Positions 1-64,000 of a stretch of DNA of 64,000 bases are shown in pieces (position 1 is the stretch's first letter; the number at the start of each line of letters is the position of its first letter). Under the pieces are notes generated by a model. That model did not search any database, was not told where the DNA came from, and saw only the letters and a list, made by a program, of their open reading frames with translations. The stretch spans positions 3,136,001 through 3,200,000 of the forward strand of contig OZ252149.1 in assembly GCA_965248755.1 (NCBI GenBank), written 5' to 3'. Both the position numbers and the translations under genes were made by a program. Origin of the DNA: Candidatus Latescibacterota bacterium (GTDB taxonomy: Bacteria > Latescibacterota > CBDEFO01).

Positions 1-16
1 AGACAGCAATGTCTGA

Positions 17-2092
<2,076 letters not shown>

Positions 2093-2140
2093 ACTACATT
2101 TTAGGTTGAAAGCACGTCACGACAGGAGGTATAAGATAAT

Positions 2141-2287
2141 ATGGAGGGAAAAAGTAAAACACCAAGTCTTAGAAAATGGGGTAAGGTTTTGTTATTGCTG
2201 TTGGTACTTCTGATGCCGTTCGGCTTAATAGCAGTGGTAATCTGGACAATTATGAGGCGGAGAAGCACACAGAAAGATAATGTGTGA
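2141..2287 (+). CDS. Small 48-aa membrane protein, not in the ORF track
   Basis: AGGAGGT RBS at 2124-2130; MEGKSKTPSLRKWGKVLLLLLVLLMPFGLIAVVIWTIMRRRSTQKDNV, a hydrophobic core flanked by basic residues. Confidence 0.55.
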   Translation: MEGKSKTPSLRKWGKVLLLLLVLLMPFGLIAVVIWTIMRRRSTQKDNV

Positions 2288-2302
2288 GTGAACTACCCCC
2301 GC

Positions 2303-2530
2303 TTAATCATCTTGCTTTTTCCGATACTGGATGTATCTTTGGATCAAATCACCGGTGACTCTATCTCCTTAAGGTGCCAGCATAATGTCCTCTTTTCCAC
2401 TATCTTGCTGGGGCCACATCCAGAAGGAGCCGACAGGAACAAATGGACGTAATCCTCTTCGCTGGTAAGGTTCAGTAATGCTATAGATCAACTCTTCCAC
2501 TCCCTGGGCAATTTCAGCCTCTCCAAACAG
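2303..2530 (-). pseudogene. Degraded IS200/IS605-family TnpA (Y1 HUH transposase) remnant
   Basis: Minus-strand peptides EEDYVHLFLSAPSGCGPSKIVE (cf. DHVHL...P) and GDRVTGDLIQRYIQYRKKQ (cf. IxxYIxxQ) lie in different frames with the middle missing; boundaries approximate. Confidence 0.55.
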
Positions 2531-2571
2531 GGATATTTAGACCCAATGTAAATTTCTTTAAATGCATATAA

Positions 2572-2606
2572 AAGAGGAGAGCCCCATCAGTTGGGGCTCT
2601 CCTCTT
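2572..2606 (-). terminator. Intrinsic terminator downstream of moeB
   Basis: AAGAGGAGAGCCCCA-tcagt-TGGGGCTCTCCTCTT perfect 15-bp stem ending in a T-run on the minus strand. Confidence 0.8.
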
Positions 2607-2624
2607 AGCTATACAGGAGCTATA

Positions 2625-3770
2625 TTAATACAGCGGAACGTTCGCATCGATCTGCGTAGACCATTGATCTATGCCGCCTTCAAGGTTCTTGAGGTTCCTG
2701 AAGCCCTGTCCCTTCAATATCTCTATTGCCTGGGCACTTCTGACTCCCATCTTGCAGTGGACCACTACGTCCCTGTCCTTATAATCGCTAATTTCAGAAG
2801 ACCTTTGCGCCACTTGGTTTAGTGGGATAAGCCTCGAACCGTCTATGCGGGCGATTTCGTACTCGTTCAGTTCTCTGACGTCGAGCAATAGAAAATCTTC
2901 CCCGTCGTCCATCTTCATCTTGAGCTCAGCCGCCGTTATCCCCTCTAAATAGTCCCTTTCTCCTTCAGGCTGTATGCCGCAGAACTCCTGATAATCTATA
3001 AGTTCGGTGAGGGTCGGATTATCTCCGCACACAGGGCACTGGGCGTTCCTTTCGAGTTTTACCTCCCGGAACTCCATCTCTAAGGAGTCGAACATCAACA
3101 ATCTCCCTGAAAGCGTGTTCCCCTTGCCCAAGATAATCTTCACTGCCTCCATCGCCTGAATCAGCCCGACTATCCCCGGAAGGACGCCTATCACTCCACC
3201 TTCGGCGCACGAAGGCACCATCCCCGGAGGAGGAGGCTCAGGAAAGAGGCACCTGTAGCACGGACCGCCCTCATAATGAAAGACCGTAGATTGCCCTTCG
3301 AAGCGAAATATGCTCCCGTAGATGTTGGGCTTATCCAGCAACACACACGCATCGTTTGTTAAATACCTGGTCGGGAAGTTGTCCGTCCCGTCGATCACAA
3401 TGTCATAGTCCTTTATAATGTCAAGGGCGTTATCAGAGGAGAACACAACATTATGCTTTATCACCTCGACGTCGGGATTGATCGAATTTATCGTCTCCTT
3501 TGCCGAATCCAACTTCGGCCTTCCTACGTCTTCCGTTCCGTGGATCACCTGTCTTTGGAGGTTTGAAAGTTCCACCTCATCGAAATCGACAAGTCCTAAA
3601 GTCCCGACACCAGCGGCGGCAAGGTACATCCCAAGGGGAGACCCCAATCCTCCCGCCCCTATTAACAGTATCCTGGACTCTAAAAGCTTTGTCTGCCCTT
3701 TGAGCCCAACCTCTGGGAGGATCAGATGCCTTCCATATCGCTGATATTGATCTTTATTCAACGTTAGCAT
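2625..3770 (-). CDS. moeB: MoeB/ThiF adenylyltransferase fused to a rhodanese domain (MoeZ/MoeBR-like)
   Basis: RYGRHL, GAGGLG, SNLQRQ, DGTDNF, CYRC and CPVC zinc motifs, C-terminal rhodanese HCKMGVRS. Confidence 0.93.
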   Translation of the reverse strand: MLTLNKDQYQRYGRHLILPEVGLKGQTKLLESRILLIGAGGLGSPLGMYLAAAGVGTLGLVDFDEVELSNLQRQVIHGTEDVGRPKLDSAKETINSINPDVEVIKHNVVFSSDNALDIIKDYDIVIDGTDNFPTRYLTNDACVLLDKPNIYGSIFRFEGQSTVFHYEGGPCYRCLFPEPPPPGMVPSCAEGGVIGVLPGIVGLIQAMEAVKIILGKGNTLSGRLLMFDSLEMEFREVKLERNAQCPVCGDNPTLTELIDYQEFCGIQPEGERDYLEGITAAELKMKMDDGEDFLLLDVRELNEYEIARIDGSRLIPLNQVAQRSSEISDYKDRDVVVHCKMGVRSAQAIEILKGQGFRNLKNLEGGIDQWSTQIDANVPLY

Positions 3771-3838
3771 GCCTGCTCCTTTTATCTTAATCTCGTACTA
3801 TTTGTTATCTTATCAACCGCGTTTTATATTTATGTATA

Positions 3839-3910
3839 TGCCCCTACGGAGAATCGAACTCCGGCTGCCAGATCGAAAATCTGGTGTCCTAGCCACTAGA
3901 CGACAGGGGC
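3839..3910 (-). tRNA. tRNA-Glu(TTC), CCA not encoded
   Basis: Cloverleaf GCCCCTG...TAGGGGC-A; anticodon arm CCAGA-TTTTCGA-TCTGG; T arm CGGAG-TTCGATT-CTCCG. Confidence 0.93.
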
Positions 3911-4161
3911 ACTTTATCCATTATATGAAATATAAGAACCTTTTGTTTTCTCGTCAACAAGAAATGTATTTAGGACATACTTTGTGTTGAGTCCCGGGAA
4001 TAAAATGTTCTGAAACACACTAAAATCAGGGCTAATTACGAAAAGTCGTTGACATTCGCATCTATCTATCGTATGTTTATCAGCGGTAAAATCAGTAAGC
4101 CCTCCCACAGCACTGCATAAATATAGCTTTATTGGGCGTACCAAAGCTTCCATTTAAATAG

Positions 4162-4196
4162 ATAGCCCCTTAAACCTTTTAAGTTCAAGGGGCTAT
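4162..4196 (-). terminator. Stem-loop downstream of tRNA-fMet
   Basis: ATAGCCCCTT...AAGGGGCTAT inverted repeat. Confidence 0.55.
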
Positions 4197-4198
4197 GT

Positions 4199-4275
<77 letters not shown>

Positions 4276-4369
4276 TCGCCTTATTCTAAAATCGTCTTCT
4301 TATAATATAACAAAACTCGTGTAATTTAGCAAGCTTTTTTCATAGGAAAACCGTCGTAAGAACTATAAT

Positions 4370-5191
4370 TTGAATCATAAGGTGAAGATTCTGCTGGTAG
4401 CAAAAGTAAAATCCCAATCTAAAGGAAATGTTAGATCGTCCCCCCGAAAGGCTCATAAACCTAAAAGCGACTTTGGGGGAAAGGTGCTTCTTTTTATCCT
4501 TGTGTCGGTATTAACGCTCTTTGCAGGCGTGGTGCTTACGGATTGGATGATTATGCCTTTCCTCGTCCTCCGTGGCGAACTTGTAGAAGTCCCTGATATC
4601 GTGGAACTACCAATAAGTGATGCCAGGAAGCTCATATCGCAGCACGGATTGTCGCTCATAATGGACGATCAGAAACCGAGCCTTGATGTTCCCCAAGGCT
4701 GTATCATATCTCAGATGCCAAAGGCGTTTTCCACCGTCAAAAAGGGAAGGGGAATATATGTAGTCGTAAGTCAGGGAGCTATAGAATACAAGATGCCTTA
4801 CGTTGTGGGATCGTCTCTTCGGTCAGCTCAGATAATGACAAGAAAATCAGGATTAGAAGCGGGAAGCGTAGTCTATGAACCTTCATACAGTGTCAAAAAG
4901 GGCATAGTGATATCTCAAGATCCTGTTGCTCATAGTCTCGTGTCAAAAGATAGGCCGGTTAATCTTATAGTCAGCAACGGCCTTCCGGATGCGAGAAAGA
5001 AGATGCCTGACCTGATGGAAAAGGATGTTAAGACGGCTATTGCCATTCTGAAGGCAGAAGGAATAACATGGGAGCTTTTTTACGAATCGAGTGACAAATT
5101 TCTGCCCAATACCGTTATCGGGCAGTCTCCCAAGGCAGGATCGTCCATAGAGGAAAGGCAAAAAGTTAAACTTATCGTCAGCACATTGTAA
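4370..5191 (+). CDS. Membrane-anchored PASTA-domain protein (three PASTA repeats)
   Basis: N-terminal TM helix followed by three (V/M)P...GxI/VISQxP repeats. Confidence 0.85.
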   Translation: MNHKVKILLVAKVKSQSKGNVRSSPRKAHKPKSDFGGKVLLFILVSVLTLFAGVVLTDWMIMPFLVLRGELVEVPDIVELPISDARKLISQHGLSLIMDDQKPSLDVPQGCIISQMPKAFSTVKKGRGIYVVVSQGAIEYKMPYVVGSSLRSAQIMTRKSGLEAGSVVYEPSYSVKKGIVISQDPVAHSLVSKDRPVNLIVSNGLPDARKKMPDLMEKDVKTAIAILKAEGITWELFYESSDKFLPNTVIGQSPKAGSSIEERQKVKLIVSTL

Positions 5192-5298
5192 TTCACAATA
5201 ATAAGTACAAATAATTATATATCAATATGTTACACTAATACATAAACCTTAAACCCAACATAGGAGTAATGTTTTTGAAGCGTAAAGCCTATTTTTTA

Positions 5299-5327
5299 TT
5301 GACAAATAGTCCATAAATTTATATATT
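5299..5327 (+). promoter_or_regulatory. Sigma70-type promoter of hup
   Basis: TTGACA-N17-TATATT. Confidence 0.7.
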
Positions 5328-5401
5328 CTGATCACTTCAGAAAACAATTACACTTACCAATGGTGGTGAGTCTAAAATAACACATTGAGGAGGTGAAAGA
5401 T

Positions 5402-5677
5402 ATGGCAAATAAGGGCGATGTGGTAGATGCTGTTGCTAGGGAAGCGGGAATTTCAAAAAAAGGAGCTGGGGCGGCGGTTAATGCCGTTATCAACACCATT
5501 ACGGATGCCTTAAAGGCAGGGGATAAGGTAACTCTCCCGGGGTTCGGAACGTTTTCTGTGACCCAAAGGGCTGCCAGGAGTGGTAGGGACCCCAGAACAG
5601 GAAACGCACTCGAGATTTCTGCCAGGACGCTGCCCAGGTTTAAGGCAGGAAAGGGACTAAGGGACGCTGTAAATTAA
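5402..5677 (+). CDS. hup: DNA-binding protein HU
   Basis: GFGTF, RAARSGRDPRTG, PRFKAGKGLRDAV; GAGGAGG RBS before ATG 5402 (track starts at GTG 5393). Confidence 0.96.
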   Translation: MANKGDVVDAVAREAGISKKGAGAAVNAVINTITDALKAGDKVTLPGFGTFSVTQRAARSGRDPRTGNALEISARTLPRFKAGKGLRDAVN

Positions 5678-5700
5678 TCTACCTGTTGCCGATTAAATCA

Positions 5701-5745
5701 GGAGACCCCAGGATACCAAATACAAAATTCTGGGGTCTTTCTTTT
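5701..5745 (+). terminator. Terminator after hup
   Basis: GGAGACCCCAG...CTGGGGTCTTTCTTTT. Confidence 0.65.
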
Positions 5746-5749
5746 GAAA

Positions 5750-5919
5750 CTAAGTCGTGTTGTATACAAGGGCCCTCTTAACATCTGCAATGGCTTTTGT
5801 GACGTCTATTTCTCTGGGGCATGCTTCCACGCAGTTGAAGATGGTTCGACACCGCCAGACCCCCCGGCGCCGACGATCACAGCATCGTACTTGTGATAGG
5901 ACACGTCATTAAGATCCAT
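5750..5919 (-). pseudogene. sdhA N-terminus joined to sdhB C-terminus (deletion scar)
   Basis: MDLNDVSYHKYDAVIVGAGG (flavoprotein FAD-binding start) joined at a G6 run to GVWRCRTIFNCVEACPREIDVTKAIADVKRAL (third Cys cluster of SdhB) in another frame. Confidence 0.8.
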
Positions 5920-5973
5920 ACATTATGCCCTTCTTCCGTATTAGACGGTCAAGATGCTAATCCAAGAAAGTCT

Positions 5974-7431
5974 CTAAGCCTTCAGACTCCCAATCAGTGT
6001 CTTTGAATCCTCTATAATCCTTTCGGCTTCCTTCTGGATCAATTCGTCGTATTTTACAGCGACGTCCTCTCCTTCCATTTCCGCAAGCGTCTCTCTTATC
6101 GATCTGCCGCTTCGACGGGCCCTCAGTGTAATATCTCCGGCCTTTTTATACCCGGTAATGGGGTTTAGTATAGTGGCAGCCGCGCCGCTCGCCTCAAAGT
6201 TGCGTCTGCAATTCTCCCTGAAAGCTTGGATTCCATCCAGACAGTTTACGCGGAACGTGACGAGGGCGTTGGACAGAATCTCCAGGGACTCCAGGAGGTT
6301 GAAGTTGATATTGGGCATAAGGACGTTAAGGTCGAGTTGACCCTGACGGGCGTTCCAGGCGACAGCGGTGTCGTTGCCTATCACCTGGTTCGCCACCATC
6401 TTTAGAGCTTCCGCCATCGAAGGATTGATCTTCCCCGGCATGATGGAGGATCCCGGGGCCACCTCCGGCACTGTGATCTCAGCTAAGCCTATGCTGGGGC
6501 CAGAGTTCAACAAGATGATGTCGCTGGCTATCTTGCCGAGTTCTATAGCGAGATTCCTGAGAGCGCCGGAGACAGCGGAAAAGGGCAGCATGCTCTGCAT
6601 GGCGGCAAAGAGATTGGGATGGCTCTTCAGGTCGAAGCCTGTGATCTTGCTCAGATGCCCTACGACTTTTTCTCTGTATCCGGGCGCGGCGTTGATCCCT
6701 GTTCCCGCCGCCGTGCCTCCGATGCCGAGCTTCTTCAAGGACTCAGACTGAACTTGCAACTGCTCCTTAGCCTCACGGACAAGGGAGGCGTATCCGCCAA
6801 ACTCGTTTCCTAAAGTCGTCCCTACAGCGTCCATCATATGCGTCCTTGCGGATTTGATAACATCGGCGAACTCCGCAGCCTTATTGATGAAGGACGCTTC
6901 TAAATCGTCCAATGCGGGCAGAAGCTTTCTGTATATAAGCTTTAAAGCGGCTGTCCTGATGGACGTGGGTATCACGTCGTTGGTAGATTGACCCATATTG
7001 ACGTGGTCGTTCGGACTCACTATCTTCTTTTCATCTTCAAGGCTCCCGCCGAGCTTGATGTGTGCAAGGTTGGCGAGGACCTCGTTCATGTTCATATGAA
7101 TAGATGTCCCAGCCCCCATCTGCGCCAGGGCGTCAACCGGAAACTGGTCTCGGTACTTGCCGTCAATGACCTCACCAGCAGATACCACGATTGCGTTGCC
7201 GATCTTCTCATCTAAAGCCCCGCAGTCCATATTAGCCAGCGCCGCCGCCATCTTTACCTGAGCTAAGGCCACTATGAACTCCGGACGCTGTTTCAGGCCC
7301 GAGATCGGAAAGAGGCGGATTGCCCTCTGAGTCGTCGTGCCCCACAGAGCGTCTACCGGCTCGATCCACACTTCTCCGAGGCTATCGCTCTCCAATCTTC
7401 CATTTTGCTCTTCTTCGCTGGACATTTTCAC
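5974..7431 (-). CDS. Class II fumarate hydratase / aspartate ammonia-lyase family
   Basis: GSSIMPGKINP signature, QSTND, KSARTHMMDA, GGTAAGTGIN; fumC versus aspA cannot be resolved by eye. Confidence 0.92.
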   Translation of the reverse strand: MKMSSEEEQNGRLESDSLGEVWIEPVDALWGTTTQRAIRLFPISGLKQRPEFIVALAQVKMAAALANMDCGALDEKIGNAIVVSAGEVIDGKYRDQFPVDALAQMGAGTSIHMNMNEVLANLAHIKLGGSLEDEKKIVSPNDHVNMGQSTNDVIPTSIRTAALKLIYRKLLPALDDLEASFINKAAEFADVIKSARTHMMDAVGTTLGNEFGGYASLVREAKEQLQVQSESLKKLGIGGTAAGTGINAAPGYREKVVGHLSKITGFDLKSHPNLFAAMQSMLPFSAVSGALRNLAIELGKIASDIILLNSGPSIGLAEITVPEVAPGSSIMPGKINPSMAEALKMVANQVIGNDTAVAWNARQGQLDLNVLMPNINFNLLESLEILSNALVTFRVNCLDGIQAFRENCRRNFEASGAAATILNPITGYKKAGDITLRARRSGRSIRETLAEMEGEDVAVKYDELIQKEAERIIEDSKTLIGSLKA

Positions 7432-7543
7432 AATCTCCTTGTTTTTAAGGGATTTGCACTGAATTCTCTACACTGTAGAATTTTAGCCTTTTTCCCGAAA
7501 AGTTCTTCGCCGATTGAATCTATCGGGGATAACGTCTGTAAAA

Positions 7544-9037
7544 CTATCCTGGCCTCCCGAAGTTATCCAGAAAGATCACGAAGTCGAACAGACCGATTTC
7601 TCCGTTACCGTCTAAATCAAATATAGAATTAGCTGGAGTGGTCGTCACCCCGAATACATCCAGAAGACGGACAAAATCGGAGAGGCCTACTTCATTGTCC
7701 CCGTTGAAATCTCCTACAAGGTCGGGGACGACAATAAACTCAAATCCATTCTTAAATGTGTTTACGTGACCGTTGGGATTTGTGACTATCACGTCCACAA
7801 TACCAGCAGGATGCGAGGGAGTTCTTGCGATAATGGTATTGGGGGACAATACGACTACAATTGTGGCTTCGACACCATCGAAAGTAACAGTCGATCCACT
7901 TTGGAAGTTGTTCCATGTTATAGTCACAGAAGTACCACCTAATTCCGTGCCAGAATTAGGATTAAAAGGTGGAACAACAGGTGCTGGGAATCCCTCCACC
8001 TTACGTATCCGTCTATTGCCCGTATCCGCAATATAGATATTGCTCAATCCATCCACGAATACAGAAGTAGGCCTATGCAACCTCGCAAATTTGGCTGGAC
8101 CTCCATCGCCAGAAAAACCACGATTGCCATTTCCCGCCACAGTGGAGATGATACCCGATGTATCCACCTTACGTATCCGGTGATTGAGCCTATCTGCAAT
8201 ATAGATAATGCCCCATCCATCCACAAATACACCAGAAGGGCTATACAACCTCGCTCTGGTGGCTGGACCTCGATCGCCAGAAAAACCACGGTTGCCATTT
8301 CCCGCCACGGTGGAGATGATACCTGATGTATCCACCTTACGTATCCGGTTATTGATCGTATCTGCAATATAGATATTGCCCAATCCATCCACGAATACGC
8401 TAGAAGGACCCCTCAAGCTTGCTCTGGTGGCAGGACGTCCATCGCCGTAAAATTCCAAGGTTCCATTTCCTGCTACGGTATTGATGTTGCCCGATGTATC
8501 CACCTTACGTATCCGGCTATTGATCGTAATCGCAATATAGATATTGCCCAATCCATCCACGAATACGCTTACAGGATACCACATGCTCGCACTGGTGGCT
8601 GCACCTCCATCGCCAGAAAAACCACGGTTGCCATTTCCCGCCACAGTGGAGATGATACCCGATGTATCCACCTTACGTATCCGGTTATTCTCCGTATCCG
8701 CAATATAGATATTTCCCGAGCCATCTACGAAAACGCCCTCAGGATACGACATGCTCGCACTGGTGGCTGTACCTCCATCACCGGAAAATCCAAACGTGCC
8801 ATTTCCCGCAACGGTGGTCATAATGCCCGACGTATCCACCTTACTTATCCGGTGATTGTTTTTGTCAACAATATAGATATTGCCCGATCCATCCACGAAT
8901 ACGTCATAAGGGATTAATCCACCAGCTATCGTGGAAATATTGCCAGGCGCAGCAACAGCTGAAAGGACGAATCCAAATGTCCAAAAGCCCAATACCAAAA
9001 TACAAATCATAATCTCTTTGACGTGATCCTTTTTCAT
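7544..9037 (-). CDS. Secreted NHL-repeat protein (6 repeats) with IPT/TIG domain and EF-hand/dockerin-like tail
   Basis: Signal peptide from MKKDHVKE (same start as its paralogue); six VFVDGxGxIYIAD repeats; PNSGTELGGTSVTI; GDFNGDNEVGLSDF...DLDGNGEIGLFDF. Confidence 0.85.
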   Translation of the reverse strand: MKKDHVKEIMICILVLGFWTFGFVLSAVAAPGNISTIAGGLIPYDVFVDGSGNIYIVDKNNHRISKVDTSGIMTTVAGNGTFGFSGDGGTATSASMSYPEGVFVDGSGNIYIADTENNRIRKVDTSGIISTVAGNGNRGFSGDGGAATSASMWYPVSVFVDGLGNIYIAITINSRIRKVDTSGNINTVAGNGTLEFYGDGRPATRASLRGPSSVFVDGLGNIYIADTINNRIRKVDTSGIISTVAGNGNRGFSGDRGPATRARLYSPSGVFVDGWGIIYIADRLNHRIRKVDTSGIISTVAGNGNRGFSGDGGPAKFARLHRPTSVFVDGLSNIYIADTGNRRIRKVEGFPAPVVPPFNPNSGTELGGTSVTITWNNFQSGSTVTFDGVEATIVVVLSPNTIIARTPSHPAGIVDVIVTNPNGHVNTFKNGFEFIVVPDLVGDFNGDNEVGLSDFVRLLDVFGVTTTPANSIFDLDGNGEIGLFDFVIFLDNFGRPG

Positions 9038-9145
9038 GATCAATACCTGCTTTTTCCTAAAAAGTTCTCCAATACTTTTTAGGGGCCCAATTCGCAATGA
9101 CTGAAGGTTGAAGCCAAGGCAATGTCACTCCGAGAAAAGCGAATC

Positions 9146-9271
9146 GCCCTCTGAGTCGTCGTGCTCCACAGGGCGTCCATCGGCTCGATCCACACCTCTC
9201 GGAGGCTATCGCTCTCCAATCTTCCATTTTCTTCTTCTTCGCTGGACATTTTCACAATCTCCTTGTTTTTA
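9146..9271 (-). pseudogene. Truncated duplicate of the fumC/aspA 5' end including its RBS
   Basis: 126 bp near-identical to 7322-7447; translates MSSEEEENGRLESDSLREVWIEPMDALWSTTTQRA and then diverges. Confidence 0.85.
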
Positions 9272-9311
9272 GCAGAATTACACCGATTGACTCATACACC
9301 AATGAAATCCT

Positions 9312-11009
9312 TCATCTCCGAGTTCCCAAGTTACTCCAATCGAAATCCCTCAAAGGGGGCCAAACCCTTGGAAAGTATTTCGAAAATAGAGAATGTTTTT
9401 CCTTCAACCTTTCGACAAAATCTTCACTCATTTCAAAACCTGTTGCCTTCACTATCTTTTCCAGAAATCGTTTACTCTCAGACTTTATCAGATAGCGCGG
9501 TGGTTTGTCCAGCCAGACAACACAGCTTCGGGGACACCATGTACTATATGAGCCTTGAGAATCCTCCTCGTGACAAACAGTTCTCATAAAAAGAAAATAG
9601 TCCGCCTCCAAAAATTCCCTGTGTTCAATGAGTTCTGATAATGCACTTTCATTAAATCGTTCTTTCAGAAGATCAGCCATTTTATTTCTGGTCTCGTCCA
9701 GAGAGCGAAGATAGTCATTGATGTCAACAAAAGGAAAGTATCTTCCACCACGTGCTTCAACAAAAAGGTCATCTATAAGTATATCTCCGATAATTTCCCA
9801 ATTATCGTGTCTTATTAGTGTGGCAATAAATGAAACAAACATTTCAAATACTAAGAACTTGTAGCCATCAGAGTCAGGCACATAATATAGTTTCAGAGCA
9901 CTACCGAAGAAGTTGTATATGGCTTCGATAGCCTCTCTATTTTTATATCTACTTGCTAACTGAGCGGCCTCAATAAAACGATATGAGATGGGTATTCCTT
10001 CCGCGATTTGTTCGTCTATAGCCTCATCATAATGTTCAAATTTTGAAAAATCTGGTTTAATTCGTTCTAAATCATTGAAAATACTTATAAGGTATTCTGA
10101 ATATAAAGGATCAATCAGTTCATTGGGAGATTTAAAAGCACGTTTCAAATCCGAAATAGTTGGTCCTGAGCCAATTGTAGGTGCCAAATCATCCAATCTC
10201 TCTAATAATCGAAAGTAATCGTCTATAAATTGACTAGCTCCTGTGCATGCGATGTAACAATCTTTTGCCTTTACCTTTAATATATTTTCAATTTCACCTT
10301 TGGGAGGGCTTGAATTAACCCAGAATAAAGGATAATAGTTGTAATTTCGCCTTTTGAATACTTTCTGTATACCTTTATCACGGCCAGAATAACCGAGTAC
10401 TAAAACGCCATGCTCGCTCAGAACTCTTATCAATTCTTTTTCCATTAATGGGGATAATTTCTCCAAATCTTTAGGCGTATTTTTTAACGCTCCACGACCC
10501 AGAGTCCCGTGAGGTTTATAGATCCTGACTGCTTTACACTGTATTAGTGGCTCTGAATTCTCTAGATCTTCATCTGTCGAAATTACTTGTGTGTCTAATC
10601 CTTTTTCCTCCAAAGCCCTTTCAATATAGTGGTCAAAATTTGTGGTAATAATAGCTCTTATGATTCCCTGTTCTGCTAGTTCAGCCATTCCTCTATGAGC
10701 CTGTCCAACTTCCCTATTACCTAAATAATTCTTAAGAAAGCTCTGCTGATCTGGATGCTTTGGATAAATTTCTCCTATAAGTTCTGCATACTCCATTTGA
10801 GCATACTGGCTATTTATAAACCATTCTTCTAAATCGACGTTCGGGTCTATCGTATTATTATCGTTAGCACAAAGCAAGTTGGCCGTTTCGAGCATTAAAT
10901 CCCAAGCTGTCGGTATCCCTGCATCCTTCGACACACCGGCACCTGCAAACAGAATATATTTCTTTTCCCCTGGCTCAGCACTTGCAGCCAATTTAATGAT
11001 AGGATCCAT
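9312..11009 (-). CDS. SIR2-like (SIR2_2) domain protein, putative NADase / anti-phage defence
   Basis: FAGAGVS, IITTNFD, KPHG, VLGYSGRD motifs; AT-rich relative to neighbours; long unknown C-terminal domain. Confidence 0.85.
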   Translation of the reverse strand: MDPIIKLAASAEPGEKKYILFAGAGVSKDAGIPTAWDLMLETANLLCANDNNTIDPNVDLEEWFINSQYAQMEYAELIGEIYPKHPDQQSFLKNYLGNREVGQAHRGMAELAEQGIIRAIITTNFDHYIERALEEKGLDTQVISTDEDLENSEPLIQCKAVRIYKPHGTLGRGALKNTPKDLEKLSPLMEKELIRVLSEHGVLVLGYSGRDKGIQKVFKRRNYNYYPLFWVNSSPPKGEIENILKVKAKDCYIACTGASQFIDDYFRLLERLDDLAPTIGSGPTISDLKRAFKSPNELIDPLYSEYLISIFNDLERIKPDFSKFEHYDEAIDEQIAEGIPISYRFIEAAQLASRYKNREAIEAIYNFFGSALKLYYVPDSDGYKFLVFEMFVSFIATLIRHDNWEIIGDILIDDLFVEARGGRYFPFVDINDYLRSLDETRNKMADLLKERFNESALSELIEHREFLEADYFLFMRTVCHEEDSQGSYSTWCPRSCVVWLDKPPRYLIKSESKRFLEKIVKATGFEMSEDFVERLKEKHSLFSKYFPRVWPPLRDFDWSNLGTRR

Positions 11010-11090
11010 AAGCTTTTCTCTTCTCAATACGCCCCTTTTTCAGTCTTTCTCCCAAACAACGTCATTTCCACCCAAGCAACGTCTGTAAAA

Positions 11091-13382
11091 CTACCCTACC
11101 CTGCCGAAGTTATCCAGAAAGATCACAAAGTCGGACAGACCGATCTCTCCATCATTATCCAAATCAAATACAGAATTAGCTGGATCGGTCGTTGCCCCAA
11201 ACACATCCAAAAAACGGACAAAATCGGAGAGGCCTACTTCATTGTCCCCGTCGAAATCTCCTACAAGAATGCCCTCCACCTTACGTATCCGGTGATTGCC
11301 CTGATCCCCAATATAGATATTTCCCGATCCATCCACGAATACGCTCTGAGGAGAACTCAACCTCGCGCTGGTGGCTGGGCCTCCATCTCCAGAAAAACCA
11401 CGGCTGCCATCTCCTGCCACGGTGGAGATGATGCCAGATGTATCGACCTTGCGTATCCGGTGATTTAACCAATCCACTATATAGATAACGCCCGATCCAT
11501 CCACGAATACGTCATAAGGCCTATACAAACTCGCATCGGTAGCTGGACCACCATCACCGGAAAATCCACCACCACTCCCATTTCCCGCCACGGTGGAGAT
11601 GACGCCCGACGTATCCACCTTACGTATCCGGTAATTGTTCGCATCCGCGATATAGATAACTCCCGATCCATCCACGGATACGCCAAGAGGATTAAACAAG
11701 CTCCCACTGGTAGCTGGACCACCATCACCGGAAAATCCAAGCTCGCCATTTCCCGCTACGGTGGAGATGATACCCGACGCATCCACCTTACGTATCCGGT
11801 GATTGTTCGTATCCGCGATATAGATAACCCCCGATCCATCCACGGATACGCCAAGAGGATTAAACAAGCTCGCATCGGTAGCTGGACCACCATCACCGGA
11901 AAATCCACCGGCGTCAAAACCAGTAGCCCCACTTCCCGCCACGGTGGAGATGATGCCCGATGTGTCCACCTTACGTATCCGGTGATTGTACCGATCCACT
12001 ATATAGATAAGCCCCGATCCATCCACGGACACGTCAGAAGGAAAATTCAAGCTCGCATCGGTAGCTGGACCACCATCACCGGAAAATCCAAACGTGCCAT
12101 TTCCCGCCACGGTGGAGATGATGCCCGATGTGTCCACCTTACGTATCCGGCCATTGTTCATATCCGCAATATAGATATTGCCCGATCCATCCACGAATAC
12201 GCCACGAGGAGTAAAAAAGCTCGCATCGGTAGCTGGACCGCCATCACCGGAAAATCCAGCAATGCCATCTCTCGGCACGGTGGAGATGATACCCGATGTA
12301 TCCACCTTACGTATACGGTGATTGCCCCCATCCGCAATATAGATATTGCCCAATCCATCCATGAATACGGCCAGAGGCGAACTCAACCTCGCACTGGTGG
12401 CTGGACCTCCATCGCCAGAAAAACCACGGGTGCCATCTCCCGCCACGGTGGAGATGATATCCGACGTATCCACCTTACGTATCCGGTGATTGTGCTCATC
12501 CGCAATATAGATATTTCCCAATCCATCTACAAATACGCCAGAAGGCCCATCCAAGCTGGCACTGGTGGCAGGACCTCCATCGCCAGAAAATGCCCTGGTT
12601 CCATTTCCCGCCACGGTGGTGATAATGCCAGACGTATCCACCTTACGTATCCGATCATTGTACTCATCCGCAATGTAGATACTGCCTGATCCATCTACAA
12701 ATACGCCAGAAGGCCCATTCAAGCTCGCACTGGTGGCAGGACCTCCATCGCCAGAAAAACCACGGGTGCCATCTCCCGCCACAGTGGAGATGATGCCCGA
12801 CGTATCCACCTTACGTACCCTCTGATTGGACGTATCCGCTATATAGATATTGCCCGATGCATCCACGAATACGCCTTCAGGCCAAGTCAAGCTGGCGCTG
12901 GTAGCTGGACCCTCATCTCCAGAAAACCCATGGAATCCATTTCCCGCCACGGTGGTGATGATGCCCGACGTATCCACCTTACGTATACGGTGATTGCCCG
13001 TATCCACAATATAGATATTGCCCGATCCATCCACGAATACGCCCTCAGGAACATCCAAGCTCGCACTGGTGGCTGGACCTCCGTCGCCAGAAAATCCATC
13101 GGTGCCATCTCCCGCCACGATGGAGATGATACCTGATGTATCCACCTTACGTATCCAGTGATTGTGTTCCTCCGCAATATAGATATTGCCCGATCCATCC
13201 ACGAATACGTCATAAGGAGCATACAACCTCGCACTGATAGCAGGGTCACCATCGCCGACGCCTCCACCCGCCACCGTAGAAATATCGCCCGGCGCTGAAA
13301 GGGCTGAAGGGACAAATCCAAACATCCAAAAGCCCAATACCAAAATACTAATCAGAATCTCTTTGACGTGATCCTTTTTCAT
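11091..13382 (-). CDS. Secreted NHL-repeat protein (12 repeats) with EF-hand/dockerin-like tail
   Basis: Twelve ~56-aa repeats (GFSGDGGPATSASL..P..VFVDGSGNIYIAD..NHRIRKVD); signal peptide; GDFDGDNEVGLSDF tail. Confidence 0.88.
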   Translation of the reverse strand: MKKDHVKEILISILVLGFWMFGFVPSALSAPGDISTVAGGGVGDGDPAISARLYAPYDVFVDGSGNIYIAEEHNHWIRKVDTSGIISIVAGDGTDGFSGDGGPATSASLDVPEGVFVDGSGNIYIVDTGNHRIRKVDTSGIITTVAGNGFHGFSGDEGPATSASLTWPEGVFVDASGNIYIADTSNQRVRKVDTSGIISTVAGDGTRGFSGDGGPATSASLNGPSGVFVDGSGSIYIADEYNDRIRKVDTSGIITTVAGNGTRAFSGDGGPATSASLDGPSGVFVDGLGNIYIADEHNHRIRKVDTSDIISTVAGDGTRGFSGDGGPATSARLSSPLAVFMDGLGNIYIADGGNHRIRKVDTSGIISTVPRDGIAGFSGDGGPATDASFFTPRGVFVDGSGNIYIADMNNGRIRKVDTSGIISTVAGNGTFGFSGDGGPATDASLNFPSDVSVDGSGLIYIVDRYNHRIRKVDTSGIISTVAGSGATGFDAGGFSGDGGPATDASLFNPLGVSVDGSGVIYIADTNNHRIRKVDASGIISTVAGNGELGFSGDGGPATSGSLFNPLGVSVDGSGVIYIADANNYRIRKVDTSGVISTVAGNGSGGGFSGDGGPATDASLYRPYDVFVDGSGVIYIVDWLNHRIRKVDTSGIISTVAGDGSRGFSGDGGPATSARLSSPQSVFVDGSGNIYIGDQGNHRIRKVEGILVGDFDGDNEVGLSDFVRFLDVFGATTDPANSVFDLDNDGEIGLSDFVIFLDNFGRVG

Positions 13383-14773
13383 GATGAATATGCCCCTTTT
13401 TCAGTCTTCCTCCCGAAGAACGTCATCAGGAGGATCTTAATATCCAATCCTATCGTCCAGTTTTCAATATAATATATGTCGTACTTGGTGCGCTCCTCAA
13501 TCGGGGCGTTGCCTCTCAGACCGTTCACCTGCGCCCAGCCCGACATCCCCGACTTAACCCTGTGCCTGTCCAGATACTGAGGGACTTCACTACCAAATTG
13601 ATCCACAAAGTACTCTCTTTCCGGTCTCGGTCCCACAAGACTCATCTCTCCTTTTAACACATTCCACAGCTGAGGAAGCTCGTCTATGCTCCATCGCCTC
13701 AAAAAGCGCCCGACAGGTGTCATCCTCGGATCGTCCTCGGCAGCCCAGACAGGTCCGGTCTCCCCTTCAGCGTCCTCTATCATAGACCGAAACTTAAAGA
13801 TAACGAACCTCCTGCCGTCTCTGCCCATTCTCTCCTGCCTATAAAAGGCAGGTCCTTTTGAAGTGGCCTTGATGATCAGCGCTAAAGGGAGGAACAGAGG
13901 CCATAGCACCACTAATAGAACTCCCGACACTGCAATGTCCATCCCGCGCTTGACCACGGCGTTCCAGCCCGAAAGCGGACGCCCTTTGAGACCCATGACC
14001 GGTACGCCGCCTATATTCCCCATCGAAACCTTCACAGCGAGCAGGTCGTAAAGATCTGGTACAAGATAGAACTCCACATCTAACCCCTCGCAATTAGAGA
14101 TAATTTTGGCTATTTTTTTTCTCTCGGACGGAGGAATCGTCAAAATCAAAAGGTCCAGCCCTTGCTCCGTTACAATCTCTCTTATTTTATCGACTTCCCC
14201 GATGCGCTCCTCTTTGGTGGAATCAAAACCTATAGTCCCGATCAGACTGTAGTCCATGTCCCCTCCTTGGAGGATACCTTCCAATACCCTCTCAGAAAAC
14301 TTCCCCGGTCCGACTACAGCGCACCTTTTGACATCCCATCCCTTCTTTTTCAACCTGTTTATGTACAATCGCAAAGCAAACCTCCCGGCGACCAGCAGGG
14401 CTGCGCTTAAGATCCACATGTATATAAAGGTCAAGCGCGAATAGGAAAATCCCCTGTATAAAAACGCGGCAGACATCACAGATAGCGACCCGACCGTGGT
14501 AGCCTTAAAGATCCTGAATATTTCATCTAAGACTGAATAGCTGCTCGACCTGTATAATCTCATAGCCCCCAATATAACTATCCAAAGGGGGATCACAAAA
14601 AGAGACGCCTTCACATAAAATCTCGCATCCGGTACTCCCTTGATCACAGGGAATATCCTCACAAGCGGAGAATCGAACCTCAACCAGTAAGAGCCATAGA
14701 GAGCCAGAGCCATCCCCAAAATATCCGATCCCAAAAGCAGGATCGGGAATAGGATTTCACCTTTTCTTTTCAT
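13379..14773 (-). CDS. Undecaprenyl-phosphate sugar phosphotransferase (WcaJ/WbaP family)
   Basis: N-terminal TM helices, KFRSM, DELPQLWNVLKGEMSLVGPRPE, GWAQVNG. Confidence 0.93.
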   Translation of the reverse strand: MKRKGEILFPILLLGSDILGMALALYGSYWLRFDSPLVRIFPVIKGVPDARFYVKASLFVIPLWIVILGAMRLYRSSSYSVLDEIFRIFKATTVGSLSVMSAAFLYRGFSYSRLTFIYMWILSAALLVAGRFALRLYINRLKKKGWDVKRCAVVGPGKFSERVLEGILQGGDMDYSLIGTIGFDSTKEERIGEVDKIREIVTEQGLDLLILTIPPSERKKIAKIISNCEGLDVEFYLVPDLYDLLAVKVSMGNIGGVPVMGLKGRPLSGWNAVVKRGMDIAVSGVLLVVLWPLFLPLALIIKATSKGPAFYRQERMGRDGRRFVIFKFRSMIEDAEGETGPVWAAEDDPRMTPVGRFLRRWSIDELPQLWNVLKGEMSLVGPRPEREYFVDQFGSEVPQYLDRHRVKSGMSGWAQVNGLRGNAPIEERTKYDIYYIENWTIGLDIKILLMTFFGRKTEKGAYSS

Positions 14774-15866
14774 CTCTCCATCTTTCCCAGCTTTTGTTCA
14801 CAAACTGATTTATCCTCTCCTTGAAGATGCTCCTGTCGAACCTCAGCGCCCAATCTCTTATAACTTTCGAATCAAATCTTGCCGGATCCAACGTCCTCAC
14901 CGCCTCCTGCAGCGCCTCAGGCTCTTGAGGATAGAAGAAGACCCCCGTCTTATCCTCCAGGACGCTCTCCAATGCCCCGCCGCCTCTAAATGCGATCACG
15001 GGTCTGCCGCTGGCCTGAGCCTCTAGTGGGACTATCCCGAAATCCTCCACACCCGGAAATATCAAGGCCCTCGCCTTTGAATATAACTCTTTTATCTCAT
15101 CGTCGGGAAGATGGCCCAAGAAAGTGATGTTTTTGGAAGCCATCTCCTTCAATTTTTCCTCCTCAGGCCCAGTTCCCACAACTATCAACTTGAGCCCAAG
15201 CCCCTTAAAGGCCTCCAGGGCTATATCCAGCCTCTTATACGGAACGAGTGATGACACCGCAAGGTAATAGTCGTCCACCTTCTCAGATATATGATAGTAC
15301 GCACCGTTCACAGGCGGATAGATCACGTGAGAATCCCTGTTGTAAAATCTCTTTATCCTATCCTGAACGAATTTGGAGATGGCCACAAAAAAATCCACCC
15401 CGTGCGCCGTTTTCCTGTCCCAGCTCCTGAGCCGACTCAAAAGGGGCTGAAGGGCGAGCGACCTCAATTTTCCTATCCTTTCATCCCCGAAATATTCCTT
15501 CCACATATCCCACACATATCGCATCGGAGTGTAACAGTAACAAATATGCAGGGACTGATCGCCCTTTTTAACGCCCTTCGCCGCGCAGTGGCTGCTCGAT
15601 AGTATGACGTCAAACTCTGAGACATCCAGTCCTTTTACAGCCGTGGGGAATAGTGGAAGAAGATACCTGTAGTTCTTTTCGGCTTTCGGAATATTCTGGA
15701 TAAAAGAAGTATGTATCCTGTGCTCTTCAATCTCAGAGGACACAGACCCCGGAACGTGCAGGAGAGTATAGACAGGAGCGCCGGGATAAAGCTTAGCGAA
15801 CACTTCAAGGCACCTTTCCCCTCCTCTTGTGCCCACTAACCAATCGTGCACCAAAGCTATATTCAT
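14757..15866 (-). CDS. Glycosyltransferase family 4 (WbaZ-like)
   Basis: HDWL..GGE, YCYTPMRY, YKRLD, EDFGIVPLEAQASG. Confidence 0.92.
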   Translation of the reverse strand: MNIALVHDWLVGTRGGERCLEVFAKLYPGAPVYTLLHVPGSVSSEIEEHRIHTSFIQNIPKAEKNYRYLLPLFPTAVKGLDVSEFDVILSSSHCAAKGVKKGDQSLHICYCYTPMRYVWDMWKEYFGDERIGKLRSLALQPLLSRLRSWDRKTAHGVDFFVAISKFVQDRIKRFYNRDSHVIYPPVNGAYYHISEKVDDYYLAVSSLVPYKRLDIALEAFKGLGLKLIVVGTGPEEEKLKEMASKNITFLGHLPDDEIKELYSKARALIFPGVEDFGIVPLEAQASGRPVIAFRGGGALESVLEDKTGVFFYPQEPEALQEAVRTLDPARFDSKVIRDWALRFDRSIFKERINQFVNKSWERWRDEKKR

Positions 15867-16085
15867 ATGGTCAAAACTTCTCTCCAGAAGCTTCTCTCAA
15901 TTTGCTCCTGGAAGCCCTTATCCTGGGCTATATGTTGAAGAAAAAGAGGGCGATTCCCAATATCTCTGTCAGACTCGAAAAAGCTATGAGCTAACCTGAG
16001 CCTTCATAATTGACAAATCCGCTTGCAACTTCAGAGGCGAATCTCAGCGATATAGCCCCTGTCATGAAAAAATATACAAGATTAG

Positions 16086-17601
16086 AAGCCTTGTGAAATA
16101 GTTATCTTGTAGGCAGCGTCTGAAACGCTTATTATGGGTCAAACAGTAGCATATCGTATCGTTTTGCTATGGAATAAGCAAAATAGTCTCATCAGAGTTC
16201 TGGTCAGCAAGGAATAGAAGCTGTTTGAAGAACAGGATGCACTGTCTTTGACAGACAGGGCACATATAGACGCTTTTCTCCTTCTTATGAAGGATACAAG
16301 CCTCTTGAGATTCTGCACTGTTGCAACAAGATTTAACTGTTCATTCAGTGAGGCCAATCCCCTGTAACGGGCTCGGCCCATACCGTGCTGTTGTTTGGCT
16401 TCAGCAAAGATATGTTCACTGCGTTTGCGGAGCTTCTGGGAGAGTCTGTAGTCAGATGTCAATGAGATAGATCGTGCATAATTCCTGGCCTTTGCCTCTC
16501 GCACTTTCTTATCTCGCTTGGCCTGAATATGTACGAAATTTGTCTTGTTTTTCCAAGTAGGAATTGGCTCAATCTCTTCACCTGATCGCAGAGGAATGTG
16601 GGGTGTGATTCCCCAGTCAAGTATATCAGCGATAAAACCACCAGAACCGTAACCGGTATCGGCAGTAAGTGTCTGAATGCCTTCGGGCATAGTGTATACT
16701 TCAAGATCATCAACCATCTTAAGGGCACTTTCAGTCTCGGCTGTCGCCTGTGTGCCCTGTGTCTCAAGGATTACTCTACTTTTTGTGTCGATGAGATCAT
16801 GACCCATAAACGAAAGAGAAGCCCCCGTGCCTTTTGACTTTTTGTATAAGAGAGCATCGGGGTCTGTAGTCGAACGGTGCGTCTGGTTCGTCCACTTTTC
16901 ACCATGAAAGTCCTTATCGTGAGAATGCCCAGACCTATCTTCGGCCTGTACCTTATCACCTTCAAAACCCATTTCCTTTAGGTAGTCATCAAGAGAAACA
17001 GGAAGCTCTATCGGCTCAATACTCTTCACCGAAGCATTCGCTCGTATCTGAGTGCCATCAACACTTAAGTGTTTACCGCTCACAAGACCGACATCTATAC
17101 AGCGCTGGACTACCTGACGCATTATCTGTTCAAACAATCCACTAGATGCCCACTTGTGATTGCGAAGCTTGTTGATCGTGCTTCTGTCTGGAACCTCATC
17201 CTCAAATGTCTGATGACAAAACAACCTATATGCCGCATGCATCGCCACTTCCTGACAAAGCCGATTCTCACTCAAATTATACAAATAGCCGATAAGGATC
17301 ATTCGAATAACTAATTCAGGATCAATACCGGGTCTGCCATTATCAGAGCAATAACAATCTGACACAACGTCTCGTACAAATGAAAAATCAACCGCTTTAT
17401 CAATTTGACGGAGAATATGGTCTTGGGGAACTAAATCCTCCATCTGAAAATAGTGAAATATCAGATTTGTCTGTTCCTTCTTTTGTGGCGTTATTATTTC
17501 CTCCATGTATAATATTATCAATGATATAATATAATACATGGAGATTGCTCCGTCAATGTTTTTATACTATTTGTTCGATTTAAGGGTTTTTCACAAGGCT
17601 T
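16086..17601 (-). mobile_element. IS1182-family-like insertion sequence
   Basis: Terminal inverted repeats AAGCCTTGTGAAA / TTTCACAAGGCTT flanked by a TTAG duplication (16082-16085 and 17602-17605). Confidence 0.88.
16139..17539 (-). CDS. DDE transposase (IS1182/IS5-like, DUF772-type N-terminus)
   Basis: GRPGIDP, PDRSTI, SVDGTQIRANAS, STTDPDA, ADTGYG, RKRSEHIFAEAK..HG. Confidence 0.92.
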   Translation of the reverse strand: MYYIISLIILYMEEIITPQKKEQTNLIFHYFQMEDLVPQDHILRQIDKAVDFSFVRDVVSDCYCSDNGRPGIDPELVIRMILIGYLYNLSENRLCQEVAMHAAYRLFCHQTFEDEVPDRSTINKLRNHKWASSGLFEQIMRQVVQRCIDVGLVSGKHLSVDGTQIRANASVKSIEPIELPVSLDDYLKEMGFEGDKVQAEDRSGHSHDKDFHGEKWTNQTHRSTTDPDALLYKKSKGTGASLSFMGHDLIDTKSRVILETQGTQATAETESALKMVDDLEVYTMPEGIQTLTADTGYGSGGFIADILDWGITPHIPLRSGEEIEPIPTWKNKTNFVHIQAKRDKKVREAKARNYARSISLTSDYRLSQKLRKRSEHIFAEAKQQHGMGRARYRGLASLNEQLNLVATVQNLKRLVSFIRRRKASICALSVKDSASCSSNSFYSLLTRTLMRLFCLFHSKTIRYATV

Positions 17602-17623
17602 TTAGACTCCACTGAAGTAACAG

Positions 17624-18724
17624 GTGCTGATGGAGCTTATCTTTTCTCCTCGATCCCTAGGTAGTGTAGATTACAATCTCGTACCAGATAGATTCGATGC
17701 CCCTGCTGGCTTATCGGGGACGATAGTAAGTCTTACTGATGCTGCACTTACTTTAAGAATTGCTCTAAATTTGGATGTTCCAACTCCAGAGCAGTCCCGC
17801 GCTGCCGATGCGAATGGAGTGGGAGGCGTGACCCTTACTGATGCCGCACTTGTCTTGAGGTCCGCCCTCAGTCTCGATGCTACATGGCCTATAGGTAAAT
17901 TCTGGGTGTTTGAACCTGACACCGCTGAGTTTGTCTCATTACGCGCAGATACAGTTCAGAATTTCGCATCTATTCTTGTGGGCGATGTTAACGGTAGCTT
18001 GAAGGACATCGCTGCTGCAAAGGTAGTCGCGAGGGAGTCCCATATTCAGGTCGGCATAGGGGAAGTAAAGGATAAGGTCGAGAAGTTTATCACTGTTGCT
18101 TTGATGGTCAGTGAGGTCGAGGATATGTACGGCGCAGGCTTTACGATAGACTATCCCAATGATGTTCTGAGAATCAGGCACATTAAGACTACCCAACTGA
18201 CCGATGGATATATGCTGGCATCTAATTTGGATAAGGCGGACGATGTGGGGAAAGTGATATTCGGGATGATAAATGCTACTCCACTACAGGGGAGCGGTGC
18301 TATAGCTGAGTTAGTATTTGAGGTAATAGGCGAAGACGTTAGATCTGCGTCTTTTGGGTTAGTGGATGGAGATCTGTATGATCTTAAAGGACCCATGGGT
18401 GTCCAATTGTACGATGGGGAGTTTATGGCTCTTCCGGAGCAGGCTTCCTTAAGTCAGAACTATCCTAATCCGTTTAACCCGGAAACTACTATTGATTATG
18501 CTATTCCGGTCGGTAAGGAGCTAACGCCAGTTTCACTGAAGATATATAATATTTCTGGTCAAGTTGTCAGAACACTTGTGGATGAGGAGAAAGCGCCTGG
18601 TTTCTATACGGCTGTATGGGACGGTAGAGATAAGCAGGACAAAGTTGTTAGCAGTGGGATTTATTTCTACCGCATCGTAGCCGATAAGTTTATTTCTGTT
18701 AAGAAGATGGTGCTGTTGAAATAG
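17624..18724 (+). CDS. 5'-damaged dockerin + cohesin + FlgD-type C-terminal domain protein
   Basis: ADANGVGGVTLTDA dockerin-like motif, cohesin-like beta domain, LSQNYPNPFNPETTI...SSGIYFYRI...KKMVLLK; no signal peptide; begins just after the IS. Confidence 0.7.
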   Translation: MLMELIFSPRSLGSVDYNLVPDRFDAPAGLSGTIVSLTDAALTLRIALNLDVPTPEQSRAADANGVGGVTLTDAALVLRSALSLDATWPIGKFWVFEPDTAEFVSLRADTVQNFASILVGDVNGSLKDIAAAKVVARESHIQVGIGEVKDKVEKFITVALMVSEVEDMYGAGFTIDYPNDVLRIRHIKTTQLTDGYMLASNLDKADDVGKVIFGMINATPLQGSGAIAELVFEVIGEDVRSASFGLVDGDLYDLKGPMGVQLYDGEFMALPEQASLSQNYPNPFNPETTIDYAIPVGKELTPVSLKIYNISGQVVRTLVDEEKAPGFYTAVWDGRDKQDKVVSSGIYFYRIVADKFISVKKMVLLK

Positions 18725-18811
18725 TGTCCTATGATCTTCTCTGAGACATAATAATGACAGGTGAAACATGGTTGAATGACTTAAACGCTTTCTGATAAGG
18801 GTGAAGCGGTT

Positions 18812-21800
18812 ATGAACACTTTAAAGCTGCTGTTGCGGTCAGCTATTCTTCTAACTCTCTCTGTAAACGCCTTATATGCTCAGTATGGTGAGCCGTTCGC
18901 AGTAAGCCTGACCGGCATAGACGGCAGCTCCACTATCATAGCCAATCCCGGAGAACAGTTTCAAATTGAGGCAAGGGTCAGTCCGGTAACTAAAGGCCTA
19001 TTCGGATTCTCCTCAAAATTTGGGTTTGACCCTAATGTTATCGAGATGGTAACAGAGTTTGGGCAACCGATCATAGTGCGTGTTCCGCCATTGCCTGGTA
19101 ATCCCACACCTGCTGGTGGTCTGGTAGCTGGCACAACTGACACGCTTAGTATGGGCGTTGTCGCATCAGATGGTGTTGGTGATTCGCCTGTTAGTGGTCC
19201 GATTCTTAGGATTACGTTTAGAGTGAAGAGCACAGCTACTCCTGGTGATTCGAGTCCGCTTAATTTGGTTAATACTGTTGTTAGTGTAGACACTCTTTTG
19301 GCATTTGGACCCTTTTTTGGTGTAGACATTCCTGCGGATACTCTTAGAAGCGCGGTAGTGCAGGTTCCTCCAGATACCACTGGTTCTGTCATTGATGTCT
19401 CCCCGACAAGTATAGATTATGGTGTCGTATTGGTAGGTGGTAGTTCTGACAGTACGATAAAGATTAAGAACGTAGGCAACGGGAACTTAGTCTTAGGGAC
19501 TCTGTCCATTACAGGCACTAATGCAGGTGAGTTTTCTATTTTTACTCCTCCCATTATAACTATCGCTCCGAGCGATAGCACTAATGTTGTCATAAGGTTC
19601 TCACCTCAGTCGGGTGGAACAAAATCAGCCACTTTGGTCATTCCGAGCAACGATCCAAATAAGCCATCTGTGAACGTACCGTTGACTGGTGCAGGTGTCT
19701 CCCCTAAAACTATAACAGTAACGGTAACGGATGCTGTGGGCAATCCAGGAGATCTGGTGAAAGTGAAGGTATTCGTGGAGCTGCAGCCTGAGGCTACCCT
19801 CGGCTTGTCTGAAATGGATATCAAGCTTAACATTGATCCGACAGTCATCAAAGTGGCGGGCACATTTATAAAAGACATCACCACTTTGCTGCCGTCATTC
19901 AGTAATTTCGCTACAGTCACCAATAGTGACAGTACGATTCACCTTATAGGCGCTCAGGGATCGGGTATTGCGCTAACATTCGCAGATTTGGGGCTTCCTG
20001 GAAACCCTGAAGCTGCCTGGGAGATCGGTTTCAACGTAGTAGGAAGTCCAGGGGATGTCAGCCCGATCACCGTAAATCTGGTAACGTCGGGTTTATCTAC
20101 GGGCCCTCGTGGGTCCACGAACACTGCACTTAATCCAGTAGATATTGCTGTAAATGGAAGCTTCAGTATACCTGTGGTCATCTCCAAAACTACAGTAGTG
20201 GCGGCTCGCACGACTCTCAAGGCCGACGGAGCTGATACTACGCTAATTACAGTAACTCCGAGAAAGGCCGACGGTAGTAAGATCAGTACCACTCTAAATG
20301 TGAGCGTTAATACAACAGCAGGTTCCGTTGGGGGTGTAACCGCTGAGACTGATAGCACATATACGGCTGTTCTGACCGCATCAAATGTTTTCGAGACAGC
20401 TGTGGTTAAGGCTATTATCGCTGGACAAGTGGCTCCTGACTCTGCGGTGGTGGTTTACCAACCTGCCCCTGATTCTCGATTTGGTGAGCCGTTTACAGTA
20501 AGGTTGACCGGTACTGACGGGGATACTACTATTGTAGCCAATCCAGGAGAGGAGTTTCAAATTGAGGCGAGGGTCAGTCCGGTAACTAAGGGCTTATTCG
20601 GATTCTCCTCTAAATTTGGGTTTGACCCTAATGTTATAGAATTGGTCACACAGTTTGGGCAACCGATTATAGATCGTGTTCCTGCATTACCTGGTAATCC
20701 TACACCTGCTGGCGGTCTGGTAGCTGGCACTACTGATACGCTTAGTATGGGAGTTGTCGCATCAGATGGTGTTGGTGATTTTCCTGTGGGTGGTCCTGTT
20801 CTTAGTATTACGTTCAGAGTGAAGAGTACAGCTAATCCTGGGGATTTGAGTCCGCTCAATTTGGTTGATGCTGTTGTTAGTGTAGATACCCTTTCGGTAT
20901 TTGGACCATTTTTTGGCATAGACATTCCTGCGGATACTCTTATAAGCGGAATGGTGGAGGTTATTCCAGTTACCACTGGTGCTGATATTGATTTCCCCAC
21001 GAGAAGTATAGATTTTGGTCCTGTTCAGGTAGGCAGCAGTGTGGACAGTACGCTAAAGATTAAGAACGTAGGCAACGGGAACTTAGTCTTAGGAGCTCTG
21101 TCCATTACAGGTACAAATGCAAGTGAGTTTTCTATTGTTGTTCCTCCAAGTACGACTATCGCTCCGAGCGATAGCACTAATGTTGTCATAAGGTTTTCGC
21201 CTTCGTCAGATAGTGCAAAGTCTGCCACTTTGGTCATTCCAAGCAACGATCCGGATAAGCCATCTGTGAATGTACCGTTGACTGGTGCAGGTAATCTTCC
21301 CTCTGCCCTTCAGGTTAGCATGCCGCATATTACGGCGTCTCCGGGTGAACTCATTTTGATCCCAATACAGATAACAACTCCGGGGCGCTTTGCTATCTCC
21401 TCAACTGAAATGTTCATTAGCTATGATTCTGACGTTACAAGAGCGCTTGAAGTAGTTACTGCTGGCACACTCACCGAGGGATGGGAGCTTATTTCCTTCA
21501 GGCATTCTTCTGGAATACTAACCTCTATTGATACGGCAAAGGTAGCTATGGCAACGCCCGTTGATACACTCACCGGGCCTGGCACTCTTGCCTTCATCAG
21601 AGTTAGCATCCCCCATACAGCTGCCCAAGGCGCTACCACACCCCTTGCTTTCCAGCGTCTTCTGTTTAATGATGGAGATCCGTCCGCGGTGACACAGAAT
21701 GGATCGCTCACTGTTGTTGCTATTCTAGGAGATGTCAGCAGTAATGGGAGAGTTGGTGCTTTTGATGCGTCGTTGATTCTCAGGGAGGTGGTGGGGCTTA

Positions 21801-22654
21801 TCACCTTACCTGATCCTGAATGGCCACACTTCACTTTATCTGTTGCCGATGTAAGCGGTGACGGGACGATCTCTCCTTTGGATGGAGCGCTCATCCTACG
21901 GTTCGTTGTTGGGATCACAGACCGCTTCCCTGTGCAGGCAGGACGATTTCCCAAATTTGTCTCTTCTGAAAGAACCATTCGGTTAGGAGAACAAGAGAAA
22001 TTACGTGATGGCTATTTCCGCGTTCCGATCTCTATAGATGAAATGGATGAAGTGCTTGCAGGCAAGATTCAGCTTACCTTTGATCCTTCGCATGTCACTG
22101 TAAAGGAAGTCTTGTCCGTTGGGTTAACCGCAGATTATCTTTTTGAAAGCAATATCATCCCCGATAGATTCAATCGGGGAAAGGATAAGATCATCATTGC
22201 CTTTGCAGGAGTGAAACCTCTCTCAGGAAGCGGTGAAGTTGCACATATTATCCTTAAAAGTGATACGATGCAGGAAGATATAATGGGAAGTGTTTCTCTG
22301 GAGATGGTAATTTTGAACGAGGGGCAAATCGGTGTGCTTATTGTTGGTAGTGAGGAGAAACAGACGTCGTATCCAGATACTTACCGATTATTTCAGAATT
22401 TCCCGAATCCTTCCAACCCAGAGACGACAATTCGGTATTATCTGCCCTCCTCCACCCCTCTCACGCTGACGATCTATAATCTGTCCGGACAGTTGATTCG
22501 GACACTGGTAGACGGACAAAGATCAGCCGGTAGCCACTCAGTGATATGGGATAGCACGGACGACACCGGAAATCCTGTGGCGAGCGGAATTTATCTCTAT
22601 CGGGTGGAGGCAGATGGATTTGCGCAGACGAGGAAGCTGATATTGATGCGGTAG
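18812..22654 (+). CDS. Large secreted multi-cohesin / Ig-like (ASPM-type, invasin-like) / dockerin protein with FlgD-type tail
   Basis: Signal peptide; IKNVGNGNL...SNDP Ig modules; LKADGAD Big-like domain; GDVSSNGRVGAFDA/ADVSGDGTISPLDG dockerin; QNFPNPSNP tail. Confidence 0.82.
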   Translation: MNTLKLLLRSAILLTLSVNALYAQYGEPFAVSLTGIDGSSTIIANPGEQFQIEARVSPVTKGLFGFSSKFGFDPNVIEMVTEFGQPIIVRVPPLPGNPTPAGGLVAGTTDTLSMGVVASDGVGDSPVSGPILRITFRVKSTATPGDSSPLNLVNTVVSVDTLLAFGPFFGVDIPADTLRSAVVQVPPDTTGSVIDVSPTSIDYGVVLVGGSSDSTIKIKNVGNGNLVLGTLSITGTNAGEFSIFTPPIITIAPSDSTNVVIRFSPQSGGTKSATLVIPSNDPNKPSVNVPLTGAGVSPKTITVTVTDAVGNPGDLVKVKVFVELQPEATLGLSEMDIKLNIDPTVIKVAGTFIKDITTLLPSFSNFATVTNSDSTIHLIGAQGSGIALTFADLGLPGNPEAAWEIGFNVVGSPGDVSPITVNLVTSGLSTGPRGSTNTALNPVDIAVNGSFSIPVVISKTTVVAARTTLKADGADTTLITVTPRKADGSKISTTLNVSVNTTAGSVGGVTAETDSTYTAVLTASNVFETAVVKAIIAGQVAPDSAVVVYQPAPDSRFGEPFTVRLTGTDGDTTIVANPGEEFQIEARVSPVTKGLFGFSSKFGFDPNVIELVTQFGQPIIDRVPALPGNPTPAGGLVAGTTDTLSMGVVASDGVGDFPVGGPVLSITFRVKSTANPGDLSPLNLVDAVVSVDTLSVFGPFFGIDIPADTLISGMVEVIPVTTGADIDFPTRSIDFGPVQVGSSVDSTLKIKNVGNGNLVLGALSITGTNASEFSIVVPPSTTIAPSDSTNVVIRFSPSSDSAKSATLVIPSNDPDKPSVNVPLTGAGNLPSALQVSMPHITASPGELILIPIQITTPGRFAISSTEMFISYDSDVTRALEVVTAGTLTEGWELISFRHSSGILTSIDTAKVAMATPVDTLTGPGTLAFIRVSIPHTAAQGATTPLAFQRLLFNDGDPSAVTQNGSLTVVAILGDVSSNGRVGAFDASLILREVVGLITLPDPEWPHFTLSVADVSGDGTISPLDGALILRFVVGITDRFPVQAGRFPKFVSSERTIRLGEQEKLRDGYFRVPISIDEMDEVLAGKIQLTFDPSHVTVKEVLSVGLTADYLFESNIIPDRFNRGKDKIIIAFAGVKPLSGSGEVAHIILKSDTMQEDIMGSVSLEMVILNEGQIGVLIVGSEEKQTSYPDTYRLFQNFPNPSNPETTIRYYLPSSTPLTLTIYNLSGQLIRTLVDGQRSAGSHSVIWDSTDDTGNPVASGIYLYRVEADGFAQTRKLILMR
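18887..21292 (+). repeat. 810-bp intragenic direct repeat (18887-19696 and 20483-21292)
   Basis: Near-identical cohesin + Ig module pair at DNA and protein level. Confidence 0.92.
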
Positions 22655-22691
22655 GTTTCTAGACCTTTTTGTGAAGCTTACAGGATTGTAC

Positions 22692-22727
22692 AGATAGCCC
22701 GTCAGAGGAGATGACGGGCTATCTTCT
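22692..22727. terminator. Terminator between the secreted-protein gene and the convergent tRNA-Asn
   Basis: AGATAGCCCGTCA...TGACGGGCTATCT followed by TCTT. Confidence 0.7.
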
Positions 22728-22783
22728 TGAACATTTATACCGCTATCGACTATAGGCGCAGTAGGTTTCTGCAACGAATTTCG

Positions 22784-22856
22784 CTCTCCCGGCAGGACTC
22801 GAACCTGCGACACGGTGGTTAACAGCCACCTGCTCTGCCAACTGAGCTACGGGAGA
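22784..22856 (-). tRNA. tRNA-Asn(GTT), CCA not encoded
   Basis: TCTCCCG TAGCTCAG...GGTGG-CTGTTAA-CCACC...GCAGG-TTCGAGT-CCTGC CGGGAGA-G. Confidence 0.96.
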
Positions 22857-23366
22857 GTGACAGTTGTATGCAACAGTTTCAGTGCAAAATTGGCCCTTGA
22901 ACAAGCAGGACGTCCAGTTTCTCCCCGAAAAGTTCTTCGATCACTCTTCGGAGGTTACGTATGATGGTGATCGTTCCCTGTGACATAGAGTCGCCCCCGA
23001 TTGTTACTATCGGGGATCTGGGGGTCGAGATTTCTGGGGATCCCTTTGCAAAATGTTCAAGCTTTATTGCCACATGTAAAGATAAAATCTAATCTATCCT
23101 ATTCCAGATGTCAATAGCAAAAGGTGCTGGCCTACCAAATTTTAACAGGGCTGCTGCAACGTGTAGTCAGTCTTGAACTATAGGGCTCTCAAGTTGATTT
23201 TGTCAGCAGAGACTGATTTTACCCAAGCGGTCAGATAGGACAGAGTTCTTCGATATACCACTAGGGATATTTTTAGCTTGACTCCTGTATCTTTGTATGT
23301 TTATCTTTTGTTAATAATCGATCATATAAAACCTTAATTCTCCAACAAGGAGCAAGGGTCTCTGCA

Positions 23367-24350
23367 ATGAAAAATAAGATATTAGTCGTACCACCTTTCC
23401 TGGATCACAGTGTATTTGAAGAAGATGAAGACACAGGTGTGGACATATTGAAAAGGGAATTGCCCTTCGAGCCGGTTATTGAAGCGTACGAAGTAGGGAC
23501 GCTCTCCGCAGATCGTGCTGAAGGGGTTGCAGCCGTAATAGCGGATGGGTCTAAAGTCGATGAAGAGTTCTTCAAAGCGGCCAAGGGCATTATCTACGCC
23601 AGGTGGGGAACAGGTACAGACGGCTACACCAAGGAGATGGTCCTCAGGAATAATATATTGGCTACCAAAGTGCTGGGCGCAAGCGCAGATGCCGTTGCCG
23701 AGTACTCTATCTGGGCCATTCTGGACCTTTTAAAGGAAGCGACGTACAACAACAATCTGGCTCATCAGGGACAAGCAAGGAGGGTAGTAGCAAGACAGAT
23801 CAAAGGCAAGACGGTGGGTATTTACGGATTCGGCCTGATAGGCCAGGGCGTAGCAAGAAAACTCAAGGGATTGGAAGTCCATATTCTGGCATACGATATG
23901 GTAGATAAAAGCCAGATAGCAGATGAGATAGACGTGGAGTTAGTCGCAGCCCCTGAAGAGCTCTTAGCTAGATCGGACATCGTCTCTTTGCATGTCTCTG
24001 CCTCGGACACGATCATTGACAAGGCCGCCATAGAAAAAATGAAGGATGGGGCAATATTGGTGAACCCTTCCAGAGACTTTCTGATAGACGAGACGGCTGT
24101 GTACGAAGCGTTAGAATGCGGGAAACTTTCGGGAGTCTATCAGGAAGAACTTCCCCAAGAAGAGCGGCTGCGCGGACATCCACATGCCCTCTTCAGCCAT
24201 CACAACGCAGGAATATCTGTCGAAGCCTGCAGGGCTTTGACTACTACGACCGCTCACCAACTAGCCGACTTCCTCAACGGGTACCAACCTGAGCATATAG
24301 TCTATCGGGAAGTGCTGAAAAATATGAATCTCAAACCTAAAAGAAGATAA
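23367..24350 (+). CDS. D-isomer-specific 2-hydroxyacid dehydrogenase (SerA-like)
   Basis: GIYGFGLIG, YD, SLHV, LVNPSR, HNAG; AAGGAG RBS. Confidence 0.88.
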   Translation: MKNKILVVPPFLDHSVFEEDEDTGVDILKRELPFEPVIEAYEVGTLSADRAEGVAAVIADGSKVDEEFFKAAKGIIYARWGTGTDGYTKEMVLRNNILATKVLGASADAVAEYSIWAILDLLKEATYNNNLAHQGQARRVVARQIKGKTVGIYGFGLIGQGVARKLKGLEVHILAYDMVDKSQIADEIDVELVAAPEELLARSDIVSLHVSASDTIIDKAAIEKMKDGAILVNPSRDFLIDETAVYEALECGKLSGVYQEELPQEERLRGHPHALFSHHNAGISVEACRALTTTTAHQLADFLNGYQPEHIVYREVLKNMNLKPKRR

Positions 24351-24507
24351 AATCCTCACTACGACCTTCCCACTGCTTTTCTCGGCTTTTTTGTCAACTC
24401 CGCTCACCGGTTTCTCTGTGTTCTGGCTCCCCATACGCAAGTAGACAGTAAACAGGGACATAGCTTCCCATCCCTGTGTGCTGTCTACTATGTTTTGGTC
24501 GCCATAT

Positions 24508-24535
24508 GAACTTTTGAATTCCCCGCGGTGTCTTA
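24508..24535 (+). promoter_or_regulatory. Candidate ECF-type promoter upstream of the ECF sigma gene
   Basis: GAACTT-N16-GTCTTA. Confidence 0.5.
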
Positions 24536-24630
24536 TGTAGTGAAAGCCTTTTCCCACAAAAAAGTTCTTCCCCGATTGAATCCCCAATAGCATCAATTGG
24601 GGATCGGAGATAGACGAAGATAAAAGGGCT

Positions 24631-25236
24631 TTGATGACACAATCCGATCGAGACCTCATTGGGAAGATTCGGGATCGCGATGCCAACGCCTTCGAGACGC
24701 TATTTGTGCGCTACAGGGAGATGGTCCGCCGACACTTGGCGAGCATAGTGCACGACGAGGATGGGGCCGACGACCTGGTGCAGGAGGTCTTTCTGCGGGT
24801 ATGGACTCGCGCAGAGCAGTGGAACGGCCGGGGGGCATTTAAGGCGTGGCTCTTCCGCATCGCTACAAACCTTGCACTTAACCACCTGCGCAGTCTGCGT
24901 AGGAGAAGACAGCAATCTCTCGACATCTCAGCGGATCCAGCCGACGACGACGACGAAAGTCCTGTCCCCGGATGGATGATCGACGCCTCGTCACTCGGAC
25001 CTGATGCGGTGCTTGAACAGGCCGAACAGCACGACCTACTCCAGGGTCTTATCGATAGGTTGCCCGAAGAAAAGCGCGAGGTTTTCCGGATGGTGCACGA
25101 GGTGGAGGTGGACATTCGGGATGTCGCCCACGCACTTGATATCCCAGAGGGCACCGTAAAATCGCGCCTGCACTACGCCAGGAAACATCTCGCTCGAAAA
25201 TGGAAGGAAATAGCGATAGAATGGGAGGATATGTAA
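24631..25236 (+). CDS. ECF RNA polymerase sigma factor
   Basis: Region 2 ADDLVQEVFLRVW...FKAWLFRIATN; region 4 LPEEKREVF...IPEGTVKSRLHYAR. Confidence 0.96.
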   Translation: MMTQSDRDLIGKIRDRDANAFETLFVRYREMVRRHLASIVHDEDGADDLVQEVFLRVWTRAEQWNGRGAFKAWLFRIATNLALNHLRSLRRRRQQSLDISADPADDDDESPVPGWMIDASSLGPDAVLEQAEQHDLLQGLIDRLPEEKREVFRMVHEVEVDIRDVAHALDIPEGTVKSRLHYARKHLARKWKEIAIEWEDM

Positions 25237-28200
25237 TGGCACTGGATATATCTGCGTTTTGGCATAGGGAATCGTTCGACCGGTTTTTGAAGGACCAGTT
25301 ACCCCAGCTCCTGGCTGCTCGGATGCCGCTTGTCGCCTATCATGTCGAATCGACCGGCATCTACACCTGTCACGTTAAGGTTGCTTTTGGGTCTGCCTCC
25401 GGAGACGTAGACGTCGAGTACACTGACCTTCCTCAACCGGACGAGGAAGGTATCTTCGAGGTCGAAAGCGTAAAGTATGTGGTCGTCCCGATAGCCTTTC
25501 AAGAGGAGTTAGACCTCGCCGAGATCCGCTGTGTCGGCGAACAGCTTTACGACTACTTTGAAGAGCGCCTGGGCGAAGCGCCGGAGGACTTACCATGGGA
25601 CGAGTCGCTCGCGCGAGCCTGGCTTCCGCTCAATGTGTGGATGCGTGAATTCCTGCACGCGGACCTACCGTGGGACGGAAATATAGTGCAAACGGCCCAC
25701 ACGCTCCATGATCAAAACTGGCTCGACAGGCATGCGCATCTGCGGCGCATCGTAGTTATGGACCCAAAGAAGATGTTCACACCTGGGCACCTCGGCCGCA
25801 CCTGTCCCTTCGAGACGCCGGAGGGCCCCAATATCGGTCGAATCCTAAGCATCGCCATGGGCGCGGAGATCAGCGATGGGAAGCTCGTCATTGTCAATGA
25901 TAAGCCTGAAGCTTCCATCGGTCTTTCAGCGTCTATGGTCCCCTTTCTGGAGCACAACGACCCGAACCGACAGCTTATGGGGGTCAACATGATGCGTCAG
26001 TGGTTCGTGCCGGCGGAGGTGGAACCTGCGCTCGTCCAGACCGGAAATGAACCCGACGCACCCGGCTTCTGGTGCGGGCGCAACCTGCTGACTGCCTTTG
26101 TCTCATGGGGTGCGGACACCTTCGAAGACGGCATCGTGGTGGGCAAATCGTGCGCCGAGCGCCTCAACTACCCCCATCCCGTCGAAGTGGGAGACAAGAT
26201 CAGCAACCGCCACGGAACCAAGGGCGTTGTGGCGAATATCCTGCCCGACAAAGAAATGCCGCACCTCGCCGATGGCACTCCGATAGAACTCGTTTTCAAC
26301 TTTATCAGCGTTCATTCGCGGATGAACCTCGGTCAACTGCGTGAGGCGCTAACAAGCCGCATCGCGAAAGCGGAGGGAGCGCCAGTCGTTGTGCCCCCAT
26401 TCGGCGCGCCGGGTGAACGTGAACTTCGCGAACGCCTTGCAAAGGCCGGACTTCCTGAAGACGGGATGGAGGTCCTCACGCTCGGACGCGATGGGCTGAA
26501 ACTGTGCCGGCCGAGCACAGTCGGATGGGTCTACTGGGGACGGCTCAATCACCTGGCGCGCAATAAGATATTTGTGTCTACCGATCACCATAAGCGCTCT
26601 TCAAAACAGGGCGAACTTGAGTATTATGCACTACGCGACGTCGGCACATTTGAAAACCTGATGGAGCATTTCAACACGCGCGCCCTCCGGCGGGACGATG
26701 CGGATAAACTCGCAGATCGCGTCGCAGAAGGCGCGGTCGAACAGGCCGGCCCGCCGACTCCCGGGTTCTCCGAAATAGCTCGGCGTCTTGTGGCTGGGGG
26801 GATCCAAGCAGAACTCGAAGGTGAGAAGCTAACGTTCAAATTTGCCAAACCCGAGGGCGATACTCTCAAGCTTGCCCGTCCAGTTGCGCATCCGTGGATA
26901 TGTGATCAAGAATTAGATGAGATCGGCGCTTTTGATGAACTTTCCGAATACCGCAATCTCGCCGAGGTCAACGCCAAAGCAGAACGCATACTCGCAAGCG
27001 ACGCTCCCGAAAGCCTGACCCGCAAAGCTTTTGAACAGCTCCAAACCCACGTGGGAAAGTTCTTCGACGCTCTCCTTGGCCCTCCCCACCTGCGCTTCGG
27101 CGAAAACTCACTCTTCAGCGGGCGAACGGTGATCTCGCCGGGGGCGGACCTTCGGATCGACCAGTTGGGACTTCCGGAAGAGATCGCGTGGACGCTCTTT
27201 GGGCCACTTGTAAGGCGAGAACTCAGCGTAGGGGCAGACTCGCGTGTCTGCCCTCCAGATTCGGGCGAACACATGGGTTCGCCCCTACATAAAGAGGAAG
27301 TAGACACCAGAAGCCCGCGTGCAACGGAGGAGCTCGACGAGATAATGGCGCGCTCGTGGGTCCTTCTACAGCGCATTATGCCCACGTCGTTCCTCGCGTT
27401 TCACCCCGTGCGGTGTCCAGGTCGCACTATCCATATCCATCCGCTCGTGTGTAGCCTGATGAACGCCGACTTTGACGGTGATCAGGCCGCTGTCTTCCTG
27501 CCGATCACCGAGGGCGCACAGCGCGAGGCTGGCGAGCGTCTGTCCGTCGCCGGTCACCTTGCGCGCGACCCGGAACTGCTCAAGTCACTGCTCCCGACGC
27601 ATGAAGCGATGTGGGGCGTTGCGAGTCTGAGCCTTACACCAAAAGGGCGCGAAGAGGTCTCAGAGCTTGCAGGGACTGACGTGACTGCACCCGACGGTAT
27701 CATCACGAGAGACTCGCTTGCCGAGGCGATGAAAGGCGTCCTTGAGTGCGATGGGATCGATAAGACCCTCGAAGTGCTCGAACGGCTGATGCGGCGAGGA
27801 TTTGAGGTCGCAAAGGAATCCGGAGCGTCCATTAGCCCGTTCATCGGGTCGAGCTTAAAGCGCTCGCCAGAGCCAGAAGAGGGTGACGCTGAGATGTGGG
27901 ATGACTACGCGGAGGAGCTTGTGGAACGGATCGCAGGACGCACGGACTTTGAGGACAACGATATGGGTCCGCAACTTCTTGCGATAAAGAGCGGCGCACG
28001 AGGTCAACTGCGCCAGCTTGCCTACCTGGTCGGGGCACGGGGCACAGCTACGGATGTCCGGGGGAGGGACGTACCGATCCGCCGCGGATATTCCGATGGC
28101 CTGACGCCCCAGGAGATGTACGCCGCTGTGGTCGGCGCACGGGAGGGACTTGCCGAAACAGTGCTGGAGACGTGGACGCGGTTTGGACTCGAATTTCATG

Positions 28201-28370
28201 AGGCAAGACAGCCGAAAGGCTTCAACTTCCTTGCGCGCGCAATGCGGGCAAAGCGCCCCGGCATCGTCTTCGCTCGCGCCGCGGCAACGGGCGAGATCGA
28301 TCCACTTACGGACGTCGACAGTCGCCTGTTCGTCGGACTACCCGCAAAATTAGTAGACAGCAAACAGTAG
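25236..28370 (+). CDS. Compact single-chain RNA polymerase beta/beta-prime fusion protein (~1044 aa)
   Basis: RpoB motifs GRTCPFETPEGPNIG, PFLEHND..R.LMGVNMMRQ, FED, GDKISNRHGTKG, SRMNLGQ, RLNHL, GELE, then RpoC motifs SGRTVI, HPLVC..NADFDGDQ, SGARG, GAREGL; TAATG overlap with the sigma stop and GGAGG RBS. Confidence 0.9.
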   Translation: MALDISAFWHRESFDRFLKDQLPQLLAARMPLVAYHVESTGIYTCHVKVAFGSASGDVDVEYTDLPQPDEEGIFEVESVKYVVVPIAFQEELDLAEIRCVGEQLYDYFEERLGEAPEDLPWDESLARAWLPLNVWMREFLHADLPWDGNIVQTAHTLHDQNWLDRHAHLRRIVVMDPKKMFTPGHLGRTCPFETPEGPNIGRILSIAMGAEISDGKLVIVNDKPEASIGLSASMVPFLEHNDPNRQLMGVNMMRQWFVPAEVEPALVQTGNEPDAPGFWCGRNLLTAFVSWGADTFEDGIVVGKSCAERLNYPHPVEVGDKISNRHGTKGVVANILPDKEMPHLADGTPIELVFNFISVHSRMNLGQLREALTSRIAKAEGAPVVVPPFGAPGERELRERLAKAGLPEDGMEVLTLGRDGLKLCRPSTVGWVYWGRLNHLARNKIFVSTDHHKRSSKQGELEYYALRDVGTFENLMEHFNTRALRRDDADKLADRVAEGAVEQAGPPTPGFSEIARRLVAGGIQAELEGEKLTFKFAKPEGDTLKLARPVAHPWICDQELDEIGAFDELSEYRNLAEVNAKAERILASDAPESLTRKAFEQLQTHVGKFFDALLGPPHLRFGENSLFSGRTVISPGADLRIDQLGLPEEIAWTLFGPLVRRELSVGADSRVCPPDSGEHMGSPLHKEEVDTRSPRATEELDEIMARSWVLLQRIMPTSFLAFHPVRCPGRTIHIHPLVCSLMNADFDGDQAAVFLPITEGAQREAGERLSVAGHLARDPELLKSLLPTHEAMWGVASLSLTPKGREEVSELAGTDVTAPDGIITRDSLAEAMKGVLECDGIDKTLEVLERLMRRGFEVAKESGASISPFIGSSLKRSPEPEEGDAEMWDDYAEELVERIAGRTDFEDNDMGPQLLAIKSGARGQLRQLAYLVGARGTATDVRGRDVPIRRGYSDGLTPQEMYAAVVGAREGLAETVLETWTRFGLEFHEARQPKGFNFLARAMRAKRPGIVFARAAATGEIDPLTDVDSRLFVGLPAKLVDSKQ
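27228..27288. repeat. GTAG-type REP doublet inside the polymerase-like ORF
   Basis: GTAGGGGCAGAC..GTCTGCCC-spacer-GGGCGAAC..GTTCGCCCCTAC. Confidence 0.85.
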
Positions 28371-28494
28371 ACAGCACACAGGGCTTCCCCCTGCCCATCT
28401 CCCTTGAAAGGCGAGATTGCTTCGCTATCGCTCGCAATGACACAGAGAGTGTTGGCAATGATGTTGCTTGTCCTTTTGTCATTGCACAGTGCCA

Positions 28495-29885
28495 AAAGTC
28501 CGAAGCAATCTCAAAAACACTTTCTATGGTCATTGCGAGGCAGCGTGGCCGCTCTGCTGGGATGGCTGAAAGCCACGGAGGTTGTGGTAAACTGTTAGTT
28601 GAGTGTGGCAGGCAAAAGAGGTTATTTCTACCGTTAGGCGTAAGATCAGAACATAAAAGGAGGAAACATTGAACCAAGTTCTTGATGACACCAAGAAAAC
28701 GTTTCGCAGTCTGCTCGACGAAAGCACTGATCATCAATGCATTATCGACTTGCTCGTATCTCTTCGGGAAAAGGTCGATTTGTCGGTGGACGATACTGGG
28801 TGGGCCTTGTGGAATATTTGCGACCAATACGCACTAATGCGGGATGCAAAGAACCAGTACACTTATCAGTCCGAGTTTCACGAGTGGGCCAAAGCCAATC
28901 TTCCCCCTTCGAGGTTTCACTGGGTTGTCTCGGACGGGACGCAGGCACTCAGTCTGATTGATGGCGGCTATCTCGACTTCTGGTGGCGATGTTACAACCT
29001 CGCCAACGAGCAATGCCCACGAGATGCTAAGAACCGCGGCGCCCGATTCGAATCGCATAGAGCCAATGCAGCTTCATATACTCACTTTCGGGAATTCAGT
29101 CGTGCTGAAACCGCCCTGAATGCAATAGAGGAACTCCTTGCGGAGGATCAGTCCTGGAGCAACCGCGAATTCGCTGCAGCAACATACTCAACTCTCCTGG
29201 TTGACTTTTACAATGTTTCGGAGCAAAGAGACAAACTCGCACAAACAGAGGGAACCCTTGAAAAGGAGCTTGATGATTGGCTTGGCCGAGCAGGCGATGT
29301 AGAAGACGCACCGGAGGGCCCTTTGCTAGGGAGTTGGGACCAACTGAATGCAGATAGGCCACCGGCGGCGATTTTCATTGCAATCAACAACACCGCGTGT
29401 GCTTTCACCAGAGCGAAGCAATTCCCGGATGCAGAACGGTTGTTCCGCATTTTGCTGGAAAGAAACAGGATTCTAAATGCCTATGGCCAAGCGCAATATC
29501 TACAATCATGTTGGGGGAACAGGCGCAACAAGGATGAAATTGTTGATTGGCTGGACGGCTCCAAGCAACTAAACCCACAAAATCTGAAAAGATTCGCACC
29601 ATCGCTCATAGATGTCGTCAAAGATGAACGTCCGGATTTCGCCTAACAATGCGCTCCCCCTGACTGGCAATTCTCTGGTGCTCATTGCCAGCACCTACAC
29701 AAAGTGTACCAAAAAGGGAAACAAAACTTACCGAAACGGTACACAAAGTGTACCAAAATGGTACACTCATCTCCCGTAACTCGTTGTCTTGCAATGTGGT
29801 GCAAAGTCCGAAGCAATCTCAAAAACACTTTCTACGGTAATTGCGAGGCGGTGTGGCCGCTTTGCTGAGATGGCTGGAAGCCACG
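28495..29885. repeat. 83-bp imperfect direct repeats (28495-28577 and 29803-29885) of the GTCATTGCGAG/GCAATC palindromic family
   Basis: AAAGTCCGAAGCAATCTCAAAAACACTTTCTA...AAGCCACG in both copies. Confidence 0.85.
28669..29646 (+). CDS. Hypothetical helical protein (possibly TPR-like) in a cassette-like unit
   Basis: 325-aa ORF with AGGAGG RBS and TTG start; no recognisable motif. Confidence 0.7.
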   Translation: MNQVLDDTKKTFRSLLDESTDHQCIIDLLVSLREKVDLSVDDTGWALWNICDQYALMRDAKNQYTYQSEFHEWAKANLPPSRFHWVVSDGTQALSLIDGGYLDFWWRCYNLANEQCPRDAKNRGARFESHRANAASYTHFREFSRAETALNAIEELLAEDQSWSNREFAAATYSTLLVDFYNVSEQRDKLAQTEGTLEKELDDWLGRAGDVEDAPEGPLLGSWDQLNADRPPAAIFIAINNTACAFTRAKQFPDAERLFRILLERNRILNAYGQAQYLQSCWGNRRNKDEIVDWLDGSKQLNPQNLKRFAPSLIDVVKDERPDFA

Positions 29886-29927
29886 AAGTGGGCGTAGTAA
29901 TCTGACGGGATGGGGTGGTGCCCCTGT

Positions 29928-31157
29928 CTACCTGATCCTGACGCTGTCGGGGTGGTGCTTGAGTGCTACTATGCAGATGGGTCCGAGCATAGCACCGAGA
30001 GCGGCCGAGATCCACGCCCAACTCCATCCGTACAAGTCCAGGACGTATCCGAATACCCAGGGTGCAGCTATAGAAGCGCCGAAGCCGAAGAAAGCCTGCA
30101 AACCTAACGCTCCTCCTATGTACTCTTTTGGGACTAACTCGGTCAGTGATACCTTGTAAATAGCTGAATCCGCGATTATCGAAAATCCATAAACCATCCC
30201 TACGATACCAAGTACCAAAAGGGGTTGTCCTATAAGGAATCCGTACGACAGCGAACAGATTATGCTCACCAGGAGAGAGTAGAGCATTACCCTGATTCTT
30301 CCGAATCTGTCCGACAGACCCCCTCCGAAAATCGTGGAAAAAACCCCTATACTTATACAGATCCCGCTTAGCACACCTCCGAGTTTGAGCGCCTCTTCAG
30401 TCTCCATCCCCAGAGCTTTCCCGCAGGCGGTCAGATAGGGACCTATCCAGCCGTACATCACAAATAGCTCCCAGTTGTGCCCCATATAGCCGCCAGTCAC
30501 AAGCGCCCAGGGCCTATAGCGAAGGACGTGCACGAATAGGCCTTTCAGATCGTCGAAGGGTCGGATCTCTGCTTCAATTACTGCATCATCTGCTCCCGGA
30601 GGAGCATCTCTGACAAAGAGATAGGCTATAAATGCTCCCGCAAAAGCTGTAGCCGAAGTCAGGGCAAATGCGAGCCTCCAAGAATATACAACAGATAGGG
30701 GAGACGTAATAAGGTAAGCCCCTGAAATTGATGCAACAAGCGATGCTGTGTATATCCCTAAGACTTTCCCTCTTTCTCTGGCGGGGAACCAGCCAGAAAG
30801 TATCTTCATCCCCGGAACGTACAGACCGCCCTGTCCTACGCCTGTCAGGAATCTCAAAAGTAAAGCCGACTCATAACTGTCGGCTAAAGAGGCAAAACCT
30901 AATCCGCAGATTCCGGCTTCAAGAGAAGATAGTACAAAGATCTTTCGCCCTCCTATCCTATCCGAAAGCCAGCCGGTAAAGATGACCGACAAGGCGTAGC
31001 CGCCCCAGAAGATAGCGATAACCGCCCCGTTCATTCTGTCGGAGAGCTGCCACTCCTGGGTCAGTACGGGCATGACCGCGGAGTAGCTATTCATCCCCAA
31101 CATCGAAAGGGACTGCGCTACGGACAGAAGAATCAGTATCTTCGACTTTTCCTGCAA
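29928..31157 (-). CDS. MFS transporter
   Basis: GWLSDRIGGRK and GGLSDRFGRIR motif A; about 12 TM segments. Confidence 0.93.
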   Translation of the reverse strand: MQEKSKILILLSVAQSLSMLGMNSYSAVMPVLTQEWQLSDRMNGAVIAIFWGGYALSVIFTGWLSDRIGGRKIFVLSSLEAGICGLGFASLADSYESALLLRFLTGVGQGGLYVPGMKILSGWFPARERGKVLGIYTASLVASISGAYLITSPLSVVYSWRLAFALTSATAFAGAFIAYLFVRDAPPGADDAVIEAEIRPFDDLKGLFVHVLRYRPWALVTGGYMGHNWELFVMYGWIGPYLTACGKALGMETEEALKLGGVLSGICISIGVFSTIFGGGLSDRFGRIRVMLYSLLVSIICSLSYGFLIGQPLLVLGIVGMVYGFSIIADSAIYKVSLTELVPKEYIGGALGLQAFFGFGASIAAPWVFGYVLDLYGWSWAWISAALGAMLGPICIVALKHHPDSVRIR

Positions 31158-32144
31158 TTACCCCAACACCTCAAGCACGGCGTCTTTTACCTGTTCCTCG
31201 CTGGGGATTGTAAGGGGCTCAAGCGCTGGAGAAAAGGGCACAGGCACGTCCATTGCCCCGATCCTCTTTATGGGAGCATCCAGGTAGTCGAAGGCTTCGT
31301 TGTAGATCACGGATGCTATCTCACCTGTCACTCCGTAGCGCGCATATCCCTCATCTACGACCACTACATGGCCTGTCTTGCGAGCCGACTCTACGAGCGT
31401 CTCCTTGTCCAGAGGATACAGGGTGCGCGGATCTACGACTTCCACGCTTATCCCATCCTTCTCAAGCACCTCCGCAGTCGCAAGGGCGATCTGCACCATG
31501 CTGGACGTTGCAACTATCGTGGCGTCCTCTCCCTCTCTCTTTACGTCGGCGGATCCCAGGGGTATGGTATACTCCTCTTCCGGGACGGGGCCCTCGAGGT
31601 GATACATCATCTTATCTTCGAAACAGAACACGGGATTGTTGTCTCTAATTGCGCTCTTAAGGAGACCCTTGGCGTCGTAGGGGGTCGAGGTTACGATTAC
31701 CTTCAGGCCCGGGATGTGGCAAAACCACGCATAGAGGCTCTGGGAGTGCTGCGCCGCTGAGGACCGACCTGCCCCCATGGTGGCCCTGACGGTCATGGGA
31801 ACTCTCGCCTGTCCTCCGGACATATACTGTATCTTTGCAGCCTGATTTACCATCTGGTCCATAATCAGCGTCGTAAAGTCTCCAAACATAATCTCCACTA
31901 TCGGCCGCATCCCAGTCAGCGCCGATCCGAGGGCCAATCCTGTAAAACCCGCCTCAGATATAGGAGTATCTATGATCCTTTCTTTTCCGAACTCGTCGCA
32001 CAGGCCCTCAGAGACTTTGAATACACCTCCTGACCCTGCCACCTCCTCGCCCATGAGAAAGATCGTTTCATCCCTTCGCATCTCCTCTTGCATCGCTTCC
32101 CGGATTGCATCTTTATATGTAAGTATCCTTTCAGACATAGACAT
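31158..32144 (-). CDS. 2-oxoacid/acetoin dehydrogenase E1 beta subunit
   Basis: DTPISEAG, GMRPIVEIMFGDF, AQHSQS, EVVDPRTL. Confidence 0.95.
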   Translation of the reverse strand: MSMSERILTYKDAIREAMQEEMRRDETIFLMGEEVAGSGGVFKVSEGLCDEFGKERIIDTPISEAGFTGLALGSALTGMRPIVEIMFGDFTTLIMDQMVNQAAKIQYMSGGQARVPMTVRATMGAGRSSAAQHSQSLYAWFCHIPGLKVIVTSTPYDAKGLLKSAIRDNNPVFCFEDKMMYHLEGPVPEEEYTIPLGSADVKREGEDATIVATSSMVQIALATAEVLEKDGISVEVVDPRTLYPLDKETLVESARKTGHVVVVDEGYARYGVTGEIASVIYNEAFDYLDAPIKRIGAMDVPVPFSPALEPLTIPSEEQVKDAVLEVLG

Positions 32145-32292
32145 CCCCTTTAGAATCAGTAGACAGCAGGTAATAGCCCCGATCCCCGAACCCCGATAGA
32201 TTCACTCGGGGACTCAATCGGGGGTAGACAGGACACGGCGTCTTCCCCATGCGCTTGTTTTAGGCGTAGACATCTTCTTCTACGCGTTTGTT

Positions 32293-33252
32293 TTAGGCGT
32301 AGACATCTTCTTCTACTTCTTCGGGTGAGGGAAATGGGGAGTTCTTTCCGAACTCTATGGCGTCTTCGATCTCTTTTTTGACTTGCTCTTCGATAGCCTC
32401 AAGTTCGTTTTCCGTGGCCAGTTTGTCGGAGAGCAGTTTGTCGCTGAATCTCTTTATTGGATCCTTCGCCTTCCACTCTGCTAACTCCTCGTCGCTCCTA
32501 TACGCGCCGGGGTCCCCCACGTGATGCCCTCCCCAGCGGTATGTTTGACACTCGATGAGTGTGGCACCTTCTCCTTTTCTAGCTCTTTCCACCGCTTCCT
32601 TTACAGTTTCATATACGACTATAACATCGTTGCCGTCGATCATGACTCCTGGTATATCAGTTGCGGCGGCTTTATCGGCTATGTTCTGGCACGATGTGAC
32701 ATCCTTTGCCGCTGTATATTCTCCGTATTGGTTGTTCTCACAGATGAATACTACGGGGAGTTTCCAAATAGACGCCAGGTTCATCGTCTCAAGCATTATG
32801 CCCTGGTTTACGGCTCCATCTCCAAAGAAGCAGACGGCAACCTGATCTGTGCCCTTCCTCTTGGCTGAGAACGCCGCCCCTGTGGCGATGCCGAATCCTC
32901 CTGCCACTATGCCATTTGCTCCCAGGATGCCGATCGAGAGGTCAGCTATATGCATAGAGCCGCCTTTGCCCTTGCAGTATCCGTCTCTTTTCCCCATCAC
33001 TTCTGCCATCATCCTGTCGAGTTGACCGCCTTTGGCTATGCAGTGTCCGTGTCCTCTGTGAGTGCTAGTGATGTAGTCATCATCCCTCAGGGTGAAGCAC
33101 GCGCCCACGGCTACAGCTTCCTCGCCAATATATAGATGGGCCAGTCCCGACATCAGTCCGTGTGTGTAGACGTACCAGATGCCCTCCTCAAAGTGCCGGA
33201 TCTGAAGCATTTTGCGATACATTTCGATCAATGTGTCTTTGTCAAGCTCCAT
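32293..33252 (-). CDS. 2-oxoacid/acetoin dehydrogenase E1 alpha subunit
   Basis: STHRGHGH, GKGGSMH, TPP motif FGDGA...ENN; start MELDKD after GGAG RBS. Confidence 0.95.
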   Translation of the reverse strand: MELDKDTLIEMYRKMLQIRHFEEGIWYVYTHGLMSGLAHLYIGEEAVAVGACFTLRDDDYITSTHRGHGHCIAKGGQLDRMMAEVMGKRDGYCKGKGGSMHIADLSIGILGANGIVAGGFGIATGAAFSAKRKGTDQVAVCFFGDGAVNQGIMLETMNLASIWKLPVVFICENNQYGEYTAAKDVTSCQNIADKAAATDIPGVMIDGNDVIVVYETVKEAVERARKGEGATLIECQTYRWGGHHVGDPGAYRSDEELAEWKAKDPIKRFSDKLLSDKLATENELEAIEEQVKKEIEDAIEFGKNSPFPSPEEVEEDVYA

Positions 33253-33351
33253 ATCGTCTCCTGTCTGTTGCTTACTCGTTAATCTTCTGGGCCCAATTAC
33301 TCTAATTATTCTTGGTCTTTCCAAGTATAAGTACCTTCCAAAGGTATAAAT

Positions 33352-33380
33352 AATATAGTTTAGCGCTCTGTTTCTGTCAA
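33352..33380 (-). promoter_or_regulatory. Sigma70-type promoter of the E1 operon
   Basis: TTGACA-N17-TATATT on the minus strand. Confidence 0.7.
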
Positions 33381-33701
33381 GCGCTTATTTTCAAGTGTTG
33401 TGATTCGGACAGGCAGCATTTCTCAAGGATTTGTCGCACATAAAACACATGCGGGGACAGAAGTGTGTGTCTGCCCTTGGACAGCGCGATTCGATAAAGA
33501 AAAGACAAGAGACGGGATATGTTTACTTTGGATTCGGTTTGCCGAGGGATTTGTGAAGGATTTTGTACATGTTATCTACATTTTGAGCAAGAAAGTGAGA
33601 ACAACATATAGAAAAATGTTCACAATGTTCACATCCTTCACGCGACTTTCTTGTGATTGACATCTGATGGACTCTTTGTGTCTTTTCTTTGTAAAGTCAC
33701 C

Positions 33702-33936
33702 TATCCCGATTAATTCACAAAAAAAGGCCATGTACTAATTAAGGGATTGTATTATATTATAGTTATGCCGTTTAACCACCTTCGGTGTCATTGCGAGCCG
33801 AAGGCGAAACAATCTGGATTCTGTGGTAGATGTATTACTCTCCGGCTCTCGTAGGAGACCACTATAAAACCTTGAGATTGCTTCGTTGCTTTGCTCCTCG
33901 CAATGACTCCACCAAGTTTATGAATTAATCGGGCTA
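33702..33936. mobile_element. MITE-like element containing a GTCATTGCGAG...CTCGCAATGAC repeat pair
   Basis: 20-bp terminal inverted repeats TA(T/G)CCCGATTAATTCA(C/T)AAA with 2 mismatches; no ORF. Confidence 0.6.
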
Positions 33937-33959
33937 TGTCACAACTTGCTCGGCAAAAA

Positions 33960-34095
33960 TGAATAATAATCTATTTACACCATTTTCCCGACATACTTGC
34001 GATACATCCGCTCCTTCCAAAAGAGCCAACACCACCTCTGCCTTACGGGTCCCAGTCCAGCGCTTACCATCTTTCACTTCGGGGTTTGACACTTT
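33960..34095 (-). pseudogene. Possible transposase OrfA HTH remnant
   Basis: KRWTGTRKAEVWLAL and GADVSQVCRENGV in two frames. Confidence 0.3.
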
Positions 34096-34279
34096 GACCT
34101 CTATTCCCCGATAACATCACTCGGGGACAAGCCTCAAACCCCAATTTGCAAAATACCTGTCGCTCTGTCAAGGCGAGCGGTATGTTCGGGCTAATTGCCA
34201 TACCTTCATACTTTCACTTTTCCGTGTTTCTGTTAGTCTTTTTTGAGTCTGCAAGGATTTTCGTGTAAATGGCTCTGGA

Positions 34280-35536
34280 CTAGATCCCGAATACTTTACG
34301 AACCTTGGACCAACCTGCCATCAGGAAAAAGAGCAGGATAGTCATCAAGAGGGCCGATGTCAAGGGATGGTTGCGGTATCGTTCCCCAATCCACGCCGTT
34401 CGCCCATTCAAGAGCAAGAGTACCAACGCTAACATGGGAATAAAGACGGCTCCGACGATGGCATAAGACTTCTGCATTCTGGTAAACCCAACCCACAGTC
34501 CAAGCATGGGAAGGGTCGCCATGCTGTATAAGTACCATCTATAAGGGACCGAATGAGTGCTAATAGGTCGATCTTTTGCGAATTGATCTTTCCGCATCAT
34601 GGCCCAAAGATCCGTGAAGAGATACGGGACACTCTGCCACACTCCCAACAGACTGCTGAAGATCGCTCCAAATGCACCCAGTAAAAAAGCCCATTTACCT
34701 ATCCAACCCAGCGTTTCTCCCAACCTCACGGCTAATTGGGTCACCAAGGTGGCGCCTCTACCTTCCACCTGAATGGTGCTCCCGATCACGACCATGGCCA
34801 ACCCGAACACGGCCGTCATCGCATACGCGATGCCCAGGTCGATACGACAGACGCCTAAATCATCATCGCTGAAACGTCCTTCCTCGCGGATCCAATAACC
34901 GTAACATAAGATCGTTACCGTACCGCCGACACCACCTATCAAGGCGATCATCCAGGGCAATCCTGCGCCATCGAGGTCGGGAACGGTGGGCCACACCAGT
35001 CCCCTCAGGAGTTCGCTCCAAACGGGTTTCAAGAGGACGGCGGTCATGACCACGGTGACGAACATTAGACCAATACAGAGGCCCATCACTTTTTCAAACA
35101 GGCGATATCCGCCCAGACGAACTAAGATCACACCCAGCATACTGAGAATCATGCCGTAGACGATTTTCCCGGTGGACGGATCGTAAAAGAACGGTAAAAT
35201 GGCTTGAGCTGCTACCCCACAGGCGCTCATCAGCGCTGCGGCCACCAGGAAGCTCCATATCAGCAAATAGACTAGAAAAATATATTGGGCGGGACGACCC
35301 AGGTGGCTGATAGCCCCTTCAAGCAGGGTATCACCAGTGGCCAGTTGCCAGCGGGTCAATCCTTCATTCAATAGAAACTTGAAGAAGGCGCCCAAAAGAA
35401 CCGCCCAGAGAATCGCTACTCCTAAATTGCTTCCCGCAAGTGCCGCGGTGGCCAGATCACCCGCTCCGACCCCGGTGCCCGCCACCAGGATCCCCGGACC
35501 GATGATCGACAGTAAGTTTTTCTTTCTCTTCGACAT
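34280..35536 (-). CDS. NRAMP-family-like divalent cation transporter
   Basis: IGPGILVAGTGVGAGDL N-terminal motif; about 11 TM segments. Confidence 0.82.
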   Translation of the reverse strand: MSKRKKNLLSIIGPGILVAGTGVGAGDLATAALAGSNLGVAILWAVLLGAFFKFLLNEGLTRWQLATGDTLLEGAISHLGRPAQYIFLVYLLIWSFLVAAALMSACGVAAQAILPFFYDPSTGKIVYGMILSMLGVILVRLGGYRLFEKVMGLCIGLMFVTVVMTAVLLKPVWSELLRGLVWPTVPDLDGAGLPWMIALIGGVGGTVTILCYGYWIREEGRFSDDDLGVCRIDLGIAYAMTAVFGLAMVVIGSTIQVEGRGATLVTQLAVRLGETLGWIGKWAFLLGAFGAIFSSLLGVWQSVPYLFTDLWAMMRKDQFAKDRPISTHSVPYRWYLYSMATLPMLGLWVGFTRMQKSYAIVGAVFIPMLALVLLLLNGRTAWIGERYRNHPLTSALLMTILLFFLMAGWSKVRKVFGI

Positions 35537-35800
35537 AGGGGTTCTTTTCCAATTTTTTCGTGTGCGGAGCAGCGCTCTATTAAACCGACATTCCCCATAT
35601 TACATTGCATGAGGGATTATATTTCGATACAATCTTGTTTGTGAATGAATAATACCACTTTTACATTTTTCAACAAGTGCTTTTTTCAATCAAAATAGCA
35701 ATTTCCTCTGAATTATCACTTTCTTTGTGTCTAAATCCTCCAATTAGAGACACCTCTCCATTGACTCACAAAAAAATGTGGCAGTTTAAACAGAGTAACA

Positions 35801-36028
35801 TCACAATCGTTCAATCCGGGATAATATTTCGGCAAATAACCTCTTGTCTATCCCAACCTCAGCCATCTGAAACGTGATGTATCTGCTGTGTCTGACAATC
35901 TTCGCGCCAATCTTGATCAATTTCACAAGGAGGCTGCCAAGAGACCAGTGTTTGATTCTCCCTGGAAGAACCAACCGCCTCAGAAAGTTTCCAAGATTAT
36001 AGGCCAGAACAAATAACCAGAGCTTCAC
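35801..36028 (-). pseudogene. IS1380-family transposase C-terminal remnant
   Basis: LAYNLGNFLRRL..P..IKHWSL....KLIKIGAKIVRHSRY. Confidence 0.8.
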
Positions 36029-36420
36029 CTGATCCCCGCAGCCTCACCTGATCCCCGCTCCCCTATAGATTCAATACGGGATCACAATCGGGGACGCAGG
36101 CATGATAGTTTCATTTTACTAAGGTCATTGCGAGGAGATTCATCCCGAAGCAATCTTGCCTCTACGTGTCTACTGACTACTTGGCGAACACGGTGGGTGC
36201 GCCCAAAGGGGGAGTGGACCCCCGATAGAATCATTCGGGGGCAGGCCCCGCACATACACACGTTGTGGCGAATCGTTATCCCCTGGCAAAACTTAGACTT
36301 TACGTTTTCGGATCAGCAGGTTTCCGGATCAGAGTTTCAAGTATCCGATGGGCAGGTAACAGGTTAGCTCAGACGTCCTGCTTTTTGCAGCCTTAGTTTC
36401 TTGATTTCGCGCAGTGATTA

Positions 36421-36449
36421 TTGACATCTAACACCTTATTTTGTATCTT
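36421..36449 (+). promoter_or_regulatory. Sigma70-type promoter of the HEAT-repeat gene
   Basis: TTGACA-N17-TATCTT. Confidence 0.6.
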
Positions 36450-36482
36450 ACCTCCTGAACTTCCAAAGGTGAGGAACAAGAA

Positions 36483-38438
36483 ATGGGAATCTTTGATTCG
36501 CTATTCAAGCCAGACGTAGATGCATTAAGTGCGGAAAGAAATGTGAAAGGCATAATCAGGGCATTGGGATATAGGAAGGATCAGGATGTTCAACAGAGAG
36601 CAGCGCGGGCGCTGGTAAAGATAGGCTATCCCGTTGTCGAGGCTTTGATTGCTGCCTTGAAGGATCCAGATCGGGATATCCGAGGGGGCGCAGCCAGGGC
36701 TCTGGGAAAGATAGGGAATGTCCGTGCAGTGGAACCTTTGATCGGTACCTTGAAGGATCAGGATCGGGGTATCCGAGAGAGAGCAGGAAGGGCTCTGGTA
36801 AAGATAGGCAACCCCGCTGCTGAGTTTTTGATTGCTGCATTGAAGGATGCAGATTGGAACCTCCGAGGGAGTGCAGCAGAGACTCTTGGTAAGCTTGGCT
36901 GGCATCCTGATGACCAGAATCAGCAGATTACGTATCTGATTGTCAAAGAGGATTGGAAAAAGTTAGGGTAAATTGGAGAACCCGCTGCCCTGCCCTTGAT
37001 CGCTGTCTTGAACGATAGGGGTGCGACTTCGGATGTCCGGCAAAGTGTATCAGATGTTCTGGGCAAGATAGGGGATGCCTGTGCAGCCGAGGCGTTGATT
37101 TCCGCCTTGAAGGATGAAGATTCAAGTGTCCGAGAGAGTGCAAAAGAATCCCTGGTAAAGATAGGCAAGCACACAGTTGAGCTTCTAATTTCTGCCCTGG
37201 AGGATGAGGATTCAAGGGTCCGGCAAAGTGCAGCGGCCATTCTGGGAAAGACAGGGGATGTCCGTGCGGTAGAGCCCATGATTTCCGCCTTGAAGGATGG
37301 AGATTCAAGTGTCCGAGAGAGTGCAAGAGAGGCTTTGATAAATATAGGTATACCTGCAGTTCAGTATTTGAACGCTACCTTGAAGGATGCAGATGAAGCT
37401 TCGGTTGTCCGAGGAAGTGCAGCCGATGTACTGGGAGAGATAGAAGATGACGATGCCATCCAGCCTTTGATTGTTGCCTTGAAGGATGACGATAGTAATC
37501 TTCAGGCGAGAGCTGTAGGGGCACTGATAAAGATAGGAAAGCCCACAGTCGAACCCTTGATTGCCGCCTTGAAGGATGAGGACAAGGGTGTCCGTCAGAG
37601 TGCAGCGGAGGCATTAGGAGAGATAGGGGATACCCGTGCTCTTGAGCCTTTGATCGCCGCCCTGGAGGATGCAGATTGGGGTGTGCGATGGAAGGCAGCA
37701 GAGACTCTGGTGAAGATAGGGGACGTCCGTGCTGTCCGGCCTTTGATAGCTGCCCTGGAGGATGAAGATGAGGGTGTCCGCTGGAGAGCAGCATGGGCAT
37801 TAGGTGAGATCGGCGATGTCGGCGCTGTCGAACCTTTGATAGCTGCCCTGGAGGATGCGGGTGTGGGTGTCCGTCAGAGGGCAGCCAAGGCATTAGGACA
37901 GATAGGTGCTGTCCGACCTTTGATTGACGCCATGGAGGATGCGGATGTGGGTGTCCGTCAGAGCGCAGCGGTGGCATTAGGACAGATAGGAGATGTCCGC
38001 GCTGTCCGACCTTTGATTGACGCCATGGAGGATGAAGATGCAGATGTCCGATTAAGTGTATCAGAGGCTCTGGTAAAGATAGGGGATATTAGTGCAATTG
38101 AACCGTTGATTGATGCCCTGAGGGATGAAGATTCGGGTGTCCGATGGAGTGCAGCATGGGTACTGGGAGGGACGGGTGACGCTCGTGCCGCCGGGCCTCT
38201 GATTGCTGCCCTGGAGGATGAAGATCTGGGTGTTCGCCAGAGGGCAGCAGAGGCTCTGATAAAGATAGGCAAACCCGCGGTTGAGTCTCTGATTAATGCA
38301 TTGGAGAATGAGGAGTGGGGTGTCCAATTGGGTGCATCAGGAGCTCTCGAAAAGATAACAGGGAAAGACTTCGGACGAGATCATGCAGAATGGCAGCAGT
38401 GGTGGGAGGAAAACAAGGAGACAGTAGCCCCCGATTGA
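36483..38438 (+). pseudogene. PBS-lyase HEAT-repeat protein split by one in-frame TAA (36969-36971)
   Basis: ORFs 36483-36971 and 36996-38438 share a frame; KLG*IGEPAALPLI continues the LxKIGxPAVxxLI repeat. Confidence 0.8.
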
Positions 38439-38503
38439 ATCCCAGATTGAGTCTACCGGGGATCGGGGGTAGATAGTAGACAGGGAGCACTGCCCATTCC
38501 TGA

Positions 38504-41500
38504 CTAACACACCAATGAGACAGCCCTCTTTATGTAAGCGGCAACGTCATCTATAAGCGAATATATAGTCGGAGCGATTACGAGTGTCAGAAATGTGGAT
38601 GTGGTGAGACCCGCTATTATCACAAGCCCTACAGGCGCCCAGAAGGCGTCTCCACCTTCGGCAGTCCCCAAAATTAGAGGGGTCACCATCGGCAGAAGTC
38701 CCAGTATGGTCGTCACCGATGTCATAAGGATCGGTCTGAGCCTGTTCTGTCCCCCTCTTATTATGGCGTCTCTCTTCGGCATCCCCTCTCTCCTTAGATG
38801 ATTTATATGATCTATCAGCACAATTCCATTATTTACCACCAGCCCAAAGAGGATCAGTAGCCCCATAATTCCCATCGGATCCAATGGCCTCCGCATAAGG
38901 AGCAGAACCCCGCAGACGCCTATGAGTGAAAAGGGTATCGAGAACATTATGGTGAAGGGGTGAGAGTAGGACTCAAATAGCGACGCCATGATGATGTAAA
39001 TGAGCGCCGCAGACAGAAGCAAGGCGAAGTTGCTGCCGACATCCATCTCCAGAGTCCTCCTGTAGTTTTCGCCCATCTGCCACGTATATCCGGAGGGGAA
39101 CGCCGCACTCTTCAGCCTCTCTTCGATCTTCCTGCCCGCCGCATACATCCCCATCCTCTCCGGGGTGTTGGCAAAGACATTCACGATAGTCTTCCTGTCC
39201 TCCCTCCTTATGGCCGTTGGACCTTTTTTATGCTTAAATGCCGCCAGACTCCCGAACGACACCATCTCCCCGCGGCTATTTTCGAACATCGTGTTCTTAA
39301 GCTGTTCCAGATTAGCCCTGTCCTCTTCCTTAAGCTGGACAGTTATGTCTATCTCCCCGTCTTCGGTCTTATATGTAGTCCCTCCCCTTGTCCCTAAAGC
39401 CTCGGAGATAGTCCTTGCAACCTGCATCGGGGAGAGCCCATATCGGCTTGCCTTTTCTCTGTGCACCCGCACCTGAATCTCCTCCTCTCCCCTCTCAAGG
39501 CTCGTATCTATGTCCTCAATTCCCTCTATGTCGGAAAGTCTATCCTTCACATTCTCCGCCAGCATCTTCAGTACCGACGTGCTCTTCCCCTTTATGTCCA
39601 CCGATACCCCTATGTTTCCTCCCCTGCCTCGCATCCTCTCCATCTTGAACTTAACGCCTGGGATCACAGGAAGCATGGATTTTACTTCGTTCTTAACGTG
39701 CATAGTCGAGCGCTGGCCTTCTTCCGCAAGATGCAGCGTCATTCTCCCGCTCCGTGCTCTGAAATTTGCAGAGAGATTCTCCAACTCCAACTCGTCTTTC
39801 TTCTTAAGGATCAGCTCCTCCAACTTTGTGAATAGACCTAATGCATCCTCTTCGGTGTAGTGCCTCGGCAGTTCCACAGTTATATCCACCTGACGTGGCG
39901 GAACCCAGGGGTTTGGAAGCCGATCTATCTGGCTTAAAAGATAGAGAAACATCCCTGTGATAACTAAAGCCACAGCTATAGTCGTCTTCCTGAACTTCAA
40001 AGTCCAGCCTATGATGGAGGTGTATTTCGCTGTCAGCCGTACCAGAAAGCGACTGCGCTCTTTTTCGGCTCCCTTAAACATCCGTGAGGAGGCCAGAGGG
40101 ATCAAAGTCAGCGCCACAAATAAAGATGATACTAAAGCCGCACATATCGTGATCCCGAAATCTTTCATCCATATCATAAGCCTGTTATCTCCTAAGAAGA
40201 TAAGGGGCACAAACACGCAGATAGTCGTGGCTGTAGCTGCCATCACGGCAGTCCCCACCTCTCTGCTGCCCAATAGAGCCGCACCTCCCGCATCTAACTT
40301 CTCATCCTGCCTCTTTCTGAATATACTCTCCAAGACCACAACTGCGGGGTCAACCAACATCCCCACAGCCAGCATCAACCCCATTGTAGAGACTAAATTG
40401 ATCGTTATGGTGGAATTGAAAAAGACCCTCGCCATATACATAAACATAAAGGCGCACAGGACAGATATCGGGATAGACAAACATATAATGAGCGTGCTCT
40501 TTACAGAGCGCAAAAATAAGAGGATCACCGCGACGACAAGGACGCCTCCCAGAAGTCCTGAATCCCTGAGCGTGTTCAGCCTATCTATAATCCCCTTCGA
40601 TTCGTCCCTGTAGATATGGATGTTGAGCCTGTCTTCCCCGACATCTGATCTGATCTTATCCAGAGCCGATCTTACCTTTCCGGAAACCCGGACCATATTG
40701 GCGGTCGAAGCCTTGTAGACCTGAATAGATATAGCATTATGCCCGTTTAGCTTCTGAAAGGACCTCTTTATCGGGTAGTCGTAGCTGACCTTTGCTAAGT
40801 CTGAAAGCACTATATTCTTACCCGGTATCGGCATCTGGGAGATCTCTTTTATACTTTGAAATTCTCCTATCGAGCGTATGGAAAATTTCCGCCCGCCGTC
40901 TATCACTTCTCCCAGAGACAGGTTTATATTATTCCTCCTCAAAAGACGGTTCAGAACGGAAATATCCACATTGTGAGCCTGAAGGAGTCCCTGATCTAAC
41001 TCCACCAGAAGTTCCTTCTTATCGAGTCCACTCACGTCCACGTTGGCTACGCCGTCTATCCTTAAGAGTCGAGGCTCGATCATATCCTCAACGCTTGAGT
41101 AGAGTTTCTCCTTTGATCCTTCAAAGGCGACGCTGAACCTCATTATGGGCCTGTCTGTCGTCTGCCATCTGTGGATGCGTATCCTTTCTACGTCCTCAGG
41201 CAGTTCCGCCCTTACCTGATCGAGCCTGTCCCTGACCTCCAGCGCCATTAAGTCCATATCTGTCCCGAACTGGAACTCCAAGCTTACGGAAGAATTAGAC
41301 CTCGATGACGATGAATTCATCTTTTTGAGCTTGCCGAGCGTCCCCATGGCGTCCTCTATGGGGATGGTGATAAGCTCCTCCACTTCCTCGGGAGACGAAG
41401 AACTGTAAGGCACAGAGATCCTTATGCTGGGCCACGACATCTCAGGGAAGAACATCAGTGGGAGGCGATATATCGAAATTATCCCCAGGACGATCAGGCT

Positions 41501-41557
41501 TAAGATCACCATCACGGTGGTGATCGGTCTTTCTATGCAGAATTTGGAGATGTTCAT
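38504..41557 (-). CDS. RND efflux permease (AcrB family)
   Basis: IERPIT, GMLVDPAVVVLE, GLVVNNGIVLID, RLRPILMTS; start MNISK. Confidence 0.95.
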   Translation of the reverse strand: MNISKFCIERPITTVMVILSLIVLGIISIYRLPLMFFPEMSWPSIRISVPYSSSSPEEVEELITIPIEDAMGTLGKLKKMNSSSSRSNSSVSLEFQFGTDMDLMALEVRDRLDQVRAELPEDVERIRIHRWQTTDRPIMRFSVAFEGSKEKLYSSVEDMIEPRLLRIDGVANVDVSGLDKKELLVELDQGLLQAHNVDISVLNRLLRRNNINLSLGEVIDGGRKFSIRSIGEFQSIKEISQMPIPGKNIVLSDLAKVSYDYPIKRSFQKLNGHNAISIQVYKASTANMVRVSGKVRSALDKIRSDVGEDRLNIHIYRDESKGIIDRLNTLRDSGLLGGVLVVAVILLFLRSVKSTLIICLSIPISVLCAFMFMYMARVFFNSTITINLVSTMGLMLAVGMLVDPAVVVLESIFRKRQDEKLDAGGAALLGSREVGTAVMAATATTICVFVPLIFLGDNRLMIWMKDFGITICAALVSSLFVALTLIPLASSRMFKGAEKERSRFLVRLTAKYTSIIGWTLKFRKTTIAVALVITGMFLYLLSQIDRLPNPWVPPRQVDITVELPRHYTEEDALGLFTKLEELILKKKDELELENLSANFRARSGRMTLHLAEEGQRSTMHVKNEVKSMLPVIPGVKFKMERMRGRGGNIGVSVDIKGKSTSVLKMLAENVKDRLSDIEGIEDIDTSLERGEEEIQVRVHREKASRYGLSPMQVARTISEALGTRGGTTYKTEDGEIDITVQLKEEDRANLEQLKNTMFENSRGEMVSFGSLAAFKHKKGPTAIRREDRKTIVNVFANTPERMGMYAAGRKIEERLKSAAFPSGYTWQMGENYRRTLEMDVGSNFALLLSAALIYIIMASLFESYSHPFTIMFSIPFSLIGVCGVLLLMRRPLDPMGIMGLLILFGLVVNNGIVLIDHINHLRREGMPKRDAIIRGGQNRLRPILMTSVTTILGLLPMVTPLILGTAEGGDAFWAPVGLVIIAGLTTSTFLTLVIAPTIYSLIDDVAAYIKRAVSLVC

Positions 41558-41673
41558 CGTTTCCCCGTTAACGATTTTGTCAACTTGCAGTGTAGATGCC
41601 GCTTCTTTTTTGCTTTGTTGAAGTAACAAAAAACATCGTCACCGCACGCATGCATGGGTGTGTTGTCTGTTTA

Positions 41674-41960
41674 TTAGTCGTCTATTTCTAAGTCGTCTGT
41701 TATAATGTAAGGACAGGTCAGATCTGACCTGTCTTGAGCCTGTAGAACAGATATTACCGCGTTGCGGCCCAGACCCGGATATTTTATAGTTACAAGACCG
41801 GCATCCTTGAGTTCCTGCAATCTCCTCTTTACAGTAATCTCAGATTTGCCGAGGAGCTGGGCTATTCTCTTAAGCCCTAAAGAACAGCCGCCGCCGTCTC
41901 CCGGGTTCCACACCAGGATAGTAGCATACAAAACCTTGGCCGAGGCAGTCCATCGTACGC
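41674..41960 (-). pseudogene. Winged-HTH fragment (mobile-element replication-protein-like)
   Basis: SAKVLYATI...IAQLLGKSEITVKRRLQELKDAGLV; upstream frame disrupted. Confidence 0.45.
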
Positions 41961-42085
41961 ATCCAATACCTCCGCCCTAACCCCGCCGTGCCAGGAGTGC
42001 ACGTTGACGTGCAGACGTACTATCGCGATTAATCAACAACACTAAAACACTCTTGCTGCCGCTATTAGTTGTAACTAAGTCATTC

Positions 42086-43190
42086 TCAATCACCATCTAA
42101 ATCCGCACCGAACGCTGATGCGGGATCACTTCCAACATCATAGTCCACCTTAGGTGCAAATGTCGCATCTCCATTATTCAACAGTACTGACACATTATTG
42201 CTGTTCCAATTAGCCACAGCCAAGTCATTATCTCTATCACCATCTAAATCCACACTGAAGACTGAATAGGCGCCATCACCAGCGTCATAGTCCACCTTAG
42301 GTGCAAATGTCCCATCTCCATAATTCAACAGCACTGACACAGTATTGCTGTTATAATTAGCAACAGCAAGGTCATTAACTCCATCCCCATCTAAATCCAC
42401 ACTGAAGACTGAAATGGGATTAACCTCAACGCTATAGTCCACCTTGGTTGCAAATGTCGCATCTCCATTATTCAACAGCACTGAGACATTATTGCTGTTC
42501 CAATTAGCCACAGACAAGTCATTATCTCTATCACCATCTAAATCCACACTGAAGACTGAATAGGGATTAACCTCAACGCAATAGTCTACCTTAGGTCCCA
42601 AAGTCCCATCTCCATTATTCAATAACACTGATACATTATCGCTACCAAAATTAGCCACAGCCAAGTCATTATCTCCATCACCATCTAAATCTGCAATGCA
42701 TACTGACCAGGGCGTATTCCCCGTGTCATAGTCCCCCTTAGCGACAAATGTCCCATTTCCATTATTCAACAACACTGACACAGTACTACTGGTCTGATTA
42801 GCCACAGCTAAGTCATTATCTCCATCACCATCTAAATCAGCACTGAAAACTGACTGGGGAGCATCTCCAACAGTATAGTCCACCTTAGGTGTGAATGTCC
42901 CATCTCCATTATTTAACAATACTGATACAGTAGTGCCTGTGCCAGTACCCCAATTATCCACAGCCAGGTCATTATCTGCATCTCCATCTAAATCTGCACT
43001 GAAAACTGAGAGGGGACCATCTCCAGTGACATAGTCCACCTTAGGTGTGAATGTCCCATCTCCATTATTCAACAACACTGATACAGTATTGCTGCCCGCA
43101 TTAGCCACGGCCAAGTCATTATCTCCATCTCCATCTAAATCTGCACTGAAGACTGAACTGGGCTTAGGCCCAGTGATAACGTCCACAAAA
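42086..43190 (-). pseudogene. FG-GAP/VCBS repeat segment (7 repeats plus a truncated eighth)
   Basis: DLDGDGDNDLAVAN...VSVLLNNGDGTF repeats; no start or signal peptide of its own; stops mid-repeat. Confidence 0.7.
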
Positions 43191-44094
43191 AAAAGGGTAA
43201 TACTTGAAATACCAACAAAACCGATCGAAACGATATAAACCAGAATGAAGAGAAACGTTTTGAAAGCAGCGGGGGAATTGAATAAATTCTCTCCCATGTC
43301 TGTTCAACAAGCAATGACAAATCCTTTAAAGTTTTTCGCCCTACCGATGTATTATAGTTTAAGCTTTGTCTGATCTGTCTTATGATTTCAGTGTTGAGAG
43401 TCAAAGAGGCAATATCGTCTTTTGATAAATCTTTTCTAATATCTCTTGCTGCTTTTGAGGTGAAGTATGAGTTTCGCAAAGACAATAGGACTACAACGGG
43501 CATGACGAGAAGAATCCAAGCTTCCAAGGATACTGCAATTCCTATAAGCAGCAGGGATGTAACAACTTTAAAAATCACATCTATTACGTAATTTCTTGAA
43601 AATATAATTGAATCAAAGTATCTACCACCATCCAGGGGGTATATTGGCAATAAATTGAAACCATTTATCCAGATGAACATCCAAGAGGCATCCAAGTAGA
43701 GTTTGTCCTTCGTTATGGCATATGCAATCACTAAAATAAGCCCAATAATAAGGCCAGGCAACGGGCCCGCAATTGAAACTAATGCCTTTTTTGAAGAATT
43801 TGGAGTTTGTTCTTTTCCAGAAACAGCTGCACCTATGAAGGGCAAGAAAAACATCTTTACATCAGAATATTTGAATAGTTTCATAGCCAAAAAATGACCA
43901 GCTTCATGAACAAACAGAACAACAATAAGAATTGCTAGTTCTTTAGGTGAGAATTTGATTAGGCCAGCACCTGCAAATGCAATAAGAGATATGACAAGGA
44001 TAAAGAGATTATTCAGGGTCCCTGAATTTTTTCCTGAAGGATTGTTTATTTCGTTTAGAACATCTTCATCAGGAATCTGTGTCAATTGTGGCAT
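43135..44094 (-). CDS. Site-2 protease (peptidase M50), probably frameshifted near the 3' end
   Basis: HEAGH, AGP, FNLLPIYPLDGG; GAGGAG RBS. Confidence 0.88.
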   Translation of the reverse strand: MPQLTQIPDEDVLNEINNPSGKNSGTLNNLFILVISLIAFAGAGLIKFSPKELAILIVVLFVHEAGHFLAMKLFKYSDVKMFFLPFIGAAVSGKEQTPNSSKKALVSIAGPLPGLIIGLILVIAYAITKDKLYLDASWMFIWINGFNLLPIYPLDGGRYFDSIIFSRNYVIDVIFKVVTSLLLIGIAVSLEAWILLVMPVVVLLSLRNSYFTSKAARDIRKDLSKDDIASLTLNTEIIRQIRQSLNYNTSVGRKTLKDLSLLVEQTWERIYSIPPLLSKRFSSFWFISFRSVLLVFQVLPFFLWTLSLGLSPVQSSVQI

Positions 44095-44211
44095 TGTAGC
44101 TCCTCACCTGTATCTTGAACAGTTGGTTCTTGAGTAGATGGCTGATTTTCCACAAGCATTACAGAACTTTGCTCTATCAACCCAGCCCTCACAGCAAACA
44201 CGTTCGTTCCT

Positions 44212-47200
44212 CTATCTTGCCTCCCTTTCAAGGATGGAGTAGACCGTAGGGATCAGGATTAAAGTCAATAGTGTAGAAGTTATCAGACCACCTATGACAG
44301 TTATCGCCATGGGTGCTCTGATTTCTGCCCCCTCTCCGAATCCGAGCGCCATCGGCAGCAGTGCCAGCACAGTTGTGGATGTCGTCATCAGGATCGGTCT
44401 CAGCCGCACCTTTGCCGCCTCTATGATGGCCTCCATCTTGGACATTCCCTCGTCTCTGTAGAGATGGTTAGTATAATCTACCAGAACGATGGCGTTGTTT
44501 ACGACGATGCCCGCAAGCATAATGACGCCTATGAGCACGACTACGCTTACGGTCCCACCTGTGATGTAGAGCGCGGCCACAACGCCGATTATGGCAAAGG
44601 GGATCGAAAACATAATCACGAGTGGATGCAATAGCGACTCAAACTGTGACGCCATAATCAAATAGACCAAAAATACCGCAAGTAAGATGGCAAACTGCAT
44701 GCTTTCGAAGGACTCCGACATCTCTTTGTTCTGTCCCCCCACAAATATGGAGAAATCTCCGGGGACTATACCTTTTCTATACAGCCGGTCAATCTCTTCT
44801 TCTATCTCCTCCACTACACTCCCCAAATCTCTCCCTGATAGATTAGCCGACACGAGGGATGTCCGCTCCTGATTTACTCTCCTAATCTCGGCAGGGCCCC
44901 TTTCCAATTTCACATCAGCCACAGCGTAAAGAGGGATAGGCACAACCTTTTCCTCGAAAGATCCTGCGTCAGACGGGGTGGACTGACCCACCGATACACC
45001 CGTTGTGCTATTATTTACCGTAAGTCTCTTTATATCGTCTATGTTCCTTCTGTACTCCTCCTTCGCCCGTACTCTTATATCTATCTTCCTGTCCTTCATT
45101 GAAAGCTCTGTTGGGACTTCTCCCTGAATCTTATTCCTTATGATATGTGATACAGTGCTTATATCGAGCCCTAAAGACGCCAATTTTCGCCTGTTAAATG
45201 TGATCTGGATTTCGGGATTTCCACTCTCGGCGCTCGATTTTATGTCCGTCAGCCCCGAAATGTTGGACATTCTGAAAGACAGCTCCTTTGAAAGTTCCTG
45301 TAAGGTCTTTAGATTGTAGCCTGAGATCTCCACTTCAACGGGCGTCTTGAAGCTGAAGTACGCAGGTCTTGAGAACTTGTGCTCCAGGGCCGGGATCTGG
45401 TTGAATCTGTGCCTTAATCTATTCATAATTGCCTCTTCACCTTCTCTATCTATTTCCCTGGATAGTCTTACGTTGATCTGAGCGATATTTTCCCTCTCCT
45501 CCGACCCCCCTGACTCGCCGACAGAGCCGACTGTCGTATAGATAGTCTCGATCTGGCCGTCTAACTCCTTTATCATCTTCTCCATGCCTTCTGTGCGCTC
45601 ATTTGTGGCGTTCAACGGCGTCCCGACGGGCAACTTCACGTTTACAAAAAGTTCCCCCTGACTCATCTCGGGAATAAGCTCTGTCCCTAAAAGCTGAATA
45701 GAATAGACGGACAGGGCAAGTAGACAAGCCGAACAGATTATCACCACCGTCCTGTTATATAGTGCCCATCTTAAGAGACCGGGATACTGGTCTCTTGCGT
45801 AGCCAAAGGCTCTATCAAAGATGAGATGTAAGGGATATAGTACCGCATTGATCCCTCGTCCCAGGATGAGGAATAGGCCCTGTATGGATCGTAAGAACGC
45901 ACCTAACTTCGGAGGAGACTCATTGTCGGGATTCGCCTTTGATCTCAACTGCACGCTGGATAGCATAGGTATCACCGTTAGAGCCACGCCGAGGGAGGCT
46001 AAGAGGGAGAACGTCACGGTGAGCGCCTGATCACGGAATAGCTGTCCTGCTATTCCCTCCACAAACACTATCGGGGCAAAGACGCATATTGTGGTCAGCG
46101 TCGAAGCTGTCACAGCCTTTCCAACTTCGCTTGCTCCTAAATTGGCCGACTCCAGGATGGAATGACCCCTGTCTTTGTATCGCTGGATGCTCTCCAGGAC
46201 CACGATGGAGTTATCTACAAGCATTCCGATGCCTAAAGCCAGTCCTCCCAATGACATTATGTTCAGAGATACGTCGAACAGGTACATCAAGAAGAACGTC
46301 GTTACCACTGAAATTGGGATGGCCAGACTTATGATGCCAGTGCTCCTGGAATTCTTGAGGAAAAGATAGAGCACAAAGATAGCCAATATCCCTCCATATA
46401 TCGCCGTGTTCAGAACCTCTGAGATCGACTGCTCGATGAATCTGGACTGATCGAAGATGACCTCCATATTCACAGACGGAAAGAGCTCTTTCGATTTGAG
46501 CTTCAGGTCCTCCAACTTGTCCCGAACTTGCTTTGCCACGGTGGCAGTATTGGCATCCGCCTCTTTATAGACTGCGACCTCCACGCTCTCCTGTCCGTTT
46601 ATCTTTGTAATTATGTTCCTCTCCTTGTGCCCCCTTTTGACCAGAGCTACGTCTTTAAGTGTTATGACAGCTCCGTTTTTCCATCCTATTACAATATCCT
46701 GGATCTCATCTACCGATCTGAACTGATTCAGAGTCCTGACGATATACTCTGCTTCGCCGTCTTTTAGGAGTCCTCCCGCCAAGTTGACATTCTCCTGGGA
46801 TAGCCTGTCTGCAACCTGTGTGATCGGAATCTGTAAGCTTGCAAGCTTTCCCGTGTTTACTTCGACATTTATCTCCTCTTCCAATCCGCCGTTTACTTTT
46901 ATGGCGGCCACACCTTCCAATCCCTCAAGTTCCTGTTTTATATCGTCTTCGGCAAAGAGGCGCAGGGCAACAAGACTTTCGTTTCCGTAGATTCCGATCC
47001 TCATAATCGGGTCCAGAGACGGATCGAACCTTAAGAGAAGCGGCTTCTCGGCATCTCTGGGAAGGTTTACTAAATCCAGCTTCTCCCTTATATCCAGAGA
47101 CGCAAAGTCCATATTCGTTCCCCAGTCGAATTCAACCATAACGTCCGAATTTCCGGGTCTTGAGGCGGAGCTGACTCTCACCACGCCATTTACGACTCCG

Positions 47201-47412
47201 ACAGCTTCCTCTATGGGTTTGGAGATCAAGTTTTCCACCTCGCCCGGAGCCGTGCCTGGATATTCGGTTCTTACGGTCAGGGTCGGATACGTTATATCGG
47301 GCAGAAGGTTTACGGCTAATCTGTCGAACGACACCCATCCGAACAGCACTGCCGCCGCCACGAACATCGTCACAGTGACCCTTCGCCTTGTGGAAAACTG
47401 GACTATCTTCAT
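44212..47412 (-). CDS. RND efflux permease (AcrB family)
   Basis: GMLVDNSIVVLE, AGIVVNNAIVLVD, RLRPILMTT. Confidence 0.96.
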   Translation of the reverse strand: MKIVQFSTRRRVTVTMFVAAAVLFGWVSFDRLAVNLLPDITYPTLTVRTEYPGTAPGEVENLISKPIEEAVGVVNGVVRVSSASRPGNSDVMVEFDWGTNMDFASLDIREKLDLVNLPRDAEKPLLLRFDPSLDPIMRIGIYGNESLVALRLFAEDDIKQELEGLEGVAAIKVNGGLEEEINVEVNTGKLASLQIPITQVADRLSQENVNLAGGLLKDGEAEYIVRTLNQFRSVDEIQDIVIGWKNGAVITLKDVALVKRGHKERNIITKINGQESVEVAVYKEADANTATVAKQVRDKLEDLKLKSKELFPSVNMEVIFDQSRFIEQSISEVLNTAIYGGILAIFVLYLFLKNSRSTGIISLAIPISVVTTFFLMYLFDVSLNIMSLGGLALGIGMLVDNSIVVLESIQRYKDRGHSILESANLGASEVGKAVTASTLTTICVFAPIVFVEGIAGQLFRDQALTVTFSLLASLGVALTVIPMLSSVQLRSKANPDNESPPKLGAFLRSIQGLFLILGRGINAVLYPLHLIFDRAFGYARDQYPGLLRWALYNRTVVIICSACLLALSVYSIQLLGTELIPEMSQGELFVNVKLPVGTPLNATNERTEGMEKMIKELDGQIETIYTTVGSVGESGGSEERENIAQINVRLSREIDREGEEAIMNRLRHRFNQIPALEHKFSRPAYFSFKTPVEVEISGYNLKTLQELSKELSFRMSNISGLTDIKSSAESGNPEIQITFNRRKLASLGLDISTVSHIIRNKIQGEVPTELSMKDRKIDIRVRAKEEYRRNIDDIKRLTVNNSTTGVSVGQSTPSDAGSFEEKVVPIPLYAVADVKLERGPAEIRRVNQERTSLVSANLSGRDLGSVVEEIEEEIDRLYRKGIVPGDFSIFVGGQNKEMSESFESMQFAILLAVFLVYLIMASQFESLLHPLVIMFSIPFAIIGVVAALYITGGTVSVVVLIGVIMLAGIVVNNAIVLVDYTNHLYRDEGMSKMEAIIEAAKVRLRPILMTTSTTVLALLPMALGFGEGAEIRAPMAITVIGGLITSTLLTLILIPTVYSILEREAR

Positions 47413-47573
47413 CTACAAGTACCCTGTCCCTGTCTACTGTTTTCCATGTGATAGGCGAGATCTCCTCACCTATGTCAGACAAGAATGTCTGACCCACCAC
47501 AAGGAGCACAGAGAGATTTTGCTTTTTCGCCTTTTCCCTGTCTACTGTTTGCTGTCTACTGCCTTTATGCTGT

Positions 47574-48347
47574 CTACCTGTCTTCCGCTTCTCCGGTCAT
47601 AGGGACAAACCTGACGGGAATTATGTTCTTTCTGGTGATGCCCTTTTGGTCTTTGGTCATGAGCACGAGTTCTTGATGCTCCTCGCCCACAGGTATGACC
47701 ATCCTCCCGCCGACCTTAAGTTGATCAATGAGAGGCTGAGGGATGTGGTCTGGCGCCGCTGTGACGATTATGCCGTCAAAGGGGGCATGCTCTTTCCAGC
47801 CCTGATAGCCGTCTCCCCATTTGACGGTTATATTCTTATACCCCATCTTCTCCAGGCGTTCCTGTGCGCTTTCGGCGAGTTCCTTGACTATCTCTATGGT
47901 ATAGACGTCTCCTGCTACCTTGCTTAAGACCGCGGCCTGATAGCCGAGCCCTGTGCCGACCTCCAGGACCTTTGCGCCGTCGGCAGCGGTCGCACCGCTC
48001 TGCAGCTCCAAAAGTTCCGTCATGAAGGCCACTATGTAAGGCTGCGAAATTGTCTGTTCGTGGCCGATAGGTAGGGGAGTATCCTGATAGGCCCTGTCCC
48101 AGTGGGTCTTGGGCACAAATTTATGCCTTGGCACCTTCCTCATCGCATTTAAGACTATCTCGTCCTTCACCCCTCTTGCTATTATCTGATCCTCCACCAT
48201 CTTTGCTCTTTCCTGCGCAAAGTACTTCTCGTCCATCGCGCTCTTCTCCTTGCCATTTCCCGAATTGTAGCATGATTGCAAAGATATAAATGTAAGCATA
48301 ATTAAGATCACAACCTTAGGTTGAATTCCCTTTAATGGGACGCTCAT
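47574..48347 (-). CDS. pcm: Protein-L-isoaspartate O-methyltransferase with hydrophobic N-terminal extension
   Basis: VPRHKF, QTISQPY, VLEVGTG, APFDGIIVTAA, VRFVPM. Confidence 0.95.
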   Translation of the reverse strand: MSVPLKGIQPKVVILIMLTFISLQSCYNSGNGKEKSAMDEKYFAQERAKMVEDQIIARGVKDEIVLNAMRKVPRHKFVPKTHWDRAYQDTPLPIGHEQTISQPYIVAFMTELLELQSGATAADGAKVLEVGTGLGYQAAVLSKVAGDVYTIEIVKELAESAQERLEKMGYKNITVKWGDGYQGWKEHAPFDGIIVTAAPDHIPQPLIDQLKVGGRMVIPVGEEHQELVLMTKDQKGITRKNIIPVRFVPMTGEAEDR

Positions 48348-49717
48348 CGCTCACCACCGCCCCATCTTTCCCTCATCTGTCGGAAGAACTCCTTCTGCTT
48401 TTCTGCGTTACTTTCAAAGTCGGGATCTTTCTTTGCCATCTTATCGTACTCCTTTTTAATCTCAGGGTTTTGAAGCATCCGCTCCTTGATCCTCTTAAAG
48501 ATCTCAGGTGACATCTCTCTGCCTTCTAACTTTCCTTTTTCCCCTTTTGCAGTGAACGTTCCACCTGAGGTGGCCACTTTCATAGTATCTACCTGCAGTG
48601 GATACTCGGCACTCTCCACTACCCGCACGTTCGTCCCGGTTTTGAGCCCCTCATGTCCCGCCGTAATCACCAAGTCTCCCTCACTTAAACCGTTCAGTAT
48701 CTCTATTCTCTGGCCGTCTGCAAAGCCAGGGCTTATTCTCACCTGACGAGCTATACCATGTGCAGTGGTGGTATCGCTCTCGAATACGAAAACGTTGTCC
48801 TCATCCGTCTCAAGGTTTAAGGCTCTCTTGGGGATCACAAGGGCATCGCGGTGGGTCTCTGTGATAATGTTAATTGACGTGAACATCCCTGGCTTCAAAG
48901 GATTCTCCGTGCCGTGCAATCGCTGCGAGTTAGGGATCTCGACGGTTATCTTAACTGTCCCGCTGTGAGCGTCCACCACAGGGCTGACCATCGTTACCTT
49001 GCCGATAAACTCCAGTTCCGGGAGTGCCTCCACGTCTATTTTGGCCTTTTGACCTGGCCTTACCTTTCCTATATCCCTTTCCGGGATATGAATCTTTGCC
49101 AGCAAGGTATCAAAATCGGCGACAGAGAAAAGGTGCTGATTTGTATTCACATTTGCCCCGACGTCCACATTTCTCATTGTTATGATCCCGGATATAGGAG
49201 ATGCAATATCGGTGTACTCCAACTTAAGCTTTGCGACTTCTAACTGCGCGTAAGCCCTGTCCACACTGTACTTATCGCTTTCGTACTGTTGATCGCTTAT
49301 CAGTTTCTTCCTGTACATCTCCTCTGATCTTTTGAAGTTCTTCTGTGCGTCCAGCAGTATCATCTGTGCCTGTATCATGCCCAACTCTATTTCCCTTTTG
49401 TCTAACTGCGATAACAACTGCCCTTCAGCAATCTTGTCGCCCTCCTCAACCAGGAGACGAGTTACCAGCCCTGAGGCCTTTGAGATCACCTGAACGTCCC
49501 TTTGAGCCTCCAGCGTCGTAGTCGTCAGTATGAAGCTATCTATGGCCTCTCTTTTGACCTTCTCGACTTTCACGGGCACAGCGGCCGCAGCGCCTCTCTC
49601 CGGAAAGTTGCCCCTGCTCCAAAAGTTTCTCCCTCCTTTCGAATTTTCGTCCTTCTCACAGCTTAATGACGTGATCAGAAAAATGAGCAACATTGACGTC
49701 CATAAAGAACGGCTCAC
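48344..49717 (-). CDS. RND periplasmic adaptor (MFP), probable lipoprotein
   Basis: SLSC lipobox-like, LVEEGD, SPISG, LKPGMF, GLSEGD. Confidence 0.92.
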   Translation of the reverse strand: MSRSLWTSMLLIFLITSLSCEKDENSKGGRNFWSRGNFPERGAAAAVPVKVEKVKREAIDSFILTTTTLEAQRDVQVISKASGLVTRLLVEEGDKIAEGQLLSQLDKREIELGMIQAQMILLDAQKNFKRSEEMYRKKLISDQQYESDKYSVDRAYAQLEVAKLKLEYTDIASPISGIITMRNVDVGANVNTNQHLFSVADFDTLLAKIHIPERDIGKVRPGQKAKIDVEALPELEFIGKVTMVSPVVDAHSGTVKITVEIPNSQRLHGTENPLKPGMFTSINIITETHRDALVIPKRALNLETDEDNVFVFESDTTTAHGIARQVRISPGFADGQRIEILNGLSEGDLVITAGHEGLKTGTNVRVVESAEYPLQVDTMKVATSGGTFTAKGEKGKLEGREMSPEIFKRIKERMLQNPEIKKEYDKMAKKDPDFESNAEKQKEFFRQMRERWGGGER

Positions 49718-49751
49718 CTGAATCTCCTTTCTTTCCTCAGATAGTGGATGA

Positions 49752-50930
49752 CTACTCGGAAAGTTCCCGTATTCGATCTTGCCAGCGTCCTATGACCTTC
49801 TTGTGCTGTTCTGCGTCCGTTGGTAGAAGATCAATCGCTTTATTGTACGCCCCAACAGCCTTTTGGATTTCATCTTTTTCCGACAGGCTTTGGGCCTTGA
49901 ACGCCCATTTGCGGGCCTCGATGTATGGGCGGCACTCGGGGCAGACTCCGCTCTCTTTCATAAGGTTGCGATAGGCCCTGGGGTAACTCAAGTTTTCCAT
50001 CCTGGAATCCATAAGACAAGCAGGCGAGTGATCATAGACGTCGGGGATGTAGAAGAGCATGTGGCCGACTTCGTGCGCCACTATGGCAGCGCCAAGGACT
50101 TTGTTTTTCTCACTTTTGGATAGTTCCCCAAGCTCGGAGTCGTAATAAAAAGGGATATGAGTGTCGAACTCAAACGTACTGCTCATCAATGTGAATCCGT
50201 CGAAGGTGGCTCTCTTGGGGCTATCAAAAGATGCCCCGCCCACTTTGGCATGCTTGAAGATGCTGTGCGGATACGGCTCAACTGCGTTGTCCAGAAAGAC
50301 GAACGTATTAGTCAAAACGATGTCGTAATCTTCTTGCTGTTCCATTACATCTACCCAATCTATGTACAATTGATGGCGATTATCAGGGGATAAAAGCGGA
50401 TGACCGTTCTCTTCTATCTTGCTCGTCATCGCTTTGTCTGCCCTATCTATATATACCCCTATCAGAAAGTCAGCAAACTCTTTGTGGTCCTTAAATGGCT
50501 TTTTCGGTCTGAATCCCTGGAGGCTGTCTAATTGCCATCGCTTTAAAAACTCTCCGATCTTATCTTTATGCCTCCAGATGCGCTCAGGCGCCTTCAGTGG
50601 GAACCGTGATCCTCTGTTAAAAGATTTTCGTCTGGGATACCTGTCGAAGAAATCGAGAATGGACTCCTCCTTGTTATCGAAACTAATCTGTAAGAGTCGA
50701 AATCCGAAGCGGTCTTCCATTATGTCCCATGCGAAATCTAAGACTTCTTGTGCATCTTTAGGCGTGATCGGAGGGAATTTCGGATCGTTCAAGATCCCCA
50801 CCTGCACCACGATTGAGATGGAGTCCTCCGAAAGTGCCTCATCGTCTGTTAGATCAGCCCGGACAGACGAGGATAAAGGAGCTATCGCGAGAGCACAAAA
50901 GACGATCAATGTCTTTGAAAAGAGGTACAT
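49752..50930 (-). CDS. Secreted putative zinc metallopeptidase with C-terminal TPR-like helices
   Basis: Signal peptide; AHEVGH....PD, CLM, CPEC. Confidence 0.6.
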   Translation of the reverse strand: MYLFSKTLIVFCALAIAPLSSSVRADLTDDEALSEDSISIVVQVGILNDPKFPPITPKDAQEVLDFAWDIMEDRFGFRLLQISFDNKEESILDFFDRYPRRKSFNRGSRFPLKAPERIWRHKDKIGEFLKRWQLDSLQGFRPKKPFKDHKEFADFLIGVYIDRADKAMTSKIEENGHPLLSPDNRHQLYIDWVDVMEQQEDYDIVLTNTFVFLDNAVEPYPHSIFKHAKVGGASFDSPKRATFDGFTLMSSTFEFDTHIPFYYDSELGELSKSEKNKVLGAAIVAHEVGHMLFYIPDVYDHSPACLMDSRMENLSYPRAYRNLMKESGVCPECRPYIEARKWAFKAQSLSEKDEIQKAVGAYNKAIDLLPTDAEQHKKVIGRWQDRIRELSE

Positions 50931-51628
50931 TATCTATTACTCTCCAGTTCTTTTATCTGTCCCCAGGTAGAGGGAAGTACGACAGTGGGAAGTGTGGTTC
51001 CGTTTATAGTAGCTTCCAAAAGGACGTAGCAACTAAAAGTCCCGTTACTTTTGAAACATCCCGACATGATCATTCCTGTGTTCACGGCGAAACTAATCGA
51101 TGCGTCACAGCTTTCGAACGGATCACCGTATAAGAAGATAAAACCGTCTGGAAACGTGCCAGCAGGAACTTGCATGGGGATCGTCCATGGAATCCTCACG
51201 GTAGAACTCAAAAAATAATCTTGTGATAGTGCTTTGCCCCCAATTGTTGGGGGGAAAGTCTCATATGGTATGCGATAATCGAAGTCTCCATTATCACGAT
51301 TAGGTGGGCTGGCAAAGTCAAATACTAACATCTCCTTACCCTCTATATAGTCGAATCTGTCGTTGTATTCGATGATATTGCCATTTTCATCCTTCCGCAG
51401 CAATTGACCGTTGCTCATGCGAAAATAATTCCTCCCTTCGATTTTCGCTTCCGACAGAACCTCTAAGAGGAACTGTTCTTGTGAAACTACTTCATCGACA
51501 ATTGCACTGGTATACTCATACACCCAACGGTTGCCCACCTGTAGGGGCCAGTAGTCTTTCACAGGCTGTGCCTGAGCTGTTACAGGCAGGAAGCAGAGAG
51601 CAAGAACTAAAAACGCAAGCCTTTTCAT
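50930..51628 (-). CDS. Secreted hypothetical protein with TWGQIK tail
   Basis: MKRLAF signal peptide, YWPLQVGNRWVY, VPAGTF, PSTWGQIK. Confidence 0.7.
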   Translation of the reverse strand: MKRLAFLVLALCFLPVTAQAQPVKDYWPLQVGNRWVYEYTSAIVDEVVSQEQFLLEVLSEAKIEGRNYFRMSNGQLLRKDENGNIIEYNDRFDYIEGKEMLVFDFASPPNRDNGDFDYRIPYETFPPTIGGKALSQDYFLSSTVRIPWTIPMQVPAGTFPDGFIFLYGDPFESCDASISFAVNTGMIMSGCFKSNGTFSCYVLLEATINGTTLPTVVLPSTWGQIKELESNR

Positions 51629-51747
51629 TATAAGAATGTCTCTCATTGACAAAGTCAAGCAATTTGGTTTCATTATATCCTCTGGCATGTAAAACGCCAG
51701 GATCTTCCTCTGGGTCAGTTCCATCATAGCTGGACGCAGTTTCTAAT

Positions 51748-52254
51748 CTAAACCTCCTCCTCCAAAAGGTCCCTGCTTCTGGGGTCAAGTTTTCTGTAAT
51801 CTGGTATCTGGTATCTATTCCCGTCTATGTCCTTTATAAGTACCCGTCCACGTCCCATCATCCGCGCATCCCGCCTGCTTCTCAATTCAAAGGTTCGATG
51901 ACCCTTATCCGTGTCCACGTCCCACTTCGGCACGCCGAAATCCTCATCTATGTTATTGATCCTGATTATGTCCGGCATAAAGTAGGACTTCTCCAGCTCA
52001 ACTTTGAGTGCCTCTCTGGACTCGCCATCCAACTGGCCGGGATCTTCTATTATCCCTATTTCCTTTTCCTCCTCATCCTTCAACGCTATGAAGTGCATAG
52101 CGGCCGATAATGGAAAAGCCTTCACTGCCTTGACCTTAGAGTATTCCCTCCCATCATCGAAGCTGACTCCCAAATCCTGAAATCCATCCAGGCACAGCTT
52201 TATCTTCCCTGGATCAATCGTTTCCATCTCCTTCTCTATATCCACCCGAGTCAT
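51748..52254 (-). CDS. DUF1854-family protein
   Basis: AFPLS, EIGII, YFMP.I..I, WDVDTDKG, D.DGNRY.I; follows an ABC transporter as is typical of the family. Confidence 0.8.
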   Translation of the reverse strand: MTRVDIEKEMETIDPGKIKLCLDGFQDLGVSFDDGREYSKVKAVKAFPLSAAMHFIALKDEEEKEIGIIEDPGQLDGESREALKVELEKSYFMPDIIRINNIDEDFGVPKWDVDTDKGHRTFELRSRRDARMMGRGRVLIKDIDGNRYQIPDYRKLDPRSRDLLEEEV

Positions 52255-52365
52255 AGGAACATGCCTCCTAAAATCTGTTTTACGAAAAAAAGGCGGTGCG
52301 GCCGCTGTGCTGGGGTATCCGCGAGCGTCGCAGTGGTCGAAGAACTTTTCTTGGGGTCTCGGCGA

Positions 52366-54717
52366 TCACAACGCTGTAATCTTGGAAAGCTCCGTCTGCA
52401 TATTGCATAGACGGGCATATATGCCGTCCTGCTCGATCAACTCATCGTGTGTGCCCATCTCCGCCACCCTCCCTTTCTCTATGATGAGAAGCCGGTTGGA
52501 GTGCTTGAGCGTTGAAAGCCTGTGGGCGATAGCGAAGGTAGTGCGTCCTTCTATAAGCCTTGCCAGTGCCTCCTGGATCTGTGCCTCTGTCTCTGTATCT
52601 ACGTTCGAGGTGGCCTCATCCAGAATCAGAATGCGTGGATCCTTCAGGATGGCCCTAGCTATGGCCAGACGCTGCCGCTCGCCGCCGGAGACATTGCTGC
52701 CTCGTTCCCCCACCTGCGTGTCATAGCCATCGGGGTATTCCACGATGAAATCGTGGGCATTGGCTGCCTTAGCCGCACCTATAATCTCCCTCATAGAGGC
52801 TCCCGGTTTCCCGTAGACGATGTTCTCCGCCACAGTGCCGTTGAACAGAAAAGGCTCCTGGAGCACAACGCCGATCTGATCGCGCAGTGACTTCAGCTTC
52901 ACCTCTCGAACATCATAACCATCTACGAGTATCCTTCCATTATCCACATCGTAGAAGCGGCAGATCAAGTTGATGAGCGTGCTCTTGCCTGCCCCGCTGT
53001 GACCCGCCAGGCCGATCATCTCCCCGGGCTTCACATCGAAGCTGATTGCCTTCAGGACAGGCGTCCCTTCCTCGTAGCTGAATGTAACATCTTGAAACTC
53101 TATGTGTCCCTCTATCTCCGGCATCTGGACAGAATCCTCGTCGTCCGCCATATCCGGCTCACTGTCCAGAACCTCAAAGACCCGCTCTGCAGCAGTTGCA
53201 GCGCTTTGAAGACGGTGGTTCAACCTGCAGAGCGACTCCACAGGCCCGTAGAACTGCCACATATAGCTTGAGAAGGCCACAAAATCGCCCAGGGTGATCG
53301 TGCCACCTATAACCTTGTGTCCACCTGCCCACCATATGATAATTGTGCCCAATGAGGTGATGAAGCCCATGATCGGCATAAAGCTGGTTCTAAGTTTGGC
53401 AGCCCTCATCGAGCCATCGAGCAGTTCCTGGCTTTTCCCCATAAACTTACCCACCTCACGCTCCTCCTGGGCGAAGGCCTTCACCACCCTTATCCCCGGT
53501 ATCGTATCCGCCAGGATGGCGCTTATGCTGGCAAATCGCTTCCAGAGAATGCGAAACACCTTGTGCAGTCTCCTGCCGAAAAAGATGGTGACAATGACCA
53601 AGAACGGGGTCGGCAGCAGGACAAAGGTTGCAAGTTGCCAGTTGAGTGAGAACAGAATCGCGCAGATGATGACTAAGGTCAGCACGCTGCGGATCATCTC
53701 CTGAAGGCCTTCGCTGATGAAGTCCTGAAGACGCCCCACGTCGTTCGTGATCCTGGACATGATCCTTCCCGTCTCCCTCTGGCTGAAGAAGCTCAAAGAG
53801 AGGGTGTGAAGATGTCTGTAGACCTGGTTGCGCAGATCAAAGGTGACCCTCTGGCCTAACCACTCCATCATGTAGCTCCGTAATGCCCGGAGTGTGTTTG
53901 TGGATACTGTGATCGCGAATAGGAGGGTCACCAACACTGCCAGTAGGGTCGTACTCCCCCTGGGAGCGAACTGCTCTATGCGGCCTATGATGCCTCCTTC
54001 AGGCCCCAAATCCAGCGGCTGTTCCTCTCCCGGCTTCACATTGAGCACATCGTCTATCAGTGTGCGGGTGAGCAAGGGAGGGGTCAGGCTTATGAACGTG
54101 GCTATGAGCATCAGTGTCAGACCTGCAAGGGAGACCTTCCAGTAAGGCAGCCCATAGCTTAAGAGCCTGAAGAGCAACTTACCCTTCTTAATACAGAACG
54201 GACAGACACCTCCCCAACGAGGGAGTTTGACCTTGCCGCAGTTCGGGCAGCGCTGTCTCTGCCTCTCAAACGCCCTGTACCCTCTTCCCACGTCATCATC
54301 GGAGGCTGCGATCTCTTCCGGCCTGCTCCTTCTGAGCAACTCCTCTATCTCCGGGGTCACCTGTGCGAACTTATATGCCAGCGACTTCGAGAACCTGGCC
54401 ACCTCCACCCCACGGTCCGCAGTGCGGACTTTCAGTATGTTGTTGCTGAAGAGGTCTCGCATCTCCACTGAAGCGATATCCGTCAACCTTATGTGGACTA
54501 ACGAGAGAGGATCGGCGCCGTTAGGACTGAAAGCAAGCAGACGCTTGTCCGTCACCAGAAGCCAGCCGGTGCCGTATTCGCCGTCCAGCCCCATGTCTGT
54601 GGAGACGGATAGATGGATCTCCTCGTCGGAGCCTACGATCCCATCCATCGCGGCCCTTACCTCATCTGGTATCGGTTCCTTTAGTTCTTTTTTGTCCTTT
54701 GACGTATTTGAGTCCAC
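52366..54717 (-). CDS. ABC exporter (fused TMD + NBD) with N-terminal PH-like domain and zinc ribbon
   Basis: GHSGAGKST, VSGGERQR, ILDEATS, AHRLST; CPNC...CPFC; probable GTG start at 54717. Confidence 0.92.
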   Translation of the reverse strand: MDSNTSKDKKELKEPIPDEVRAAMDGIVGSDEEIHLSVSTDMGLDGEYGTGWLLVTDKRLLAFSPNGADPLSLVHIRLTDIASVEMRDLFSNNILKVRTADRGVEVARFSKSLAYKFAQVTPEIEELLRRSRPEEIAASDDDVGRGYRAFERQRQRCPNCGKVKLPRWGGVCPFCIKKGKLLFRLLSYGLPYWKVSLAGLTLMLIATFISLTPPLLTRTLIDDVLNVKPGEEQPLDLGPEGGIIGRIEQFAPRGSTTLLAVLVTLLFAITVSTNTLRALRSYMMEWLGQRVTFDLRNQVYRHLHTLSLSFFSQRETGRIMSRITNDVGRLQDFISEGLQEMIRSVLTLVIICAILFSLNWQLATFVLLPTPFLVIVTIFFGRRLHKVFRILWKRFASISAILADTIPGIRVVKAFAQEEREVGKFMGKSQELLDGSMRAAKLRTSFMPIMGFITSLGTIIIWWAGGHKVIGGTITLGDFVAFSSYMWQFYGPVESLCRLNHRLQSAATAAERVFEVLDSEPDMADDEDSVQMPEIEGHIEFQDVTFSYEEGTPVLKAISFDVKPGEMIGLAGHSGAGKSTLINLICRFYDVDNGRILVDGYDVREVKLKSLRDQIGVVLQEPFLFNGTVAENIVYGKPGASMREIIGAAKAANAHDFIVEYPDGYDTQVGERGSNVSGGERQRLAIARAILKDPRILILDEATSNVDTETEAQIQEALARLIEGRTTFAIAHRLSTLKHSNRLLIIEKGRVAEMGTHDELIEQDGIYARLCNMQTELSKITAL

Positions 54718-54918
54718 TGTTGTCTCCCAACAGGTTAAAGAGAGAGCGGTCATTTACCTTACGTACTGGAGCTTTGCCGCCAACCTCTATCTGAATATGG
54801 TGTCTGCTGTCAAATGGCATCAGGGCACTTTGCCTATCCTCTCAAAGATTGCCAATACACATAGAAGAACACCGTTCATCAACAAGTCAGAGCGATTAGA
54901 ACACCCTATGGTAAACAC

Positions 54919-56499
54919 TTAAAGCTCTTCAATTTTAATGTCGTTCTTCTCTAAAGTCGTGCCCCTTACCTTCTCCAGGTTTATGAGAGATTTATTGTAA
55001 TCTATAATAGCCTTCAGATGATTCGTCCTTGCGGTCGCACGGATCCGTTGAGTCTCCAGAACGTCGCGCGTTGTGGATAGCCCCAATCTCAGCCTCTCCT
55101 CCTCTTCGGCTAAGTTCCTCTCCTCCAGAGTGCTGGCCAACTGGGTGGCTCTGATCCTCCTGATGTCGGTGTCTATCTGTCTGACTGCGTCCCTTATCTG
55201 GACGATTATATCCTGTTCCATCTTCTTAATATTTAGTTCGGCTCTCTGCTTTTCCAATCTGCTTGCGGCATACTGGCTCGAAGCAGAGCGGTTCCCTATC
55301 GGAACATCAATGGACAGGCCTACGTCCCACGTATTAGCGTCCAACTCCGATAGGAGATCCAGATTGTCCGAATAGTTTACTCCCAGACCGTTGAACTGCA
55401 GGCTTGCCGTCAGATCCAAAGAAGGGAGGGTCTGATTGTATGCCCTTGAGACATTTATCTTTCTATTTTCAATTTCTATCTTGGCCTGAGCGTAATCAGC
55501 CCTCTTTTCAAATGCCTCCTGAATGCTCTTCTCAAGGTCTATCTCTACAGACTCAAAGACCGGTTCATCTGTAGGTCGCAGGGCAGCGTCCCATACCTGA
55601 GGTCTATCTATGATGTTCGTAATAGCCTTGAGCCTGTCCTCAGCGTCCCTGACCGCGTCCTCTGCCACTATTATGTCTCCCTCCCTTGAAGCCACAGAGG
55701 CCAGAGCCTGGAGCGTGTCGGACGGAGGCACAGAGCCTACCCTCACTCGAACTCTCATCTCGTCCAAGAGCCTTAAGGCCTCATCGAGAGATAACTTTTG
55801 AACTTCCATGTTTTCTATGGCAAAGACCAGATTCCAGTAAGCTGACTGGACATCGGATACGACCTCTATGACCCTCTGGTTCAGGGCATTCTGGGAGATA
55901 GCCTTGTTATTCTGGGAAATCGTAATGCTGGACTTGTTGAAGCCAATTCCCCAACCCTTTAAGAGCGGCTGAGAGATGAAGAACCTGGCCTGGGAGTCGT
56001 AGAAGACTGGAATTTGTTCACCTGAGATCGAATCTCTGCTAAAGCGTGAATTTGTCTCCTGACGGCGATTGAAAAAGTCGAGTCGGTAGTTTGCTCCTGT
56101 AGCAAGCCTTTGATTAAATCCGATGGAGAAATTAAGGTTGTTAATTTCAGATCCGGCTACCTGATTGAATGTGGGACGCTTCGATCTTTCTCCTGAAAAA
56201 GCCAGAGTCATCGCCAGATCAAAGGCTCCCTTTGCACCTATGATGTTATGGTGCCCTATTTGGGGTCCTATCTTTTCTGAGGCTATTTCGAAATTGTTCT
56301 CCAGAGTCAGCTTTATCGCGTCCTCTATCGAAAGTGTAAAGGTCCTGCGAGCATCTCTTGATATTGTCTGGGTCTGATTACGCAGTTGGGCATTTGCCCA
56401 GGATGTCCACAAAACTGTGATCAGAATATAGCTCATACACTTAGTTCTGTTCATTGAAACCTCGCTTTTATATCTACAGTCCCTCTTTTCTGTTGCCAA
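54919..56499 (-). CDS. TolC-family outer membrane efflux protein
   Basis: LSIEDAIKLTLENN, SAYWNL, LPSLDL, GLSTTRDVLE; true start may be slightly downstream. Confidence 0.9.
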   Translation of the reverse strand: MATEKRDCRYKSEVSMNRTKCMSYILITVLWTSWANAQLRNQTQTISRDARRTFTLSIEDAIKLTLENNFEIASEKIGPQIGHHNIIGAKGAFDLAMTLAFSGERSKRPTFNQVAGSEINNLNFSIGFNQRLATGANYRLDFFNRRQETNSRFSRDSISGEQIPVFYDSQARFFISQPLLKGWGIGFNKSSITISQNNKAISQNALNQRVIEVVSDVQSAYWNLVFAIENMEVQKLSLDEALRLLDEMRVRVRVGSVPPSDTLQALASVASREGDIIVAEDAVRDAEDRLKAITNIIDRPQVWDAALRPTDEPVFESVEIDLEKSIQEAFEKRADYAQAKIEIENRKINVSRAYNQTLPSLDLTASLQFNGLGVNYSDNLDLLSELDANTWDVGLSIDVPIGNRSASSQYAASRLEKQRAELNIKKMEQDIIVQIRDAVRQIDTDIRRIRATQLASTLEERNLAEEEERLRLGLSTTRDVLETQRIRATARTNHLKAIIDYNKSLINLEKVRGTTLEKNDIKIEEL

Positions 56500-57112
56500 T
56501 GCCGTTTATGAACTGATCTATTATCAACGACGCCTGATCCTGCATCGGCTCTTTACGTTTTTCTCTCATCCAACGGAACATAACGGAGTTTATCATCCCC
56601 TGAAACATATAGGCAGAGGCGTCGGGATCAACATCTCTGAACTGCCGAGATTTTATGCCGTCCTCAATTATCTGTGCCGTTGACCTTATGACCCCCTGAC
56701 GGCTCTCCTTTATCCTGCTCTTTATGTTTTCTTTCTCGTCTGAGTAGAGCTTGTGCGACTCGGAAAAGAGTATTTTGAACAGGTCTCTGTTCTTATCTTT
56801 GTAATTCAAATGCGCCTTGACTATGTCAGTCAGCCTCGATGTGGCATCCTTGTCTTCCACTCTCAATTCATCTATGAGTCTGCCGAAATACTCCACTGAC
56901 GACTTTATGATCTCCAGGAATATCTGCTCTTTCCCCTTGAAGTAGAAATATAGCGTTGCCTTTCCAAACTCTGCCTTCTCGGCAATCTCGTCCATAGTGG
57001 CGTTCTGGAAGCCCTTTTCGGCGAAGACCTTCTTGGCAGCCTTTAGTATCTGATCCTTCCGCCGCCGTCTTTCTCTGTCCTTCCTGCTCATATTTTCCCG
57101 ATTCTCGTTCAA
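56474..57112 (-). CDS. TetR/AcrR-family regulator
   Basis: ILKAAKKVFAEKGF..ATMDEIA...GKATLYFYFKGKE. Confidence 0.95.
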   Translation of the reverse strand: MNENRENMSRKDRERRRRKDQILKAAKKVFAEKGFQNATMDEIAEKAEFGKATLYFYFKGKEQIFLEIIKSSVEYFGRLIDELRVEDKDATSRLTDIVKAHLNYKDKNRDLFKILFSESHKLYSDEKENIKSRIKESRQGVIRSTAQIIEDGIKSRQFRDVDPDASAYMFQGMINSVMFRWMREKRKEPMQDQASLIIDQFINGIGNRKEGL

Positions 57113-57340
57113 TTTTGATCACCAAGAAAGATAAAGAGTTAGTATAAATCCTTAATTTACTTAATAGACCCATCAGTCGAATATACGAATAATTAGTCTA
57201 TAAGATACAATAATTATGGACAATGTCAAGCTTTTTTGTCCTATCCGAGCATGTTTTCGCTTGACAACAAAACAGATATTTACTTAATATTACGCGGTAC
57301 AGCAGTTATTCCAAAACTTCTTGCAAGGAGGTCTAAACCT

Positions 57341-57754
57341 ATGGGTGAAGGTCAACAATCCGCTAGCAAGTTCATCAGTTGTGAGCCATTCTTTCTGGTA
57401 GCTGACGTTAAGAAGGCGGCAGAGTACTACCGCGATGTGCTCGGCTTCGAATACGATCAGCTCTGGGGTGATCCACCGTTTTTCTGCAGGCCCGAACGCG
57501 ACGGGTACACCTTCATGCTGAGGCAGGTCGAAGACAAGTCCATCGTAAGACCCAACGCCGTAGCCTGTGATACTTGGGACGCTTATATAAAGGTCACAGA
57601 CGCCGAAGCTCTATTTGAAGAATTTAAGGGCAGAGGGGCGATTATAGACTACAAGCCTGAGATGATGGAGGAGATGGATGTTAGGCATTTCGGGATCAAG
57701 GACGTGGACGGTTATCTGCTCGGCTTCGGCCAGGAAGGGACGAAAGGAGAATGA
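57341..57754 (+). CDS. VOC/glyoxalase/bleomycin-resistance family protein
   Basis: VADVKKAAEYYRDVLGF, F.IKDVDGY.L.FGQ; AAGGAGG RBS before ATG 57341. Confidence 0.88.
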   Translation: MGEGQQSASKFISCEPFFLVADVKKAAEYYRDVLGFEYDQLWGDPPFFCRPERDGYTFMLRQVEDKSIVRPNAVACDTWDAYIKVTDAEALFEEFKGRGAIIDYKPEMMEEMDVRHFGIKDVDGYLLGFGQEGTKGE

Positions 57755-57769
57755 TCTTATAGATTCAGC

Positions 57770-58015
57770 ACCGCTCTGGAGGATGTATATCTCCTGCTTC
57801 GTCAGGCTCTTAAACGAACGCCGCGCTATCTCCGCAAAGAGGATCACCGTCACCCACTCTGCTGCGGAGCCTATGCTCTCCCCTGCGATCAGGCCCATGT
57901 AGATAGCCCCCGGCATCATCACAAAGCCTATGAAAAACGCCCCTATGACCGTCCTTATGGTCACGCCGTCCTGAAATTCAGAAGTTGTATTGTCAGTTAT
58001 CTCTGTAGCCATCAA
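57770..58015 (-). pseudogene. N-terminal fragment of an OPT-like membrane transporter
   Basis: FQDGVTIRTVIGAFFIGFVMMPGAIYMGL...AAEWVTVILF.EIARR; resemblance breaks off at the convergent VOC gene. Confidence 0.5.
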
Positions 58016-58051
58016 AGTAACCTAACTGAGTGGTCGGAATGCTTTATCCAA

Positions 58052-58080
58052 GAAAAAAGAGCAGGTTGTATGCCTGCTCT
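58052..58080 (-). terminator. Intrinsic terminator on the minus strand
   Basis: AGAGCAGG-loop-CCTGCTCT followed by a T7 run on the minus strand. Confidence 0.65.
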
Positions 58081-58240
58081 GTCGTCAAAATGGCGTGTAG
58101 ATGGAGCATGCTGATTTTTATTATTCCGGGTTTCCTACAGTAGGCAAAAGTGAGGAAGTATTATGTTGCGAACGCATAGGACTTTAGTGAACCGAAGTGA
58201 GCCGCAAACCGTTCTGTTATCTGATGCTTCAATGAGGCAT

Positions 58241-58712
58241 TTAAAGAAATGCAGCAATTAGGCTAATTACTATGCCAATCCAAAAAATAATGCTACTCCA
58301 CGAGAATATATTACGGGTCAAATACCTTTTTTCAATTTCCGATTTCAATTTATAGAATTTTCCAGTTGCAGGCTGGGCATTGGAGAATGATATTTCAAGC
58401 TCAATATAATCACGCCATGTCATTATCGGAGTATCTACCGCTGCAGTTCCCCAAGACAATGTTTTGATATGAATTATCATAAGGTATTGCATTTCCTGAA
58501 ACATGTTCTTTAAGTATTTATGAAATCTCTGAAAAACCAATGTCTCCTTCTCTTAAGATAAACTTCTTCTGGTGCATCTTACCGAAAGTAGAAATTGCAT
58601 CTAAGTATTTTGGGGCAAGTATTCGGTAAACAAATGGGTAATGCTGGGCATTTGATATGATCCATCCAATAATTGTGATAACTATACCGCTGATAGCAAC
58701 ATAATACTTCAT
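58241..58712 (-). pseudogene. Disrupted AT-rich hypothetical membrane protein
   Basis: Two overlapping ORFs with N- and C-terminal TM segments, joined across a stop and a frameshift. Confidence 0.5.
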
Positions 58713-58776
58713 TATGAATTACCTCTCCGAAACATCCGATAGCTCGTTTCTATACAAAATGTTCCTTACAAGGTTC

Positions 58777-59596
58777 TCATATTACCCACAATCCGAATGA
58801 TTTACATATCTCTATAAGATCAGGTCGCTCTTGAACAAGCTCTTGAACTTTAGGTTCCAATATCTTTTCCATAATCTCCTCTATCTCAAAGTTTAGAATA
58901 TCTTCGTTGCTAAACATCGTGGACAACGTTTTACCCAGTGATACGATCATAAGGCGATACATATGCAAGAAGGAATACAAGAAAGCTTCGTGCTTATGAG
59001 AATCATCATCTATATTAGGGAATTCTTAGTACATAGTCTTGAGAACATTCGTCAATTCTGATGAACTTTTCAAGATATTCATAATTCATGTGCACAAATT
59101 CATCGTTGATGTTAGTGAGAAGCTGACGAAACTCTTTTGCATACGGTAAGGATTTTGAAATTAGTCCCTTCCTTTCGAACTCATTCCTATACTGCTCGTA
59201 CTTTTTCTTATCGTTTTTTCTGTTTCCCCAAATTTTCCTCTTGTTCATCCACAATTCAGCATTTGCAGGGTCATCCAGAAATTTCCCTATGATCAACGCA
59301 GATTCCAACGCAGGTCTAAAAACAAGCCAAGCCTCATCTGATTGATACCGCCTTAAACAATCAAAGGCACTTCTCGCCTGTTTTACTATAATTTAAAAGA
59401 AAGACCAGAGGCTAACAAGAGACCTATTTTGATCATCTCTTCTCTTGGCAACGAGGAACGCCATCTCTTGCAAACGTCTGTCACTATCGGCAAAAGCAAA
59501 AAACTCGTCCCTGTAGTTGAGAAGAAAAATACTTCTGTTCTCATCTAATCTGGAGCTAAGGTTTAAAATTTCACTCTCCACTCGCTGCGACGTCAT
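58777..59596 (-). pseudogene. Disrupted hypothetical gene (in-frame stop at 59393, frameshift near 59017)
   Basis: Reading continues in frame through TAA (SFF*IIVKQAR...FRPALESAL) and then shifts into FPNIDDDSHKHEAFLYSF. Confidence 0.65.
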
Positions 59597-59638
59597 AAAC
59601 GTGCCTTCCTCCTCTGCACACTCTCTCAATGCAACAAC

Positions 59639-60217
59639 TCAGCCCGTTCCCTTACCACTTATCATATCCCTTAACCTATCAATGACATAATGACACGCCA
59701 CGAGGTGCAGGCTCTCCACTACGCCGATGTTGTCTGATCGGATGTGCAGACAGCAGTCAACCATCGGTTTGAGTTTTCCCCCGTCGAAACCCGTAAATCC
59801 TATTGTCGTCATATCGCTCTCATTTGCATATCTTATCGCCCTCAGCACGTTCTCGCTCTTTCCCGACCCGCTTATGCCGAGGGCTACGTCGCCGCGTGCT
59901 GCCATATTTATCATCTGTTGTTCGAAGATCGTCTCGTAGCCCTCATCGTTGGCAAGTGCAAGTATGTAGGGCGTATTATCGGTCAGGCTTATGGCTTTGA
60001 GCCTCTTCTTCTGCCCCAAATCGGCAATAGTCCCCTTGGCCAGGTCCTCGCAAAGATGCGAGGCCGTAGCGGCGCTTCCTCCGTTCCCGAATATGAAGAT
60101 TTTTCTGTCTTCCAGATACGAGTCGTACAATATATCTACTACATCTTCTACAGACTTCACATCCAGATCCCTGCACAGGTCCGCCACAGAGGAGAAATAG
60201 TTGTCGGCTATTTCCAT
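59639..60217 (-). CDS. gmhA: Phosphoheptose isomerase (SIS domain)
   Basis: FGNGGSAATASH, ANDEGY, GISGSGKS.N, GFDGG, E..H. Confidence 0.88.
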   Translation of the reverse strand: MEIADNYFSSVADLCRDLDVKSVEDVVDILYDSYLEDRKIFIFGNGGSAATASHLCEDLAKGTIADLGQKKRLKAISLTDNTPYILALANDEGYETIFEQQMINMAARGDVALGISGSGKSENVLRAIRYANESDMTTIGFTGFDGGKLKPMVDCCLHIRSDNIGVVESLHLVACHYVIDRLRDMISGKGTG

Positions 60218-61206
60218 TCGTACCTCCTCATATTGAATATCACCTTAGAGCCATCCCTCTCCAGAAGAAACGGAAGCTCCCTAATCCCTGTGAACTCCTT
60301 CCTCAGCCTGTTCTGGTTCTCACGGGGACAATATAAGAGCAGAAATCCTCCGCCGCCTGCACCTGCCACCTTACCGCCTGTGGCTCCGGCGTTTATGGCT
60401 GCTTCGTACATCTGGTCAATATCTCCATCGCTGATCCTCGCAGCCATCTCCTTTTTTAGATTCCATCCCCTGTGAAGTATAGGACCTATGTTATCTATAT
60501 CTCCTTCAACTAAAGATTTTCTTGTCTTGTGAGTTAGTTCTGATATCTCTCTTAAGATGGTCATCCGCTGATCTATATTTGCCTTCTGCTCTTTCAATAT
60601 AGTCTCCGACTTCCTCGTTTTGTCCGTAAAGTACAAGAGTAGATTGTCGCTTATGTGTCTCTTCTGGGATTCGGAGACATCTAATTTCTCAACATCAACC
60701 GATTCGTCAGACATAAATTTGAATATCCTCAAGTTCCCGTATGCCGCTATGTACTGATCCTGTTTGCCTATGGGCTTTTTCAAAATATCTATCTCTATTT
60801 GGCACGCCTCACGCGCAAGATCCTCCGCAGTTCTCTGCTCCCCCTGGTAGGCGTAAAGGGCGTTCAAAAGCCCCACAGTCAGGCTGCTTGAAGAACCCAA
60901 TCCGGACCCCTCAGATGGGACATCTGCCAAAGTAGTGATCTCCACACCTTTATAGACCTCTGTCTTTTTCATAGCCTCCCGCACAAGGTCGTGCTGTATC
61001 TGATCTACGTTATCCACGATCTCCTTTTGAGAGTAATTTATGTATATCTTATCGTCAAATCTCTCTTTTACGATCACATACACAAATTTGTCTATCCCGG
61101 TGCTCACCACGCATCCGGGGGATCGTGGATCCTTCTTATAGTACCCCTGAAAGTCGGAACCGCCGCCCGCGAAGCTTATCCTGAGAGGGGTCTGAGTTAT
61201 GAGCAT
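60208..61206 (-). CDS. hddA: D-glycero-D-manno-heptose-7-phosphate kinase (GHMP family)
   Basis: TPLRISFAGGGSD, GSGLGSSS, GKQDQY, GAGGGGF. Confidence 0.88.
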   Translation of the reverse strand: MLITQTPLRISFAGGGSDFQGYYKKDPRSPGCVVSTGIDKFVYVIVKERFDDKIYINYSQKEIVDNVDQIQHDLVREAMKKTEVYKGVEITTLADVPSEGSGLGSSSSLTVGLLNALYAYQGEQRTAEDLAREACQIEIDILKKPIGKQDQYIAAYGNLRIFKFMSDESVDVEKLDVSESQKRHISDNLLLYFTDKTRKSETILKEQKANIDQRMTILREISELTHKTRKSLVEGDIDNIGPILHRGWNLKKEMAARISDGDIDQMYEAAINAGATGGKVAGAGGGGFLLLYCPRENQNRLRKEFTGIRELPFLLERDGSKVIFNMRRYEWK

Positions 61207-61212
61207 TTGCTG

Positions 61213-61941
61213 TTACCTCTCTTCCTCTGGAGTGGTCTCGGCGCCCTGCTCCATCGAACGCCACTTTGTCTGGGCCTGTTCGTAGGTTTCATGGGTCCCT
61301 ATATCTATTATGTAGCCCTTTATCCTGTAAGCGTACATCTTGCCGATTACCCTGGGAAGGACATCGTAGCTCAAATCCGAGGGATACGATTCCGGGATAT
61401 AGTCTAAAAGCCCTGATCTGGATACGAATATTGCGCCGCTGACCAGATTTCCCCTGGGGTTCTGGGGCTTTTCTGCAAACTCTACGACTCTGTTATCAGA
61501 ATCCAGAGTCACGACTCCGCCCGCCTCCGGGTGAGGAGACTCGTAGACTCCCACGGTCAATATCCCGTTGTGTCCTCTGTGGAATTCCAACATCTCCGAG
61601 AGATCTATATCCGTCAGGCAATCTGCGTAGATGATGAAGAAATTCTCCTCGCCGTCCACAAAGTCCCTGTTTGCGGCCACTGTACCCGCGCTCCCCAGCA
61701 GAGACGGCTCGTAGGAAAGCCTTATATTGAGCCTGTGGTCTTTCCTTTGAACAAACTCCTGCACTACGTGGGCAAGATGATAAGAATTTATTAGGACATC
61801 CGTTATACCGTGCCTTTTGACTAACTCAAGGAGGTGCTCCAGGAGAGGTTTTCCGCCTATGGGTACCATGCACTTGGGTACCTTATATGTCAAAGGTCTC
61901 AGCCTCGTCCCCTCTCCTGCTGCAAGGAGAAAAGCTTTCAC
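61213..61941 (-). CDS. Sugar-phosphate nucleotidyltransferase (HddC/GMPP-like)
   Basis: LAAGEGTRLRPLT..PK, E..LLGSAG, EKP, DIGT. Confidence 0.88.
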   Translation of the reverse strand: MKAFLLAAGEGTRLRPLTYKVPKCMVPIGGKPLLEHLLELVKRHGITDVLINSYHLAHVVQEFVQRKDHRLNIRLSYEPSLLGSAGTVAANRDFVDGEENFFIIYADCLTDIDLSEMLEFHRGHNGILTVGVYESPHPEAGGVVTLDSDNRVVEFAEKPQNPRGNLVSGAIFVSRSGLLDYIPESYPSDLSYDVLPRVIGKMYAYRIKGYIIDIGTHETYEQAQTKWRSMEQGAETTPEEER

Positions 61942-62271
61942 AGTCTATCCTTTTTGGCCAGATGGTTCTTCGATCCATTTCTGGGTTTCTTGCGAACGCC
62001 CCTTCTATTCCGCCTACTTGCTCCATATCGAATGATAATAAGGAAAAAGCCCGTACGTTCTGTGTCGTGCGCCACGGACGATCCAACCGAAAGATAAAAC
62101 AAAGAGCCCTGATTGTCAACGTTTTTGATGCTTCTACAAAAGACTCTCACGGGGGATTTTTAGCTTGTGGATATTGTGACAACGTGCTATACTTAAGGTA
62201 GAAAAAAACCTGTTTGACCGAACGTCAAGGCACTTTTCCCCGTTCAAAGAACCAGCCAAAGGAGCACTCAA

Positions 62272-63660
62272 ATCAAAGATTCTACCACACTTATTGCTGT
62301 TGCCGGTGAGACAGAGGCAGAAAGGGCCATCTTAGTCGGCGTCGCATTCCCCTGGATGAGCAGATCGGACGCCGAAGAGTCCCTGAACGAGCTGGCGCTT
62401 CTGGCGGATACGGCCGGGGCAAAGGTTCTGGACAGAGTAATCCAGGAGCGGAAAGCCCCCAATCCGACCTACTTCATCGGGAAGGGCAAGGCAGAACTTC
62501 TAGCTAATTCCGCAAAAGAACTGGAGGCCGATCTGGTCATCTTCGACGATGACCTTTCCCCCGCGCAGATGAGTAATCTCGAAAAACTAATGGACAGGAA
62601 GCTAGTAGATAGAAGTGGTCTTATTCTGGACATCTTCGCCAAACGTGCAAGGACTAAAGAGGCAAAGCTCCAGGTCGAACTGGCTCAGCTGGAATATCTT
62701 GCTCCAAAGCTCAGAAGACAATGGACCCACCTTTCAAGACAGGCAGGCGGCATAGGTACAAGCGGTCCTGGAATAGGTGCAAGGGGCCCGGGTGAAACAC
62801 AGCTTGAGATCGACAGGAGAAAGGTCAGAAAGAGGATCTACGACCTTTCCAGAGCACTCAAAAAGGTCGAGAAGAGTCGAGAGGTGAGCCGCAAGAACAG
62901 ATCTGACGTCTTCCAAGTCTGCCTTGTCGGATACACCAACGCCGGTAAATCCACACTTATGAGAGCCCTCTCAGGCGAAGACGTCTTCGTCGAGGACAGG
63001 CTATTTGCCACGCTGGATTCGACCACCAGGATCGTCCAGCTTAAAAAAGCTTCTGCGAACACCTCAGGTGGTGGTGGACAAGGTAGCAGCAAAGCACGAA
63101 GCGCCAAAATCCTCCTGACAGATACAGTCGGCTTCATAAAAAAGTTGCCCCATAACCTGATTGCCTCGTTCCGAGGCACATTAGAAGAAGTTGTGCAAGC
63201 CGATCTTTTGATCCACGTAGTGGATGTAAGTCATCCCGCCTGTGAAGAACAGATAGGAGCCGTAAATGAAGTCCTAAGTGAGCTGGGTGTAGCTAACACG
63301 CCGACCGTTATGGCCCTCAACAAAATAGACCTTCTATGCGAAGGTGGTACGACCACTTCGGGTGGACTCCTAAAAAGATTCCTCAAGACCTATCCTGAAG
63401 CCCTGCCTATATCATCTGTAAACGGGGACGGATTAGATGAACTCAAAGATGCCCTCCGCCAGAGAGTCGAGAGGGACAACGTGGTCTTAGACCTTGAATT
63501 AGATTACACACAGGGCAAGCTCCTTGGGGAGATATACAGCGTAGGAGAGATCCTTAAACGAAAAGACGAAGATGGACATGTTGCTCTGAAGGTCAGATTG
63601 AAGAGAGATGACGGAAAGAGGATAAAAGGCAAGATCAAACAAATAGCCAGTAAACAGTAG
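62272..63660 (+). CDS. hflX: Ribosome-splitting GTPase HflX (probable ATC start at 62272; track starts at 62356)
   Basis: ERAILVG, GPGETQLE.DRR, GYTNAGKST, LFATLD, DTVGFI, NKID. Confidence 0.96.
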   Translation: MKDSTTLIAVAGETEAERAILVGVAFPWMSRSDAEESLNELALLADTAGAKVLDRVIQERKAPNPTYFIGKGKAELLANSAKELEADLVIFDDDLSPAQMSNLEKLMDRKLVDRSGLILDIFAKRARTKEAKLQVELAQLEYLAPKLRRQWTHLSRQAGGIGTSGPGIGARGPGETQLEIDRRKVRKRIYDLSRALKKVEKSREVSRKNRSDVFQVCLVGYTNAGKSTLMRALSGEDVFVEDRLFATLDSTTRIVQLKKASANTSGGGGQGSSKARSAKILLTDTVGFIKKLPHNLIASFRGTLEEVVQADLLIHVVDVSHPACEEQIGAVNEVLSELGVANTPTVMALNKIDLLCEGGTTTSGGLLKRFLKTYPEALPISSVNGDGLDELKDALRQRVERDNVVLDLELDYTQGKLLGEIYSVGEILKRKDEDGHVALKVRLKRDDGKRIKGKIKQIASKQ

Positions 63661-63710
63661 ACAGGGAACAGCAAACAGGCAGTAGTCAGCGGACTGGAGA
63701 GGCACACCGC

Positions 63711-64000
63711 ATGAAGAAATCGAAATTATCATATGTAGTCCCGATTCTGCTTGTGGTCTTTCTTCAAGGATGTACAAAAGAAGATCCTAAAGTCTATATA
63801 AAAGACCTCTACAGCAGGGACCCGGAGATAAGGCTCACTGCCGGATATGAGCTCTTGAGAATCGGTGAGGAAGCAGTGCCCCTTCTTATTGAAGAACTGA
63901 AATCCGAAGAGCCTGTGGTTCGCTATGTAGCCGCTCAACTTCTCGGGAGGATCAAAGACCGGCGCGCTGTTGTACCCCTAACGGGTGCCCTAAAAGACAT
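63711..64000 (+). CDS. HEAT-repeat lipoprotein, partial (runs off the window end)
   Basis: GGAGAGG RBS; MKKSK...VFLQGC lipobox; IGEEAVPLLIEEL, LGRIKDRRAVVPL. Confidence 0.75.
   Translation, partial: MKKSKLSYVVPILLVVFLQGCTKEDPKVYIKDLYSRDPEIRLTAGYELLRIGEEAVPLLIEELKSEEPVVRYVAAQLLGRIKDRRAVVPLTGALKD

Follow-up and report, generated by a model that had tools for sequence, protein, structure and literature searches.

An ECF-type sigma factor gene coupled to the gene of a single-chain mini RNA polymerase: a candidate dedicated holoenzyme

Textbook bacteria have one RNA polymerase core that is common to all of their sigma factors, and the gene of an ECF sigma factor usually, though not universally, has its cognate anti-sigma gene next to it. 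In the window analysed here, a stretch of 64,000 nucleotides from a Candidatus Latescibacterota bacterium (contig OZ252149.1, positions 3,136,001 to 3,200,000), an ECF-type sigma gene is instead joined to a gene for a much reduced RNA polymerase. An earlier note, made from the letters alone, had offered two interpretations: a self-contained transcription module, or a polymerase mimic that sequesters the sigma factor. Does this sigma factor work with the polymerase encoded beside it, with the core of the host, or is it held in check by its neighbor?

The two genes lie on the + strand, as do all the features described below. The stop codon of the sigma gene (TAA, 25234-25236) shares one base with the start codon of the polymerase gene (ATG, 25236-25238), so that the TAATG overlap at 25234-25238 reported in the earlier note is present as described. 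The Shine-Dalgarno sequence of the polymerase gene is GGGAGGA at 25223-25229, 7 nt upstream of the start and inside the sigma coding sequence, where a GGAGG ribosome binding site had been placed. A GGAGG-type sequence is found within the codons of the conserved sigma C-terminal W-E-D/E in most related loci. The large open reading frame, as listed, opens at an in-frame ATG at 25200, but the first residue of its homologues corresponds to the codon at 25236. The distance between the two genes, whether a gap or an overlap, does not exceed 4 nt in 27 of 34 related loci (one more is uncertain, and 11 come from one genus), and thus the coupling is not due to chance. The observation of a sigma gene coupled to a mini-polymerase gene is therefore confirmed.

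The sigma gene occupies 24631-25236. A TTG start at 24631 gives 201 aa and an ATG at 24634 gives 200 aa, of which the ATG is the likelier start. The protein contains the Pfam domains Sigma70_r2 (aa 24-92, 2.2e-19) and Sigma70_r4_2 (aa 135-187, 2.6e-12), with Sigma70_ECF matching at aa 8-192. It has regions 2 and 4 only, lacking regions 1.1 and 3, and so belongs to the ECF class (group 4). The sole NCBIfam model passed is the superfamily TIGR02937, with 110 bits against a cut-off of 42.9; the best equivalog, PRK12513, reaches 137 bits against a cut-off of 206. The linker carries a motif, VPGWMID, that is invariant across 20 cognate sigma factors and is kept across phyla although the host cores differ. 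A six-frame translation of the genome contains it a single time. The accessible portions of the main text and supplement of the ECF reclassification paper (PMC7826278) hold no 'Rpb' or 'RNA polymerase subunit' context.

The polymerase gene (25236-28370) is uninterrupted by stop codons and encodes one chain of 1044 aa, not separate large subunits. Searches with Pfam and NCBIfam place Rpb2_3, Rpb2_6 (Pfam, 4.9e-37) and Rpb1_2 (Pfam, 3.1e-16) all within this chain. In this protein, pruned versions of the bacterial beta and beta' subunits are joined, beta first, with a beta-like half at ~aa 1-530 and a beta'-like half at ~aa 531-1044. The AF2 model has a pLDDT of 94.3 and a pTM of 0.92, and Foldseek ranks beta and beta' of bacteria and plastids highest. 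The first 531 residues can be superposed on a bacterial beta subunit along its full extent (8i23_C residues 22-1162), with Z 30.0, an rmsd of 2.4 Å over 516 aligned residues and 30% identity. On E. coli beta', residues 266-516 are matched by the family profile with an E of 8e-45. The host genome retains canonical rpoB and rpoC elsewhere.

Both catalytic barrels, the NADFDGD loop, the bridge helix and the clamp coiled-coil are retained. The active-site motif of the beta barrel, SNRHGTKG (aa 323-330, 26202-26225), lies in a region that aligns to E. coli beta 1054-1148; R325 and G327 are present in 87/87 family sequences and K329 in 83/87. The FED motif is present as FEDG at aa 296-299. In the catalytic loop NADFDGD (aa 743-749, 27462-27482) the metal-binding aspartates are conserved in 85/87 (D745), 85/87 (D747) and 84/87 (D749) sequences, with one catalytic aspartate missing in 2-3 of the 87. 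The clamp coiled-coil (aa 570-613, 26943-27074) is formed in the AF2 model by helices at aa 570-587 and 592-613, and is also supported by the profile alignment to E. coli beta'; in canonical holoenzymes this element is the docking site of sigma region 2. The bridge helix (aa 958-990, 28107-28205) is helical in the AF2 model and falls where the profile aligns to E. coli beta' 706-795.

Other parts are gone. The family profile has no match to E. coli beta 149-447 and 822-1053, the lobe and the flap, respectively. Nor does it match E. coli beta' 1-265 (with the zinc-finger/zipper and lid regions), ~312-336 or 796-1321 (trigger loop, SI3 and jaw). Judged by this alignment to E. coli, the mini-polymerase has nothing that corresponds to lobe, flap, lid, rudder, trigger loop or jaw. 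Past the bridge helix the next profile match is weak, at E. coli beta' 1322-1354, and only ~55 residues lie C-terminal to the helix. The beta flap is the canonical dock of sigma region 4. Histidine and valine occupy the positions aligned to E. coli beta D516 and S531, sites of rifampicin resistance, and this suggests that the mini-polymerase may be insensitive to rifampicin. The family consensus is alanine at the positions matching R275, E295 and A302 of the E. coli clamp helix, residues important for sigma70 binding. These alanines could reflect either an orthogonal interface or no sigma binding.

An ECF-type promoter lies upstream of the sigma gene at 24507-24532, comprising a -35 element TGAAC (24507-24511), a 14-nt spacer and a -10 element CGGTGTC (24526-24532). 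An AAC-containing -35 element with a -10 element of CGT/GTC type is the pattern of ECF autoregulatory promoters. A pattern search finds the motif TGAAC-N14-CGGTGTC at the same spacing before the cognate sigma gene in 20/23 loci, with two further near-variants seen by eye among the 23, and in 13/13 loci of a second set, 11 of which are new. It is shared across three phyla. This is consistent with recognition of the promoter by the adjacent sigma factor. The operon promoter is one of the three top PWM matches in the genome, at 29.7 bits; the other strong sites are antisense and lie only within two 92%-identical TPR-protein genes. Five related genomes have 0-3 extra strict matches each, about the number expected by chance, and these never fall in homologues of those TPR-protein genes. 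Among the genomes scanned there is no second conserved copy of the promoter, that of the operon itself being the only conserved one.

Downstream of the promoter the transcript is predicted to have a structured 5' leader (24538-24640), with a folding energy of -29.9 kcal/mol and a z of -3.4. A hairpin, CCCCAAT..ATTGGGG, is enclosed by an outer stem in which the stretch immediately ahead of the start codon is paired. The leader has no Rfam match. Among the loci examined the long structured leader is confined to this genus; in most others ~17-20 nt separate the -10 element from the start codon.

The pair is conserved as a unit. The earlier note had called for the neighborhoods of homologues to be compared, and these show the linkage clearly. 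In 34/35 loci the polymerase gene is preceded by a cognate sigma gene (48-96% identical) of the same orientation, the 35th locus beginning inside the polymerase gene. The same holds in 23/23 loci of another set (five already in the 35-locus count, the 18 others being wider cuts taken from genomes of the same phylum search) and in 13/13 of a further one (two of them re-fetches). Across 168 genomes of this phylum the polymerase is found in 66, the sigma factor in 63 and both in 62. The four polymerase-only genomes include one gene fragment and one contig-edge case, and in the single sigma-only genome the gene lies at a contig edge. In a second phylum the family is present in 32/176 genomes. The mini-polymerase is the sole conserved neighbor of the sigma factor in 22 neighborhoods, with no third conserved gene and variable flanking genes. 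At our locus the upstream neighbor is a 2-hydroxyacid dehydrogenase gene, and downstream is a 325-aa protein that matches no Pfam or NCBIfam family above threshold. Pfam and NCBIfam detect no anti-sigma family in the flanking genes, as had been supposed. The higher GC content noted earlier is also real: 58.6% for the module, compared with 48.9% for the 4.54-Mb genome, a value reached by 0.95% of equal-sized genome windows.

The best reading of these data, to which we would give a probability of roughly 0.55, is an autoregulated, dedicated holoenzyme of sigma factor and mini-polymerase. The two-gene operon would encode a private transcription machine under the TGAAC-N14-CGGTGTC promoter. Sigma region 2 would dock on the retained clamp coiled-coil, so forming a minimal holoenzyme that would initiate at the promoter of its own operon, creating positive feedback, and also at other targets. 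Catalysis would be performed by the two conserved double-psi barrels together with the bridge helix. With nothing corresponding to trigger loop, lid, rudder, flap and jaw, the enzyme would probably be less accurate, perform no transcript cleavage, and be blind to host factors and signals that act through the lost parts. Such a holoenzyme is supported by a sigma subfamily that is strictly adjacent to the mini-polymerase and co-occurs with it, by the conserved catalytic motifs, by the preservation of the clamp coiled-coil while most other accessory elements have gone, and by the conserved autoregulatory promoter of ECF type. Some observations point the other way. The flap has no counterpart, yet the promoter has ordinary ECF -35/-10 geometry, which would fit a sigma factor bound to the host core. 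Alanine is found at the three clamp positions, no second conserved promoter copy exists in the genomes scanned, and 2-3 of the 87 family members have lost one catalytic aspartate.

The sigma factor could therefore instead, or also, use the host core, since the flap that positions region 4 is without a counterpart in the mini-polymerase. An ordinary ECF sigma would then activate its own operon, and the mini-polymerase would be a regulated output working without sigma, for example in primer extension, at nicks or single strands, or in copying RNA. The canonical promoter geometry fits this, the scores of regions 2 and 4 are those of typical ECF domains, and a dedicated regulator explains strict co-occurrence equally well. 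Moreover, no sigma partner is known for other single-chain two-barrel polymerases; for one of these, YonO, the need for factors is described as open (PMC5467207). Nevertheless, retention of the clamp coiled-coil amid the loss of lid, rudder, flap, lobe, trigger loop and jaw is not readily explained in this way. The same is true of a sigma linker that is invariant across phyla despite differing host cores, and tight translational coupling is more typical of proteins that assemble. We regard a sigma factor devoted to the host core as a serious but rather doubtful explanation. By contrast, the mimic proposed in the earlier note, which would sequester sigma through its clamp helices as a new kind of anti-sigma and so restrain, by negative feedback, an autoregulated factor that would otherwise run away, seems very improbable. 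The mini-polymerase does occupy the usual place of an anti-sigma where the flanks offer none, its coiled-coil for sigma docking is preserved, no promoter but that of the operon itself is conserved, and a few members lack a catalytic aspartate. However, both barrels and the bridge helix are present, and the protein resembles no anti-sigma family, with Pfam and NCBIfam returning RNA polymerase domains only. Conservation of the active-site residues in 83-87 of the 87 sequences indicates selection for catalysis and not for a docking surface alone, and makes a pure decoy unlikely. The mini-polymerase may titrate sigma as a side effect. Thus of the two original interpretations the self-contained module is the better supported, by linkage, catalytic motifs, clamp and promoter, and the mimic is disfavored by the catalytic conservation.

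A different view of the role is that the module is a horizontally moving accessory cassette that serves not routine gene regulation but transcription in back-up or conflict, as when an antibiotic or a phage factor blocks the host polymerase. Its patchy distribution in the two phyla and its variable flanking genes would agree with this. So would its GC content, which equals or exceeds that of the flanks in 21/21 loci (by >0.03 in 13/21) and here ranks among the highest 1% of windows. To this may be added the degraded piece of a second copy at another place in the same genome, and the histidine and valine at the rifampicin-resistance positions. Against it, among 72,556 plasmid and 50,697 phage records no match covers 80% of the query, and IMG/VR contains no family member, its best match being partial at 36% identity. 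No PADLOC family matches, no conserved integrase or transposase is found in the 22 neighborhoods, and the repeats on both sides of the module belong to a genome-wide element and are not its termini. We consider a cassette of this kind unlikely.

If the dedicated holoenzyme is correct, a conserved chromosomal, sigma-coupled polymerase of ~40% of the normal catalytic mass breaks the one-core rule. It is an even question whether several phyla carry such a second, free-standing transcription system of cellular type, that is, a 115-kDa beta::beta' polymerase with its own ECF-type sigma factor and promoter code, forming a self-amplifying autogene orthogonal to the host polymerase. It would be the smallest sigma-dependent RNA polymerase known. 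It would also offer a minimal model from nature in which promoter-specific initiation proceeds with no flap, lid, rudder, trigger loop, alpha or omega, and experiments on it would define what the enzyme truly requires to recognize promoters with the help of sigma, to melt DNA and to elongate. For evolutionary biology, it would stand in bacteria beside the yeast-plasmid Orf6 and the minimal polymerases of phages. A two-gene polymerase with a private 26-bp promoter, possibly insensitive to rifampicin, would be attractive as an orthogonal expression system and tractable as a target for cryo-EM. Since promoter, sigma factor and catalytic residues are now defined, the role of the module is directly testable.

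We found no description of the pair in the searchable literature, and it can be placed among known enzymes as follows. With the canonical core and ECF sigma it has in common 30% identity to beta, the alignment to beta' 266-516, the catalytic motifs, bridge helix and clamp coiled-coil, and a partner sigma with regions 2 and 4 and a promoter of GAAC/GTC type. In the canonical enzyme ~2700 aa are divided between two chains, to which alpha2 and omega are added, whereas the mini-polymerase is one chain of 1044 aa without counterparts of lobe, flap, beta' 1-265, rudder region and trigger loop/SI3/jaw. The beta::beta' fusions of Helicobacter/Wolbachia type (NF011417, NF007172) have the same fusion order but are full-length essential enzymes of ~2800-2900 aa, while the mini-polymerase is an extra, pruned copy, scoring 185 and 168 bits against their cut-offs of 4632 and 5372.

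Orf6 of pGKL2, from yeast cytoplasmic linear plasmids, is a 982-aa Rpb2::Rpb1 fusion, described as having about half of the coding sequence deleted and trigger, rudder and lid undetectable (PMC2919709). Compared by description only, it matches the mini-polymerase in fusion order, approximate size and kinds of loss. It comes from a eukaryotic virus-like plasmid, however, with homology limited to ~250 residues and no known sigma, whereas our family is bacterial, chromosomal, much closer to bacterial beta/beta' and sigma-coupled. YonO of the Bacillus subtilis prophage SPbeta, like the mini-polymerase a single chain of two-barrel type, of ~100 kDa and without a trigger-loop homologue, is reported to be an active, processive DNA-dependent RNA polymerase (PMC5467207), and it indicates that such minimal enzymes can work. 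YonO has only a few active-site residues in common with multisubunit RNA polymerases, is encoded by a prophage and has no known sigma partner; the mini-polymerase has extensive beta/beta' homology, is absent from the phage collections and is paired with sigma in 34/35 loci. The nvRNAPs of the jumbo phages AR9 and phiKZ, as portrayed in three reports (PMC5449584, PMC9209446, PMC7598289), are likewise reduced and beta/beta'-like and have a dedicated specificity factor. They are phage products built from several polypeptides, and their specificity subunit is not of ECF type and reads the template strand, whereas the mini-polymerase is a cellular enzyme of one chain that comes with a bona fide ECF-type sigma factor.

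The gene for the ECF-type sigma (201 aa) begins at TTG 24631, or more probably at ATG 24634, and ends with the TAA stop codon at 25234-25236. The gene for the single-chain mini-polymerase (1044 codons) runs from ATG 25236-25238 to 28370, sharing the A of the sigma stop codon, and a ribosome-binding-type sequence GGGAGGA lies within the 3' end of the sigma gene at 25223-25229. Both the overlap and the internal ribosome-binding site had been described in the earlier note, and both are present in the sequence. ORF calling starts the long frame at an in-frame ATG at 25200, while homologues begin at the residue encoded at 25236. The pair had also been described as GC-rich and without an adjacent anti-sigma gene, and this is correct. 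The G+C content of the module is 58.6% against 48.9% for the genome, a value reached by 0.95% of stretches of equal size, and the flanking genes match no anti-sigma family in Pfam or NCBIfam. The flanks are a 2-hydroxyacid dehydrogenase gene (23367-24350) and, on the same strand directly 3' of the polymerase, a gene encoding a 325-aa protein (28669-29646) that belongs to no family, having a sub-threshold TPR match only; a locus from the window's genus that is syntenic in other respects lacks this gene. Further upstream a gene at 18812-22654 encodes a 1280-aa secreted protein with cohesin, dockerin and several Ig-like domains and a type IX secretion sorting domain, and just past it is a tRNA gene (22784-22856, minus strand), ~1.8 kb upstream of the module.

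The mini-polymerase contains the Rpb2_3 (residues 160-212), Rpb2_6 (315-447) and Rpb1_2 (625-767) domains in one chain, and scores far below the cut-offs of all rpoB, rpoC and full-length rpoBC models. Bacterial beta and beta' are the closest solved chains by sequence. An AlphaFold2 model based on 87 family sequences has a pLDDT of 94.3 and a pTM of 0.92, and its best Foldseek matches are again beta and beta', both bacterial and plastid. Residues 1-531 span the whole of the beta chain 8i23_C from residue 22 to 1162, with Z = 30.0 and an rmsd of 2.4 Å over 516 aligned residues at 30% identity; with the second-largest subunits of archaea and eukaryotes the same residues reach a similar Z, at 20-26% identity. 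From the domain matches and the superposition on bacterial beta, therefore, the protein consists of a pruned beta subunit in its N-terminal half and a pruned beta' subunit in its C-terminal half.

The extent of the pruning was judged by aligning the family profile to E. coli RpoB and RpoC. In beta the profile matches residues 118-148 (weakly), 448-580, 652-707, 790-821, 1054-1148 and 1177-1342, ending at the last residue of the subunit, and in beta' it matches 266-516, 590-640, 706-795 and, weakly, 1322-1354. The profile has no counterpart of beta 149-447 and 822-1053, nor of beta' 1-265, ~312-336 and 796-1321. We take the lost regions of beta to be the lobe with SI1 and the flap with SI2, and beta' to lack zipper/zinc-finger, lid and rudder as well as the trigger loop (with SI3) and the jaw. 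The regions kept would then be the fork/rifampicin region, the two double-psi barrels, the bridge helix with the F-loop, switch 2 and the clamp coiled-coil. In the model the bridge helix corresponds to the helix of residues 958-990, and the clamp coiled-coil to the helices of residues 570-587 and 592-613.

The metal-binding aspartates are conserved, D745 and D747 each in 85 of the 87 family sequences and D749 in 84, as are R325 (87/87) and K329 (83/87). One catalytic aspartate is replaced by G, S, Q or N in two or three of the 87. Where E. coli beta has D516 and S531, which we take to be classic positions of rifampicin resistance, the window protein has histidine and valine in the alignment, and because of these replacements the mini-polymerase might reasonably be expected to be insensitive to rifampicin.

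The sigma protein matches Sigma70_r2, Sigma70_r4_2 and Sigma70_ECF of Pfam, and of the NCBIfam models passes only that of the ECF superfamily. The linkers of ECF sigma factors are normally variable. The linker of this protein has an acidic run followed by the motif VPGWMID, which is invariant, kept across phyla and unique in the genome.

A word-indexed search with the mini-polymerase gave 970 matches, of which the best 120 are 990-1106 aa in length, with query coverage of 94-100% and identity of 54-91%. Where these 120 are named they are called 'hypothetical protein' or carry Pfam domain names, and the named sources include Poribacteria, Hydrogenedentes and Chloroflexi. An exhaustive search of 50%-identity representatives found 571 with E values no higher than 1e-30; among the top 150, 68 have at least 900 aa. 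The named genome records with the family include Poribacteria, Caldilineaceae, Latescibacterota and a Spirochaetales MAG; a scan of genome contigs was dominated by canonical rpoB and rpoC, with family members at five of the 80 loci retained. The ESM Atlas holds two clusters of ~1000-aa proteins like the mini-polymerase (73 and 135 members, Chloroflexota being commonest), and unnamed clusters of 1221-1787 aa with both Rpb2_6 and Rpb1_2 that may represent other types of polymerase fusion. The window's own genome (G000) has canonical rpoB and rpoC ~2.6 Mb from the module, together with one full mini-polymerase. Outside the window, G000:C1:569571-569834 encodes a fragment 37% identical to mini-polymerase residues 658-741 and broken by TAG. 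It does not match the host RpoC at E < 0.01, and is apparently the remnant of a second mini-polymerase copy.

Within the phylum of the window the polymerase is found in 66 of 168 genomes and a sigma of the cognate subfamily in 63 (E of 1e-30 or better); when the two lists were compared by hand both genes were present in 62. Four genomes have the polymerase alone, one as a gene fragment, one at a contig start, and the other two being G143 and G146, and in the single genome with sigma alone the gene lies at the edge of a contig. For the phylum to which the Poribacteria record belongs, the polymerase is present in 32 of 176 genomes. Examination of gene neighborhoods upheld the linkage of homologues to an ECF gene, in three overlapping sets of loci. 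In the first set the polymerase is preceded, on its own strand, by a cognate sigma (48-96% identical) at 34 of 35 loci; the remaining locus starts within the polymerase coding region, and two genomes were each taken twice. The same arrangement occurs in 23/23 loci of the second set, which is not independent as it comprises five loci shared with the first and 18 wider cuts from the same phylum search, and in 13/13 loci of the third (Poribacteria) set, including two repeats of earlier loci. At 27 of 34 loci the polymerase start overlaps the sigma stop or follows it by no more than 4 nt, and one further locus is uncertain; 11 of the close-spaced loci come from one genus and hence are not independent. 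The GGAGG-type sequence falls in the codons for a conserved W-E-D/E at the sigma C-terminus.

No other conserved gene was found beside the pair in 22 neighborhoods of up to 20 kb. A 345-aa cytoplasmic DksA/TraR-type zinc-finger protein and a 315-aa unknown protein are encoded just upstream of sigma in four loci (L117, L119, L129 and L133), but we rejected them as core parts because they are absent from the window's genome, where there are generic zinc-finger matches only (E ~1e-4). Two loci, L129 (genome G072) and L130 (genome G107), have a fused ABC-transporter gene between sigma and polymerase, and the positions of the sigma genes suggest that this insertion is also present in most of that genus.

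Upstream of sigma we find the motif TGAAC-N14-CGGTGTC, at 24507-24532 in the window. Of 23 loci, 20 have the pattern and two others a near-variant of it, and it is also present in 13/13 loci of the Poribacteria set, where there is a single copy per locus at constant position. The distance from the end of the -10 element to the start codon is ~17-20 nt in most loci. The motif has the usual geometry of ECF promoters, and is the best evidence that the sigma may be a working specificity factor and its operon autoregulated. A search for RNA evidence listed four sequencing runs of a single study, which contain this sequence as DNA, and no RNA run. The window and its genus have in addition a leader of ~85 nt (24538-24640 in the window) that is found in that genus only, with a predicted folding energy of -29.9 kcal/mol (z -3.4). 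It contains the hairpin CCCCAAT..ATTGGGG, enclosed by a stem pairing GAAAGCCUUUU with AAAAGGGCUUU directly before the start codon. As folded, the leader could occlude the ribosome site, or could be a small inserted element; no Rfam family was matched in 24300-28750 at E up to 1.

Further targets of the sigma were sought in its own genome, where the strict pattern occurs at three sites against 1.55 expected. With a PWM the operon site scores 29.7 bits, two other sites score 30.0 and the next 22, the maximum in a shuffled 2 Mb control being 15.9 bits. The two 30.0-bit sites (G000:C1:1476053 and 244196, both outside the window) are identical over 33 nt, and lie antisense within 92%-identical PMT_2 glycosyltransferase-TPR genes over codons of the TPR motif. 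As a single event that was duplicated, antisense and over TPR-motif codons, they were rejected as targets; they are probably a coding coincidence, although antisense transcription there is possible. The matches at 22 bits and below were likewise rejected, being antisense in tandem paralogues. Four of five related genomes have the operon's own site, the other carrying a CGGCGTC variant, and the five each contain 0-3 extra strict matches, none of them in homologues of the PMT_2-TPR genes. The operon itself thus appears to be the sole conserved target among the six genomes.

Taking together the architecture, translational coupling, co-occurrence, promoter and the parts retained and lost, we infer with a probability of roughly 0.55 that the pair is an autoregulated holoenzyme, in which the sigma would bind the mini-polymerase and direct transcription of their own operon. 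Binding is favored by the clamp coiled-coil, which has outlasted the pruning of nearly everything else, by the invariance of VPGWMID in a linker of a kind that is normally variable, by the coupling of the two genes, and by their never being apart wherever the assembly permits a test. Two observations weigh against it. The flap is lost, yet the promoter looks canonical, and three positions of the clamp helices that we take to be important for binding sigma70 are alanine in the family consensus. Prediction of a complex between sigma and mini-polymerase residues 1-799 alone scored 0.21 and 0.20, below the mark of 0.32, and supports neither side. The main rival, in which the sigma activates the operon through the host core and the polymerase then acts without sigma, seems to us unlikely but deserving of serious attention.

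The interpretation offered in the earlier note, a self-contained transcription module or an RNAP mimic acting as an anti-sigma, is supported in part, since the module is favored by architecture, linkage and promoter and the mimic is not. A pure decoy has in its favor the two or three of 87 members in which one aspartate is replaced, but the conservation of the catalytic residues in the family is hard to square with it and we regard it as very improbable. Titration of sigma by the mini-polymerase could accompany either model.

Because the pair has a patchy distribution, a variable context and an excess of G+C, the evidence suggests that it is an accessory, transferable cassette. Its G+C content is at least equal to that of the flanks in 21/21 loci, and more than 0.03 higher in 13. 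Against this, searches of plasmids, phages and IMG/VR gave no full-length relative, and no defense family was matched: PADLOC has none for either protein save a chance-level match of 0.004, and the PHROGs matches of both are to generic sigma and RNAP families only. A dispersed short repeat (core GTAGACAG), whose copies often occur as inverted or tandem pairs, lies on both sides of the module (24440-24489 and 28352-28383), and also at 32224, 38469, 47543, 47561 and 63650. We rejected these flanking copies as the termini of an element, since the 17-mer occurs nine times in the window (0.06 expected) and 108 times in the genome with up to two mismatches, and is absent from module loci of other genera. 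The 8-mer occurs 677 times against ~137 expected, and the repeat looks like a REP-type element of the window's genus.

There is no model for the mini-polymerase family in Pfam or NCBIfam (June 2026), and searches of the full-text literature outside subscription papers, including PMC7826278 with its supplement, PMC8999054 and a 2026 preprint on sigma evolution, brought up no description of it. Among known systems the pair is most closely related to the canonical bacterial core combined with an ECF sigma. The mini-polymerase falls outside the rpoB, rpoC and rpoBC equivalogs. In architecture it is paralleled by Orf6 of the yeast killer plasmid pGKL2, a 982-aa Rpb2::Rpb1 fusion in which trigger, rudder and lid are reported to be undetectable (PMC2919709). 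In function the parallel may be YonO, a single-chain polymerase that has no trigger-loop homologue and yet is reported to be active and processive (PMC5467207). The pair differs from all three in joining clear bacterial beta/beta' ancestry with a single chain, and in being chromosomal beside a normal polymerase, with a dedicated ECF-type sigma and a promoter of its own.

Follow-up and report, generated by a model that had tools for sequence, protein, structure and literature searches.

Bacteria are taught to have a single RNA polymerase, and useful catalysis by this enzyme is considered to require its trigger loop. In canonical enzymes, loss of the trigger loop costs 10^4-fold or more (PMC2889878, Table 1). 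YonO has no detectable trigger-loop homology, yet it is active and error-prone (PMC5467207). YonO, gp64/gp96 of P23-45 and gp66 of phi14:2 are single chains of about 100 kDa, and in this respect they resemble the mini-polymerase described here. A further likeness is that to Orf6 of the yeast killer plasmids, a fusion of Rpb2 and Rpb1 (Rpb2::Rpb1) which, according to PMC2919709, has about half of its length deleted and is devoid of trigger, rudder and lid homology.

The window analyzed, that is, the whole stretch of 64,000 nucleotides from a Candidatus Latescibacterota bacterium (contig OZ252149.1), contains a miniature single-chain beta-beta' polymerase gene preceded by a gene for a sigma factor of the extracytoplasmic function (ECF) type (table 1). 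A literature search, conducted largely outside subscription papers and supplements, found no published description of this polymerase family.

Architecture of the single-chain polymerase

The start of the gene, at 25236, is about 860 bases ahead of that in the original prediction. Its product (P0001) has 38% of the size of the combined E. coli beta and beta' subunits (1044 vs 2749 residues). In the profile map to E. coli, 970 of the 1044 residues correspond to beta or beta', covering about 545 of the 1342 positions of beta and 449 of the 1407 of beta'. The same genome also encodes normal rpoB and rpoC. The mini-polymerase gene is located outside the rpoBC operon, and its core blocks share 37-40% identity with the host's own RpoB and RpoC. 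Pfam listed three RNA polymerase domains and nothing else, and the protein scored far under the NCBIfam cut-offs (171 vs 801 bits and 125 vs 964 bits).

The predicted model is confident and compact (pLDDT 92.4, pTM 0.89). In the fold searches (VIA), which give aligned ranges only, 519 residues of the beta half were aligned to 8i23_C (Z 30.1, rmsd 2.8). The C-half, folded alone, matched beta' of 6omf_D from beta' residue 16 onwards, with 496 of 522 residues (Z 26.2, rmsd 9.0). Both double-psi barrels are supported, with Z of about 30 for beta chains and about 26 for beta' chains. By sequence and by fold the protein is most similar to cellular beta and beta', while the viral fold library gave weaker, distant polymerase matches at most.

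Table 1. Positions of the features within the window
Feature	Positions	Strand	Basis
Private ECF-type promoter: GAAC, 16-base spacer, GTGTC	24507..24532	+	Pattern in 50/50 upstream regions
ECF sigma factor of 200 aa with only regions 2 and 4; its stop codon overlaps the start of the polymerase gene	24634..25236	+	Pfam Sigma70_r2 and r4_2 above threshold
Single-chain miniature beta-beta' polymerase, 1044 aa (P0001)	25236..28370	+	Pfam, NCBIfam, predicted model
Beta half (residues 1-530): protrusion, fork, barrel B, hybrid-binding region, beta clamp	25236..26825	+	Profile map
E297-D298, 20-residue link in the flap's place, basic loop K321 and K329 (beta 813-814, 1065, 1073)	26124..26225	+	Profile map, family alignment
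Beta/beta' junction and beta' N-terminal strands, zinc finger removed	26823..26906	+	Weak profile anchors
Clamp helices, residues 567-612 (beta' 264-309)	26934..27071	+	hhalign P=97%; model helices 570-587, 592-613
Genomic palindromic repeat inserted in frame; adds about 20 residues not shared by the family, low pLDDT	27234..27293	+	Alignment gap columns
R713 (beta' R425), then loop three residues shorter than in family	27369..27401	+	P0001 and P0002 alone, 2/185
Catalytic aspartate loop N743, D745, D747, D749 (beta' 458, 460, 462, 464)	27462..27482	+	Family alignment
Bridge helix, full length (958-990), second half diverged in sequence	28107..28205	+	Model, hhalign
C-terminal clamp-base segment (about beta' 1319-1357), joined directly to bridge helix	28227..28346	+	Profile weak (E 0.003); model aligns to beta' ~1368
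TPR-like 325-aa protein, occasional cargo, no fixed cassette part	28669..29646	+	Pfam TPR_16 below cut-off

Modules lost, modules kept and selection

Spans were measured over the 185 proteins of the family, and residue equivalences were taken from the profile map to E. coli. The original prediction held that the flap, the beta' N-terminal zinc finger, the rudder and the trigger loop are absent and that fork loop 2 and switch 3 are shortened, and all of these claims were borne out. In detail, D298 and G319 enclose 20 residues (median 20 and maximum 45 in the family), while beta D814 and G1063 enclose 248, and therefore the flap (beta 826-1053) is gone throughout the family. Fork loop 2 is shortened (beta 535-545), as is switch 3 (beta 1250-1263). 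The stretch of beta' 30-102, including the zinc finger, is gone, with weak flanking anchors (hhalign P=15% and 54%), and a CxxC motif within residues 518-570 was found in 0 of the 185 proteins. Beta' 315-339 is deleted as well, which removes the rudder and the first half of switch 2.

In the model, 7 residues separate the bridge helix (958-990) from the next helix (998-1004), leaving no trigger loop. The span from G955 to R1001 has a median of 44 and a maximum of 58 residues in the family, and Pfam gave no match to the Rpb1_5 (trigger-loop) domain in P0001. Beyond the bridge helix, R1001 and R1004 are kept in 184 and 170/185, respectively. A trigger-loop equivalent past the bridge helix was rejected by hhalign (residues 960-1010 vs beta' 900-1140, P=0.07%). 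The bridge helix itself had been thought to end after GAREGLAET (residue 975). On the contrary, it is modeled as one continuous helix and aligns to beta' 769-800.

The loss had also been described as selective. The modules named are indeed gone, but the loss is wholesale, as it extends in beta to the lobe (150-442), 588-644 and 708-781, and in beta' to the clamp head and lid (about 119-263), about 516-566 and part of the rim helices (651-678). Moreover, about beta' 801 to 1325 is wholly missing, with the second zinc site, the trigger helices and the jaw. As mapping across homologues showed, the same deletions recur in the 185 relatives, with the same junctions and length.

This constancy bears on the most improbable explanation, namely that the gene is a decaying paralogue or an assembly artefact. 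The split of the gene into pieces at 4 of 59 loci, as well as the motif deletion and the repeat insertion of P0001, would be in accordance with it. For the family as a whole it is refuted by the constant spans in 185 proteins, the spread over several phyla (64 of 168 genomes positive within the phylum) and the dN/dS of 0.12-0.23 in 12 of 12 pairs, which indicates purifying selection at values well above those usual for housekeeping rpoB. In addition, the sister species carries the identical motif deletion after R713 in an intact reading frame.

As for the copy in the window, its sequence suggests that it may itself be decaying, based on the motif deletion, an Asn at the beta' R346 position, a His at the R798 position (Arg in 123/185) and a higher dN/dS in the beta' half (0.32) than in the beta half (0.17). 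The inserted repeat has 40 blastn matches in the genome, itself included.

The catalytic center is conserved. D745, D747 and D749 of the metal A loop are found in 173, 183 and 182 of the 185 proteins, respectively, whereas the position of beta' D460 is Asn in 10/185 and that of N458 is Asp in 32/185. D298, K321 and K329 of barrel B (beta D814, K1065 and K1073) are kept in 169, 178 and 175/185, and R713 in 171/185. The Pro two residues past R425 (beta' 427) is found in 176/185, and P0001 has a Pro three residues past the Arg. These aspartates, the barrel B residues, the Arg and the Pro position correspond to the eight residues given as invariant in the two-barrel polymerase superfamily in section 9 of PMC2919709. 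All ten catalytic positions checked are intact in 132 proteins and 171 have at most one difference.

Residues facing the hybrid (H526, R529, P564, E565, N684, R687, Q688, H1237 and K1242) are kept in 168-183/185. The funnel residues G920, R922 and R362 (beta' G729, R731 and beta R1106), whose equivalence to yeast numbering is probable, are found in 97, 137 and 180/185. In PMC2919709, a switch-2 lysine is stated as common to all DNA-dependent two-barrel enzymes. This residue (yeast Rpb1 K332, probably beta' 334) is positioned in the deleted beta' 315-339; the R346 and R352 positions are kept in 149 and 170/185, respectively. The rifampicin pocket has diverged, as predicted. In P0001, Q513, D516 and S531 are replaced by H, H and V, while H526 and R529 are kept, and the S531 position is not conserved across the family.

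With metal-, NTP- and RNA-binding residues under purifying selection and the trigger loop lost, the unconventional catalysis proposed in the original prediction fits, and the gene looks like one for an unconventional polymerase rather than a broken one.

The sigma factor, its promoter and the possible function

The upstream gene matches TIGR02937 at 110 bits (cut-off 42.9) and fits an ECF (group 4) sigma factor, with about 200 aa and a promoter of autoregulatory type. It is directly upstream of the polymerase gene in 50 of the 51 loci with upstream DNA. Within the phylum, the sigma is found in 58 of the 64 polymerase-positive genomes and the polymerase in 58 of the 61 sigma-positive ones. The cassette contains no further conserved gene and no alpha gene. 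The TPR-like protein shows 22% identity (E 2e-9) to a gene between sigma and polymerase in two genomes (G084 and G085) and no match in loci L007-L065. A sigma-polymerase fusion, suspected in G111 from the open-frame figure, was rejected as a stop separates the two genes.

The loose promoter pattern was found in 50 of 50 upstream regions, with a spacer of 16 bases in 47 and 15 in three, compared with a mean of 0.69 and a maximum of 3 in shuffled controls. There is almost no variation in the -35 element or the 16-base spacer, and a purine-T-purine run is conserved 7-12 bases downstream. In the weight-matrix scan this promoter, which was in the training set, is the top site of the genome (35.4 vs 20.8 for the next). 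Weight-matrix and pattern scans gave no convincing second site in this genome, and a scan for sigma-70 promoters and terminators stayed at chance level. Five other genomes have 14 exact matches (control pattern 1). Five of these matches precede a cassette, one precedes an ABC-permease-like gene and the remaining eight are, in our reading, inside genes or away from gene starts.

The clamp helices of the polymerase, as determined by profile comparison, are homologous to the canonical sigma-binding clamp helices, as was predicted. Eight beta' residues contact sigma region 2 (PMC10216364). Of these, 278, 281, 282 and 291 are kept or conservatively replaced family-wide (R278, R281 and the 291 position in 152-174/185), while 275, 285, 295 and 298 are changed. 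The original prediction holds as regards the homology of the helices, while docking of a sigma is only a possibility. The predicted complex of the sigma with residues 232-1037 of P0001 scored 0.18 and 0.21 (mark 0.32) and carries no weight for or against docking.

A private holoenzyme, in which the sigma docks on these helices and the pair transcribes its private promoter, perhaps also weak sites, as an inhibitor-resistant second machine that makes do without alpha, flap and trigger loop, is rather unlikely. The adjacency and co-occurrence of the two genes, the retention of the clamp helices and the dock region where nearly all other surface modules are gone, the conserved R278, R281 and 291 positions and the non-conserved S531 position would agree with it. 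Nevertheless, although the -35 element and its spacing hardly vary, the enzyme has neither flap nor zinc finger to seat region 4; it has no lobe, jaw or clamp head for the downstream DNA; and half of the sigma contacts are changed although D47, Q50 and W57, the core-binding residues of the sigma, are invariant in 48/48. Since the sole clear promoter target is the operon itself, such a holoenzyme would also have little to do.

ECF operons usually carry an anti-sigma gene at the position next to the sigma. The polymerase gene is found at this position, translationally coupled to the sigma, and could therefore act as an anti-sigma or decoy: a core mimic holding the sigma, or titrating an RNA polymerase-directed inhibitor or phage protein, with the active site serving only as NTP, hybrid or drug sensor. 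The absence of another conserved cassette gene, the trigger-loop loss, which should cripple catalysis, and the changed catalytic aspartate of some lineages point in this direction. Still, this explanation is unlikely. The sigma contacts are less well conserved than the catalytic and RNA-binding residues, there would be nothing for a sigma to activate if its operon is its only target, and the altered rifampicin pocket would make the enzyme a poor sink for rifampicin.

The explanation tentatively favored, at somewhat below an even chance, is that the protein is a working polymerase, slow and of low fidelity, which acts on opened or primed templates and would be the main output of an autoregulated ECF circuit. 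Region 4 of a sigma normally rests on the flap tip (PMC10216364). A standard region 4 and a -35 element at fixed spacing, combined with a flapless mini-enzyme, are more in line with reading by the host core; the sigma would thus read the private promoter with the host's normal core, whose flap is needed to seat region 4 on the -35 element.

The mini-enzyme would bind Mg, NTP and the RNA:DNA hybrid. As trigger loop, lobe, jaw, clamp head, lid and rudder are absent, the downstream duplex would be poorly held or opened and the RNA would not be stripped, which would result in primer extension or short RNAs, made slowly and with poor fidelity. Its templates would be already open DNA, that is, bubbles, gaps, R-loops or single strands. 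Retention of the clamp helices would be due in part to their structural role, and weak binding of the sigma to them could provide feedback. From the ECF control one may guess at a function of the product in stress or repair.

A chromosomal, selected copy without trigger loop and with 37-40% core identity is a natural deletion experiment. It makes testable the minimal transcribing core, the dispensability of alpha and flap, the recovery of catalysis without a trigger loop and the notion of a private core for an ECF sigma. In the case of an inactive enzyme, polymerase itself would have been turned into an anti-sigma or decoy, for which no precedent was found.

Comparison with known systems

Compared with RpoB and RpoC, the mini-polymerase is a direct descendant with the same fold and order, sharing the catalytic residues, the clamp helices and the bridge helix. 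It differs in being one chain without lobe, flap, zinc finger, lid, rudder, trigger loop and jaw.

Larger accessory beta-beta' fusions, also undescribed, were found (P0253, P0264, P0258, the P0268/P0271-P0303 group and L069). Like the mini-polymerase they are single chains, many with added N-terminal alpha domains, and in the tree both are placed on one side of a branch with 98% SH-aLRT support, opposite 21 standard or housekeeping-like sequences. Unlike it, they are 1580-2310 residues long, with the flap region retained in part and the Rpb1_5 domain present. No ECF sigma was found within 1.5 kb upstream in three loci (in L245 over about 630 bases only), and two locus scans for this family returned ordinary rpoBC loci only. 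An ECF promoter before the larger fusion in L245 was rejected, as the match belongs to a different palindrome. LexA control was likewise rejected, the palindrome being present in 0/10 lexA and recA upstream regions and 0/50 upstream regions of the mini-cassette.

It is possible, though doubtful, that the mini-polymerase is the end point of a reduction series in a hidden chromosomal accessory clade, a series starting with alpha-alpha-beta-beta' single chains of 2240-2310 aa, passing through lobe-less forms of 1580-2080 aa and ending at about 1020 aa. Its 115-kDa chain would then work without alpha, flap and trigger loop, with or beside its own ECF sigma, and would rely on two-metal chemistry alone to synthesize RNA or primers of mixed ribo/deoxy composition.

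Orf6, as presented in PMC2919709, is eukaryote-derived, cytoplasmic and without sigma, and is set apart from the mini-polymerase by this description. It keeps switch 3 and has no switch 1 and 5, whereas the mini-polymerase shortens switch 3 and keeps the C-terminal clamp base. YonO and the phage enzymes share few residues with cellular enzymes and are also set apart by description. Unlike them, the mini-polymerase is a recognizable, pruned bacterial core, encoded on the chromosome together with a cognate ECF sigma.

The sigma-polymerase cassette and its distribution

The mini-polymerase is encoded by one open frame, whose first half matched RNA polymerase beta and whose second half matched beta'. 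The end of the ECF sigma gene overlaps the start codon of this frame. Since the host genome (one 4.54-Mb contig) carries conventional rpoB and rpoC genes (1315 and 1387 aa, respectively) in the usual operon, the mini-polymerase is an extra copy. Its closest named relative, with 91% identity, is found in a sister Latescibacterota assembly (L007). Among the matches listed by an initial protein search were 120 relatives of full length (54-91% identity), and a profile search added more distant ones. Databases call them 'hypothetical protein' or name them by their domains, and no description of the family was found in the open-access literature or in one ECF census supplement file.

Genome scans showed 59 loci in Latescibacterota, Poribacteria, Planctomycetota, Chloroflexota, Armatimonadota and Hydrogenedentota. 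Eight of them start within or at the mini-polymerase gene and hence carry no upstream DNA; in 50 of the other 51 the sigma family is located upstream. In detail, sigma is missing upstream at locus L034 and damaged or set apart at L027 and L065. Besides sigma, no neighbor is conserved beyond close kin. In Latescibacterota, the mini-polymerase is present in 64 of 168 genomes (19 of the 52 of good quality); both genes occur in 58 genomes, a polymerase match only in six and a sigma match only in three. Two complete cassettes are found in genome G075, one complete and one partial mini-polymerase match in G041, and a single partial match in G140. The gene is broken into two or three frames at four of the 59 loci, as expected if the family were decaying, but dN/dS lies between 0.12 and 0.23 in all 12 pairs compared, and decay is ranked last as very improbable.

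Ahead of the sigma gene, all 50 regions carry a promoter with GAAC and GTGTC spaced 15-16 bases apart (or a close variant of it); shuffles average 0.69. In five other genomes, the exact pattern gave 14 matches versus one for the reversed control, and five of the 14 are ahead of a cassette. Another, in genome G005 (L080:1501), is near-identical to the cassette promoter 24 kb away and precedes an ABC-permease-like gene, possibly an extra regulon member. Members of one genus have an additional gene, for an ABC exporter or TPR-like (381-396 aa), between sigma and mini-polymerase (loci L254 and L263 of G081 and G076, L255 and L256 of G084 and G085; the G076 sigma has an internal deletion), and the window gene downstream of the mini-polymerase is a distant relative of this TPR-like gene. 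Based on these promoter matches and interposed or adjoining genes, the regulon seems to comprise the cassette and occasional cargo.

A genomic palindromic repeat is inserted in frame in the mini-polymerase gene (window 27228-27296; 40 blastn matches in the genome, self included) and a palindromic repeat in the leader between promoter and sigma gene (24569-24611; 32 matches, self included). The downstream TPR-like gene, missing from L007 at the equivalent place, is flanked on both sides by an 86-base direct repeat (28495-28580 and 29803-29888; 91% identical) with partial copies elsewhere in the host genome. Two secreted-type proteins of 366 and 1280 aa (17624-22654) have C-terminal parts that by eye are cohesin/dockerin-like and FlgD-like, and the larger contains an internal repeat.

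Deletion map of the mini-polymerase

Of the 1044 residues, 970 could be placed on E. coli beta and beta' (locus L071) by profile alignment. The deletion positions are computed, and the module names and boundaries are those which we take to apply.

Coordinates of the cassette, of one larger fusion, and of the stretches lost from beta and beta' (profile alignment, E. coli numbering)
Feature	Coordinates	Remark
Mini-polymerase ORF	window 25236-28370	1044 residues
ECF sigma gene	window 24634-25236	
Private promoter	window 24508-24532	only strong site of the host genome, 35.4 bits vs 20.8 for the next; site itself in training set
Beta-beta' fusion and the genes after it, locus L069	L069:4516-14196	fusion of 1841 aa, Vicinamibacterales assembly
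Lost from beta	150-442	lobe
Lost from beta	535-545	fork loop 2
Lost from beta	588-644	
Lost from beta	708-781	
Lost from beta	826-1053	flap
Lost from beta	1130-1177	
Lost from beta	1250-1263	switch 3 loop
Lost from beta'	30-102	zipper and zinc finger
Lost from beta'	about 119-263	clamp head and lid
Lost from beta'	315-339	rudder and first half of switch 2
Lost from beta'	about 516-566	
Lost from beta'	651-678	
Lost from beta'	about 801-1325	second zinc site, trigger helices and loop, jaw

The original prediction was right that flap, fork loop 2, N-terminal zinc finger and rudder are gone, that switch 3 is shortened, that the rifampicin pocket has diverged and that the clamp helices are homologous. 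The trigger loop is likewise absent, as the seven residues between the bridge helix and the C-terminal segment leave no space for trigger helices. The bridge helix, thought to be cut, is on the contrary a single helix in the model (958-990), and its alignment continues through beta' 800. Nor is the loss restricted to three selected modules: nearly everything has been deleted except the two barrels, the cradle that binds the hybrid, the funnel and the clamp base.

The family alignment consists of 185 proteins of 930-1110 residues, from the first 200 protein ids, with fragments and longer forms handled separately. Junction lengths at the deletions are nearly constant among them: the link replacing the flap has a median of 20 residues (maximum 45), and the stretch from the bridge-helix start to the C-terminal segment a median of 44 (maximum 58). 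The full-length model was predicted with confidence (pLDDT 92.4, pTM 0.89), and its beta half matched solved beta chains (Z 30, rmsd 2.8, 519 residues). The beta' half, modelled separately, aligned with beta' over residues 16 to about 1368 (496 of 522 residues, rmsd about 9); the N- and C-terminal beta' anchors, weak by sequence (P 11-54%), rest on this structural range.

Larger fusions and origin

Proteins P0253 (2309 aa) and P0264 (2241 aa) carry two alpha-like parts, beta and beta' in a single chain, and P0258 (1948 aa) joins alpha-like domains, beta and beta'; each is close to a whole core enzyme in one polypeptide. Also undescribed is another family of single-chain (alpha)-beta-beta' polymerases, formed by P0268 and P0271-P0303 (34 clusters of 1580-2080 residues, an alpha domain being present in many; also loci L245-L248 and genomes G155, G103, G102 and G159). 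Its lobe and zinc finger are reduced. The trigger-loop domain is kept in this family, in P0253, P0264 and P0258, and in L069. Genomes G102, G103 and G155 contain both this family and the mini family. At L069, the fusion is followed by a 291-aa protein (no Pfam match; C-terminus sigma-54-like by eye), a sigma-54-activator-like AAA protein and another AAA ATPase.

In unrooted trees of 615 core columns (subsets of 40 and 36 of 62 rows), larger fusions and mini family stand together on the same side of a branch with 98% SH-aLRT, opposite 21 standard or housekeeping-like sequences and the host's own genes. The grouping, to which long-branch attraction could contribute, was unchanged after removal of L069 and the longest mini rows. 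Module loss may have run from the larger fusions to the mini family.

An 18-base palindromic operator-like site is present in one or two copies within 140 bases of the start of the large fusions in L245, L246 and L247 (five sites in three loci; background 0.007 per 300 bases). It differs from the LexA box of the same genomes and was rejected as such. In Latescibacterota loci L264-L267, a TGAAC-N4-GTTCA-like palindrome upstream of lexA, seen by eye, overlaps the lexA promoter and resembles the Gram-positive LexA box.

Retained contacts and comparison with known enzymes

The mini-polymerase belongs to the two-barrel kind, outside the canonical core and, as far as tested, outside the phage single-chain groups. 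Ten catalytic positions (beta' 425, 460, 462, 464; beta 688, 814, 1065, 1073, 1106, 1237) are all kept in 132 of the 185 proteins, and 171 have at most one difference. Seven of the eight residues that PMC2919709 describes as invariant across two-barrel polymerases are present in the window's own copy. The remaining one, the Pro following R425, has been shifted by the loss of three residues, seen only in this copy and its sister (2/185). As R425 is the main ribose selector according to PMC7862312, selectivity may be reduced in this copy, or the copy may be decaying; its dN/dS (one pair) is 0.32 in the beta' half versus 0.17 in the beta half.

Eight clamp-helix residues contact sigma according to PMC10216364. 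Position R278 is Arg in 152 and Lys in 17 of the 185 proteins, R281 is kept in 150, position 282 stays hydrophobic and 291 is Leu in 174. R275, L285, E295 and M298 are changed. Sigma's own core-contact side is invariant (D47, Q50 and W57 in 48/48).

Chemistry is favored because the metal, NTP and RNA contacts are strictly conserved, and ordinary promoter-to-terminator transcription is disfavored because the downstream channel, the lid and parts of the exit channel are lost. The reading ranked first, held at slightly under even chances, is a polymerase that works slowly on templates already opened or primed. Sigma would work with the host core to induce it, and a flap-bearing core would be expected to use just such a fixed -35 element and spacer. 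A private holoenzyme of sigma and mini-polymerase is ranked second, as doubtful, and action of the mini-polymerase as an anti-sigma or decoy third, as rather unlikely. Trigger-loop removal in canonical enzymes slowed them 12,000- to 62,500-fold and lowered selectivity, according to PMC2889878. YonO, active and error-prone (PMC5467207), and the yeast-plasmid Orf6, a half-size fusion without trigger, rudder and lid (PMC2919709), resemble the mini-polymerase in having no detectable trigger-loop homology, whereas five enzymes compared by structure differ, all keeping the loop's N-terminal portion (bioRxiv 2022.12.01.518664).
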